In this document: piece by piece, positions 1-64,000 of the stretch
Layout: each line of letters starts with the position of its first letter
Position numbering within the stretch: position 1 is the stretch's first letter
From: Eledone cirrhosa
Lineage: Eukaryota
Reading direction: 5' to 3'
NCBI GenBank assembly: GCA_964016885.1
Contig: OZ024764.1
Coordinates: 26,102,001-26,166,000, forward strand
Length of the DNA stretch: 64,000 bases
Translations under genes and position numbers: made by a program
Notes under the pieces: generated by a model
Seen by the model: the letters and a program-made list of their open reading frames with translations, nothing else
The model's database searches: none
What the model was told of the DNA's origin: nothing

Positions 1-170
1 TTGTGGTAGAGGTATTTTAGTGGTGGTGTTGTGGTAGTGGTATTTTAGTGGTGGTGTTGTGGTAGTGGTATTTTAGTGGTGGTGTTGTGGTAGTGGTATT
101 TTAGTGGTGGTGTTGTGGTAGTGGTATTTTAGTGGTGGTGTTGTGGTAGTGGTATTTTAGTGGTGGTGCT
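1..170. repeat. 28-bp tandem repeat, followed by a degenerate (TG)n tract to ~600
   Basis: gtggtagtggtattttagtggtggtgtt about 6 times. Confidence 0.9.
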
Positions 171-752
171 GTAGCTCTGTTACAGTGGTGGTGTCGGTTT
201 GAGAAAATGTAGAAAGCTGTATGCGTGTGTGAGTGTATGATGCATGTGTTTATGTGTGTGTTTGTATGTGTTTATGTACGCATATGTATGTGTGTTTATG
301 TGTGTGTATGTGCGTTTGTGTGTGTGTGTGTGTGTGTGTGTTTAAGTGTGTATGTGTGTGTGTATGTGTGTGTGTTTAAGTGTGTATATGTGTGTGTGCG
401 TTTATGTGTGTGTATTTAAGTGTGTGTATGTGTGTGTGTATGTGTGTGTGTTTAAGTGTGTATATGTGTGTATGTGTGTGTGTTTAAGTGTGTGTATGTG
501 TGTGTGTTTAAGTGTGTATATGTGTGTGTGCGTTTATGTGTGTATGTGTGTGTGTTTAAGTGTGTGTATGTGTGTGTTCAAGTGTTTGTATGTGTGTGTA
601 ACAACAGACAGACAGACAAACAGAAATGATACAACAGCAACAACAACAACAATGACAACAACAGCAGCAGCACCATGACAACAAAAATAACAACATCAGC
701 ATCATCAGAACAACAACAGCAACAACATCTATCAGCAGCAAACAATTTAAAT

Positions 753-797
<45 letters not shown>

Positions 798-869
798 TAA
801 ATAATGATAACAATAAAAAAAAAAATAAATAAATAAATAAATTAATTAATTAATTAATTAATAATAATT

Positions 870-1343
870 TTGTCATGGCTAGAAAACCTGACATTGTTGT
901 CGTAGAGAGGAATAAGAAGGCATGTCTTGTGGATATTACTTCACCATGGGACGACAGGGTGGATGAGATGGAGAAGGAGAAAGTTGAGAAATACCAAGAG
1001 ATGAGGAGAGAAACTGTGGAGAGTCTGACATATAGAAGTGGTACTGATTGTGGTTGGTACACTGGGAGATGTTAGTAGTAGGTTAGACATGTAGAAGTGG
1101 TACTGATTGTGGTTGGTATACTGGGAGATCTTAGTAGAAGGTTGGATGCATGGCTTGGGAAATTAAGAATTACCATCAGGACAGGATTGTTGCAGAAATC
1201 AGCCTTACTGGGACAGCAATGATTCTAAGAAGGTTGTTGGAAAGTTGATGGAGAAGGAATGACCCAAAGGGCCTTTGGACAGGCTATGGCTCCCTTTTTT
1301 GGTATAGTGTCAGTATAACATCTGACAGAGCAAAAGCGTTCCG
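870..1343 (+). mobile_element. 5'-truncated R4/Dong-like non-LTR retrotransposon (restriction-like endonuclease C-terminus), decayed
   Basis: RKPDIVV...LVDITSPWD...EKEKVEKYQ followed by LLQKSALLGTAMILRRLL; flanked by (TAA)n on both sides. Confidence 0.8.
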
Positions 1344-1852
1344 AATAATAAAAATAATTGTTTCTACTTGTAGCACAAGGCCAGCAATTACCCAGTGCAT
1401 TACTGGTACTTTATTTTATCGACCCCGTAAGGATGAAAGGCAAAGTTAACCTCGGCGGGATTTGAACTCAGAACGTAAAGGGCCGTAATTGTGATAATAA
1501 TAATAATGAGTAAATGAGAGAGAGTGTGTGAGAGAAAAGAGGGAGAATAAAAGAAAAACAGAGAGCGAGGGAGAGAGATAAAGAGAAACGGAGAAAGAAG
1601 GAAAGATAAAGAGAGAGACATAAGGAAAGACAGAGAGAGAGAGAGGGGGAGAGTTAAAAAGGCTACAAACCTAAAACAAACAAAAAATTTAAATAAGACA
1701 TGCACATATATTCAAATTAGTTTAAAATGAAAAATAAAATTCAAAACAATCAAAACAAAACAAAAAAAAATTAAAAGTACAAAAAAATATAAAGAATTTC
1801 ACATGTAAAATAGAAAGAAAATCTTGGAGAAAAGCTTTTAGTTTAATTAAAA

Positions 1853-2350
1853 CTAACAGAAGTACCCGACGTTGCCTGGGGGAAAGATGAGTGACTCAGT
1901 GGATAAATATGCTGGTAATTAATAATTGCAACTCTGCATAAATATATTTTTAGAAGCATGTTTATATTGAGAATGTGTGTGTATGTGAGTGTATTCTTTC
2001 TTTTGCCCCATAACAGTACTCCTTCGGGGAAATAGAAATCAATAAGTACTAAATACAGGCATCAATATGATAGCCAACGCTCTTTAAGACATTGTCCCTT
2101 TATCATGTATTTTTGGGTGTATTTATTGAAGCGCTGTGCCTCCTGAGGGAGCAGATGCTCCAGAAATTCAGGAGGTTACTCACCCCACTCTCCTACAATT
2201 CTCTATCTTATTACCGCTAACCCTGTAGATTCTAAAGCTTGCAATAAACTATAAGTTATCTCTCTTCCCCTCTAGACTTAAAAAAGGGGTTGCCTCCCCT
2301 GATGAGTGTGATGGACAGACTGAGAAACAGCTCTTCTTTTATAATATAGA
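1853..2350 (-). mobile_element. Non-autonomous Helitron-like element
   Basis: Minus strand starts A|TCTATATTATAAAAG and ends with a GC-rich hairpin CCCAGGCAACGTCGGG then TACTTCTGTTAG|T (CTAG variant); inserted between A and T. Confidence 0.6.
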
Positions 2351-3394
2351 TGATGATGATGATGGTGGATTCTGATTTAGGCACAAGGCGAACAATTCAA
2401 GGAGGGGAAAGTCAATTAAATCAACCCCAGTGCATTACTGGTACATTACTTTATCGAGCCCATAAGGAAGAAAAGCAAAGTTAACCTCGGCGGGATTTGA
2501 ACTCAGAATGTAAAGGGACATAACTCATGTCCAACGCTCTACTGATTTCTGCCAGCCCGTCACCCTCAATGATAATGGATTCTGATTTAGGCACAAGGCC
2601 AACAACTTTGGGGGATGGGAAACTTGATTAAATCAACCCCAGTGCATTACTGGTACTTTATTTTATCGACCTTGAAAGGAAAAGCTAACTTTGGTAAGGT
2701 TTGAACTCAATACATAAAGGGATGTAACTATATGCTACAAAGCATGCTGTCCAACACTTCTTTTTCGCCCACTAAATCCTGAGAGGGTTGTGGGGGATGA
2801 GTCCTCAAACACTCCTTTCAGTGGGTCCTGTCAGAAGCAACTGTCTCTAACAGATCAGGCTGGATCCCCAAGCAAGACCAACCAAGCTCATGAATATTAT
2901 CTACCCACCTTGCTCAGGGTCTACCCCTGAGTCTCCTGCCAGATGGTTTTTCCCCCATAAAATCTGTCCAGCAATTCTTCCCCCGAGTCATTCTAACTAC
3001 ATGCCCCTGTCCAACACTCTATTTAACAATAATGATTTCTACTTTAGACACAAGGCCAGCAATTTGGGGAGAGCAGGAAAATCGATTAAATCGAGCCCAG
3101 TGCATTACTGGTACTTTATTTTATCGACCCTATAAGGATGAAAGGCAAAGCTAACGATGGTGGAATTTGAACTCAGAATGTAACGGGTCGTAACACTATG
3201 CTACAAAACATGGTGTCATGACAAAAAGCACCCATTACACACTGTAAAGTGGTTGTGTCGGTGTCACGACAAAAAGCACCCAACACTCACTGTAAATGAG
3301 TTTGGCTTTAGGAAAGGCATCCAGCTGTAAAAATCAAGATAAAATCAACCCGTCCTACCCATGCTAGCATGGAAAATGGATCTTAAACAATGAT

Positions 3395-3885
3395 ATCATC
3401 ATCATCACCGTTTTATGTCTGTTCTTCCACGCTAGCATGGGTTAGACAGGTTGTCGTGTTGTGTGCAGTCTCCAGTCGGCTGGCCACGTTTTGCTCATAC
3501 GGGAACTGATTCTGGCTTGATTTCTACAGCTGGATGCCCTTCCTAACACCAACCTCATTTACAGTGAGTGCTGGGGGCTTTTTTTCCGTGGTGCCTATAT
3601 AACCACTTTACAGTGTAGGCTGGGTGCTTTTTACCGTGGTGCCTACACATCCACTTTACAGTGTGGACTGGGTGCTTTTTTTGCCGTGGCACCTGCACAA
3701 TCACTTTACAGTGGAATGATAGGGACCCCAGTCCCTATCATCTCATTTCTACAGCTGAGTAAACTGGAGCAATGTGAAATAAAGTGTCTTGCTCAAGGAA
3801 ACAACACATCACCTGGTCTGAGAATTGAACTCACAACCTTTCAATTGCAAGCCCAATGCTCTAACCACTAAACCATGTGCCTCCA
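3395..3885 (-). mobile_element. tRNA-derived composite SINE with RTE-type (GAT)n tail; further copies at ~33560-33968, 41770-42120, 44175-44550, 48940-49336 (-) and 51221-51548 (+)
   Basis: A box (TGGTTTAGTGG) and B box (GAGTTCAATTC) head, conserved CCTTGAGCAAGACACTT body, internal ATGATAGGGAC...GTCCCTATCAT hairpin; near-identical copies. Confidence 0.85.
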
Positions 3886-4280
3886 TACATATATGTGTGA
3901 GTGTGTGTGTGTGTGTGTGTGTATACATATACATATATTCCCATGGCCGGGCACAGGGCCTTAATGTTTAGCATGCTAGTAATTTTTATGAGTTGCTTCC
4001 TTTGACACTGCATCATAAATTAAGGGGAGATTACTCTATGGTGCCATGTGTCGCCAACAGCACGTTAAAGGTTAAGTCCAGAGTTATAGCGGTGTCACAG
4101 TGTCATAGTGACATACAGCATGTCTTATGCTGTATCTTAAACCTGGTGGAAACCATCTCTGCTGAAGCTGTGAGCAGGACTTCTTCCAGAGAGAGAGTGG
4201 AAGGAAAGAGGGAGGAAGGGAGACGTGGGATGGAGAAAGTAACCCCAGTATCTGACTGGTACTCCAGTTATTGACCTTAA

Positions 4281-5999
4281 CCCTTTAGCATTTAAACTGG
4301 CTATATCCAGCCAGAATTCTCTCGCCTCTTTCTGTTCAAACTGGCCACAACCAGTTGTTCACACTGATGTCTAGGTATTGTTCTCAAAATAAATAATATC
4401 AAAATCTCATAGATTTGATATTATGTGAGATATTATGTGAGGTAAAGCCTTTACTGTGAAAATACAATAGTATATATAGAGTAATGTAAATGTTATGTGA
4501 GATATTATGTGAGGTAAAGCCTTTACTGTGAAAATACAATAGTATATATAGAGTAATGTAAATGTTATGTGAGATATTATGTGAGGTAAAGCCTTTACTG
4601 TGAAAATACAATAGTATATATAGAGTAATGTAAATGTTATGTGTGATATTATGTGAGGTAAAGCCTTTACTGTGAAAATACAATAGTATATATAGAGTAA
4701 TGTAAATGTTATGTGAGATATTATGTGAGGTAAAGCCTTTACTGTGAAAATACAATAGTATATATAGAATAATGTAAATGTTATGAGATATTATGTGAGG
4801 TAAAGCCTTTACTGTGAAAATACAATAGTATATATAGAGTAATGTAAATGTTATGAGATATTATGTGAGGTAAAGCATTTACTGTGAAAATACAATAGTA
4901 TATATAGAGTAATGTAAATGTTATGTGAGATATTATGTGAGGTAAAGCCTTTACTGTGACAATACAATAGTATATATAGAGTAATGTAAATGTTATGTGA
5001 GATATTATGTGAGGTAAAGCCTTTACTGTGAAAATACAATAGTATATATAGGGTAATGTAAATGTTATGTGAGATATTATGTGAGGTAAAGCCTTTACTG
5101 TGAAAATACAATAGTATATATAGAGTAATGTAAATGTTATGTGAGATATTATGTGAGGTAAAGCCTTTACTGTGAAAATACAATAGTATATATAGGGTAA
5201 TGTAAATGTTATGTGAGATATTATGTGAGGTAAAGCCTTTACTGTGAAAATACAATAGTATATATAGAGTAATGTAAATGTTATGAGATATTATGTGAGG
5301 TAAAGCCTTTACTGTGAAAATACAATAGTATATATAGAATAATGTAAATGTTATGAGATATTATGTGAGGTAAAGCCTTTACTGTGAAAATACAATAGTA
5401 TATATAGAGTAATGTAAATGTTATGAGATATTATGTGAGGTAAAGCCTTTACTGTGACAATACAATAGTATATATAGAGTAATGTAAATGTTATGTGAGA
5501 TATTATGTGAGGTAAAGCCTTTACTGTGACAATACAATAGTATATATAGAGTAATGTAAATGTTATGTGAGATATTATGTGAGGTAAAGCCTTTACTGTG
5601 AAAATACAATAGTATATATAGAGTAATGTAAATGTTATGTGAGGTATTATGTGAGGTAAAGCCTTTACTGTGAAAATACAATAGTATATATAGAGTAATG
5701 TAAATGTTATGTGAGATATTATGTAAGGTAAAGCCTTTACTGTGACAATACAATAGTATATATAGAGTAATGTAAATGTTATGTGAGATATTATGTGAGG
5801 TAAAGCCTTTACTGTGACAATACAATAGTATATATATAGAGTAATGTAAATGTTATGTGAGATATTATGTGAGGTAAAGCCTTTACTGTGACAATACAAT
5901 AGTATATATAGAGTAATGTAAATGTTATGTGAGATATTATGTGAGGTAAAGCCTTTACTGTGAAAATACAATAGTATATATAGAGTAAATGCTAAAGGG
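4281..5999 (+). mobile_element. piggyBac-type MITE with an internal 72-bp tandem array (~22 units)
   Basis: TTAA|CCCTTTAGCATTTA...TAAATGCTAAAGGG terminal inverted repeats. Confidence 0.8.
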
Positions 6000-6361
6000 T
6001 TCAAAAATTCTGTGAGGACCTGGTGACATATAACTGACAGATTTTCATGAAATAATTTATTGCCGAATTGTAGCCTAACCACTGACAGTGTCTCACATAC
6101 ACACACAGATATTCATACATATATATACACATATATACATATTTATAAGTAACTACATATACCCAGAGGTTTATCCAATAACGAGAGCAACAGCAAAAGC
6201 AACATCAAAAAACAACAATAGCAATAACAAGCTCAAAATTTCAGAAAGAAAAGAAAAATTAAAGAATAAATATGTATATGTATATATATATATATATAAA
6301 TATATATGTATATTTGTATGTATGTGTGTGTGTGAACAACTGTACTATATAAATATGTATA

Positions 6362-6435
<74 letters not shown>

Positions 6436-6466
6436 AGTGTGTGTCTGTGAACAACTTGACTATATA

Positions 6467-6497
<31 letters not shown>

Positions 6498-6539
6498 GTG
6501 TGTATATGTGAACAACTACACTATATAAATATGTATATG

Positions 6540-6592
<53 letters not shown>

Positions 6593-6627
6593 GTAGGTCC
6601 CGGGTTGAGTCGGGGATATATATATAT

Positions 6628-6965
6628 AAGAGGTGAGTTTTATTGTAGCACAATAAAGCAATGCAAATATCGGATAAGTAGCACTCTACAGTTTGTAGGA
6701 CTGGAGTATAAATAATATAAGATCAAAAGATGGTTAAAAGAGTTCCAAGTATTTTATTATGCGCATTTCAAAAACAAATATCATCATGGATGATATCTGT
6801 TGATTTCAAACTTCACTGCTCACAAGTGTTTTTTAAGCTTCATATCATGTCTCCCTATTTTATCTGATGAGAACGCAGATATCATCCCATGATGATATTT
6901 GTTTTTGAAATGCGCATAATAAAATACTTGGAACTCTTTTAACTATCTTTTGATCTTATATTATA
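6628..6965. mobile_element. Hammerhead-bearing short element, family A (Penelope-like pLTR remnant or retrozyme-like), with ~88-bp inverted arms
   Basis: Homologous to 20534-20742 and 52377-52746; flanked by (TA)n; arms 6713-6800 and 6876-6963. Confidence 0.7.
6856..6926 (+). ncRNA. Type I hammerhead ribozyme, family A
   Basis: UAUUUUAU-CUGAUGA-[16-bp stem II]-GAAA-UGCGCA-UA^AUAAAAUA; 8-bp stem I; palindromic stem III; predicted cut after 6918. Confidence 0.85.
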
Positions 6966-7141
6966 TATCGGTGGATGGGCAGTATTGGTAGAGGGTCGGA
7001 CGCCATGCATAGTTACGTCCCTTTACGGTTTGAGTTCAAATCCCGCCGAGGTTAACTTTGCCTTTCATCCTTACGGGGTCGATAAAATAAAGTACCAGTA
7101 ATGTACTGGGTAATTGCTGGCCTTGTGCCAAAAGTAGAAAC

Positions 7142-7176
<35 letters not shown>

Positions 7177-7217
7177 CGAAACATAAGTCAATTGCATGAA
7201 CTCATAACCCTTTATTT

Positions 7218-7273
7218 ACTGCTATATATATTTCGATGATAGCCATTGAATGGCTATGACCTCATCAGGCAGT
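7218..7273 (-). ncRNA. Type I hammerhead ribozyme, family C (sense to NF1)
   Basis: ACUGC-CUGAUGA-GGUCAUAGCCAU-UCA-AUGGCUAUCAUC-GAAA-UAUAUA-UA^GCAGU. Confidence 0.85.
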
Positions 7274-7479
7274 TAGTCAGTTCTTAGATATGCCAGCTCT
7301 GTGTTTATGGTGTTGATGGTATCAGAGCCTTGGGACAGATATATATATAGGTATATATTTGGCCATTTTCGATAACGAGGGGACAGCCATCATATATAGA
7401 TATAAATATATATATATTTCGTTTCTGAATTTTTTTAGCAAGATTCTTTATCTGAAAACGTGTGTTGAAACCGATATTG

Positions 7480-7665
7480 TTATACTTTGGAAGGGTCATG
7501 TTGTATACTTTGGGAGGGTCATGTTGTATACTTTGGGAGGGTCATGTTGTATACTTTGGGAGGGTCATGTTGTATACTTTGGGAGGGTCATGTTGTTATA
7601 CTTTGGGAGGGTCATGTTGTATACTTTGGGAGGGTCATATTGTATACTTTGGGAGGGTCATGTTG
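7480..7665. repeat. 23-bp minisatellite
   Basis: tgttgtatactttgggagggtca about 8 times. Confidence 0.9.
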
Positions 7666-7741
7666 CCAATAAGAAACACATGTAACAATTGCTTTCACTC
7701 CAATTTATTATAAATTAAATTTATAAATTTCCGGTTGGTTT

Positions 7742-10700
7742 AGTGGTAGCTACAGTAGATGTAGTAGTGATGGTGGTAGTGGTAGCTACAGTAGATGTAG
7801 TAGTAGTGGTAGTGGTAGCTACAGTAGATGTAGTAGTAGTGGTGGTAGTGGTAGCTACAGTAGATGTAGTAGTAGTGGTAGTGGTAGCTACAGTAGATGT
7901 AGTAGTGGTGGTAGTGGTAGCTACAGTAGATGTAGTGGTGGTAGTGGTAGCTACAGTAGATGTAGTAGTGATGGTGGTAGTGGTAGCTACAGTAGATGTA
8001 GTAGTAGTGGTAGTGGTAGCTACAGTAGATGTAGTAGTAGTGGTGGTAGTGGTAGCTACAGTAGATGTAGTAGTAGTGGTAGTGGTAGCTACAGTAGATG
8101 TAGTAGTGGTAGTAGTGGTAGCTACAGTAGATGTAGTAGTGATGGTGGTAGTGGTAGCTACAGTAGATGTAGTAGTAGTGGTAGTGGTAGCTACAGTAGA
8201 TGTAGTAGTAGTGGTAGTGGTAGCTACAGTAGATGTAGTAGTAGTGGTGGTAGTGGTAGCTACAGTAGATGTAGTAGTAGTGGTAGTGGTAGCTACAGTA
8301 GATGTAGTAGTGGTGGTAGTGGTAGCTACAGTAGATGTAGTGGTGGTAGTGGTAGCTACAGTAGATGTAGTAGTGGTGGTGGTAGTGGTAGCTACAGTAG
8401 ATGTAATAGTGGTAGTGGTAGCTACAGTAGATGTAGTAGTGGTGGTAGCTACAGTAGATGTAGTAGTGGTAGCTACAGTAGATGTAGTAGTAGTGGTGGT
8501 GGTGGTAGCTACAGTAGATGTAGTAGTAGTGGTGGTAGTGGTAGCTACAGTAGATGTAGTAGTAGTGGTAGCTACAGTAGATGTAGTAGTAGTGGTAGCT
8601 ACAGTAGATGTAGTAGTAGTAGTGGAAGTGGTAGCTACAGTAGATGTAGTAGTAGTGGTAGTGGTAGCTACAGTAGATGTAGTAGTAGTGGTGGTAGCTA
8701 CAGTAGATGTAGTAGTAGTGGTGGGAGTGGTAGCTACAGTAGATGTAGTAGTGGTGGTGGTAGTGGTAGCTACAGTAGATGTAGTAGTGGTGGTGGTAGT
8801 GGTAGCTACAGTAGATGTAGTAGTGGTGGTAGTGGTAGCTAGAGTAGATGTAGTAGTAGTGGTAGCTACAGTAGATGTAGTAGTATAGGTGGTAGTGGTA
8901 GCTACAGTAGATGTAGTAGTAGTGGTAGTGGTAGCTACAGTAGATGTAGTAGTAGTGGTGGTAGTGGTAGCTACAGTAGATGTAGTAGTAGTGGTAGTGG
9001 TAGCTACAGTAGATGTAGTAGTGGTAGTAGTGGTAGCTACAGTAGATGTAGTAGTGATGGTGGTAGTGGTAGCTACAGTAGATGTAGTAGTAGTGGTAGT
9101 GGTAGCTACAGTAGATGTAGTAGTAGTGGTAGTGGTAGCTACAGTAGATGTAGTAGTAGTGGTGGTAGTGGTAGCTACAGTAGATGTAGTAGTAGTGGTA
9201 GTGGTAGCTACAGTAGATGTAGTAGTGGTGGTAGTGGTAGCTACAGTAGATGTAGTGGTGGTAGTGGTAGCTACAGTAGATGTAGTAGTGGTGGTGGTAG
9301 TGGTAGCTACAGTAGATGTAATAGTGGTAGTGGTAGCTACAGTAGATGTAGTAGTGGTGGTAGCTACAGTAGATGTAGTAGTGGTGGTAGTGGTAGCTAC
9401 AGTAGATGTAGTAGTAGTGGTGGTGGTGGTAGCTACAGTAGATGTAGTAGTAGTGGTGGTAGTGGTAGCTACAGTAGATGTAGTAGTAGTGGTAGCTACA
9501 GTAGATGTAGTAGTAGTGGTAGCTACAGTAGATGTAGTAGTAGTGGTAGCTACAGTAGATGTAGTAGTAGTAGTGGAAGTGGTAGCTACAGTAGATGTAG
9601 TAGTAGTGGTAGTGGTAGCTACAGTAGATGTAGTAGTAGTGGTGGTAGCTACAGTAGATGTAGTAGTAGTGGTGGGAGTGGTAGCTACAGTAGATGTAGT
9701 AGTGGTGGTGGTAGTGGTAGCTACAGTAGATGTAGTAGTGGTGGTGGTAGTGGTAGCTACAGTAGATGTAGTAGTGGTGGTAGTGGTAGCTAGAGTAGAT
9801 GTAGTAGTAGTGGTAGCTACAGTAGATGTAGTAGTATAGGTGGTAGTGGTAGCTACAGTAGATGTAGTAGTAGTAGTAGTGGTAGCTACAGTAGATGTAG
9901 TAGTAGTGGTGGAAGTAGTAGCTACAGTAGATGTAGTAGTGGTGGTGGTAGTGGTAGCTGCAGTAGATGTAGTAGTAGTGGTGGGAGTGGTAGCTACAGT
10001 AGATGTAGTAGTGGTGGTGGGAGTGGTAGCTACAGTAGATGTAGTAGTGGTGGTGGTAGTGGTAGCTACAGTAGATGTAGTAGTGGTGGTAGTGGTAGCT
10101 AGAGTAGATGTAGTAGTATAGGTGGTAGTGGTAGCTACAGTAGATGTAGTAGTAGTAGTAGTGGTAGCTACAGTAGATGTAGTAGTAGTAGTGGAAGTAG
10201 TAGCTACAGTAGATGTAGTAGTGGTGGTGGTAGTGGTAGCTACAGTAGATGTAGTAGTGGTGGTAGTGGTAGCTACAGTAGATGTAGTAGTAGTGGTGGT
10301 AGTAGTAGTGGTGGTGGTGGTGGTAGCTACAGTAGATGTAGTAGTAGTGGTGGAAGTAGTAGCTACAGTAGATGTAGTAGTAGTGGTGGCAGTGGTAGCT
10401 ACAGTAGATGTAGTAGTAGTGGTGGCAGTGGTAGCTACAGTAGATGTAGTAGTGGTGGTGGTAGTGGTAGCTACAGTAGATGTAATAGTGGTAGTGGTAG
10501 CTACAGTAGATGTAGTAGTGGTGGTGGTAGTGGTAGCTACAGTAGATGTAGTAGTGGTGGTAGCTACAGTAGATGTAGTAGTGGTGGTAGTGGTAGCTAC
10601 AGTAGATGTAGTAGTAGTGGTGGTAGTAGTAGTGGTGGTGGTGGTAGCTACAGTAGATGTAGTAGTAGTGGTGGTAGTGGTAGCTACAGTAGATGTAGTA

Positions 10701-12200
10701 GTAGTGGTAGCTACAGTAGATGTAGTAGTAGTGGTAGCTACAGTAGATGTAGTAGTAGTAGTGGAAGTGGTAGCTACAGTAGATGTAGTAGTAGTGGTAG
10801 TGGTAGCTACAGTAGATGTAGTAGTAGTGGTGGTAGCTACAGTAGATGTAGTAGTAGTGGTGGGAGTGGTAGCTACAGTAGATGTAGTAGTGGTGGTGGT
10901 AGTGGTAGCTACAGTAGATGTAGTAGTGGTGGTGGTAGTGGTAGCTACAGTAGATGTAGTAGTGGTGGTAGTGGTAGCTAGAGTAGATGTAGTAGTAGTG
11001 GTAGCTACAGTAGATGTAGTAGTATAGGTGGTAGTGGTAGCTACAGTAGATGTAGTAGTAGTAGTAGTGGTAGCTACAGTAGATGTAGTAGTAGTGGTGG
11101 AAGTAGTAGCTACAGTAGATGTAGTAGTGGTGGTGGTAGTGGTAGCTGCAGTAGATGTAGTAGTAGTGGTGGTAGTGGTAGCTACAGTAGATGTAGTAGT
11201 AGTGGTGGGAGTGGTAGCTACAGTAGATGTAGTAGTAGTGGTGGAAGTAGTAGCTACAGTAGATGTAGTAGTGGTGGTGGTAGTGGTAGCTGCAGTAGAT
11301 GTAGTAGTAGTGGTGGGAGTGGTAGCTACAGTAGATGTAGTAGTAGTGGTGGCAGTGGTAGCTACAGTAGATGTAGTAGTAGTGGTGGCAGTGGTAGCTA
11401 CAGTAGATGTAGTAGTGGTGGTGGTAGTGGTAGCTACAGTAGATGTAATAGTGGTAGTGGTAGCTACAGTAGATGTAGTAGTGGTGGTGGTAGTGGTAGC
11501 TACAGTAGATGTAGTAGTGGTGGTAGCTACAGTAGATGTAGTAGTGGTGGTAGTGGTAGCTACAGTAGATGTAGTAGTAGTGGTGGTAGTAGTAGTGGTG
11601 GTGGTGGTAGCTACAGTAGATGTAGTAGTAGTGGTGGAAGTAGTAGCTACAGTAGATGTAGTAGTAGTGGTGGCAGTGGTAGCTACAGTAGATGTAGTAG
11701 TAGTGGTGGCAGTGGTAGCTACAGTAGATGTAGTAGTGGTGGTGGTAGTGGTAGCTACAGTAGATGTAGTAGTAGTGGTGGTGGTGGTAGCTACAGTAGA
11801 TGTAGTAGTGGTGGTGGTAGTGGTAGCTACAGTAGATGTAGTAGTAGTGGTGGTGGTGGTGGTAGCTACAGTAGATGTAGTAGTAGTGGTGGTGGTGGTA
11901 GCTACAGTAGATGTAGTAGTAGTGGTGGTGGTGGTAGCTACAGTAGATGTAGTAGTAGTGGTGGTAGTGGTAGCTGCAGTAGATGTAGTAGTAGTGGTGG
12001 TAGTGGTAGCTACAGTAGATGTAGTAGTAGTGGTAGTAGTAGTAGCTACAGTAGATGTAGTAGTAGTGGTAGTGGTAGCTACAGTAGATGTAGTAGTGGT
12101 AGTAGTGGTAGCTACAGTAGATGTAGTAGTAGTGGTAGCTACAGTAGATGTAGTAGTAGTGGTGGTAGTGGTAGCTACAGTAGATGTAGTAGTGGTGGTG
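7742..12200. repeat. 4.5-kb compound (GTA/GTG)n minisatellite punctuated by GCTACAGTAGAT
   Basis: Units of variable length, always multiples of 3; ~1-kb higher-order duplications marked by GCTAGA and GTATAG variants. Confidence 0.97.
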
Positions 12201-12777
12201 TAAGAGAATGTTGTAGTGGTGGTGGCAGTATCAGTAGAAGGTCGGACGCCATGCTTTGCAGCATGGAGTTGCGGCCCTTTACGAGGGTTAACTTGTGCCT
12301 CTCATAGAAAAGATCATCATCATCATCACCATCATCATCATCATCGATACTGCTAAACCAGGGTGGTGGTTTGGCAACATCGGTAGGGGGTTGGACACCA
12401 TTCATGGCAGCATGGAGTTATGGCCCTTTATGTAAAATAAAGTACCAGTAATGCACTGGGGATCGATTTAACTGACTCTCCCTTCCCCCAAATTGTTGGT
12501 TTTTGTGCCTAAAGTAGAAACAATAATAATTGTTTCTACTTTAGGCACAAGGCCAGCAATTACCCCAGTGTATTACTGGTACTTTATTTTATCGACCCCC
12601 GTAAGGATGAAAGGCAAATCTAACCTCAACTAAGCTAATCCCACCAAGGTTAACTTTGCCTTTCATCCTTACGAGATCGATAAAATTAAAGTACCAGTAA
12701 TATACTGACGTCGATTTAATCGATTTTCCCCTCCCCCCAAATAACTGGCCTTGTGCCTATACTAGAAATCATTATTT

Positions 12778-12972
12778 AGGGCGGTGGATTGGCAGTATCG
12801 GTTGAGTGTCAGACACCCACCAAGCTTTGCAGCACAGGGTTATGGCCCTTTACGACCTGAGTTCAAATCCCGCCGAAGTTAACTTTGCTTTTCATCCTAA
12901 CAGGGTTGAGAAAATAAAGTACCAGTAATACACTGGGATAATTGCTGGCCTTGTGCCAAAACTAGAAACAAT
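12778..12972 (+). mobile_element. Second tRNA-derived SINE family (Meta-domain-like GCCTTTCATCC...GGTCGATAAAATAAAGTACCAG); copies at ~1357-1490, 2370-2760, 3034-3220, 6968-7145, 12225-12775, 17900-18595, 26820-27700, 27938-28150, 45234-45385, 48625-48730
   Basis: B box GAGTTCAAATCC, conserved core, (ATT)n tail; more than 15 copies in both orientations. Confidence 0.85.
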
Positions 12973-13016
12973 TATTGCTATGACGAGAGAGAAATGAGGA
13001 TGGAATGTTCTTTTAC

Positions 13017-13141
13017 CTAAAGCCGGGTTGAAAAATCGTAAAAAGATGACAGTTCCTGTGGCAAGAATGCTGTCTGGAGGGAAACGAAGACTGATGGCGC
13101 AGTGAAGACAGTTACACATTGTACAGAGCTGGGGAGGGAAT
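13017..13141 (-). CDS. NF1: NF1 exon V containing the RasGAP FLR signature (FPPQLCTMC...GTVIFLRFFNPAL), 125 nt
   Basis: caccag| and |gtaaa; FPPQL and FLRF.NPA motifs. Confidence 0.93.
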
Positions 13142-13154
13142 CTGGTGGAATAGA

Positions 13155-14000
13155 GAGGCTGATGGTTATATGGGAGAGAGAGAGAGAGCTGGAGGTGATG
13201 GTTATGTGATAGAGAGAGAGAGAGGTGATGGTTATATGGGAGAGAGAGAGAGAGGAGGTGATGGTTATATATGAGAGAGAGAGCTGGAGGTGATGGTTAT
13301 ATGTGAGAGAGAGAGCTGTAGGTGATGGTTATATGTGAGAGAGAGAGAGCTGAAGGTGATGGTTATATGTGAGAGAGAGAGAGAGCTGAAGGTGATGGTT
13401 ATATATGAGAGAGAGCTGGAGGTGATGGTTATATATGAGAGAGAGCTGTAGGTGATGGTTATATGTGAGAGAGAGCTGTAGGTGATGGTTATATGTGAGA
13501 CAGAGCTGGAGGTGATGGTTATATGGGGGAGAGAGAGCTGGAGGTGATGGTTATATGTGAGAGAGCTGGAGGTGATGGTTATATGTGAGAGAGCTGGAGG
13601 TAATGGTTATATATGAGAGAGAGAGCTGGAGGTAATGGTTATATATGAGAGAGAGAGAACTGGAGGTGATGGTTATATGAGACAGAGCTGGAGGTGATGG
13701 TTATATGTGAGAGAGAGAGCTGGAGGTGATGGTTATATGTGAGAGAGAGAGCTGTAGGTGATGGTTATATGTGAGAGAGAGAGGAGGTGATGGTTATATA
13801 TGAGAGAGAGAGCTGGAGGTGATGGTTATATGTGAGAGAGAGCTGTAGGTGATGGTTATATGTGAGAGAGAGAGCTGGAGGTGATGGTTATATGTGAGAG
13901 AGATAGCTGGAGGTGATGGTTATATGTGAGAGCGAGAGAGGTGATGGTTATATGGGGGAGAGAGAGCTGGAGGTGATGGTTATATATGAGAGAGAGAGAG
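13155..14000. repeat. ~30-bp minisatellite (GA)n-gctggaggtgatggttatatgt abutting the exon V acceptor
   Basis: Directly visible. Confidence 0.93.
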
Positions 14001-14509
14001 AAATGATGGGTAGAGCACATAGGGTGGGGTTTAGATAAGAGAGGGGAGGGGTGATAGAGCTAGAATATGGCTGGGTGACCACAGGGGAGGGGCTGGGAGT
14101 GAGTATAGGTGGAAGAAGAAGAACTTTTCAAATCGGACCGAGGAAACAATGTTTCCGCTGGTCTTTCCAATTGCTAATACTATCTGTCGGTCGCAACTCC
14201 AGGTAGAAGGAGCAACGTGAAATAAAGTGTCTTGCTCAAAGACATAACACATCCCCCGGTCTGGGAATCAAACTCACAACCTCAAGATTGCGAATCTAAT
14301 TCTCTAACCACTCAGCCACGCGCCTTCACAAGCAATGTCAGTTCAAAAAAGCTGAAAGGAAACAAAATTTCAATAGGTCAAGTTAAGACTCCATTACAAG
14401 AACTCCAGATGTCCCACAGATGAGATGACACCAGGTCAAAACAGATGTGAATGGAATTTTTGCAGAGTCATGTGCACATGTATAGTTCTGCTTTGATGGC
14501 TGTTGTTGT

Positions 14510-15565
14510 TATTGCAGCTCACACCTATGTAGCTTTAGCTGATCTCCTACAAGGTTGTATCTCATAGGAGGTTTCTGGGGTGTTTTAATGATAGGGACCC
14601 CAGTCCTATCATGTTACAGTTCTCACCTATGTAGCTTTAGCTGGTCTCCTACAACGTTATATCTCATAGGAGGTTTCTGGGGTGTTTTAATGATAGGCAC
14701 CCCAGTCCTATCATGTTACAGTTCTCACCTATGTAGCTTTAGCTGGTCTCCTACAACGTTATATCTCTTAAGAGGTTTCTGGGTGTTTTAATGATAGGGA
14801 CCCAAGTCATATCATGTTGTTACAATTCACACCTATGTAGGTTCAGCTGGCCTCCTACATGGTTGTATCTCATAGGAGGTTTCTGGAGTGTTTTAATGAT
14901 AGGGACCCCAGTCCTATCATGTTACAGCTCACACCCATGTAGCTGGCCTTCTACAAGGTTGTATCTCATAAGAAGTTTATCAAGTATTTTATTGATAGAG
15001 ACCCAAGTCCTATCATGTTGTTACAGTTCTCATCTACGTAGTTTCAGCTGGCCTCCTACATAGTTGTATCTCATAAGTTTATCTGGTGTTTTAATGATAG
15101 GGACCCTAGTCCTATCATGTTGTTACAGCTCACACCTATGTAGGTTTAGCTGGCCTCCTACAAGGATATATCTCATAGGAGGTTTATCTGGTGTTTTAAT
15201 GATAGGGACCCTAGTCCTATCATGTTGTTACAGCTCACACCTATGTAGGTTTAGCTGGCCTCCTACAAGGATATATCTCATAGGAGGTTTATCTGGTGTT
15301 TTAATGAGAGGAGACCTAGTCATATCATGTTACAGCTCACACCTATGTAGGTTTAAATATCTTTCTACAGGGTTGTATATCATAAGAAGTTTATCAAGTA
15401 TTTTATTAATAGGGACCCCAGTCCTATCATGTTATTGTTATAACTCATACTTCGGTAGGTTTAACTGGCATTCGACATGTTGTATCACATAGGAGATTTC
15501 TCAGGTGTTTTAATGATAGGAACCCATGTCCTATCATTTTGTTATTACAGCTCACTCCTATGTAG
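14510..15565. repeat. ~102-105-bp diverged tandem repeat, ~10 copies
   Basis: Recurring atgatagggaccccagtcctatcat core, related to the SINE hairpin. Confidence 0.9.
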
Positions 15566-15624
<59 letters not shown>

Positions 15625-15867
15625 TATATATGTATGAATGAAGTAATTCCATCGGAAAAGTCCAGGAAAAAAGAGTGCTCTATGTAGGTAACAGAGCTTA
15701 ATTATTATTATTATGTAATAAACAACATAAGGCAATTATTTTTTTTTAAATCCAAATTCAATAAACAAACCAGGATTTTTTCATTCTGAGGATTGAAAGC
15801 AAAACCTTTTGCTTTTAAGAAACCACTGGTAAATGGAATAATTGCCTTATGTTGTTTATTACATAAT

Positions 15868-15908
<41 letters not shown>

Positions 15909-15959
15909 AAGAATGAAGAGTAACATGGTTGGCTGTACAACAAGGGGCTTTATTTCAGG

Positions 15960-16065
15960 TATTGACGATTGTTTCATTGATCAGGTGAGTCTAGAGGTTG
16001 CTAATCGCTTGAAGTTGCGTCATTCGATCTCCATTACATTATTTACCTCTGATCAACACATCAGA

Positions 16066-16068
<3 letters not shown>
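15960..16068 (-). ncRNA. Degenerate hammerhead-like motif with a very long stem II insert
   Basis: UAUU-CUGAUGU(A9 to U)-GUUGAUCAG...CUGAUCAAU-GAAA-CAAUCG-UC^AAUA; lies between (TA)n tracts. Confidence 0.5.
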
Positions 16069-16101
<33 letters not shown>

Positions 16102-16258
16102 TAAAGAAATTTCTAGCCTGATAGTGGGGTTTATAACCCCACTATCAGGCTAGAAATTTCTTTAGTCTAAAATACGGTGAAAGCTTATAATTTCTAATTT
16201 CAAACTCGCGCACCGTTTCAAAAACATACTTACATGTTTATTACGTTTATAATTTGTT

Positions 16259-16309
<51 letters not shown>

Positions 16310-16440
16310 TCCGTCTTTCTTTTTAACTGTGCTTAACACTAAATATTTATAAACATCTCACTACCAAACCAACTTCTTACATGAAAGTTGATCAATATTT
16401 ATGGTACGTCAAAATTATTTATAAAACTGCTTATATATTG

Positions 16441-16506
16441 TATTTTATCTGAAGAAGGCATGCCATATTTTTAATATGGTATCCCCGAAATATGTATAAT
16501 GAAATA
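16441..16506 (+). ncRNA. Type I hammerhead ribozyme, family B
   Basis: UAUUUUAU-CUGAAGA-AGGCAUGCCAUAUU-UUU-AAUAUGGUAUCCCC-GAAA-UAUGUA-UA^AUGAAAUA; first stem II pair is an A-C mismatch. Confidence 0.75.
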
Positions 16507-16928
16507 AATATGGTTTTATAAATATAGTTTCCATTTGTTTAATATCGTATATATATATATATATATATATCATCATCATCTAACAATGATAACAAAGGTA
16601 AGTTATTTTACATACCTCATTCATCGTTTCAGAAGGTTGAACATATGGATATATTGACTGATCTATAGCAGTTAGAGAACTGTATACTGTCAAACATAAT
16701 ATATGGGTTCGATAAGACCGTCTTCTTCAGAAACAATATGTAATATGTCAGGCTCTGTATCTGAAAGATTGACTCAGTGAAACACGGAACCAATCTCTGC
16801 ATCTCACTGAACGACTTGCTAACGGATTACTTTGAGTTCTAACTACGGTATAGACCCTACCACGAAAGGCAGACCACATTGTATAGGCTTATATATATAT
16901 GTATATATGAGTGGTTAGTCATTATCAA

Positions 16929-17687
16929 CCCTTTAATGTTCAAACCGGCCAAAACCGGCCAGAATTCTCTACCTTTTTCTGTTGAAACTGGCTGTAACTG
17001 GTCACTCATACTGATGTTAAGGTATTGTTCTTAAAATAAATACTTTCAAAATCTCATTGATTCGGTATTATGTGAGATATTATGTAAGGTAAAGCCTTTA
17101 CCATGAAAATACAATAGTATATATAGAGTAATGTAAATGTTATGTGAGATATTATGTGAGGTAAAGCCTTTACTGTGAAAATACAATAGTATATATAGAG
17201 TAATGTAAATGTTATGTGAGGTAAAGACTTTACTGTGAAAATACAATAGTATATATAGAGTAATGTAAATGTTATGTGAGATATTATGTGAGGTAAAGCC
17301 TTTACTGTGAAAATACAATAGTATATATAGAGTAATGTAAATGTTATGTGAGGTAAAGCCTTTACTGTGAAAATACAATAGTATATATAGAGTAATGTAA
17401 ATGTTGTGTGAGGTAAAGACTTTACTGTGAAAATACAATAGTATATATAGAGTAATGTAAATGCTATGTGAGATATTATGTGAGGTAAAGCCTTTACTGT
17501 GAAAATACAATAGTATATATAGAGTAATGTAAATGTTATGTGAGATATTATGTGAGATAAAGCCTTTACTGTGAAAATACAATAGTATATATAGAGTAAT
17601 GTAAATGTTATGTGAGATATTATGTGAGGTAAAGCCTTTACTGTGAAAATACAATAGTATATATAGAGTAATGTAAATGCTAAAGGG
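16929..17687 (+). mobile_element. Same piggyBac-type MITE with ~9 units of 72/60 bp
   Basis: CCCTTTAATG...GCTAAAGGG|TTAA. Confidence 0.8.
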
Positions 17688-18739
17688 TTAACGGGGAAGG
17701 GATTGAAACAGGAAAGATTATATTCTTCAGGAAATATGGAGAAAAATATACAAATAATAAAAAAAATAATACTAAAAAAAAACATGTTAAACAAATAAAT
17801 AACAAGATTAGTGGAGTTAGTAAGAAATAGAATCTTCTGGAATCTCACTTAATTCCAACAATCATCATCATCATCATCATCATTTGTGTTATTATTATAA
17901 AGTGCTGGATTGGCAGTGTCAGTAGAGGGTCGAACACCATGCTTTGCAGCATGGAGTTGTGGCACTTTACGATCCAAGTTCAAATTGCACTGAGGTTAAC
18001 TTTGCCTTTCATCCCTACAGGGTCGATAAAATAAAGTACCAGTAATGCACTGGGCTCGATTTAATCGACTTTACCTTCTCCCCAATTTGCTGGCCTCGTG
18101 CCTAAAGTAGAAAAAATTATCAGCGGGATTTGAACTCAGTACGTAAAGGGACGTAACTATGCCGTGAAGCTCTACCGATTTTGCCAATCCACTGCCCTAA
18201 CAATGGTTTCTTATATAGGCACAAGGCCAGCAATTTTGGGGGAGGGGAAAATCGATTAAATCAACCCCAGTGCGTGACTGGTAACTTTATTTTATCGACC
18301 CCGTAAGGATGAAAAGCAAAGTTAATCTCGGTGGGGATTTGAACAGAACGTAAAGGGCCGCAACTCTATGCTGCAAAGCATGGCGCCTGACCCTCTACTG
18401 ATACTGCTCTACGTTCGGCACAAGGCCGGCAATTACCCCAGTGCATTACTGGTACTTTAATTTTATCGACCCTGTAAGGATGAAAAGCAAAGTTAACCTT
18501 CGCGGGATTTGAACCCAGGCCGTAAAGGGGCGTAACTCCGTGCTGCAAAGCATGGCGTTTGACCCTCTACCGACACTGCCAATCCGCCATCCTAATAATA
18601 ATAATGATGATGATGATGATGATGATGATGATAATGATAATGTTAGAGCAACAACAATAACAGTTCAGCAGCAATACTGTCAGGCCAGCTGGAGCACATG
18701 GGTCAAGGTTAGTGAACAAGAGTGTTTGCATGTTGGACA

Positions 18740-20533
<1,794 letters not shown>

Positions 20534-20540
<7 letters not shown>

Positions 20541-20742
20541 AGATCAAAAGATGGTTAAAAGAGTTCCAAATATTTTATTATGCGCATTTCAAAAACAGAT
20601 ATCATCATGAGATGATATCTGCGTTTTCATCAGATAAAATAGGAATACATGATATGAAGGTTAAAAAACACTTGTGAATAGTGAAGTTTTAAATCAACAT
20701 ATCAACATATTTTATTGTACTACAATAAAACTCACCTCCTAC
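20534..20742 (-). mobile_element. Hammerhead-bearing short element, family A, solo arm
   Basis: Shares taatataagatcaaaagatggttaaaagagttcc and taaaactcacctcctac blocks with the other copies; (TA)n flanks. Confidence 0.7.
20571..20641 (-). ncRNA. Type I hammerhead ribozyme, family A (sense to NF1, solo copy)
   Basis: UAUUUUAU-CUGAUGA-AAACGCAGAUAUCAUC-UCAU-GAUGAUAUCUGUUUUU-GAAA-UGCGCA-UA^AUAAAAUA. Confidence 0.85.
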
Positions 20743-20789
<47 letters not shown>

Positions 20790-21063
20790 AATGTGTGACC
20801 ACAGTAAGTAAAATACTCAATACATAGTAGATTATACAATGGTTTCCTTTGAATGAAACAGTTCTAGTCCTGTAGAAGCCATTTCTATATTAAATATCAT
20901 ATATATATATATATATAAAGGTTTACATATACATAAAGTTATAGATATATATATGTTGCAACCGGTCACTTTTAAGCTCTATGAAGAATTAATAAATTAA
21001 ATAATCAGAGCAATATATCATAAATCATGTCCTTAGAATTATTAGATAAAATATATACTATTA

Positions 21064-21128
<65 letters not shown>

Positions 21129-22645
21129 GATATCCACGGTAAGTTGGGGAGCCTAGTCTGCATGAAGGACTCAATGTAATCCTTTGACAACAGCTGGTGA
21201 TATGCATGTAAGTAAATATTCTCCTTATCTGATATTTGGTAACTAACCTTACATAGATCGATAACGAAGTATAGCTACAATGTATTATCATCATCTAGAA
21301 ACGGTCGTAAAGCAGTGAAGTATATCTCTAATGACTTGATTTTTTTATTTCATTGTTTTAACTTATATATATATATATAGACAGACAAACTCTCGAGACA
21401 GACAAATTGTATTCACTTTAATTAGTTTATTTCATTGATAGCTAACTTTGTCTGTTACAATGCAAACACGTTTTGTGTTTATCATATATACTAATGTATA
21501 ACATGTATTTAACTGCTCGGAAATGCCTCTTTCTTGGAGCTGATTAATTGTAAACGACTGAGAGTTTAATCTCAAAATATAATATAGTATATTGCTCCTT
21601 AACTGTAGAGCTGATCTTTAATCCCGTATAAACGGCTGTTATTTCTAGCACCGGGAATGCGGGACGGCTAGTCTGGCTGGCTACACACACGTGTAGTCAG
21701 ACCTGCAAAATTTTTGATGGTGGAATGTACTAATTTTACTGGATTCCTGTTGATAAGCACAGAAGATTTGGATATTTCACTTTTTATTTCAATTCCATTT
21801 CGATTCTCTTTATTTTTCAATTCATGTACCATCGTTGCGAAACATATTTAGGTTTCGAAGTTCAAATTCATCTACGGAGCGGGTTTGGATTTTGAACTTT
21901 AGATTTGTCCAGGAATCACGGCTTTTGCCAATATAAGCTTGTCTTTATTGACTTATATCGAGACAGACAAATTGTATTCACTTTAGTTAGTTTATTTCAT
22001 TGATAGCTAACTTTGTCTGTTGCAATGCAAACACGTTTTGTGTTTATCATATATACTAATGTATAACATGTATATATATATATATATACACATATGCACA
22101 TATATACATACATACAATTAATATATACTGTACATGTGTCCCAGTTTTTAGAATGGGCTCCTAATATCCGTGTGTCGTAAGGGGCAACTAGATAGGTTGG
22201 TGTCAGGCTGTAAAACATTCTGTCCAACCCATGCCAGCAAGGAAAGGTTGACAGGAAAACGATGATGATGATGATGATACACACATATACATAACAATAC
22301 AGACATATACAGATAAGTGCATAATATACACATATTTATATATACAGGATAAATACAGCCATAAATGTGTACATAATATACACACATGAATGTGATAAAT
22401 AAATATATATATATATATATAGTAAATATACACACATGAATGTGATAAATATATATATATATATATAGTAAATATACACACATGAATGTAATAAATATAT
22501 ATATATATATATATATATAGTAAATATACACACATGAATGTGATAAATATATATATATATATATATAGTAAATATACACACATGAATGTGATAAATATAT
22601 ATATATATATATATATATAGTAAATATACACACATAGAGCTTTAT

Positions 22646-22710
<65 letters not shown>

Positions 22711-22872
22711 TATGGATATACATATATAATATGCACGTATTATATACACACATAGATATATATATACGATATGCCCACATATATATAGAGAGAGATAAAT
22801 GTAGATATATAGTATACACAAACATATGTATGTGTATATATATATATATATATATAGTAGACAAATATATTA

Positions 22873-22915
<43 letters not shown>

Positions 22916-24439
22916 CAGATAGTAGACACAAATATATGTATAATACACATACACAGATAGACAGAGAGATATATAGATATATAGATACATACATACATAC
23001 ATAATAAGCACACAAATATAGCTATATATGTAGCATACATATAGACATATACGTAACATATACAATATATAGAAATGGCTAGACACACATAAAGTCAACA
23101 CACATGCACATACATTGGTAATACAATCAATTATTTGATAAGATATATTCATATGATAATATATACAAATACTAATACCGTCTAACCCATGCTAGCATGG
23201 AAGAACGGACGTAAAACGGTGATGATGATGATTATGATGATGATATCTGCAATGAATTTTAATATTTCGGACTGTTAATCTCATGCTCAAATATATTTGA
23301 AAGGATTTTTCTGTTTTGTCAGGACAAAATACACCCAGTACACTCTGTAAAGTGGTTGGTGTTGTGAAAGGGCATCCAGATATAGAAACCATACCAAAAC
23401 AAAGGGATAAAAGGAGTCTTTTCTTAGAAGGACACGAAAATGTCCCTGGTGATCGTGTCAGGACAAAATACACCCAGTACACTCTGTAAAGTGGTTGGTG
23501 TTGTGAAGTGGAAGGGCATCCAGATCTAGAAATCTGCCAAACAAAGGGTGATGAGTCTTCAGTTGTGTGAAGGACATGAAAACCTTCCTCTTGATCGTCC
23601 CTTGATAAAATACACCCAGTACACCCTGTAAATTATATACTGATAGGAAAGGGATCGACCTGTATAACATCAAGCAAGATATATATATGCTTCCATATAT
23701 TCCTCGGTTGTGAATCACTGTGTTAGTACTACTGCTATTTAATACCAGGTTGTCATGGTACCAAGCAACATCATTAGAGAAATTGTTAAATAATAATGAA
23801 AATTATTGTGTACAGTGCTCAGGTGCACTACAACTCATCAAAGGTGCATGTATAGTACATAGAATAATGTACAAATGTCAGGAAAGTGAACAGTGTATGA
23901 GTCATGATATACATACAGATACATACATGTGTATGTATGGAGGGGGAACATGAGGTGTGGTGTTGGCGAATTTCGGGAAGTATGGAAGGACTCCCTACTC
24001 TACATTACATCCAACCAATTTTCAGAGTGTACTCGGTGCATTTTATTCTAGCACTGGATGTCAATATTCTTTTTTTTTAATATTTTATCTCCTAGAAAAT
24101 ATCTAAAAATGTGTTTGTTAATTCAAATGTTTGTAATATCTTAATTAGTCGACAGATTGTTGTGAAAAATTTATAGTATTAAAGGAAAATCTTCAATTCT
24201 TAATGAGATAAAGTCATAGTGCTGTTTTATATTTTTCAAGAATGTCTTGCTAATGTGGTTTCATGTGGTACATTAAGAGTTAAAAGTCCGAAAAATTATA
24301 ATTTTTTAAAAATACATAATGAAAAACTGGACATATATATGAGAGGAAATATATAAATTTAACGTGTTGTGCATATATACGGTTTAACTCTGAACATCTT
24401 GCAATGATTTAGCAGAAAATGTTTAAAGACAGTTTTGTT

Positions 24440-24880
24440 AATTCAAATATTTATAGTATCTTTACTAGTGGACAGATTGTTGTGAAAATTTACAGTATTA
24501 CAGTAAAGACTTTAATATTTAATGTGATGTAGTCATAGTGTTGTTTTGTACTAAATGTTTATAGTATCTTTACTAGTGGACAGATTGTTGTGAAAATTTA
24601 CAGTATTACAGTAAAGACTTTAATATTTAATGTGATGTAGTCATAGTGTTGTTTTGTACTAAATGTTTATAGTATCTTTACTGGTAGACAGATTGTTGTG
24701 AAAATTTACAGTATTACAGTAAAGACTTTAATATTTAATGTGATGTAGTCATAGTGTTGTTTTGTACTAAATGTTTATAGTATCTTTACTGGTGGACATA
24801 TTGTTGTAAAATCTTGCAGTATTTCAGTATAGACTTCAATTTGTAATGTGATGTAGTTATAGTGATGTTTTGTATTTTTA
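24440..24880 (+). repeat. 108-bp repeat, ~4 copies; inverted relative to 61700-62825
   Basis: gacagattgttgtgaaaatttacagtattacagtaaagac... periodicity 108. Confidence 0.9.
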
Positions 24881-25927
24881 AAAAACTGTCTTGCTAATGC
24901 AGTTTGATGTGGTACAGGATGTTAAGAGTTGACATATGAATGCTGTTTAATTTTAAGATTTTCTCTTAAAATGAAATTAAACCATGACTGTGGTATGAAT
25001 TAGACAGCAACAACAAACAACAACAATAAGCATTTAAAGCTTTTCATAACAGTATTTCTAATGAAATACTCTCTAGTTCAATTAATTACTGAAGGATTTT
25101 GTGGGATTTAGTTAAATTAATAATTATTTCATTACTAAGATAGCAACATAACATGGTTCTTATATAAGATTATGTTGGAAGGTTTTAATTTAAATAAGAG
25201 TGGGGAGACCCAAGAAGATCTGGGATGAGGTGATAAAAGCCGACCTTACCCAATTACACCTCTCAAAGGCGATGACACACGACCGTGACCTCTGGCGTCA
25301 TGCAGTAATAGAGAAGACCCGACCCCCCACGGGTACGAGCCGAAGTTGAAACATATAGACAATATGCCCGCACCCCTCCCACTGCAAAGTGGTCGTGGAG
25401 GTGCCACGGCAAAAAAGCACCCAGCCCACTGTAAAGTGGACGTGTAGGCGCCACAGGAAAAAAGCACCCAGCACTCACTGTAAATGAGGTTGGTGTTAGG
25501 AAGGGTATCCAGCTGTAGAAATCAAGCCAGAATCAGTTCCCATATGAGCAAGACATGGTCAGCCGACCAGACACTGCCCACGACAGGACAACCTGTCTAA
25601 CCCATGCTAGCGTGGAAGAACAGACATAAAATGGTGGTAATGATGTTGCTGAAGAACCCTTTAAAACAGGTGGTTTTATTTCATAGCACCAGAGATGGTT
25701 TTGGCTGGGTTGGTAAGATAGTAACTTAATATATCTTATTTAAAATCATGTTGGAAGATTTTAATTCAAATAAGAACCCTTTAAAACAGGTGATTTTGTT
25801 TCATAGGACCAGAATTAGTCTTGGTCTGGTTGGTACTAAATAATTATTTCATTACTAAGATAGTAATCTTTACATGGCTCATATAAAATTATGCTGAAAA
25901 GTTTTAACTTAAATAAGAACCCTTTAA

Positions 25928-26358
25928 CCCTTTAGCATTTAAACCAGTTATATCTGGCCAGAGTTCTCTCACCCCTTTCAGTTCAAACCAGCCGTAACTG
26001 ACCACTCATACTTATGTTAAGGTATTGTTCTCAAAATAAATAACATCAAAATCTCATAGATTCGATATTATGTGAGATAATTATGTGAGGTAAACCCTTT
26101 ACCATGAAAATACAATAATATATATAGAGTAATGTGAATGCTAAAGGGTTAAACTGGCCATACCCGGCCAGAATTATCTCACCTCTTTCTGTTCAAACCA
26201 GCTGTAACTGGCCACTCATACTCATGTTAAGGTATTGTTCTCAAAATAAATAACATCAAAATCTTGTAGATTCGATATTATGTGAGATAATTATCTAAGA
26301 TGGAGCCTTTAGCACTAAAATACAATAGTGTATATAGAGTAATGTAAATGCTAAAGGG
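25928..26358 (+). mobile_element. Same piggyBac-type MITE, unexpanded ~220-bp form in tandem dimer
   Basis: TTAA|CCCTTTAGCATT...GCTAAAGGG|TTAA at 25928-26148, second copy to 26358. Confidence 0.8.
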
Positions 26359-26666
26359 TTAACCAAGATAACCCCTAGCTTGTTGTGACCTAGGAGTAGG
26401 ACAGATTTTAAACTTTTTTTCTTTCTTTATTTCTTTAAAACTTATTTTCAAAAGATTTTATTGTTGTTGTTGTTGTTGCTGTTGTTGTTAAGAAGATGTC
26501 ACATATAGATAAACGATGGCTGAAGGAGAAGCAAGTCGAGAAGGGGGGGGGCAGGGGGGAGGGAACGAAGGGGCCACTCTCCTAGAGGCAGACCCAACGA
26601 TGGTTGATGTGTATAGGTGAAGGAGGGCCCAGTAAGGAAAGGAGAAAGAAAGGGAGGGCCACTTAC

Positions 26667-26759
26667 CTGGAGGCAGACCCAACGATAGCGTTGAACACTT
26701 TCTGAGTAATAATCATAAGATTCTTTTTATTGTCATCAATATTCTCTGTTGATTCAAGC
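26667..26759 (-). CDS. NF1: NF1 exon U (LESTENIDDNKKNL...FNAIVGSASR), 93 nt
   Basis: tctag| and |gtaagt; phase 2/2; resembles human LEPSESLEENQRNL...FHAII. Confidence 0.94.
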
Positions 26760-28499
26760 CTAGAAAAACATTGGATATTAATGGCATTTATTTATTTAGA
26801 TATATAATAATAATAATAATAAAGTTTCTACTATTGGCACAAGGCCAGCAATTACCCCAGTGTATTACTGGTGCTATATAATAATAATAATAAAGTTTCT
26901 ACTATTGGCACAAGGCCAGCAATTACCCCAGTGTATTACTGGTGCTATATAATAATAATAATAAAGTTTCTACTATTGGCACAAGGCCAGCAATTACCCC
27001 AGTGTATTACTGGTGCTTTATTTTATCGACCCCGTAAGGATGAAAGGCAAAGTTAACCTCAGCGGGATTTGAACTCAGATCATAAAGGGACGTAACTCTA
27101 TGCTGGAAAGCATGTCCAGCCCTCTACCGATACTGCCAATTCACCACCCTTCAGATATATAATAATAATAATAAAGTTTCTACTATGGGCACAAGGCCAG
27201 CAATTACCCCAGTGTATTACTGGTGCTATATAATAATAAAGTTTCTACTATTGGCACAAGGCCAGCAATTACCCCAGTGTATTACTGGTGCTATATAATA
27301 ATAATAATAAAGTTTCTACTATTGGCACAAGGCCAGCAATTACCCCAGTGTATTACTGGTGCTTTATTTTATCGACCCCGTAAGGATGAAAGGCAAAGTT
27401 AACCTCAGCGGGATTTGAACTCAGATCACAAAGGGACGTAACTCTATGCTGGAAAGCATGTCCAGCCCTCTACCGATACTGCCAATTCACCACCCTTCAG
27501 ATATATAATAATAATAATAAAGTTTCTACTATGGGCACAAGGCCAGCAATTACCCCAGTGTATTACTGGTGCTTTATTTTATCGACCCCTGTAAGCATGA
27601 AAGGCAAAGTTAACCTCGGCAGACTTGAACGTAAAGGGCCATAATTCTATGCTGCAAAGTCTGCATGGCGTCTGACACTCTACCAATACTGCCAAACCAC
27701 AATAATTGTTTCACATGGCTTAGTGGTTAGAGCATTGGGCTTGCAATCGAACGGTTGTGAGTTCAATTCTCAGACCGGGTGATGTGTTTGTTTCCTTGAG
27801 CAAGACACTTTATTTCACATTGCTCCAGTTTACCTGGATATCTGAGGCTGCAGGTAGTGGCTTGATGTTCATTTGAACAAACTTTCCAGTTAAATAACAT
27901 CAATGATGAGACTCCAAGAATAATAATAATAATAATGATTTCTACTTTATGCACAAGGCCAGCAATTTGGGGGAGAAGAAAGTCAATTAAATCAACCCCA
28001 ATGCATTGCTGGTACTTTATTTCAGCAACCCCGTAAGGATGAATAGCAAAGCTAATCTTGGTGAGATTTGAACTCAGAAAATAAAGAGCCGGAAGAAATG
28101 CCACAAGACGTTCTATCTGACACTCTTCCTATCCCTCCCAATCTACCAACCTCAATAATAATAATAATATCTTAAGGGAAGCTGGAAGACAGAAGATTGA
28201 AGATAGAAGATGGAAGACAGAAGATGGAAGAGAGAAGATGGAAGACAGAAGATGGAAGACAGAAGATAGAAGAGAGAAGATGGAAGACGGAAGACAGAAG
28301 ATGGAAGATGGAAGACAGAAGATGGAAGACAGAATATAGAAGACAGAATATAGAAGACAGAATATAGAAGACAGAAGATGGAAGACAGAAGATGGAAGAC
28401 AGAAGATGGAAGGCAGAAGACAGAAGATGGAAGACAGAAGAGCACAGAGAGAAGTGAATAAATAAAGATGAAATGGCTAGAAATAATAAAGTAATTCAC

Positions 28500-28684
28500 C
28501 TCGATGGATCTATCTCGTAGGACAAGTTGGGGTTTTGTAATTCCATCTCAATCATCTCCTGAATGAGAGGGTTGAGCAAGCTTCGGAGATAATTCTGTCC
28601 ATAGAACCGGAAACAGTAAGCCATTATTTTACTTGCTAGACTGTTTCCTCGGAAAAGAGTCTGCATACAATCAGCAATCTCCAC
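28500..28684 (-). CDS. NF1: NF1 exon T containing the RasGAP arginine finger (TLFRGNSLASK), 185 nt
   Basis: tttcag| and |gtgaa; catalytic Arg codon CGA at 28649-28651. Confidence 0.97.
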
Positions 28685-29716
28685 CTGAAAATTTACAAAA
28701 CAATGGAGGACATTAGCTTTCAAAATCACAACAGAATTTAGCAGAAATATATACTTGAATAGAAGCCAATCCAAATATAAGCTGACCCCCTTCTATTTTA
28801 TGTCAGAGAAATGGGCAAATATCTAACCCTTGTTTGTTCATCAAATGCCAGGTCAACTACAATCAAAATAAATACTGTATATACTTGAATATATCTTGTG
28901 ACGCTAAACTCCACCATTTGCAGACTGCGCGGCAACATGTGATATCTCTCTCCACAAAATTCAATCACCAACAGCAGAGTTTAAAGAGCAAAGATCAAGC
29001 CCAGTCCATAGCTTGACATTATCAAGCCATCGTTTTGGCTGCCGGCCTCTGCTTCTCTTACCAGCCAACCTTCCTTCCAGGAATATATAATACCTTTTGA
29101 TCACCAACAGCAGAGTTTAAAGAGCAAAGATCAAGTCCAGTCCATAAATTGACATTATCAAGCCATCGTTTTGGCTGCTGGCCTCTGCTTCTCTTAGCAG
29201 ACAACCTTCCTTCCAGGCATAACCTACTCACACCACAAGTTGATCTTTTTATGTGGCCATATAGTTTGAATACTCTTGAATATAAGTCTACCTAACTATA
29301 AGCCTTTTGTTCATCAAATGTCAAGTCAACTACAATCAAAATACAAACTGTATATACTTAAATATAAGTCTATCTAAATATAAGCCAAGCCCCTATTTTA
29401 TGTCTGAGAAATAAACAAAACTCCAAACACCCGTTTATAAGCTGAGGTAGGTTATCAATACATTATGTTTAGATAGTGCGGTTTTGAAATTGAAGACAAA
29501 ATACAGAAGGGAGAAGATTAAAGATAGAAAATAGAATAGGGAGAAAGAAGTCAAAAGATAGAAGATAGACGACAGCAGATGACAGAAGGCAGTACAAAAG
29601 GCAGAAAATAGAAGAGAGAAAATAGAACACAATACAGGGTATAAAAGAGAGTTGGAGGGCAGGAGAAAGAATAGAGAATCAAAGCTAGTCTTGGCATGGT
29701 TGGCATCAATAAAGTT

Positions 29717-31170
29717 GGTGGTTTTGTTACATAGAACTAGAGGGTGGTTTTGTCATATAGAACTAGAGGGTGGTTTTGTCATATAGAACTAGAGGGTGGT
29801 TTTGTCATATAGAACTAGAGGGTGGTTTTGTCATATAGAACTAGAGGGTGGTTTTGTCATATAGAACTAGAGGGTGGTTTTGTCATATAGAACCAGATGG
29901 TGGTTTTGTCATATAGAACTAGAGGATGGTTTTGTCATATAGAACCAGATGGTGGTTTTGTCATATAGAACTAGAGGGTGATTTTGTCATATAGAACCAG
30001 AGGATGGTTTTGTCATATAGAACTAGAGGGTGGTTTTGTCATATAGAACTAGAGGGTGGTTTTGTCATATAGAACTAGAGGGTGGTTTTGTCATATAGAA
30101 CTAGAGGGTGGTTTTGTCATATAGAACCAGATGGTGGTTTTGTCATATAGAACTAGAGGGTGATTTTGTCATATAGAACCAGAGGATGGTTTTGTCATAT
30201 AGAACCAGGGGTGGTTTTGTCATATAGAACTAGAGGGTGGTTTTGTCATATAAAACCAGAGGGTGGTTTTGTCATAGAGAACTAGAGGATGGTTTTGTCA
30301 TATAGAACCAGAGAGTGGTTTTGTCATATAGAACTAGAGGATGGTTTTGTCATATAAAACCAGAGGGTGGTTTTGTCATATAGAACTAGAGGGTGGTTTT
30401 GTCATATAGAACCAGAGGGTGGTTTTGTCATATAGAACTAGAGGGTGGTTTTGTCATATAGAACCAGAGGGTGGTTTTGTCATATAGAACTAGAGGGTGG
30501 TTTTGTCATATAGAACTAGAGGGTGGTTTTGTCATATAGAACTAGAGGGTGGTTTTGTCATATAGAACTAGAGGGTGGTTTTGTCATATAGAACTAGAGG
30601 GTGGTTTTGTCATATAGAACTAGAGGGTGGTTTTGTCATATAGAACTAGAGGGTGGTTTTGTCATATAGAACTAGAGGGTGGTTTTGTCATATAGAACTA
30701 GAGGGTGGTTTTGTCATATAGAACCAGAGGGTGGTTTTGTCATATAGAACCAGAGGGTGGTTTTGTCATATAGAACTAGAGGGTGGTTTTGTCATATAGA
30801 ACCAGAGGGTGGTTTTGTCATATAGAACTAGAGGGTGGTTTTGTCATATAGAACCAGAGGATGGTTTTGTCATATAGAACTAGAGGGTGGTTTTGTCATA
30901 TAGAACTAGAGGGTGGTTTTGTTACATAGAACTAGAGGGTGGTTTTGTCATATAGAACTAGAGGATGGTTTTGTCATATAGAACTAGAGGATGGTTTTGT
31001 CATATAGAACCAGAGGATGGTTTTGTCATATAGAACTAGAGGGTGGTTTTGTTACATAGAACCAGAGGATGGTTTTGTTACATAGAACCAGAGGATGGTT
31101 TTGTTACATGGAACCAGGGGTGGCCATGTTTCATAGAAGCAGGGGTGGTTTTGTTACACAGAACCAGAGA
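29717..31170. repeat. 26-bp minisatellite, ~55 copies
   Basis: tagaactagagggtggttttgtcata. Confidence 0.95.
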
Positions 31171-31292
31171 TGGGTTACATTAAACCTAGCATGCAGCTAA
31201 AGGTTTACAGCATGTAGTGCAGCATGGCCTGGCCAATTTGTTCAAGATAGATCAATGAATGATAGAATGAAGGAATAAATGAAAATGTTTAC

Positions 31293-31376
31293 CTCTTTTG
31301 AAAACATGTTCCACAACAGTTGATACAGGAGATGTTTAGCATCAAAGAGAGTAACAAACACTCTAGCTAATTCATC
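31293..31376 (-). CDS. NF1: NF1 exon S (DELARVFVTLFDAKHLLYQLLWNMFSKE), 84 nt
   Basis: tctag| and |gtaaa; near-invariant motif; not in the ORF track. Confidence 0.97.
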
Positions 31377-31539
31377 CTAGACAACAACAAGAGAAATATA
31401 TAAATTATATCATTATCATCATTTTATATATATATATATATATATATAAATATAAAAAAAAATATATATATAAATATAAAAAATATATATATATATATAT
31501 ATAAAAGGGAAAAAAAAGAAAAAAGAAAGAGAAAAAACA

Positions 31540-32680
31540 CACAGTCCACACTGTAAAGTGGTCGTGTAGGTAACACAGTAAAAAGGCTCCCAGTCCACAC
31601 TGTAAAGTGGTTGTGTAGGAGACACTGTAAAAAGGCTCCCAGTCCACACTGTAAAGTGGTCGTGTAGGAGACACTGTAAAAAGGCTCCCAGTCCACACTG
31701 TAAAGTGGTCGTGAAGGAGACAGTAAAAAGACTCCCAGTCCACACTGTAAAGTGGTTGTGTAGGTAACACAGTAAAAAGGCTCCCAGTCCACCCTGTAAG
31801 GTGGTCATGTAGGAGACACTGTAAAAAGGCTCCCAGTCCACACTGTAAAGTGGTCATGAAGGAGACAGTAAAAAGACTCCCAGTCCACACTGTAAAGTGG
31901 TCTTGTAGGAGACATGGTAAAAAGGCTCCCAGTCCACACTGTAAAGTGGTCTTGTAGGAGACATGGTAAAAAGGCTCCCAGTCCACACTGTAAAGTGGTC
32001 ATGTAGGAGACACAGTAAAAAGGCTCCCAGTCCACACTGTAAAGTGGTGTGTAGGAGACACAGTAAAAAGGCTCCCAGTCCACACTGTAAAGTGGTCTTG
32101 TAGGAGACACGGTAAAAAGGCTCCCAGTCCACACTGTAAGGAGGTCATGTAGGAGACACAGTAAAAAGGACCCCAGTCCACACTGTAAAGTGGTCATGTA
32201 GGAGACACAGTAAAAAGGACCCCAGTCCACACTGTAAGGTGGTCATGTAGGAGACATGGTAAAAAACCTCCCAGTCCACACTGTAAGGTGGTCATGTAGG
32301 AGACACAGTAAAAAGGACCCCAGTCCACATTGTAAGGTGGTCATGTAGGAGACATGGTAAAAAACCTCCCAGTCCACACTGTAAAGTGGTCATGTAGGAG
32401 ACACAGTAAAAAGGCTCCCAGTCCACACTGTAAAGTGGTCGTGTAAGAGACACAGTAAAAAGGCTCCCAGTCCACACTGTAAGGTGGTCATGTAGGTAAC
32501 ACAGTAAAAAGGCTCCCAGTCCACACTGTAAAGTGGTCGTGTAGGAGACACAGTAAAAAGGACCCCAGTCCACACTGTAAAGTGGTCGTGTAGGAGACAC
32601 AGTAAAAAGGACCCCAGTCCACACTGTAAAGTGGTCATGTAGGAGACACAGTAAAAAGGCTCCCAGTCCACACTGTAAAT
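31540..32680 (+). repeat. ~49-bp array expanded from the SINE body; sister array (48 bp) at 59800-60780
   Basis: cccagtccacactgtaaagtggtcatgtagg... running directly into the SINE 3' part (ttaggaagggcatccagc...gatgatgat). Confidence 0.92.
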
Positions 32681-33055
32681 GTGGTTGGTGTTAGGAAGGG
32701 CATCCAGCCGTAGAAAACCTGCCAGATAGTCCTATGACACGGTCACTCGACCTACCTTACCTCAAATGGGACAACTCCTATCTAACCCATGCTAGCGTGG
32801 AAGATAGACGTTAAACGATGATGATTATGATGATGATATATATATATATAAATATATAAATTAATATGAATGGAAAGGGAGAAGGCTGTGTGGTTACTAA
32901 GAACAAGTGTTTAGGAAGTAAAGGAAACACAAACATAGAGATATACATTTCCCTTCATCAGTTTGCCGCGAGTCTCAGATGTTTATATAATAATTTCTCA
33001 ATCAACTTTCGTCAAATCGGACCGATGAAACAATGTTTACATTGATCTTTCCAGT

Positions 33056-33330
33056 TCATTTCATTTCATTTCATTTGAGTTTGAGTCCATGCTCAGGCCA
33101 AGTCGAAGACTCCACCCTCAGAGTCTGGTGTGGTTGCCAGGTTGGATTCTCTGTTTAATTTTGACATGTGTAGGAGCGAGTTTGAGTCAGTTTGTGCTCG
33201 TTGTGTATATCCTGGGAGATGGGGTTCATCTCTAATGGTGCTTAAGTATTTATCCAGTTGCAATTTGAATGATTCCACACTGCATCCTGATAGATTTCTG
33301 ACATGTACCGGAATGGAGTTGAATAGTTGC
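33056..33330 (-). mobile_element. 3' end of a CR1/L2-group LINE
   Basis: SFKLQLDKYLSTIRDEP C-terminal motif followed by a (TGAAA)n tail. Confidence 0.65.
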
Positions 33331-33970
33331 TAATACTTTCTATCGGTCGCAACTCCAGGTAGAAGGAGCAACGTGAAATAAAGTGTCTTGCTCAAGGACG
33401 GACAGAACACATCGCCCAGTCCAGGAATCAAACTCACAACCTTCACTGGAAGCATGACCCTCCCAAAGTTTAACAATATCTGTTTCAACACACGTTTTCA
33501 GATAAGAAATCTTGCAAAACAAATTCAAAAACTTTTTTTTTTAAATATATATATATATCATCACCATCATCATCATCATCATAATCACCGTTTTACGTCC
33601 ATTCCTCCACGCTAGCATGGGTTAGACAGGTTGTCCAGTTGTGGGCAGTGTCCGGTCAGCTGACCTTGTCTAGCTCATACAGGAACTGATTTTGGCTTGA
33701 TTTCTACAGCTGGATGCCCTTCCTAACACCAACCTCATTTACAGTGAGTGCTGGGTGCTTTTTTGCCGTGGCCCCTCCACGACCACTTTGCAGTGGAATG
33801 ATAGGGACCCCAGTCCCTATCATCTCATTTCTACAGCTGAGTGAACTGGAGCAATGTGAAATAAAGTGTCTTGCTCAAGGAAACAACACATCACTCGGTC
33901 CGAGAATTGAACTCACAACCTTTCGATTGCAAGCCCAATGCTCTAACCACTAAGCCATGTGCCTTCACAC

Positions 33971-34008
<38 letters not shown>

Positions 34009-34077
34009 CAAGAACAACAAGAACAATATCAACACCATGGATGACAACACTTACTACACCACTAAACATTGACTCAC

Positions 34078-34289
34078 CATTTGACTTCGTAGAATGACAC
34101 TTGCAAGGGCCATGGCAATGGGGAGATCACCCTTGTCTCCGATCATGGTGACCAGCTCAACGAGGCGTTCAAAGCGATCGGCCAGAGCAGTCTCGGCCAG
34201 TGTCTCAAATTCGGTACCCTGCTGCAGGATCTTCGTCAGTACTTCCATGAAAGCAGCGCGGGTCTGTGGGTCTTTGTGGTAGCCAAGTG
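34078..34289 (-). CDS. NF1: NF1 exon R (LGYHKDPQTRAAFMEVLTKILQQGTEF...SQM), start of the GAP-related domain, 212 nt
   Basis: ttcag| and |gtgagt; near-invariant motif. Confidence 0.97.
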
Positions 34290-34757
34290 CTGAAGAGAGA
34301 GAGCGAGAGAGAGAAAGTCAGAGATATATAGAGAGAGATAGCTAGATAGATAGAGTGTGTGAGAGAGAGAGATAGCTAGATAGATAGAGTGTGTGAGAGA
34401 GAGAGATAGCCAGATAGATAGAGTGTGTGAGAGAGAGAGATAGCCAGATAGATAGAGTGTGTGAGAGAGAGAGATAGCTAGATAGATAGAGTGTGTGAGA
34501 GAGAGAGATAGCTAGATAGATAGAGTGTGTGAGAGAGAGAGATAGCTAGATAGATAGAGTGTGTGAGAGAGAGAGATAGCTAGATAGAGTGTGTGAGAGA
34601 GAGAGAGAGCTAGATAGATAGAGTGTGTGAGAGAGAGAGAGATAGCTAGATAGATAGAGTGTGTGAGAGAGAGAGAGAGAGATAGATAGTGTGTGAGAGA
34701 GAGATAGCTAGATAGATAGATAGAAAGAAAGACAGAGATATATAGAGAGAGATAGCT

Positions 34758-34790
<33 letters not shown>

Positions 34791-34919
34791 TTTTGATAGA
34801 TATCTACAACACCACCACCAGATAGACAACATCTCCCACCACCATCACCACAAGACACACCACCACCAGTACACAGACAACACACCACCACCAACCATCA
34901 AAAGTGCTGCAATACATAC

Positions 34920-35098
34920 CTATAGAATGCATCAGGCCACTCTCTATGTTAGCATTAAGCAAGTTTGACATAGCTTGCACAGTGCAATGTCGCAGTGCAC
35001 TAAGGTTAGACATGCTTCGTTTGCGGTTCGGATCCATAGCCTTGTCTTGTTCTTCTTCTGAACAGTCATTCAGTAGATTCATAAACAAAGTCAAGTAC
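34920..35098 (-). CDS. NF1: NF1 exon Q (YLTLFMNLLNDC...AMSNLLNANIESGLMHSI), 179 nt
   Basis: ttgcag| and |gtatg; near-invariant motif. Confidence 0.97.
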
Positions 35099-35129
35099 CT
35101 GCAAACAAACAAACAAAAAATGTATATAA

Positions 35130-38100
35130 ATCATCATCATCATCATTTTACGTACGCTTTTCCCTGCTTGCAAGGGTGGGACGGGTCTTATTCAGCACAG
35201 CATCTCTCCACTCGTCACGGTCCTTCGTCATCTCCACCGTGAGCTTCAGCTATCTGAGGTCTGCTCTCACCACCTCCGCCCATGTTTTTCGTGGTCTACC
35301 TCTACCACGTCTTCCTGGCACTTCTTCACCCATCTGTCATCCTCATCACATGTCCATACCATCTCAGTCTCCTCTCCCGTACACTACAACTTGTCCCTCT
35401 TATACACAGTTTCTCTCTCAACACATCACATGTCCATACCATCTCAGTCTTCTCTCCTACACACTACAACTTATCCCTCTTATACACAGTTTCTCTCTCA
35501 ACACATCACATGTCCATACCATCTCAGTCTTCTCTCCCACACACCACAACTTATCCCTCTTATACACAGTTTCTCTCTCAACACATCACATGTCCATACC
35601 ATCTCAGTTTTCTCTCCCACACACTACAACTTATCCCTCTTATACACAGTTTCTCTCTCAACACATCACATGTCCATACCATCTCAGTCTCCTCTCCTGC
35701 ACACCACAACTTATCCCTCTTATACACAGTTTCTCTCTCAACACATCACATGTCCATACCATCTCAGTTTTCTCTCCCACACACTACAACTTATCCCTCT
35801 TATACACAGTTTCTCTCTCAACACATCACATGTCCATACCATCTCAGTCTCCTCTCCTGCACACCACAACTTGTCCCTCTTATACACAGTTTCTCTCTCA
35901 ACACATCACATGTCCATACCATCTCAGTCTTCTCTCCCACACACTACAACTTATCCCTCTTATACACAGTTTCTCTCTCAACACATCACATGTCCATACC
36001 ATCTCAGTCTTCTCTCCTACACACTACAACTTATCCCTCTTATACACAGTTTCTCTCTCAACACATCACATGTCCATACCATCTCAGTCTTCTCTCCCAC
36101 ACACCACAACTTATCCCTCTTATACACAGTTTCTCTCTCAACACATCACATGTCCATACCATCTCAGTTTTCTCTCCCACACACTACAACTTATCCCTCT
36201 TATACACAGTTTCTCTCTCAACACATCACATGTCCATACCATCTCAGTTTTCTCTCCCACACACCACAACTTATCCCTCTTATACACAGTTTCTCTCTCA
36301 ACACATCACATGTCCATACCATCTCAGTTTTCTCTCCCACACACTACAACTTATCCCTCTTATACACAGTTTCTCTCTCAACACATCACATGTCCATACC
36401 ATATCAGTCTCCTCTCCCGTACACTACAACTTGTCCCTCTTATACACAGTTTCTCTCTCAACACATCACATGTCCATACCATCTCAGTCTTCTCTCCCAC
36501 ACACCACAACTTATCCCTCTTATACACAGTTTCTCTCTCAACACATCACATGTCCATACCATCTCAGTTTTCTCTCCCACACACCACAACTTATCCCTCT
36601 TATACACAGTTTCTCTCTCAACACATCACATGTCCATACCATATCAGTCTCCTCTCCCGTACACAACTTATCCCTCTTATACACAGTTTCTCTCTCAACA
36701 CATCACATGTCCATACCATCTCAGTCTCCTCTCCCGTACACTACAACTTATCCCTCTTATACACAGTTTCTCTCTCAACACATCACATGTCCATACCATA
36801 TCAGTCTCCTCTCCCGTACACTACAACTTATCCCTCTTATACACAGTTTCTCTCTCAACACATCACATGTCCATACCATCTCAGTCTCCTCTCCTGCACA
36901 CCACAACTTATCCCTCTTATACACAGTTTCTCTCTCAACACATCACATGTCCATACCATCTCAGTCTCCTCTCCCATACACTACAACTTATCCCTCTTAT
37001 ACACAGCTTCTCTCTCAATACATCTCATGTCCATACCATCTCAATCTTCTCTCCTACACACTACAACTTATCCCTCTTATACACAGTTTCTCTCTCAACA
37101 CATAACATGTCCATACCATCTCAGTCTTCTCTCCTACACACTACAACTTATCCCTCTTATACACAGTTTCTCTCTCAACTCATCACATGTCCATACCATC
37201 TCAGTCTTCTCTCCTACACACTACAACTTATCCCTCTTATACACAGTTTCTCTCTTAACTCATCACATGTCCATACCATCTCAGTCTTCTCTCCCACACA
37301 CCACAACTTATCCCTCTTATACACAGTTTCTCTCTCAACACATCACATGTCCATACCATCTCAGTCTCCTCTCCCGCACACCACAACTTATCCCTCTTAT
37401 ATACAGTTTCTCTCTCAACACATCACATGTCCATACCATCTCAGTCTTCTCTCCTACACACTACAACTTATCCCTCTTATACACAGTTTCTCTCTCAACA
37501 CATCACATGTCCATACCATCTCAGTTTTCTCTCCCGCACACCACAACTTATCCCTCTTATACACAGTTTCTCTCTCAACACATCACATGTCCATACCATC
37601 TCAGTCTTCTCTCCCACACACTACAACTTATCCCTCTTATACACAGTTTCTCTCTCAACACATCACATGTCCATACCATCTCAGTCTCCTCTCCCGTACA
37701 CTACAACTTATCCCTCTTATACACAGTTTCTCTCTCAACACATCACATGTCCATACCATCTCAGTTTTCTCTCCCGCACACCACAACTTATCCCTCTTAT
37801 ACACAGTTTCTCTCTCAACACATCACATGTCCATACCATATCAGTCTCCTCTCCCGTACACAACTTATCCCTCTTATACACAGTTTCTCTCTCAACACAT
37901 CACATGTCCATACCATCTCAGTCTCCTCTCCCGTACACTACAACTTATCCCTCTTATACACAGTTTCTCTCTCAACACATCACATGTCCATACCATATCA
38001 GTCTCCTCTCCCGTACACTACAACTTATCCCTCTTATACACAGTTTCTCTCTCAACACATCACATGTCCATACCATCTCAGTCTCCTCTCCTGCACACCA

Positions 38101-41100
38101 CAACTTATCCCTCTTATACAGTTTCTCTCTCAACACATCACATGTCCATACCATCTCAGTCTCCTCTCCCGTACACTACAACTTATCCCTCTTATACACA
38201 GCTTCTCTCTCAATACATCTCATGTCCATACCATCTCAATCTTCTCTCCTACACACTACAACTTATCCCTCTTATACACAGTTTCTCTCTCAACACATCA
38301 CATGTCCATACCATCTCAGTCTTCTCTCCTACACACTACAACTTATCCCTCTTATACACAGTTTCTCTCTCAACTCATCACATGTCCATACCATCTCAGT
38401 CTTCTCTCCTACACACTACAACTTATCCCTCTTATACACAGTTTCTCTCTTAACTCATCACATGTCCATACCATCTCAGTCTTCTCTCCCACACACCACA
38501 ACTTATCCCTCTTATACACAGTTTCTCTCTCAACACATCACATGTCCATACCATCTCAGTCTCCTCTCCCGCACACCACAACTTATCCCTCTTATACACA
38601 GTTTCTCTCTCAACACATCACATGTCCATACCATCTCAGTCTTCTCTCCTACACACTACAACTTATCCCTCTTATACACAGTTTCTCTCTCAACACATCA
38701 CATGTCCATACCATCTCAGTTTTCTCTCCCGCACACCACAACTTATCCCTCTTATACACAGTTTCTCTCTCAACACATCACATGTCCATACCATCTCAGT
38801 CTTCTCTCCCACACACTACAACTCATCCCTCTTATACACAGTTTCTCTCTCAACTCATCACATGTCCATACCATCTCAGTCTTCTCTCCCACACACCACA
38901 ACTTATCCCTCTTATACACAGTTTCTCTCTCAACACATCACATGTCCATACCATCTCAGTCTTCTCTCCCACACACCACAACTTATCCCTCTTATACACA
39001 GTTTCTCTCTCAACACATCACATGTCCATACCATCTCAGTCTCCTCTCCCGCACACCACAACTTATCCCTCTTATACAGTTTCTCTCTCAACACATCACA
39101 TGTCCATACCATCTCAGTCTTCTCTCCTACACACTACAACTTATCCCTCTTATACACAGTTTCTCTCTCAACACATCACATGTCCATACCATCTCAGTCT
39201 TCTCTCCCGCACACCACAACTTATCCCTCTTATACAGTTTCTCTCTCAACACATCACATGTCCATACCATCTCAGTCTCCTCTCCCGTACACTACAACTT
39301 ATCCCTCTTATACACAGTTTCTCTCTCAACACATCACATGTCCATACCATCTCAGTTTTCTCTCCCGCACACCACAACTTATCCCTCTTATACACAGTTT
39401 CTCTCTCAACACATCACATGTCCATACCATATCAGTCTCCTCTCCCGTACACAACTTATCCCTCTTATACACAGTTTCTCTCTCAACACATCACATGTCC
39501 ATACCATCTCAGTCTCCTCTCCCGTACACTACAACTTATCCCTCTTATACACAGTTTCTCTCTCAACACATCACATGTCCATACCATATCAGTCTCCTCT
39601 CCCGTACACTACAACTTATCCCTCTTATACACAGTTTCTCTCTCAACACATCACATGTCCATACCATCTCAGTCTCCTCTCCTGCACACCACAACTTATC
39701 CCTCTTATACAGTTTCTCTCTCAACACATCACATGTCCATACCATCTCAGTCTCCTCTCCCGTACACTACAACTTATCCCTCTTATACACAGTTTCTCTC
39801 TCAATACATCTCATGTCCATACCATCTCAATCTTCTCTCCTACACACTACAACTTATCCCTCTTATACACAGTTTCTCTCTCAACACATCACATGTCCAT
39901 ACCATCTCAGTCTTCTCTCCTACACACTACAACTTATCCCTCTTATACACAGTTTCTCTCTCAACTCATCACATGTCCATACCATCTCAGTCTTCTCTCC
40001 TACACACTACAACTTATCCCTCTTATACACAGTTTCTCTCTTAACTCATCACATGTCCATACCATCTCAGTCTTCTCTCCCACACACCACAACTTATCCC
40101 TCTTATACACAGTTTCTCTCTCAACACATCACATGTCCATACCATCTCAGTCTCCTCTCCCGCACACCACAACTTATCCCTCTTATACACAGTTTCTCTC
40201 TCAACACATCACATGTCCATACCATCTCAGTCTTCTCTCCTACACACTACAACTTATCCCTCTTATACACAGTTTCTCTCTCAACACATCACATGTCCAT
40301 ACCATCTCAGTTTTCTCTCCTACACACTACAACTTATCCCTCTTATACACAGTTTCTCTCTCAACTCATCACATGTCCATACCATCTCAGTCTTCTCTCC
40401 CACACACCACAACTTATCCCTCTTATACACAGTTTCTCTCTCAACACATCACATGTCCATACCATCTCAGTCTTCTCTCCCACACACCACAACTTATCCC
40501 TCTTATACACAGTTTCTCTCTCAACACATCACATGTCCATACCATCTCAGTCTCCTCTCCCGCACACCACAACTTATCCCTCTTATACAGTTTCTCTCTC
40601 AACACATCACATGTCCATACCATCTCAGTCTTCTCTCCTACACACTACAACTTATCCCTCTTATACACAGTTTCTCTCTCAACACATCACATGTCCATAC
40701 CATCTCAGTCTTCTCTCCCGCACACCACAACTTATCCCTCTTATACAGTTTCTCTCTCAACACATCACATGTCCATACCATCTCAGTCTTCTCTCCTACA
40801 CACTATAACTTATCCCTCTTATACACAGTTTCTCTCTCAACACATCACATGTCCATACCATCTCAGTCTACTCTCCCGCACACCACAACTTATCCCTCTT
40901 ATACACAGTTTCTCACTCAACACATCACATGTCCATACCATCTCAGTCTCCTCTCCCACACACCACAACTTATCCCTCTCAGACAAAGTTTCTCTCTCAA
41001 CTCGTCTATGCTTGGTCGCTCATGCACATTGACATTGCACATCCAACGGTGCATGCTTGCCTCATCTCTCTCCAGCCGCCACATATCCTCTGCAGTTGCT

Positions 41101-41230
41101 GCCCATGTCTCACTACCATGCAGCATCGCGCTCCTCACACAGGCATCATATAACCGGCCTTTTGTACGCAGGGAGAAACCATTCTTCGTGAAGCAGAGGA
41201 AGCAGCTCCCTAAACTTCTTCCAACCCGTC
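35130..41230 (-). mobile_element. RTE-clade LINE 3' fragment whose interior has expanded into an 80-bp satellite
   Basis: KGRLYDACVRSAMLHGSETW...ERRLRWYGHVMC at 40930-41230 and GRGRPRKTWAEVVRADL...DRDEWR at 35200-35330 flank the array. Confidence 0.85.
35340..40980. repeat. 80-bp tandem satellite, ~70 copies, with higher-order duplications
   Basis: Unit acacatcacatgtccataccatctcagtcttctctcccacacaccacaacttatccctcttatacacagtttctctctca. Confidence 0.97.
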
Positions 41231-41603
41231 CTTATTATATATGTAAAGAAAAAGTTTATATTCGTCAAACCAACACGGTCTTGCAACCCTTGTAATTCTA
41301 TACACACAATCTACTGTTTATTCCTTGATATATATTATATATGTATAGAGCGTAAAGGGACATAACTCTATGCTACAAAGCATTTTGTCCGACAATCCAA
41401 CGATTACTGCCAATCCACTGCCCTCCACAATAATAATGATAATAATAATTGTTTCTACATTTGGCGTCCATTCTTCCATGGGTTGTCCAACTATAAATGT
41501 GGCCGGGTATTTTACAGCTGGGGGTGTAGTTTATCATGTAGGTAAGGGGTCGGGAGGAAAAAGGGGTGTGGTTTTGGATGAAAGAGGAGTAAATTTGACT
41601 TAC

Positions 41604-41720
41604 TTTAAGAAGAGTTGTGATTTTGCTTCATTCAAGTCCCCTCGATCACTTTCCTCAGGCTGTAGGGGCAGACCAGCTAACAAAGCAGCTACAGCCTCCA
41701 TACTGGCCTGGTCTAAGTCC
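41604..41720 (-). CDS. NF1: NF1 exon P (DLDQASMEAVAALLAGLPLQPEE...AKSQLFLK), 117 nt
   Basis: ttgcag| and |gtaag; near-invariant NF1 motif. Confidence 0.97.
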
Positions 41721-42335
41721 CTGCAACATAACAACAACAACAACAACACTAGAAAAAACAACTAACACATCATCATCATCATCATTTTTACGTCCGCCTT
41801 TCCCTGCTTGCAAGGGTGGGACGGGATCTGGTTCTGGCTTGATTTCTACAGCTGGATGCCCTCCTTCCTAACACCAACCTCATTTACAGTGAGTGCTGGG
41901 TGCCTTTTTTTGCCGTGGCACCTCCACGACCACTTTGCAGTGGAATGATAGGGACCAGACCCCAGTCCCCATCATCTCATTTCTACAGCTGAGTAAACTG
42001 GAGCAATGTGAAATAAAGTGTCTTGCTCAAGGAAACAACACATCACCCGGTCTGAGAATTGAACTCACAACCTTTCGATTGCAAGGCCAATGCTCTAACC
42101 ACTAAGCCATGTGCCTCCATCACATGATGATTAGGGAAAATGGGTCATGGAGAAGGAAGCTGCAATAAAGGAGGACCTGGGCTGAGAGAGAGAGAGACTG
42201 GGTAGAAGAGGAGTGAGATGTAGTGTGCAAGAGAGAAGACTGCACTGGTAGCGACATGTGATGTGTATGGATGATGATTGTTGAAGAAGTGTCAGGAGTT
42301 CCGAGTGGAAGGAAGATGCAGTAGAGAAAAGCCAT

Positions 42336-43910
42336 GTGGCGATGCAGTGTGTAGCATGTGATGATGTAGTGTGTATCTTACATATGGCAATGCAGTGTGT
42401 AGCATGTGGTGATGTAGTGTGTATCATACATATGGCGATGCAGTGTGTAGCATGTGGTGATGTAGTGTGTATCTTACATATGGCAATGCAGTGTGTAGCA
42501 TGTGGTGATGTAGTGTGTATCTTACATATGGCAATGCAGTGTGTAGCATGTGGTGATGTAGTGTGTACCATACATATGGCGATGCAGTGTGTAGCATGTG
42601 GTGATGTAGTGTGTACCATACATATGGCGATGCAGTGTGTAGCATGTGGTGATGTAGTGTGTACCATACATATGGCGATGCAGTGTGTAGCATGTGGTGA
42701 TGTAGTGTGTACCATACATATGGCGATGCAGTGTGTAGCATGTGGTGATGTAGTGTGTATCATACATATGGCAATGCAGTGTGTAGCATGTGGTGATGTA
42801 GTGTGTACCATACATATGGCGATGCAGTGTGTAGCATGTGGTGATGTAGTGTGTATCATACATATGGCGATGCAGTGTGTAGCATGTGGTGATGTAGTGT
42901 GTATCATACATATGGCAATGCAGTGTGTAGCATGTGGTGATGTAGTGTGTACCATACATATGGCAATGCAGTGTGTAGCATGTGGTGATGTAGTGTGTAC
43001 CATACATATGGCAATGCAGTGTGTAGCATGTGGTGATGTAGTGTGTATCATACATATGGCGATGCAGTGTGTAGCATGTGGTGATGTAGTGTGTACCATA
43101 CATATGGCGATGCAGTGTGTAGCATGTGGTGATGTAGTGTGTATCATACATATGGCAATGCAGTGTGTAGCATGTGGTGATGTAGTGTGTATCATACATG
43201 TGGCGATGCAGTGTGTAGCATGTGGTGATGTAGTGTGTATCTTACATATGGCAATGCAGTGTGTAGCATGTGGTGATGTAGTGTGTATCATACATATGGC
43301 GATGCAGTGTGTAGCATGTGGTGATGTAGTGTGTATCATACATGTGGCGATGCAGTGTGTAGCATGTGGTGATGTAGTGTGTACCATACATATGGCGATG
43401 CAGTGTGTAGCATGTGGTGATGTAGTGTGTATCATACATGTGGCGATGCAGTGTGTAGCATGTGGTGATGTAGTGTGTACCATACATATGGCAATGCAGT
43501 GTGTAGCATGTGGTGATGTAGTGAAGTGTGTAACATGTGGTGATGTAGTGTGTGACATGTGGAAATGTAGTGAAGTGTGTAACATGTGGTGATGTAGTGT
43601 GTGACATGTGGTGATGCAGTGAAGTGTGTAACATGTGGTGATGCAGTGAAGTGTGTAACATGTAGTGATGTAGTGTGTGACATGTGGTGATGCAGTGAAG
43701 TGTGTAACATGTGGTGATGTAGTGTGTGACATGTGGTGATGTAGTGAAGTGTGTAACATGTGGTGATGTGTGTGATATGTGGAGATGTAGTGAAGTGTGT
43801 AACATGTGGTGATGCAGTGAAGTGTGTAACATGTGGTGATGCAGTGAAGTGTGTAACATGTGGTGATGTAGTGTGTAACATGTGGTGATGCAGTGTGTAA
43901 CATGTAGTAA
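42336..43910. repeat. 48-bp minisatellite grading into ~19-24-bp subunits
   Basis: atggcgatgcagtgtgtagcatgtggtgatgtagtgtgtaccatacat; preceded by an RTE LINE fragment (42200-42330). Confidence 0.93.
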
Positions 43911-43984
43911 TAACATGTTAAGGATGTAAGATGTGGTGATCAATATATAGCAAAGAAGAAAATGGAAGCGAAACCATCACGCAC

Positions 43985-44121
43985 CTGGACATGCTGCAGA
44001 TGTCCCCCTGGATGTTCACCTGGTGTGAATTTCCCATTATCCAGTCAGTTAAATACTCCACGAGCTTGTTGCGGAACTTCATCTCTTGCCGAAATGTCAG
44101 TTCATCGCGTCTGGTCATCAT
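43985..44121 (-). CDS. NF1: NF1 exon O (MMTRRDELTFRQEMKFRNKLVEYLTDW...SR), 137 nt
   Basis: ccacag| and |gtgcg; near-invariant NF1 motif. Confidence 0.97.
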
Positions 44122-45074
44122 CTGTGGACATAGGAAACAACAGAGTTAATATACATACACATACATTATATATATCATCATTATCACTGTTTTACGTCCA
44201 TTCTTCCACGCTAGCAATGGGTTAGACAGGTTGTCCTGTTGTGGGCAGTGTCCGGTCGGCTGGCCATGTCTTGCTCATACGGGAACTGATTCTGGCTGAT
44301 TTCTACAGCTGGATGCCCTTCCTAACACCAACCTCATTTACAGTGAGTGCTGAGTGCTTTTTTGCCGTGGCACCTCCACGACCACTTTGCAGTGGAATGA
44401 TAGGGACCCCAGTCCCTATCATCTCATTTCTACAGCTGAGTAAACTGGAGCAATGTGAAATAAAGTGTCTTGCTCAAGGAAACAACACATCACCCAGTCT
44501 GAGAATTGAACTCACAACCTTTCGATTGCAAGCCCAATGCTCTAACCACTATATATAACTATATATATAATTATAGGAGTGGTTACACAACAGTTAGTTC
44601 ACCATACCGAAAACAATTGTTTCACCTTAGCGGAACCTCAGCTCGTAATGGACATGGTTAACTAACTGTTGTGTAACCACTTCTACCTAACTCGTCCCAT
44701 GGACTGAGTGCTCCACCACTACGGATATTACCTTCCAGTGTTCTACCACTATATATAATTATATATATATATATATATATATATGCTGGAAGGCATGCTT
44801 GAGGACTCTGTCTCTCCACAACCTCCTAAGGAATAAGTGGGCGAAGAAGATTTCAATAATGTATTTCTATTAACTAATGAAGAATTTTGAGGGATTTACT
44901 AAAATTATCAATTGGAGTTGCTTCTGACAGGACCTACTGGAAGGTGTGTTTAGAGGTAACTCTCTCCCTTTCCTCTCTCTGGTCCCCTACTCTCTCTAAT
45001 TAAAAGAGGAAGAAGAAACAAAATACATAAGACTAAACAAAATAAAGAGAGAAAAATTCAAAATGGTGTCTTAC

Positions 45075-45147
45075 AGCTCCAACAAGTTGGCAGAGTTTAA
45101 TTTTGATTTGGATGGCATGTACACTGGAATCTAAGTGCCGTACATAT
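45075..45147 (-). CDS. NF1: NF1 exon N (YVRHLDSSVHAIQIKIKLCQLVGA), 73 nt
   Basis: ttcag| and |gtaag; HAIQIK.KLCQLV motif. Confidence 0.96.
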
Positions 45148-45733
45148 CTGAAGAAAACACAAAGAAGAGAACAGTTTAGTTTTATTATCATCGTTGTTGT
45201 TGTTGTTATTGTTGTTATTATTTGATGATATAAGGGCGGTGGATTGGCAGTATCGGTAGAGGGTCGGACGCCATGCTTTGCCAATCTGAGTTCAAATCCC
45301 GCCTTTCGTCCTTACGAGGTCGATAAAATATAGTACCAGTAATGCACTGGGATAATTGCTGGCCTTGTGCCAAAAGTAGAAACAATTTATTATTTGATGA
45401 TAACAACAACAGATGTGATGATGATAGACCAATGTGTAGTGGGTGCTTTTTGTGTCACCAACACAACCAGTTTACAGTATGGACTGGCCACCACCAACAC
45501 AACCAGTTTACAGTGTGTACTAGCCACATTTTGTCGTGTCACCAACACAACCAGTTTACAGTGTGTATTAGCCACATTTTGTCGTGTCACCAACACAACC
45601 AGTTTACAGTGTGTACTAGCCACATTTTGTCGTGTCACCAACACAACCACTTTACAGTGTGGAAGGGTCACATTTAGTCATGTCACCAAATAACAGTAAA
45701 AGACATCCATAAAAGACAGCACCAATTCCTCAC

Positions 45734-45873
45734 CTGACGATTGATAACATCATTGATTCAATACTTGTTACGCCAAGGTACTCGCAGGGTTGCTCTGACT
45801 TCATTTCCAGAATGTTCTTCATGATAAAAATGATATTTTCAATGAACTGAGTATTTAGTTCAGTCACTTCAAC
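45734..45873 (-). CDS. NF1: NF1 exon M (VEVTELNTQFIE...SIESMMLSIVR), 140 nt
   Basis: tttcag| and |gtgag; NTQF.E and SIE.MML..VR motifs. Confidence 0.96.
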
Positions 45874-46272
45874 CTGAAACACCAAAAATAGTTTCATTCA
45901 ACTATTTTGAAAAATTTAAAGTTAGCATAAGAGAAACCCTATAGTCTATGTTGATTACTGACATGGTATGTCAAAAATACACAATTACTGGATATATGAA
46001 AAATTATATAAACCGAGGAAATTTATGTTTTGATAAATTCATGGTTTGCATAAGAGAAACCCTATAGTCTATGTTGATTACTGAATGATGGCAATAGTGT
46101 TGAAATGTGTTTAATAAACAAGGGACACTGAGGTTTGATAAATTTATAACTTGCATAAGAGGAGATGGAGAAATAGACTGGAGAGAAGTAAAGAGAGGGG
46201 TAGAAGTAGAGAGAGAGAGAATGACCACTACACAGTAGAGAGGTAAAAAGTAAGACCATTTCATTGAATTAC

Positions 46273-46447
46273 CTGACCAGAGGAGTCGAATGAAGATTTC
46301 TCCACACTGAGCTTCACCTGGTCAAACAGGTTTGGATAAAGGGCAGGGTTTAACTCATGCCCTAACAACGCCTTAACATGTTTTTGGATGTGAGCTCCAA
46401 ATTTTTCGTGTTGGCACACTAAAAACTTCAGCAAATTCTCAATAAAT
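46273..46447 (-). CDS. NF1: NF1 exon L (FIENLLKFLVCQHEKFG...ELNPALYP...FDSSGQ), 175 nt
   Basis: ttccag| and |gtaat; conserved motifs. Confidence 0.96.
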
Positions 46448-46857
46448 CTGGAAAATAGAGGGAGAAAAATGTATTAAGCTTATGTAGACATTGCAGACTG
46501 GTCACCATCACCACTAGCACCTATACTATGTACATCAACTACACTACAACATATACTACCATCCACACAACAACATATATCACCACCACCATCAATATCA
46601 CCACCAACATCAATATCACCATTATCACCACCACCACCACCAACATCAATATCACCATTATCACCACCGTCACCAACATTATCACCATCATCACCACCAA
46701 CACCACAATCACCACCCTCCCCATAATTATCACCAATAACACAATCACCACCACCAACATCAACATCATCACCCCCACCACCACCATCACAATCACCACC
46801 ACCAACACCATCATCCTCCTCTCACTAGACAGAGAGAGAAAGAAAGAAGTGACTTAC

Positions 46858-46947
46858 TGTGTGACAAGACACCCTTGAGGGTCTCCAGTGGAGCTCTGCA
46901 TGAGACTGCTCTTACGAGACGTACCACAGCCGGGCATTGACGGAGGT
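46858..46947 (-). CDS. NF1: NF1 exon K (PPSMPGCGTSRKSSLMQ...CLVTQ), 90 nt; an alternative in-frame acceptor would extend it to 46965
   Basis: cttcag| and |gtaagt; phase 2/2 bridges exons J and L; RKSSL resembles human RKGSM. Confidence 0.85.
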
Positions 46948-47029
46948 CTGAAGCATACGAGGAAGCTGAAACAAACGATTATTGCATATTAGAACAACAG
47001 TTTCTGATTGAGGCCCAAAACCAACAAAA

Positions 47030-48454
47030 AAAGCCTTTACCATTAAAATACAATAGTATATATAGAGTAATGTAAATGTTATGTGAGATATTATGTGAGG
47101 TAAAGCCTTTACTGTGAAAATACAATAGTATATATAGAGTAATGTAAATGTTATGTGAGATATTATGTGAGGTAAAGCCTCTACTGTGACAATATAATAG
47201 TATATATAGAGTAATGTAAATGCTATGTGAGATATTATGTGAGGTAAAGCCTTTACTGTGAAAATACAATAGTATATATAGAGTAATGTAAATGTTATGT
47301 GAGATATTATGTGAGGTAAAGCCTCTACTGTGACAATATAATAGTATATATAGAGTAATGTAAATGCTATGTGAGATATTATGTGAGGTAAAGCCTTTAC
47401 TGTGAAAATACAATAGTATATATAGAGTAATGTAAATGTTATGTGAGATATTATGTGAGGTAAAGCCTCTACTGTGACAATATAATAGTATATATAGAGT
47501 AATGTAAATGCTATGTGAGATATTATGTGAGGTAAAGCCTTTACTGTGAAAATACAATAGTATATATAGAGTAATGTAAATGTTATGTGAGATATTATGT
47601 GAGGTAAAGCCTTTACTGTGAAAATACAATAGTATATATAGAGTAATGTAAATGCTATGTGAGATATTATGTGAGGTAAAGCCTTTACTGTGAAAATACA
47701 ATAGTATATATAGAGTAATGTAAATGTTATGTGAGATATTATGTGAGGTAAAGCCTTTACTGTGAAAATACAATAGTATATATAGAGTAATGTAAATGTT
47801 ATGTGAGATATTATGTGAGGTAAAGACTTTACTGTGAAAATACAATAGTATATATAGAGTAATGTAAATGTTATGTGAGATATTATGTGAGGTAAAGCCT
47901 TTACTGTGAAAATACAATAGTATATATAGAGTAATGTAAATGTTATGTGGGATATTATGTGAGGTAAAGCCTTTACTGTGAAAATACAATAGTATATATA
48001 GAGTAATGTAAATGTTATGTGAGATATTATGTGAGGTAAAGCCTTTACTGTGAAAATACAATAGTATATATAGAGTAATGTAAATGTTATGTGAGATATT
48101 ATGTGAAGTAAAGCCTTTACTGTGAAAATATAATAGTATATATAGAGTAATGTAAATGTTATGTGAGATATTATGTGAGGTAAAGCCTTTACTGTGAAAA
48201 TACAATAGTATATATAGAGTAATGTAAATGTTATGTGAGATATTATGTGAGGTAAAGACTTTACTGTGAAAATATAATAGTATATATAGAGTAATGTAAA
48301 TGTTATGTGAGATATTATGTGAGGTAAAGACTTTACTGTGAAAATATAATAGTATATATAGAGTAATGTAAATGTTATGTTAGATATTATGTGAGGTAAA
48401 GCCTTTACTGTGAAAATATAATAGTATATATAGAGTAATGTAAATGGTAAAGGG
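47030..48454 (+). mobile_element. Same MITE, left end lost, ~19 units of 72 bp
   Basis: Array ends in AAAGGG|TTAA about 13 nt from the exon J donor. Confidence 0.8.
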
Positions 48455-48471
48455 TTAATAGTAATACTTAC

Positions 48472-48566
48472 TGTGAGAGGTTGGATTTGTTGGTGTTGTT
48501 CTGCAAAGCTACGCTACCAAGAGCACAGAGGAACCCCGTCATGTTCACCCATTCATTGAGTTGATC
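48472..48566 (-). CDS. NF1: NF1 exon J (DQLNEWVNMTGFLCALG...), 95 nt
   Basis: ttgcag| and |gtaagt; EW.NMTGFLCALG motif. Confidence 0.96.
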
Positions 48567-48581
48567 CTGCAACATTAGAGA

Positions 48582-48623
<42 letters not shown>

Positions 48624-49532
48624 GAGTTAACCTCGGCGGGATTTGAACTCAGATCATAAAGGGCCGTAACTCTATGCTGCAAAGCATGGCGTCCGACCCT
48701 CTACCGATACTGCCAATCCACTGCTCTTAAATCATCATCATCATCATCAAATAAATAATAATAATAAAAAATAAATAAATAATAATAATAACAATAACCC
48801 TTGATCTTATTGAATTTTGAATTATAAATGTTCTGCTACTGTGACTGTTCACTCCTGAAGAATGAGAGGTAGAACTGTGCACTGTGCTTAACTCATCTTA
48901 CCAAAAGAAAATAGTAAACTAGTACCTTATATATATCATCATCATCATTTTCATTTCATTTTACGTCCACTTTTCCCTGCTTGCAAGGGTGGGACGGGAA
49001 CTGATTCTGGCTTGATTTCTACAGCTGGATGCCCTTCCTAACACCAACCTCATTTACAGTGAGTGCTGGGTGCTTTTTTTTTTGCCGTGGCACCTCCACG
49101 ACCACTTTACAGTGTGGGCTGGGTGTTTTTTTTGCCGTGGCACCTCCACGACCACTTTGCAGTGGAATGATAGGGACCCCAGTCCCTATCATCTCATTTC
49201 TACAGCTGAGTAAACTGGAGCAATGTGAAATAAAGTGTCTTGCTCAAGGAAACAACACATCACCCGGTCTGAGAATTGAACTCACAACCTTTCGATTGCA
49301 AGGCCAATGCTCTAATCACGAAGCCATGTGCCTCCAGTAATAAGGCTATGACAGTAATGAGGTTATATATATATATATAATATATTTAAGCTTGTTGAAT
49401 CCCAACAAATTAAATATAACCTCTGCATATATATGTATGTGTGTGTATGTGTGTATGTATGTATGTATGTATGTATGTATGTATGTATGTATGTATATAC
49501 TATCAATAGATTCTCAACATAGTTACATGTTA

Positions 49533-49620
49533 TGCTACCTGAGGTTTCAAAGCATACTCTAGCCTAAGTCTTAGAGACAGTATATCTGCTAATGTGCTAG
49601 TGTTGCTTATCTTTCAGGCA
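49533..49620 (-). ncRNA. Degenerate hammerhead-like motif
   Basis: UGC-CUGAAAGA-UAAGCA...UGCUUU-GAAA-CCUCAGG-UA^GCA; one extra core base and only a 3-bp stem I. Confidence 0.4.
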
Positions 49621-49842
49621 ATATATACAAAGACATCAACAACATGCATTTTAAGCACCACCACCACCCCCATTGAAGAAGGTTTTTAGCCTTCTTGGCC
49701 CAAAGACAAGAGTCCTTGTGGAGAGAGAGTGTTACAGGAGGGTCAGTAACCCTTCCTGGCACCGATCCCGTTAGCTGTCCCTTACGACAATAAAACAACA
49801 ATAAAACAACAACAAAAAAGGGTCTTAAATGAAGTTACAGAC

Positions 49843-50004
49843 CTCAAGCTCATGATCAGAAGTACCGTGGTGGGTCGGTTTCCTCCGTAACCGAATTGTT
49901 TCCCCAATACTTCCAGAGCTGCACCCTTCTTCTAGTTTGCCTTTCGGGTAAATGTCAAGATTTTTGGTGACACTGTCCCACGCTTTGCATGTATCTTCCC
50001 ACGC
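49843..50004 (-). CDS. NF1: NF1 exon I (AWEDTCKAW...YPKGKLEEG...HELE), 162 nt
   Basis: tttcag| and |gtctg; AWEDT..KW and YPK.K.E.G motifs. Confidence 0.93.
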
Positions 50005-50011
50005 CTGAAAC

Positions 50012-50240
50012 AAGGACAGTAATAAGGTTAGGACAGTAATAAGGTTAGGACAGTAATAAGGTTAGGACAGTAATAAGGTTATGACAGTAATAAGGTTAGG
50101 ACAGTAATAAGGTTATGACAGTAATAAGGTTAGGATAGTAATAAGGTTAGGACAGTAATAAGGTTAGGACAGTAATAAGGTTAGGATAGTAATAAGGTTA
50201 GGACAGTAATAAGGTTAGGACAGTAATAAGGTTAGGATAG
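50012..50240. repeat. 17-bp minisatellite adjoining the exon I acceptor
   Basis: aggacagtaataaggtt about 13 times. Confidence 0.93.
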
Positions 50241-50690
50241 CATTTATAGCTGAATGAGAGACGAAATTCCAAACCTTGAAGCACAGCCTAGAATCAAAAG
50301 GTCTTAAAGTCAACTTAGCAAAGACTAAAGTGTGCAGAAAAGGAGTAGGTAGAAATTCCATCCTACGTCCCGGGTACACAAGAGATATAGTGGGATCCCA
50401 GGCAGGCTAACAAAGAACATAGGTTTTACATGCGGTCAGTACACAGGGGCAATAAGTAGCAAGAGCTCTCAGGATACAATCACCTTCAAATGCCCAGAGG
50501 GCTCTATAGAAGTGGTAGATAGCTTCTGTTACCTGGGTGACTAAATCAGCATTGGGAGAGGGTGTTCTGAAAGTACAGTAGCCAGAGGGAGATCGGGTTG
50601 GAGAAAGTTCAGGGATCTACTACCACTGTTAACTACAAAAGGTTTTCTCTCAAAATGAAAGGCAGACTGTATGATGAGTGTATAAGAGCA
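50240..50690 (+). mobile_element. Decayed RTE-clade reverse transcriptase fragment
   Basis: LESKGLKVNLAKTKV and EVVDSFCYLGD...GWRKFRDLLPLLT with stop codons. Confidence 0.75.
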
Positions 50691-50693
50691 ACT

Positions 50694-50724
<31 letters not shown>

Positions 50725-50772
50725 CAAAGAGATAGAAAGAGATGGAGGAAGAGCAAGAGGGAGACAACCTAC

Positions 50773-50846
50773 CTGTGTATTGCCTGGTGTCGGATGATCT
50801 ATTTTTCGTAATAATCCCATTATTTTCTTCTGTAGTAAAGCTCGGC
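50773..50846 (-). CDS. NF1: NF1 exon H (RALLQKKIMGLLRKIDHPTPGNTQ), 74 nt
   Basis: ttcag| and |gtagg; phase 1 to 0 fits neighbours. Confidence 0.95.
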
Positions 50847-51184
50847 CTGAAGAAAGGAATAGAAGAAACATGGTCTGAGTTGAGTGTGACATAAAATTGT
50901 TTAGAACACAAACTACAAGTGAAGTCATTATTTTCCTTTTTTTCAAATATATATATATATATATAACCGAGGATCTTGCGATTTCAGAGTCAGGTTCGAT
51001 CAATGTCGCCAGAGAATTGATTATAATATGTCTAATAAATCTTATTCGTCGCACCACTGATTCTCAGTTTCTAATGTGATATTATACTCTGCTCTGTAAG
51101 ACATTCGAGTGCTCAAACGGCCTACCGTATACGGACACTTTCAGCACCCCCACACCAATTATATATATATAACAAAGAAAGTGT

Positions 51185-51223
<39 letters not shown>

Positions 51224-52288
51224 GTTAGAGCATTGGCCTTGCAATCGAAAGGTTGTGAGTTCAATTCTCAGACCGGGCGATGTGTTGTTTCCTTGAGCAA
51301 GACACTTTATTTCACATTGCTCCAGTTTACTCAGCTGTAGAAATGAGATGATAGGGACTGGGGTCCCTATCATTCCACTGCAAAGTGGTCGTGGAGGTGC
51401 CACGGCAAAAAAGCACCCAGCACTCACTGTAAATGAGGTTGGTGTTAGGAAGGGCATCCAGCTGTAGAAATCAAGCCAGAATCAGATCCCATCCCACCCT
51501 TGCAAGCAGGGAAAAGTGGACGTAAAATGATGATGATGATGATGATGATATATATATAATCATCATCATCATCATTTAACGTCCATCTTCCACGTTAGCA
51601 TGGGTTTAGACGGGAATTTTCCCACTTGAGGCAAGAGTGGTTGTCTTGCTCGTATAGGACTGACTGGCAGGTTTTCTACGGCTGGGTGCCCTTCCTAACA
51701 CCAACCACGTTTACAGCGTGGACTGGGAGGTTTTTACCGTGTTGCCTACACGGCCACATTACAGCGTGGACTGTGTGTTTTTTTGTTGTGACACCTACAC
51801 GACCTCATTTATTTAGGACTGGATGTTGTGGTACCAACATAACTTTACAGAGAGAGGGTGGTGTTGGTGGGGGTGGGAGGATAGAGTAGGGGCAGTGGGT
51901 TGGGGTGTATATTTGGTTAAGAGGGCCTACTGACTGTAGGTTTCGCTTTGTACTTAGGCAAGGCGGGTCTTCTGTATTACTGCGTGGCGCCAAAGACCTC
52001 GATCCAGGGACATTGTCTTGGAGAGGTGTAAGTGTGTGAGGTCGGAATTTACCAGATCGTCCCAGGTTTTTCTGGGTCTGCATATATATGTATATAACAA
52101 AGAAAGTGTGGTAAGAAACATGGTGGACCATAATGCACCAGCGTTCAGATCTAGCTGTTGAAACGGCTGGAGCTCAGCCGTAGGGGTCCTGACTCTGTTC
52201 ATATATATATATATATATATAGTGTGTGTATATACACATATAGGTGTTTATATGTGTATGTATATATATATATATATATAAATAAATA

Positions 52289-52376
<88 letters not shown>

Positions 52377-52500
52377 GTAGGAGGTGAGTTTTATTGTAGT
52401 ACAATAAAGCAATGCAGATATCGGATAAGAAGCACTCTACAGTTTGTAGGACTGGAGTATACATAATATAAGATCAAAAGATGGTTAAAGGAGTTCCATG

Positions 52501-52571
52501 TATTTTATTATGCGCATTTCAAAAACAAACATCATCATGCAATAATATTTGTGTTTTCATCAGATAAAACA
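52501..52571 (-). ncRNA. Type I hammerhead ribozyme, family A (left arm of palindrome, sense to NF1)
   Basis: Complete core and three stems; substitutions relative to other family A copies keep pairing through A-U or G-U. Confidence 0.82.
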
Positions 52572-52637
52572 GGAGAACATGTTGATTTAAAACTGCACTA
52601 TCCACAAGTGTTTTTTAGCCTTCATATCATGTTCTCT

Positions 52638-52708
52638 TGTTTTATCTGATGAAAACACAAATATTATTGCATGATGATGTTTGTTTTTGAAATGCGCATA
52701 ATAAAATA
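52638..52708 (+). ncRNA. Type I hammerhead ribozyme, family A (right arm of palindrome)
   Basis: UGUUUUAU-CUGAUGA-AAACACAAAUAUUAUU-GCAU-GAUGAUGUUUGUUUUU-GAAA-UGCGCA-UA^AUAAAAUA. Confidence 0.82.
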
Positions 52709-52743
52709 TATGGAACTCCTTTAACCATCTTTTGATCTTATAT

Positions 52744-52789
<46 letters not shown>

Positions 52790-52894
52790 GTGTGTATATG
52801 TATATATATATGCATGTGAGTGTGTGTATACATATATACACATGTGTATATATATATATGCATGTGAATGTGTGTATACATATATACACATGTG

Positions 52895-52927
<33 letters not shown>

Positions 52928-53048
52928 GCCTGTGAGTGTGTGTATACATATATACACATATATATATATATATATGCATGTGAGTGTGTGTATACATATA
53001 TACACATATATATATATATATATATATATATGTATACACACACTCACA

Positions 53049-53085
<37 letters not shown>

Positions 53086-53126
53086 ATGTGAGTGTGTATT
53101 CACAAATGTGTGTATATGTAAGTGCG

Positions 53127-53185
<59 letters not shown>

Positions 53186-53200
53186 GTGTATCCATCTGAC

Positions 53201-53387
53201 CTGTAGTGAGTGTCATACTAGCAGCAGCGAGGTCAGAGTAGACATTGTAGTTGGGGAGTATTTGGGTGACGGCTACTTCGTCAGCCCCACACCGGATGTC
53301 AGCTTCTTCGCACAACAAATGGAAACAGGACATAGCAGTAAGTACAGCATTCACATCAATACTCCACAGATACATAAAGAACACCTC
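53201..53387 (-). CDS. NF1: NF1 exon G (EVFFMYLW...[10 protein letters not shown]...TTG), 187 nt
   Basis: ttccag| and |gtcag; strongly conserved NF1 motif. Confidence 0.96.
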
Positions 53388-53451
53388 CTGGAAATAGACA
53401 AAGAAATAGCAGTTAGGTAGAGCATCCACATCAATAAAGAAGACCTCCTGA

Positions 53452-53960
53452 AAATAGAAGATGGAAGGAGATGGGAGATGAGAAGTTGGAAGACAGAAGA
53501 TAGATGGAAGACAGAAGATAGATGGAAGACAGAAGATAGAAGTTGGAAGACGGAAGACAGAAGATAGAAGACAGACAATAGAAGATAGAAGATGGAAGAA
53601 GATGGAAGACAGAAGATGGAAGAAGATGGAAGACAGAAGATGGAAGAAGATGGAAGACAGAAGATGGATGAAGATGGAAGATGGAAGACAAACGATAGAA
53701 GATGGAAGACAGAAGAAGATGGAAGACAGAAGTTGGAAGATGGAAGACAGAAGATGGAAGAAGATGGAAGAGGAGCAGATAGAAGACAGAAGATGGAAGA
53801 AGAAGGAAGACAGAAGATAGAAGAAGAAGGAAGACAGAAAATGGAAAACAGAAGATGGAAGACAGACGATGGAAGAAGATGGAAGACAGAAGTTAGAAGA
53901 CAGAAGATAGAAGTTGAGAAGTTGGAAGACAGAAGATGGAAGACGTGAAGTTGGAAGATA
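53452..53960. repeat. Purine-rich (GAAGATG/GAAGACA)n repeat; similar tract at 28180-28445
   Basis: Directly visible. Confidence 0.9.
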
Positions 53961-54096
53961 AAAAATGAGAAGTCAAAAGGCAAAGGAGTCGATTGACTTT
54001 CGTCAAATCAGACCAAGGAAACAATGTTTACATTGGTCTTTCTAATTGTTAATATTATCTATCGGTCACAACTCCAGGTAGAAGGAACAACGTTAA

Positions 54097-55770
54097 CCCT
54101 TTAGCATTTACATTACTCTATATACACCATTGTATTTTCACAGTAAAGGCTTTACCTCACATAATATCTCACATAACATTTACATTACTCTATATATACT
54201 ATTGTATTTTCACAGTAAAGTCTTTACCTCACATAACATTTACATTACTCTATAAACACTATTGTATTTTCACAGTAAAGGCTTTACCTTACATAATATC
54301 TCACATAACATTTACATTACTCTATATACACTATTGTATTTTCACAGTAAAGGCTTTACCTTACATAATATCTCACATAACATTTACATTACTCTATATA
54401 TACTATTGTATTGTCACAGTAAAGGCTTTACCTCACATAACATTTACATTACTCTATATATACTATTGTATTTTCACAGTAAAGGCTTTACCTCACATAA
54501 TATCTCACATAACATTTACATTACTCTATATATACTATTGTATTTTCACAGTAAAGGCTTTACCTCACATAATATCTCACATAACATTTACATTACTCTA
54601 TATATACTATTGTATTTTCACAGTAAAGGCTTTACCTCACATAATATCTCACATAACATTTACATTACTCTATATATACTATTGTATTGTCACAGTAAAG
54701 GCTTTACCTCACATAATATCTCACATAACATTTACATTACTCTATATATACTATTGTATTGTCACAGTAAAGGCTTTACCTCACATAATACCTCACATAA
54801 CATTTACATTACTCTATATATACTATTGTATTTTCACAATAAAGGCTTTACCTCACATAATATCTCACATAACATTTACATTACTCTATATATACTATTG
54901 TATTGTCACAGTAAAGGCTTTACCTCACATAATATCTCACATAACATTTACATTACTGTATATATACTATTGTATTTTCACAGTAAAGGCTTTACCTCAC
55001 ATAATACCTCACATAACATTTACATTACTCTATATATACTATTGTATTTTCACAGTAAAGGCTTTACCTCACATAATATCTCACATAACATTTACATTAC
55101 TGTATATATACTATTGTATTTTCACAGTAAAGGCTTTACCTCACATAATACCTCACATAACATTTACATTACTCTATATATACTATTGTATTTTCACAGT
55201 AAAGGCTTTACCTCACATAATATCTCACATAACATTTACATTACTCTATATATACTATTGTATTTTCACAGTAAAGGCTTTACCTCACATAATATCTCAC
55301 ATAACATTTACATTACTCTATATATACAATTATATTTTCACAGTAAAAGCTTTACCTCACATATTTACATTACTCTATATATACTATTATATTATCATGG
55401 TAAAGGCTTTACCTCACATAATATCTCACATAACATTTACATTACTCTATATATACAATTATATTTTCACAGTAAAGGCTTTACCTCACATAATATCTCA
55501 CATAACATTTACATTACTCTATATATACTATTATATTATCATGGTAAAGGCTTTACCTCACATAATACCTCACATAACATTTACATTACTCTATATATAC
55601 TATTATATTATCATGGTAAAGGCTTTACCTCACATAATTATCTCACATAATATGAGATTTTGAAAGTATTTATTTCGAGAACAATACCTTAACATCAGTT
55701 TGAGCGACTGGTTACAGCCAGTTTCAACAGAAAGAGGTAGAGAATTCTGGCCGGTTTGAACATTAAAGGG
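54097..55770 (-). mobile_element. Same MITE in inverted orientation, ~22 units, TTAA target duplication
   Basis: TTAA on both sides; interrupts a SINE whose intact form is seen at ~14200-14330. Confidence 0.85.
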
Positions 55771-55924
55771 TTAAATATAGTGTCTTGCTCAAGGACATAA
55801 TGCATCGCCCGGTCCAGGAATCAAACTCACAACCTCACGATTCCAATTCTCTTACCACTCAGCCACGCGCCTAAAAATTCAGAAGGCAAAAGAAGATAAA
55901 ATAGATAAGAAGTGGAGTATTTAC

Positions 55925-56132
55925 CTCGAGAATGATGTGAGAGTCTGTACAGATGGTGATGTTGCTGCCGAGGTTTGCATTTATACTGTGTTTCTGTAAA
56001 AAGCTGTTGCGACAGATGAGTATCTCGTGAAGCCATTTAAGGATCTCGGTGTTGCTGGCTAATGGTAATGGAGGGCTGGGGTTTAATTGGTTCTGGATTA
56101 ACTTCTGGGACACAGACGTTAAAACTTGAGAA
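55925..56132 (-). CDS. NF1: NF1 exon F (SQVLTS...TEILKWLHEILICRN...ILE), 208 nt
   Basis: ttgcag| and |gtaaa; TEILKWL.EILICRN motif. Confidence 0.95.
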
Positions 56133-56509
56133 CTGCAAACAACAATGGAGAACATATAGAAACAAACAAACAATATAACAGCATCTTTATGAATGTTATT
56201 ATTATTATTATTTATTTTATATTTTATATTTTCATTGTTAAATTAGTCTTGCCATTGTGCACTTTTACTCGACCTTATTGTAAACCCCCACTGTCCCTGT
56301 CTTTGTATTGTCCCCTACATGTCGGCCCTTGTGGCTAATAAATGAAATCATTATTATTATTATTAAAATAAAGTACCAGTAATGCACTGGGTATTTGCTG
56401 GCTTTGTGCCTAAAGTAGAAACAATTATTATTTTTATTATTATTATTATATATATATATATTAAGAAGAATCAAGTCAGTGTAGAAAGTTTAGCGAGAGC
56501 ACAGCTTAC

Positions 56510-56589
56510 CTTATTTTCCAAAATGTATTAATTGGAGCTTCTGGATTCCACAGTGTTATAATTTCTGGTTGGTGTAACCGTAATAGAGC
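56510..56589 (-). CDS. NF1: NF1 exon E (ALLRLHQ...LWNPEAPINTFWKI), 80 nt
   Basis: tttcag| and |gtaagc; LWNP.AP..TFW motif; not in the ORF track. Confidence 0.95.
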
Positions 56590-56602
56590 CTGAAATAGAT
56601 AC

Positions 56603-57290
56603 AACCATGTAGTTAGAATGGTAGAGTCTACGATAGATAGAACCTCACAATTAGAATGGTAGAGTCTACAATAGATAGAACCATGTAGTTAGAATGGTAG
56701 AGTCTACGATAGATAGAACCTCACAATTAGAATGGTAGAGTCTACGATAGATAGAACCATGTAATTAGAATGGTAGAGTCTACGATAGATAGAACCATGT
56801 AGTTAGAATGGTAGAGTCTACGATAGATAGAACCTCACAATCAGAATGGTAGAGTCTACGATAGATAGAACCTCACAATTAGAATGGTAGAGTCTACGAT
56901 AGATAGAACCATGTAATTAGAATGGTAGAGTCTACGATAGATAGAACCATGTAGTTAGAATGGTAGAGTCTACGATAGATAGAACCTCACAATCAGAATG
57001 GTAGAGTCTACGATAGATAGAACCTCACAATTAGAATGGTAGAGTCTACGATAGATAGAACCATGTAGTTAGAATGGTAGAGTCTACAATAGATAGAACC
57101 ATGTAGTTAGAATGGTAGAGTCTACGATAGATAGAACCATGTAGTTAGAATGGTAGAGTCTACGATAGATAGAACCTCACAATTAGAATGGTAGAGTCTA
57201 CGATAGATAGAACCATGTAGTTAGAATGGTTGAGTCTACGATAGATAGAACCTCACAATTAGAATGGTAGAGTCTACGATAGATAGAAGC
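56603..57290. repeat. 38-bp minisatellite filling the D-E intron, ~18 copies
   Basis: aaccatgtagttagaatggtagagtctacgatagatag. Confidence 0.95.
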
Positions 57291-57329
57291 AGACAATATA
57301 AAATGTGATAATCCAGTGTTAAGACCTAC

Positions 57330-57443
57330 CTCCATGGCCTCTTGTGCTATTTCCGGCATTTGATGGATATGGACAAGTGAGACTAACCCACTTATCAACT
57401 CTGAGGTGCTGTTTTGGACCTCGTGGCCCGGTTTGTCTGGATT
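57330..57443 (-). CDS. NF1: NF1 exon D (NPDKPG...MPEIAQEAME), 114 nt
   Basis: ttccag| and |gtagg; MPEIAQEAME matches NF1. Confidence 0.96.
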
Positions 57444-57569
57444 CTGGAAGAGAAAGAGATAACTAAACAAATCTGTGTAAAGGGCTCAAAGTGGGGACAG
57501 TCGAGAGGATAGATATCAAGGAATGTTTTAATTGGACCCCCTATAAAAGGGTACTTAAATGAAGAAGGG

Positions 57570-58239
57570 GTTGGCTAGATAAACAATTTACAGGGTGTAG
57601 TTATATGTTACATGAAAAAGGGATCACCTAGATAAACAATGTATAGGGTGTAGTTATATGTTACATGAAAACGGGGTCGGCTAGATAAACAATTTACAGG
57701 GTGTAGTTATGCTACATGAAAAAGGGATCACCTAGATAAACAATGTATAGGGTGTAGTTATATGTTACATGAAAAAGGGGTCGGCTAGATAAACAATTTA
57801 CAGGGTGTAGTTAAGCTACATGAAAAAGGGATCACCTAGATAAACAATGTATAGGGTGTAGTTATATGTTACATGAAAAAGGGGTCAGCTAGAGAGACAA
57901 TGAATAGAGTGTAGTTATGTTATATAAAAATAGGCTCACCTAGAAAGACAGTTAAGGGGTCTATAAGAAATACATGTAACATTAGGTGGGGCTGAAGAAA
58001 GTTAAGGGGTCTAAAGAATTACATTAAGGGTCTGAAGAATTACTTTAGGGGTCTAAAGAATTACATTAGGAGTCTGAAGAATTAATTTAGGGATCTGAAG
58101 AATTAATTTAGCGGTCTAAACAATTATATTAGGGGTCTGAAGAATTACTTTCGGGGTCTAAAGAATTACTTTAGTGGTCTAAAGAATTACATTAGAGGTC
58201 TGAAAAATTACTTACATTAGGGTCTAAAGAATTACTTAC
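57570..58239. repeat. ~52-bp repeat followed by a ~20-24-bp repeat reaching the exon C donor
   Basis: ctagataaacaat...gtgtagtta units, then ttaggggtctaaagaattac units. Confidence 0.88.
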
Positions 58240-58365
58240 ATGTAACATTAGGAGGGGGTCAGCATGTATTAGTTTAACTAATCCCAACAAGAAATATTTC
58301 TGCATTGTATTCTCCTCGCCAGGTCGGGATAACTTGAAACCAGTCATCTTGGTGATGGTGGAAAA
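58240..58365 (-). CDS. NF1: NF1 exon C (FSTITK...LVKLIHADPLLMLH), 126 nt
   Basis: ccacag| and |gtaagt; VKLIHADP motif. Confidence 0.95.
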
Positions 58366-58471
58366 CTGTGGAAGAAACATATCAAATTAAATTGAATCCA
58401 ACTACTTAAAAAATCATATATAGACACAGTCTCAACCTCCTGCATCAAATCCTCTGCCTCCTTCACTGTAT

Positions 58472-58702
58472 TTGTCACCAAAACTATGTCGTCGGCAAAT
58501 TCAGCATCCGATATTGCACTCAGTGCTCCTTTGGGAGCCCCTACATGGACACACTAGAAGAGGAAGACCAAGGTTAACATATGTTGATGCCCTAAGGACA
58601 GACACTGGTCTGTTGGAGATGCAGGATATGGCAGCGATAATGAGGGACAGAGACCGCTGGAGAGAACTCGTCCATGGATCTCGGGAATTTTACCCGCCTT
58701 AG
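58472..58702 (+). mobile_element. LINE (RTE-like) C-terminal fragment
   Basis: LLWEP.HG..RRGRPRLTYVD...DRDRWRELV followed by a (TAGA)n tail. Confidence 0.7.
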
Positions 58703-58917
58703 ATAGATAGATATAGACACAACAAAGTCGATTTAATTTAATTGAAAGAGTCAAATTTTAGTGATCCTAGAATGATATGTAACACATACAATGAAACACG
58801 TGTCGGTGTTATGTAATAAATGATATTCCCACTCTTCTAGAATGTGATGTTTTAACCCTTTAAGACAAATAAACTGCATCTCAACCTCATCAGCAAGTGT
58901 GCAATTTCACACATTAA

Positions 58918-59532
58918 CCCTTTAGCATTTAAACTGGCAGTATCCAGCCAGAGCTCTCTCACATCTTTCTGTTCAAACCAGCCATAACCGGCTGCTCATA
59001 CTGATATTAAGGTAGTGTTCTCAAAATAAATAATATCAAAATCTCAGATTTGAGATTATGTGAGATAATTATGTAAGATAAAGCCTTTACTGTGAAAATA
59101 CAATAGTATATATAGAGTAATGTAAATGTTATGTGAGATATTATGTGAGGTAAAGCCTTTACTGTGAAAATACAATAGTATATATAGAGTAATGTAAATG
59201 TTATGTGAGATATTATGTGAGGTAAAGCCTTTACTGTGACAATACAATAGTATATATAGAGTAATGTAAATGTTATGTGAGATATTATGTGAGGTAAAGC
59301 CTTTACTGTGAAAATACAATAGTATATATAGAGTAATGTAAATGTTATGTGAGATATTATGTGAGGTAAAGCCTTTACTGTGAAAATACAATATATAAAT
59401 ATAATAGTATATATATAATAGTATATATAATAGTATATATATAATATATAAATATAATAGTATATATATAATAGTATATATATAATATATAAATATAATA
59501 GTATATATAATACTAATGTAAAAGCTAAAGTG
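58918..59532 (+). mobile_element. Same MITE, ~5 units, decayed right end
   Basis: TTAA|CCCTTTAGCATTTA left end. Confidence 0.75.
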
Positions 59533-61218
59533 TTAAATAATAATTTGGTAAATTTCTATATACACACAAACATATATATATATATCTAAACACATACATA
59601 TAAACATATCCATTATATTCAACTCCACCCCATGCCCATACACCTCTCATGAGCACAGGTTGAAGCAGATATCTGGTATGCACCACCTTCATCTTCATCC
59701 CCCCTTTCCACACACTTATCACGTCCTAACACTCTGCCCCTCACACAAGCCCATTCACCCACCTCCCTAATCCCAACACACCATTTCCTACCAAAAGAAC
59801 CCAGTCCACACCGTAAAGTGGTCATGTAGGTGTCATGACAAAAAACACCCAGTCCACACTGTAAAGTGGTCGGGTAGGTGTCACAACAAAAAACACCCAG
59901 TCCACACTGTAAAGTGGTCATGTAGGTATCACGACAAAAAACACCCAGTCCACACTGTAAAGTGGTCATGTAGGTGTCACAACAAAAAACACCCAGTCCA
60001 CACTGTAAAGTGGTCATGTAGGTGTCACAATAAAAAGTACCCAGTCCACACTGTAAAGTGGTCGGGTAGGTGTCACAACAAAAAACACCCAGTCCACACT
60101 GTAAAGTGGTCTGGTAGGTGTCACAACAAACAGCACCTAGTCCACACTGTAAAGTGGTCATGTAGGTGTCATGACAAAAAACACCCAGCCCACACTGTAA
60201 AGTGGTCATGTAGGTATCACGACAAAAAACACCCAGTCCACACTGTAAAGTGGTCATGTAGGTGTCACAACAAAAAACACCCAGTCCACACTGTAAAGTG
60301 GTCATGTAGGTGTCACAATAAAAAGTACCCAGTCCACACTGTAAAGTGGTCGGGTAGGTGTCACAACAAAAAACACCCAGTCCACACTGTAAAGTGGTCA
60401 GGTAGGTGTCACAACAAACAGCACCTAGTCCACACTGTAAAGTGGTCATGTAGGTGTCATGACAAAAAACACCCAGCCCACACTGTAAAGTGGTCATGTA
60501 GGTATCACGACAAAAAACACCCAGTCCACACTGTAAAGTGGTCGTGTAGGTGTCACAATAAAAAGTACCCAGTCCACACTGTAAAGTGGTCATGTAGGTG
60601 TCACAATAAAAAGTACCCAGTACTCACTGTAAAGTGGTCATAAAGGTGTCACGACAAAAAACACCCAGACCACACTGTAATGTGGTTGTGTAGGTGCCAC
60701 GACAAAAAGAACCCAGTCCACACTGTAAAGTGGTTGTGTAGGTGCCACAACAAAAGGCACCCAGCACACACTGTAAATATTGTTGGCATTAGGAAGGGCA
60801 TCCAGCTGTAGAAACCAAGCCAAAATCAGTCCTGTGTGAGCAAGACATGGTCTCCAGACCCAACTTGCCTCTAATGGGACAACCCGTCTAACCCATGCTA
60901 GTGTGGAAAATGGACATTAAACGGTGGTGATGATGATACACACACACACACACACACATACATATAAATATACATCTATATATATATATATATCCATTTC
61001 CCTTCCATATATTCCCAACATTTGCACTACAGTTCATATAAACCCCCCCCCCCAAAAAAAAAACATGCTTTGAGGCTAGTAGAATAGTAAACACACAGTT
61101 TTATATCATAGAACCTGGGGTGGTCTGAGGCAGGGCTGGTTAAGAAAAGTGTGCAGTACGATGTTGTTTGGACCCTCTCAAATGCACGATGGGGTAACAG
61201 TGAAGAGAAAAAGCTAAC

Positions 61219-61344
61219 CTGTGTCTTTGGTCCTTGGCTTGCTGTGGCTTGCATTATCTTATTCACAGCATCATTAAACATGCTACGGAGTTCTCCAGCT
61301 TTACTGTACATCTTCCTTATCTCGGGCCACCACGCCAGCCGAGG
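61219..61344 (-). CDS. NF1: NF1 exon B (PRLAWWPEI...GPKTQ), 126 nt
   Basis: ttacag| and |gttag; WWP..I..ELR.MF motif. Confidence 0.95.
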
Positions 61345-61699
61345 CTGTAACAAACATATCAACAATTTATCTATTTGAATCAATATCTATTTATTTCATC
61401 AATTTAAATGTCCGTGTAGAGCTAGCAAGCCATAACAGACTAGTGGAAGTATCTAGTGGTTTCTTACAGTTACAAAACAAAAAAACAAGATACATAGAGA
61501 TAGGTAAATATAAAAATAAACTCTACTGTACTGTACTAAACGGTACTATACTGTACTATACTATATGATACTATACTGTACTCTACTATACTATACTATA
61601 CTGTACTGTACTATGATTTGAGACCCAAGAATAGAAGGTATGTGAAGGTTTGAGAGAAATGAAGCAGACATTTTTTGTTTGCAGTTTAGACTATTTCAA

Positions 61700-62825
61700 A
61701 TTTTCACAACAATCTGTCTAGCAGTAAAGATACTATAAACATTTAGTACAAAACAACACTATGACTACATCACATTAAATATTACAGTCTTTACTGTAAT
61801 ACTGTAAATATTCACAACAATCTGTCTACCAGTAAAGATACTATAAACATTTAGTACAATACAACACTATGACTACATCACATTAAATATTACAGTCTTT
61901 ACTGTAATACTGTAAATATTCACAACAATCTGTCTACCAGTAAAGATACTATAAACATTTAGTACAAAACAACACTATGACTACATCACATTAAATATTA
62001 CAGTCTTTACTGTAATACTGTAAATATTCACAACAATCTGTCTACCAGTAAAGATACTATAAACATTTAGTACAAAACAACACTATGACTACATCACATT
62101 AAATATTACAGTCTTTACTGTAATACTGTAAATATTCACAACAATCTGTCTACCAGTAAAGATACTATAAACATTTAGTACAAAACAACACTATGACTAC
62201 ATCACATTAAATATTAAAGTCTTTACTGTAATACTGTAAATATTCACAACAATCTGTCCACCAGTAAAGATACTATAAACATTTAGTACAAAACAACACT
62301 ATGACTACATCACATTAAATATTACAGTCTTTACTGTAATACTGTAAATATTCACAACAATCTGTCTACCAGTAAAGATACTATAAACATTTAGTACAAA
62401 ACAACACTATGACTACATCACATTAAATATTAAAGTCTTTACTGTAATACTGTAAATTTCCACAACAATCTGTCCACCAGTAAAGATACTATAAACATTT
62501 AGTACAAAACAACACTATGACTACATCACATTAAATATTAAAGTCTTTACTGTAATACAGTAAATTTCCACAACAATCTGTCCACCAGTAAAGATACTAT
62601 AAACATTTAGTACAAAACAACACTATGACTACATCACATTAAATATTAAAGTCTTTACTGTAATACTGTAAATTTCCACAACAATCTGTCCACCAGTAAA
62701 GATACTATAAACATTTAGTACAAAACAACACTATGACTACATCACATTAAATATTAAAGTCTTTACTGTAATACAGTAAATTTCCACAACAATCTGTCCA
62801 CCAGTAAAGATACTATAAACATTTG
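61700..62825 (-). repeat. 108-bp repeat, ~10 copies
   Basis: cacaacaatctgtc recurs at 61705, 61813, 61921, 62029 and onward. Confidence 0.95.
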
Positions 62826-62951
62826 AATTAATAATCAAAACGACCCCCCAATATTTCAACATCACCCCACTCTGCTATCCCTTCCCTCCATCTCTGAACT
62901 AACATATTAGCTGAGGTGAGAAAGAGTTAAGTTGCAGTGGGTTGACCTTAC

Positions 62952-63161
62952 CTGTGTGATGATCTTGTATAAAGCGCTGACTAAGACCAGGTGGTAGATG
63001 AGAGGAGACTGTGGGTTGAGACAGACCTTGGGAAGATCTCCGATGTATGGGTTGATGCGAAAGAACGACACAAAACAATCAATGTACAGGTCAATGTCTT
63101 GACCAATTGTACCCTGGCTACGACTAAACTTCGTACTGGAAGGTGGGCTGAATAGTAGGGT
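62952..63161 (-). CDS. NF1: NF1 exon A (TLLFSPPS...[11 protein letters not shown]...LYKIITQ), 210 nt, phase 0/0
   Basis: ctacag| acceptor, |gtaag donor; resembles human NLLFNPSKPFSR...LHRIITN. Confidence 0.95.
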
Positions 63162-63198
63162 CTGTAGAGAAGACAACAACATAATATATATATGTATG

Positions 63199-63335
<137 letters not shown>

Positions 63336-63347
63336 GCATATATATAT

Positions 63348-63378
<31 letters not shown>

Positions 63379-63519
63379 AACATACATATATATATATATA
63401 TATAAACATACATATAAATATATATACATACATTTAAATATACATATATACATATAAATATATATACATATATATATACGATATTAAACCAATGGAAACT
63501 ACATTTATAAAACCATATT

Positions 63520-63585
63520 TATTTCATTATATATATTTCAGGGATATCATATTAAAAATATGGTATGCCTTCTTCAGACAAAATA
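63520..63585 (-). ncRNA. Type I hammerhead ribozyme, family B (left arm of palindrome, sense to NF1)
   Basis: Reverse complement of 63717-63782. Confidence 0.8.
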
Positions 63586-63716
63586 CAATATATAAACAGT
63601 TTTATAAATAAATTTGACATACCTTAAAATTTTACAACTTCCATTTAAAAAGTTGTTATGGAAGTTGTAAAATTTTAAGGTATGTCAAATTTATTTATAA
63701 AACTGTTTATATATTG

Positions 63717-63782
63717 TATTTTGTCTGAAGAAGGCATACCATATTTTTAATATGATATCCCTGAAATATATATAATGAAATA
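63717..63782 (+). ncRNA. Type I hammerhead ribozyme, family B (right arm of palindrome)
   Basis: UAUUUUGU-CUGAAGA-AGGCAUACCAUAUU-UUU-AAUAUGAUAUCCCU-GAAA-UAUAUA-UA^AUGAAAUA. Confidence 0.8.
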
Positions 63783-63909
63783 AATATGGTTTTATAAATG
63801 TAGTTTCCATTGGTTTAATATCGTAAAATACTCCAAAACCTGTTGAGTGCTTTTATATCAGTTATAAAATATTTACTCGTTGTAACCCAACAATTTTAAA
63901 TAAAACTTT

Positions 63910-63951
<42 letters not shown>

Positions 63952-64000
63952 TATACATACATATATACATACATATATATATACATACATGTATATATAC

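Follow-up and report, generated by a model that had tools for sequence, protein, structure and literature searches.

Why should a self-cleaving ribozyme keep one pair of an otherwise well-paired helix broken? The question is raised by a hammerhead motif in the window, by which we mean the whole stretch of 64,000 nucleotides from contig OZ024764.1 of Eledone cirrhosa that was analysed. The earlier note on this DNA had described a C-pyrimidine mismatch at pair 4 of an extended stem II in three ribozyme families (here A, B and C), had taken the families to be unrelated in sequence, and had proposed a distinct structural subtype with a tertiary contact of its own.

Hammerheads of the window

The motifs have the hammerhead core CUGANGA / GAAA / UH and three helices, and are open at stem I. 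Read on the minus strand from 7273 to 7218, family C has a stem I of 5 bp. Its stem II (7261–7235) begins with the pairs G-C, G-U and U-A, is interrupted by C7258·C7238 and continues with 8 bp to a 3-nt loop. Stem III is a palindrome of 8 nt (7231–7224), and descriptor scans place the predicted cut between 7223 and 7222, with A7223 as N17. Bulging a base after A9 gives another possible register, which was set aside, as by inspection the mismatch persists in it.

In the window, pair 4 is broken in all eight copies of families A to C (C·U in four of four copies of A, C·C in three of three of B, C·C in C); the earlier note had seen this in seven of them, the family B copy at 63520–63585 being absent from its list. 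No consensus of these families is paired at this position; such pairing would have told against the note's claim. Its description of stem II as long also stands, but its figure of 12–16 bp counts mismatched positions: the real totals are 11 pairs in C, 15 in A and 12 in B. A second mismatch, at pair 8, is found in the family B copies with C3 at 63725 and 63577. The break is not common to every hammerhead family of the window as had been supposed, since a fourth family, F, has a perfect stem II; F is a genuine repeat with 96 first-look candidates. In the Rfam search of the whole window, the 150 matches listed (of 154) included no hammerhead, and there was none at E ≤ 10 for 7180–7340, likely because of the long stem II.

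Positions of the features in the window (position 1 is its first letter)
Feature	Position	Strand	Core C3	Basis
Family C, predicted type I hammerhead	7218–7273	minus	7268	sequence and descriptor scans
C10.4, invariant unpaired cytosine	7258	minus		lineage and copy comparison
C11.4, opposite C10.4; other lineages have C, U or A but never G	7238	minus		lineage comparison
AAUAAA hexamer, directly 3' of the predicted cut site	7211–7216	minus		sequence
Family C insertion in a (TA)n tract, predicted 3' end of a 5'-truncated Penelope-like element	7172–7345	minus		
Family A hammerhead, C·U at pair 4	6856–6926	plus	6864	descriptor scan
Family A hammerhead, C·U at pair 4	20571–20641	minus	20633	descriptor scan
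Family A hammerhead, inverted partner of 52638–52708	52501–52571	minus	52563	
Family A hammerhead	52638–52708	plus	52646	
Family B hammerhead, C·C at pair 4, A·C at pair 1	16441–16506	plus	16449	
Family B hammerhead, inverted partner of 63717–63782	63520–63585	minus	63577	
Family B hammerhead	63717–63782	plus	63725	
Family F hammerhead, 11-bp stem II paired at position 4	15779–15838	plus		descriptor scan

Beside the copy at 6856–6926 lies an inverted family A copy (6707–6799, minus) that is truncated and has no 5' core. Some family B lineages (the window copy at 16441–16506; loci L101, L360 and L363) have A·C or A·A at pair 1, which leaves just two core-adjacent pairs, and they are possibly dead or weaker ribozymes. 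Elsewhere in the window, weak tRNA-like Rfam matches near the cut-off (27716–27773, 33900–33957, 42052–42109) are probably SINE heads, a 72-bp minisatellite occurs in five places on both strands (4421–5988, 17068–17679, 47030–48446, 54105–55650, 59056–59401), and 35344–41001 is an array of 71 units of 80 bp each.

Pair 4 across the genome

From the 3.0-Gb genome, 99 stretches of 10 kb (990 kb) were sampled: 10 next to the window, and 89 placed at round coordinates, for the most part on the smaller contigs. In this sample a general descriptor picked out 66 hammerhead-like motifs of diverse kinds, 29 of them with three pairs followed by a mismatch. The stretches were scanned a second time with the core, stem III and stem I only, so that stem II was not used, and 40 copies of the A/B/C group were obtained. 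Position 4 was paired in none of the 40, whereas positions 1–3 and 5–7 were paired in 36–38 of them. Over all loci of this genome, position 4 was paired in 0 of 91 distinct stem II sequences (drawn from 304 copies, with redundancy among loci), and C stands at 10.4 in 87 of the 91. The break is thus conserved beyond chance, as had been suggested. Copy density of the group was uneven, with a single copy in eight stretches of the largest contigs; the copy number comes to about 121,000 unweighted and about 65,000 when large and small contigs are weighted, and tens of thousands is a safe statement.

For a comparison between lineages, 298 copies were grouped by their proximal 16 letters into 22 lineages, each present in at least two distinct copies; these are not independent, and many are family B subfamilies. 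Pair 4 is unpaired in all 22 (C·C in 18, C·U in 3 and C·A in 1); pairs 3, 5 and 6, by contrast, are paired in every lineage, with 9, 6 and 7 double changes, respectively. Taking stems I and II together, 12 of 19 pairs show double changes; none of 500 shuffles scored as high, in a test that is inflated by the relatedness of the lineages, and slid controls were lower. The neighbouring pairs thus covary, and pair 4 stays unpaired.

The sole invariant column of stem II is C10.4. On the lineage tree, parsimony gave no change at C10.4, one to five at each of the other seven 5' positions and two at 11.4, and the tolerant core base N7 changed eight times. In the C·A lineage (L171:672–732, L183, L270 and L391), which has a short stem II of eight positions, one transition would restore pair 4, yet the four loci retain the mismatch. 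As the 3' partner can be A, the constant feature is C10.4 and not the C·pyrimidine combination originally named.

Element identity and common descent

Family C has 475 first-look candidates genome-wide, the best 30 of which are 98–100% identical. Of the 30 loci listed, 29 end in TA repeats, and the window copies do likewise. We rejected a discrete 174-bp SINE as its identity, since the copies at L030, L394 and L032 extend further 5'; some copies reach at least 270 nt upstream of the core. No ORF was found beside the family C copies examined. The family aligns over its whole 174 nt with a sister family, C', at about two-thirds identity, and its probable membership in the Hydra clade of Penelope-like elements (PLEs) rests on this alignment. 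Within the family C unit, 12–13 nt at 7321–7333 (plus) resemble the initiator-tRNA primer-binding site of plant LTR elements; the stretch is absent from C' and is probably a chance likeness.

Direct-repeat hammerheads flank an ORF in families B (L181), A (L265), C' (L262) and F (L180). The parent of family A has a Hydra-clade RT-EN ORF between two such hammerheads, that of family B an open RT-EN frame of 749 codons, and that of family F a frame of 718 codons from a different Hydra-clade branch. The B and F frames contain the motifs of Hydra-clade PLEs, namely an RWK-type and DKT reverse transcriptase, the CxCX5C linker and a C-terminal endonuclease with CxxC and CxH and without CCHH. The proteins of A, B and C' are 45–55% identical to each other and 38–41% identical to that of F. 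They form one clade in a FastTree of 90 rows (support 1.0) and in a quick IQ-TREE of 36 realigned rows, 24 of the 78 metagenome rows among them (SH-aLRT 99); in both trees the family B protein served as the reference for extracting the rows, and this could bias the grouping towards B. Families A to C also have stems I and III in common, so that they are not of unrelated sequence.

The A, B and C' hammerheads thus lie in repeats of Hydra-clade elements and descend from a common ancestor. For families C, D and E no parent ORF was found, and these families are provisionally placed in the clade by DNA similarity. Neighbouring ORFs at L268, L270 and L272 had no hammerhead within reach, Pfam gave no significant match for two parent ORFs, and no relatives were found in viral contigs. 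Among named proteins, the closest match was from Argonauta. A Pfam search with GIY-YIG returned mostly Neptune-like elements with other, short-stem hammerheads. A Naiad origin, considered from Craig File S1, was rejected; the parent ORFs have a C-terminal endonuclease of the Hydra type. Taken together, the elements are predicted to carry type I hammerheads in the terminal repeats of one Hydra-type PLE subclade, and there is little doubt in our view that A, B and C', and with them probably C, are Hydra-clade PLE hammerheads that share one inherited trait.

For comparison outside this genome, 78 metagenome Hydra loci were taken from the best 80 of 282 confirmed stretches. A hammerhead was present in 47 of the 78 (44 distinct), and position 4 was paired in all 26 that have room for six or more positions. 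At least eight pairs in the first nine positions were found in 10 of the 44 distinct hammerheads, all paired at position 4. A long stem II is therefore common in the Hydra clade and the mismatch is the trait of a single subclade. A long stem II does not mark out the elements that have the mismatch.

A cut at the predicted site would separate the transcript from a candidate poly(A) signal. In 21 of the 22 mismatch lineages AAUAAA or AUUAAA lies within 20 nt 3' of the predicted cut (0.0 per control window), a frequency that is partly forced by the search signature; the same hexamers occur near the cut in 15 of 36 metagenome Hydra hammerheads (loci L280–L357; 0.6 per control window). The hexamer is often the 3' strand of stem I, with equivalents in families A and B, and family F is without it. 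A literature search for a hammerhead cut beside a poly(A) signal found only a review.

Other hammerhead families of this genome, with a very long (45–50 nt), internally looped stem II and in part in tandem repeats, were seen at L085 6401 (minus), L185 8199/8658, L266 5819/6363, L360 6910 and L367 459. Retrozyme-like tandem arrays with one hammerhead-like motif per unit were observed at L149 and L267 (629-bp spacing) and at L258 (310-bp spacing).

Probable selection on C10.4

In comparisons of the A, B and C' ORFs, four-fold sites have reached saturation (8/36, 14/41 and 9/39 identical; 0.25–0.28 expected), so a free site should be scrambled by now. Together with the eight changes of N7 over the same 22 lineages, the constancy of C10.4 argues for selection on the base itself, and from these sequence comparisons we consider it probable that C10.4 is kept by selection. 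Against this, the choice of the site came after inspection of the data, 7 of 68 flank columns are equally invariant (mean 2.6 changes per column), and pair 7 is an A-U that varies hardly more. Among family C copies across contigs no other letter at 10.4 or 11.4 rises above 5%, the value for family B being 2%. Neither these values nor the near-identity of family C copies were taken as evidence of selection, several neighbouring positions being equally unvaried. A base that is fixed opposite any letter except G is the pattern of a base needed unpaired, and suggests a contact.

Possible roles of the unpaired cytosine

Animal PLE hammerheads are thought to be without tertiary contacts and to be weak cleavers. 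We tentatively prefer a mechanism in which C10.4 docks against stem I over a mechanical role of the mismatch, recognition by a protein, or neutrality. The subclade inherited an unpaired C10.4, whose base would dock on stem I where the helices pass in the active fold. With an unstable palindromic stem III the ribozyme would be active mainly as a dimer of two repeats in a tandem transcript, perhaps assisted by the element's protein; the stem III 8-mers of A, B and C are self-complementary, with +4.7 kcal/mol for the hairpin and −3.2 to −10.5 kcal/mol for the self-duplex. Stem II extends beyond the usual site of loop 2, and the 1x1 defect may supply flexibility and a free base, and with them a weak substitute contact, for which the backbone of stem I or its major groove near 1.5–1.6 are candidates. 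As canonical helix II has 4 bp before loop 2 (Cervera 2014), the defect lies one pair below the usual contact level, close to where the earlier note had put it. The only stem I bases common to all lineages are A1.6 and U2.3, the invariance of A1.6 being partly forced by the search signature.

The further claim of a dedicated tertiary contact did not find the expected marks. The canonical purine...A motif of loop 2 is absent, 10.4 being C and 11.4 being C or U in 21 of 22 lineages, and stem I is an unbroken 8 bp in families A, B and D, with no loop at the contact level. Over the 22 lineages no stem I base covaries with the mismatch, and 11.4 varies among C, U and A with stem I unchanged; contacts to the backbone or to a protein would not show in such a comparison. 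C10.4 is retained even though most stem I positions differ between C/C' and A/B/D. That family F and at least ten metagenome relatives have spread with a perfect long stem II counts against this mechanism as well. The fuller version, that the dock of a single cytosine replaced the loop-loop contact, with C10.4 gripping stem I in the dimeric fold and tuning cleavage upstream of AAUAAA, is possible but doubtful.

It seems unlikely that any mismatch would do and that what matters is a weak core-proximal helix of 3 bp. The mismatch could be a brake, leaving the 3' ribozyme mostly uncut so that the template retains downstream sequence needed for reverse transcription, or a hinge, at which the long distal hairpin bends away from stem I. 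Pairing position 4 in silico stabilised hairpin II by 4.8–6.7 kcal/mol and raised the probability of pairs 1–3 from 0.38–0.70 to 0.92–1.0, and in the wild-type minimum-energy fold of family C the 3' strand of stem II is occupied by a slipped core. Inserted copies retain the uncut motif and about 45–140 nt past it, and for a lizard PLE in vitro unprocessed RNA was the dominant insertion substrate (Frangieh 2024). Moreover, a long and near-perfect stem II was seen at 11 metagenome loci, and in 10 of these stem I is broken within 6 bp, against the 8 bp of A, B and D; however, C and C' are mismatched with a stem I of just 5 bp, and L293 and family F combine a stem I of 7–8 bp with a perfect stem II. 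Stem III should in any case make the monomer a poor ribozyme. The constant C at 10.4 is left without explanation: the nearest-neighbour model scores nearly all mismatches alike and gives C no advantage, so weakening alone does not account for it.

A comparably small chance falls to C10.4 being the point at which the element's own RT-endonuclease recognises the RNA, either chaperoning cleavage or binding the 3' end of the template. This would agree with base-specific conservation in the absence of an RNA partner and with the exact coincidence of the trait with one protein clade, and an Anolis PLE hammerhead was cleaved only when its protein was added (Frangieh 2024). However, the A, B and C' proteins share only about half of their residues, and a protein site need not sit at the interface of stems I and II.

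Somewhat less probable again is that an ancestral, tolerated mismatch looks special only through the shared ancestry of copies and families. The trait has a single origin, repair of C·C takes a transversion, and with only two changes at pair 4 the absence of G at 11.4 is unsurprising; about 10% of the flank columns are equally invariant, and relatives do without the mismatch. There was nevertheless ample time for change, judged from the synonymous saturation between A, B and C', the double changes at neighbouring pairs and the mutability of N7. That independent families converged on a subtype of long stem II with a C·pyrimidine loop is highly improbable, as A, B and C' belong to a single clade, the alignment of C with C' covers the full length of C, the trait is in none of the 26 longer-stem metagenome hammerheads and one lineage has C·A, although an uncommented 1x1 mismatch at pair 4 in 2 of the 56 representatives in Fig. 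S3 of Cervera 2014 could hint at recurrence elsewhere.

Relation to known hammerheads

In the account of Craig et al. 2021 (PMC8557442), Hydra-clade elements target (TA)n, and their 5'-truncated copies are found in tandem or inverted arrangement. The elements described here are like them in having (TA)n targets and such copies (52501–52708 and 63520–63782), a single RT-EN ORF of about 720–750 codons with RWK/RWR, DKT, CxCX5C, CxxC and CxH, and a type I hammerhead with a near-palindromic stem III in the repeat. They differ from the Hydra rows of File S2 of that paper, in which the longest stem II is 7–8 bp, Penelope-17_HM has a 3-bp stem with a 6-nt loop, and a break at pair 4 with a continuing long hairpin occurs in 0 of 26; the subclade here has 11–15 stem II pairs with a fixed unpaired C10.4.

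PLE hammerheads were described as type I, with a larger than usual helix II and a palindromic helix III, and as dependent on dimers (Cervera 2014, PMC4209133), an unstable palindromic stem III being a known sign of this dependence in that paper and in a review. Our motifs resemble those in these respects and in their dispersed single or inverted copies, but compared with the PLE hammerheads given there they have no extra base between A9 and 10.1, a helix II about twice as long, and often A-U or G-U in place of G10.1-C11.1. Variation in stem II is known: helix II of the Drosophila virilis PLE hammerhead is bulged at its middle (Cervera and de la Pena 2014, PMC4209133), Fig. S3 of Cervera 2014 shows, by eye, pair-4 mismatches in sea urchin (C·A) and liver fluke (U·U), and other variants were reported (Perreault 2011). 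In that figure the pair-4 defects are single examples, whereas here the defect is fixed across a whole subclade.

Another parallel is the CChMVd (−) hammerhead, whose contact is provided by an internal loop of domain II (Dufour et al. 2009, PMC2632901), so that a defect within an extended domain II can replace loop 2. As presented in that paper, its loop is a purine-closed 2:6 loop, the 3' A of which pairs with a U of loop 1; here the loop is 1x1 with a fixed C, there is no 3' A in 21 of 22 lineages, and A, B and D have no loop 1. No description of a conserved C10.4 mismatch was found in full-text searches of the literature, although Lunse et al. 2017, which lay outside the search, could describe such variants.

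Meaning of the conserved mismatch

The trait is a variant within a known system of ribozyme and retroelement and not a new ribozyme class. The A/B/C group is nevertheless a very abundant set of ribozymes that the Rfam models missed here, and family F provides a natural control within the same genome. If C10.4 does dock on stem I, the dock would be a tertiary motif of natural origin, not described before, of which the genome holds tens of thousands of copies. Across paralogous families C10.4 is as conserved as a core nucleotide, and it offers a one-nucleotide handle on a hidden RNA contact, a protein cofactor or a deliberate weakness, and so bears on the question of what role hammerheads have in the transposition of PLEs.
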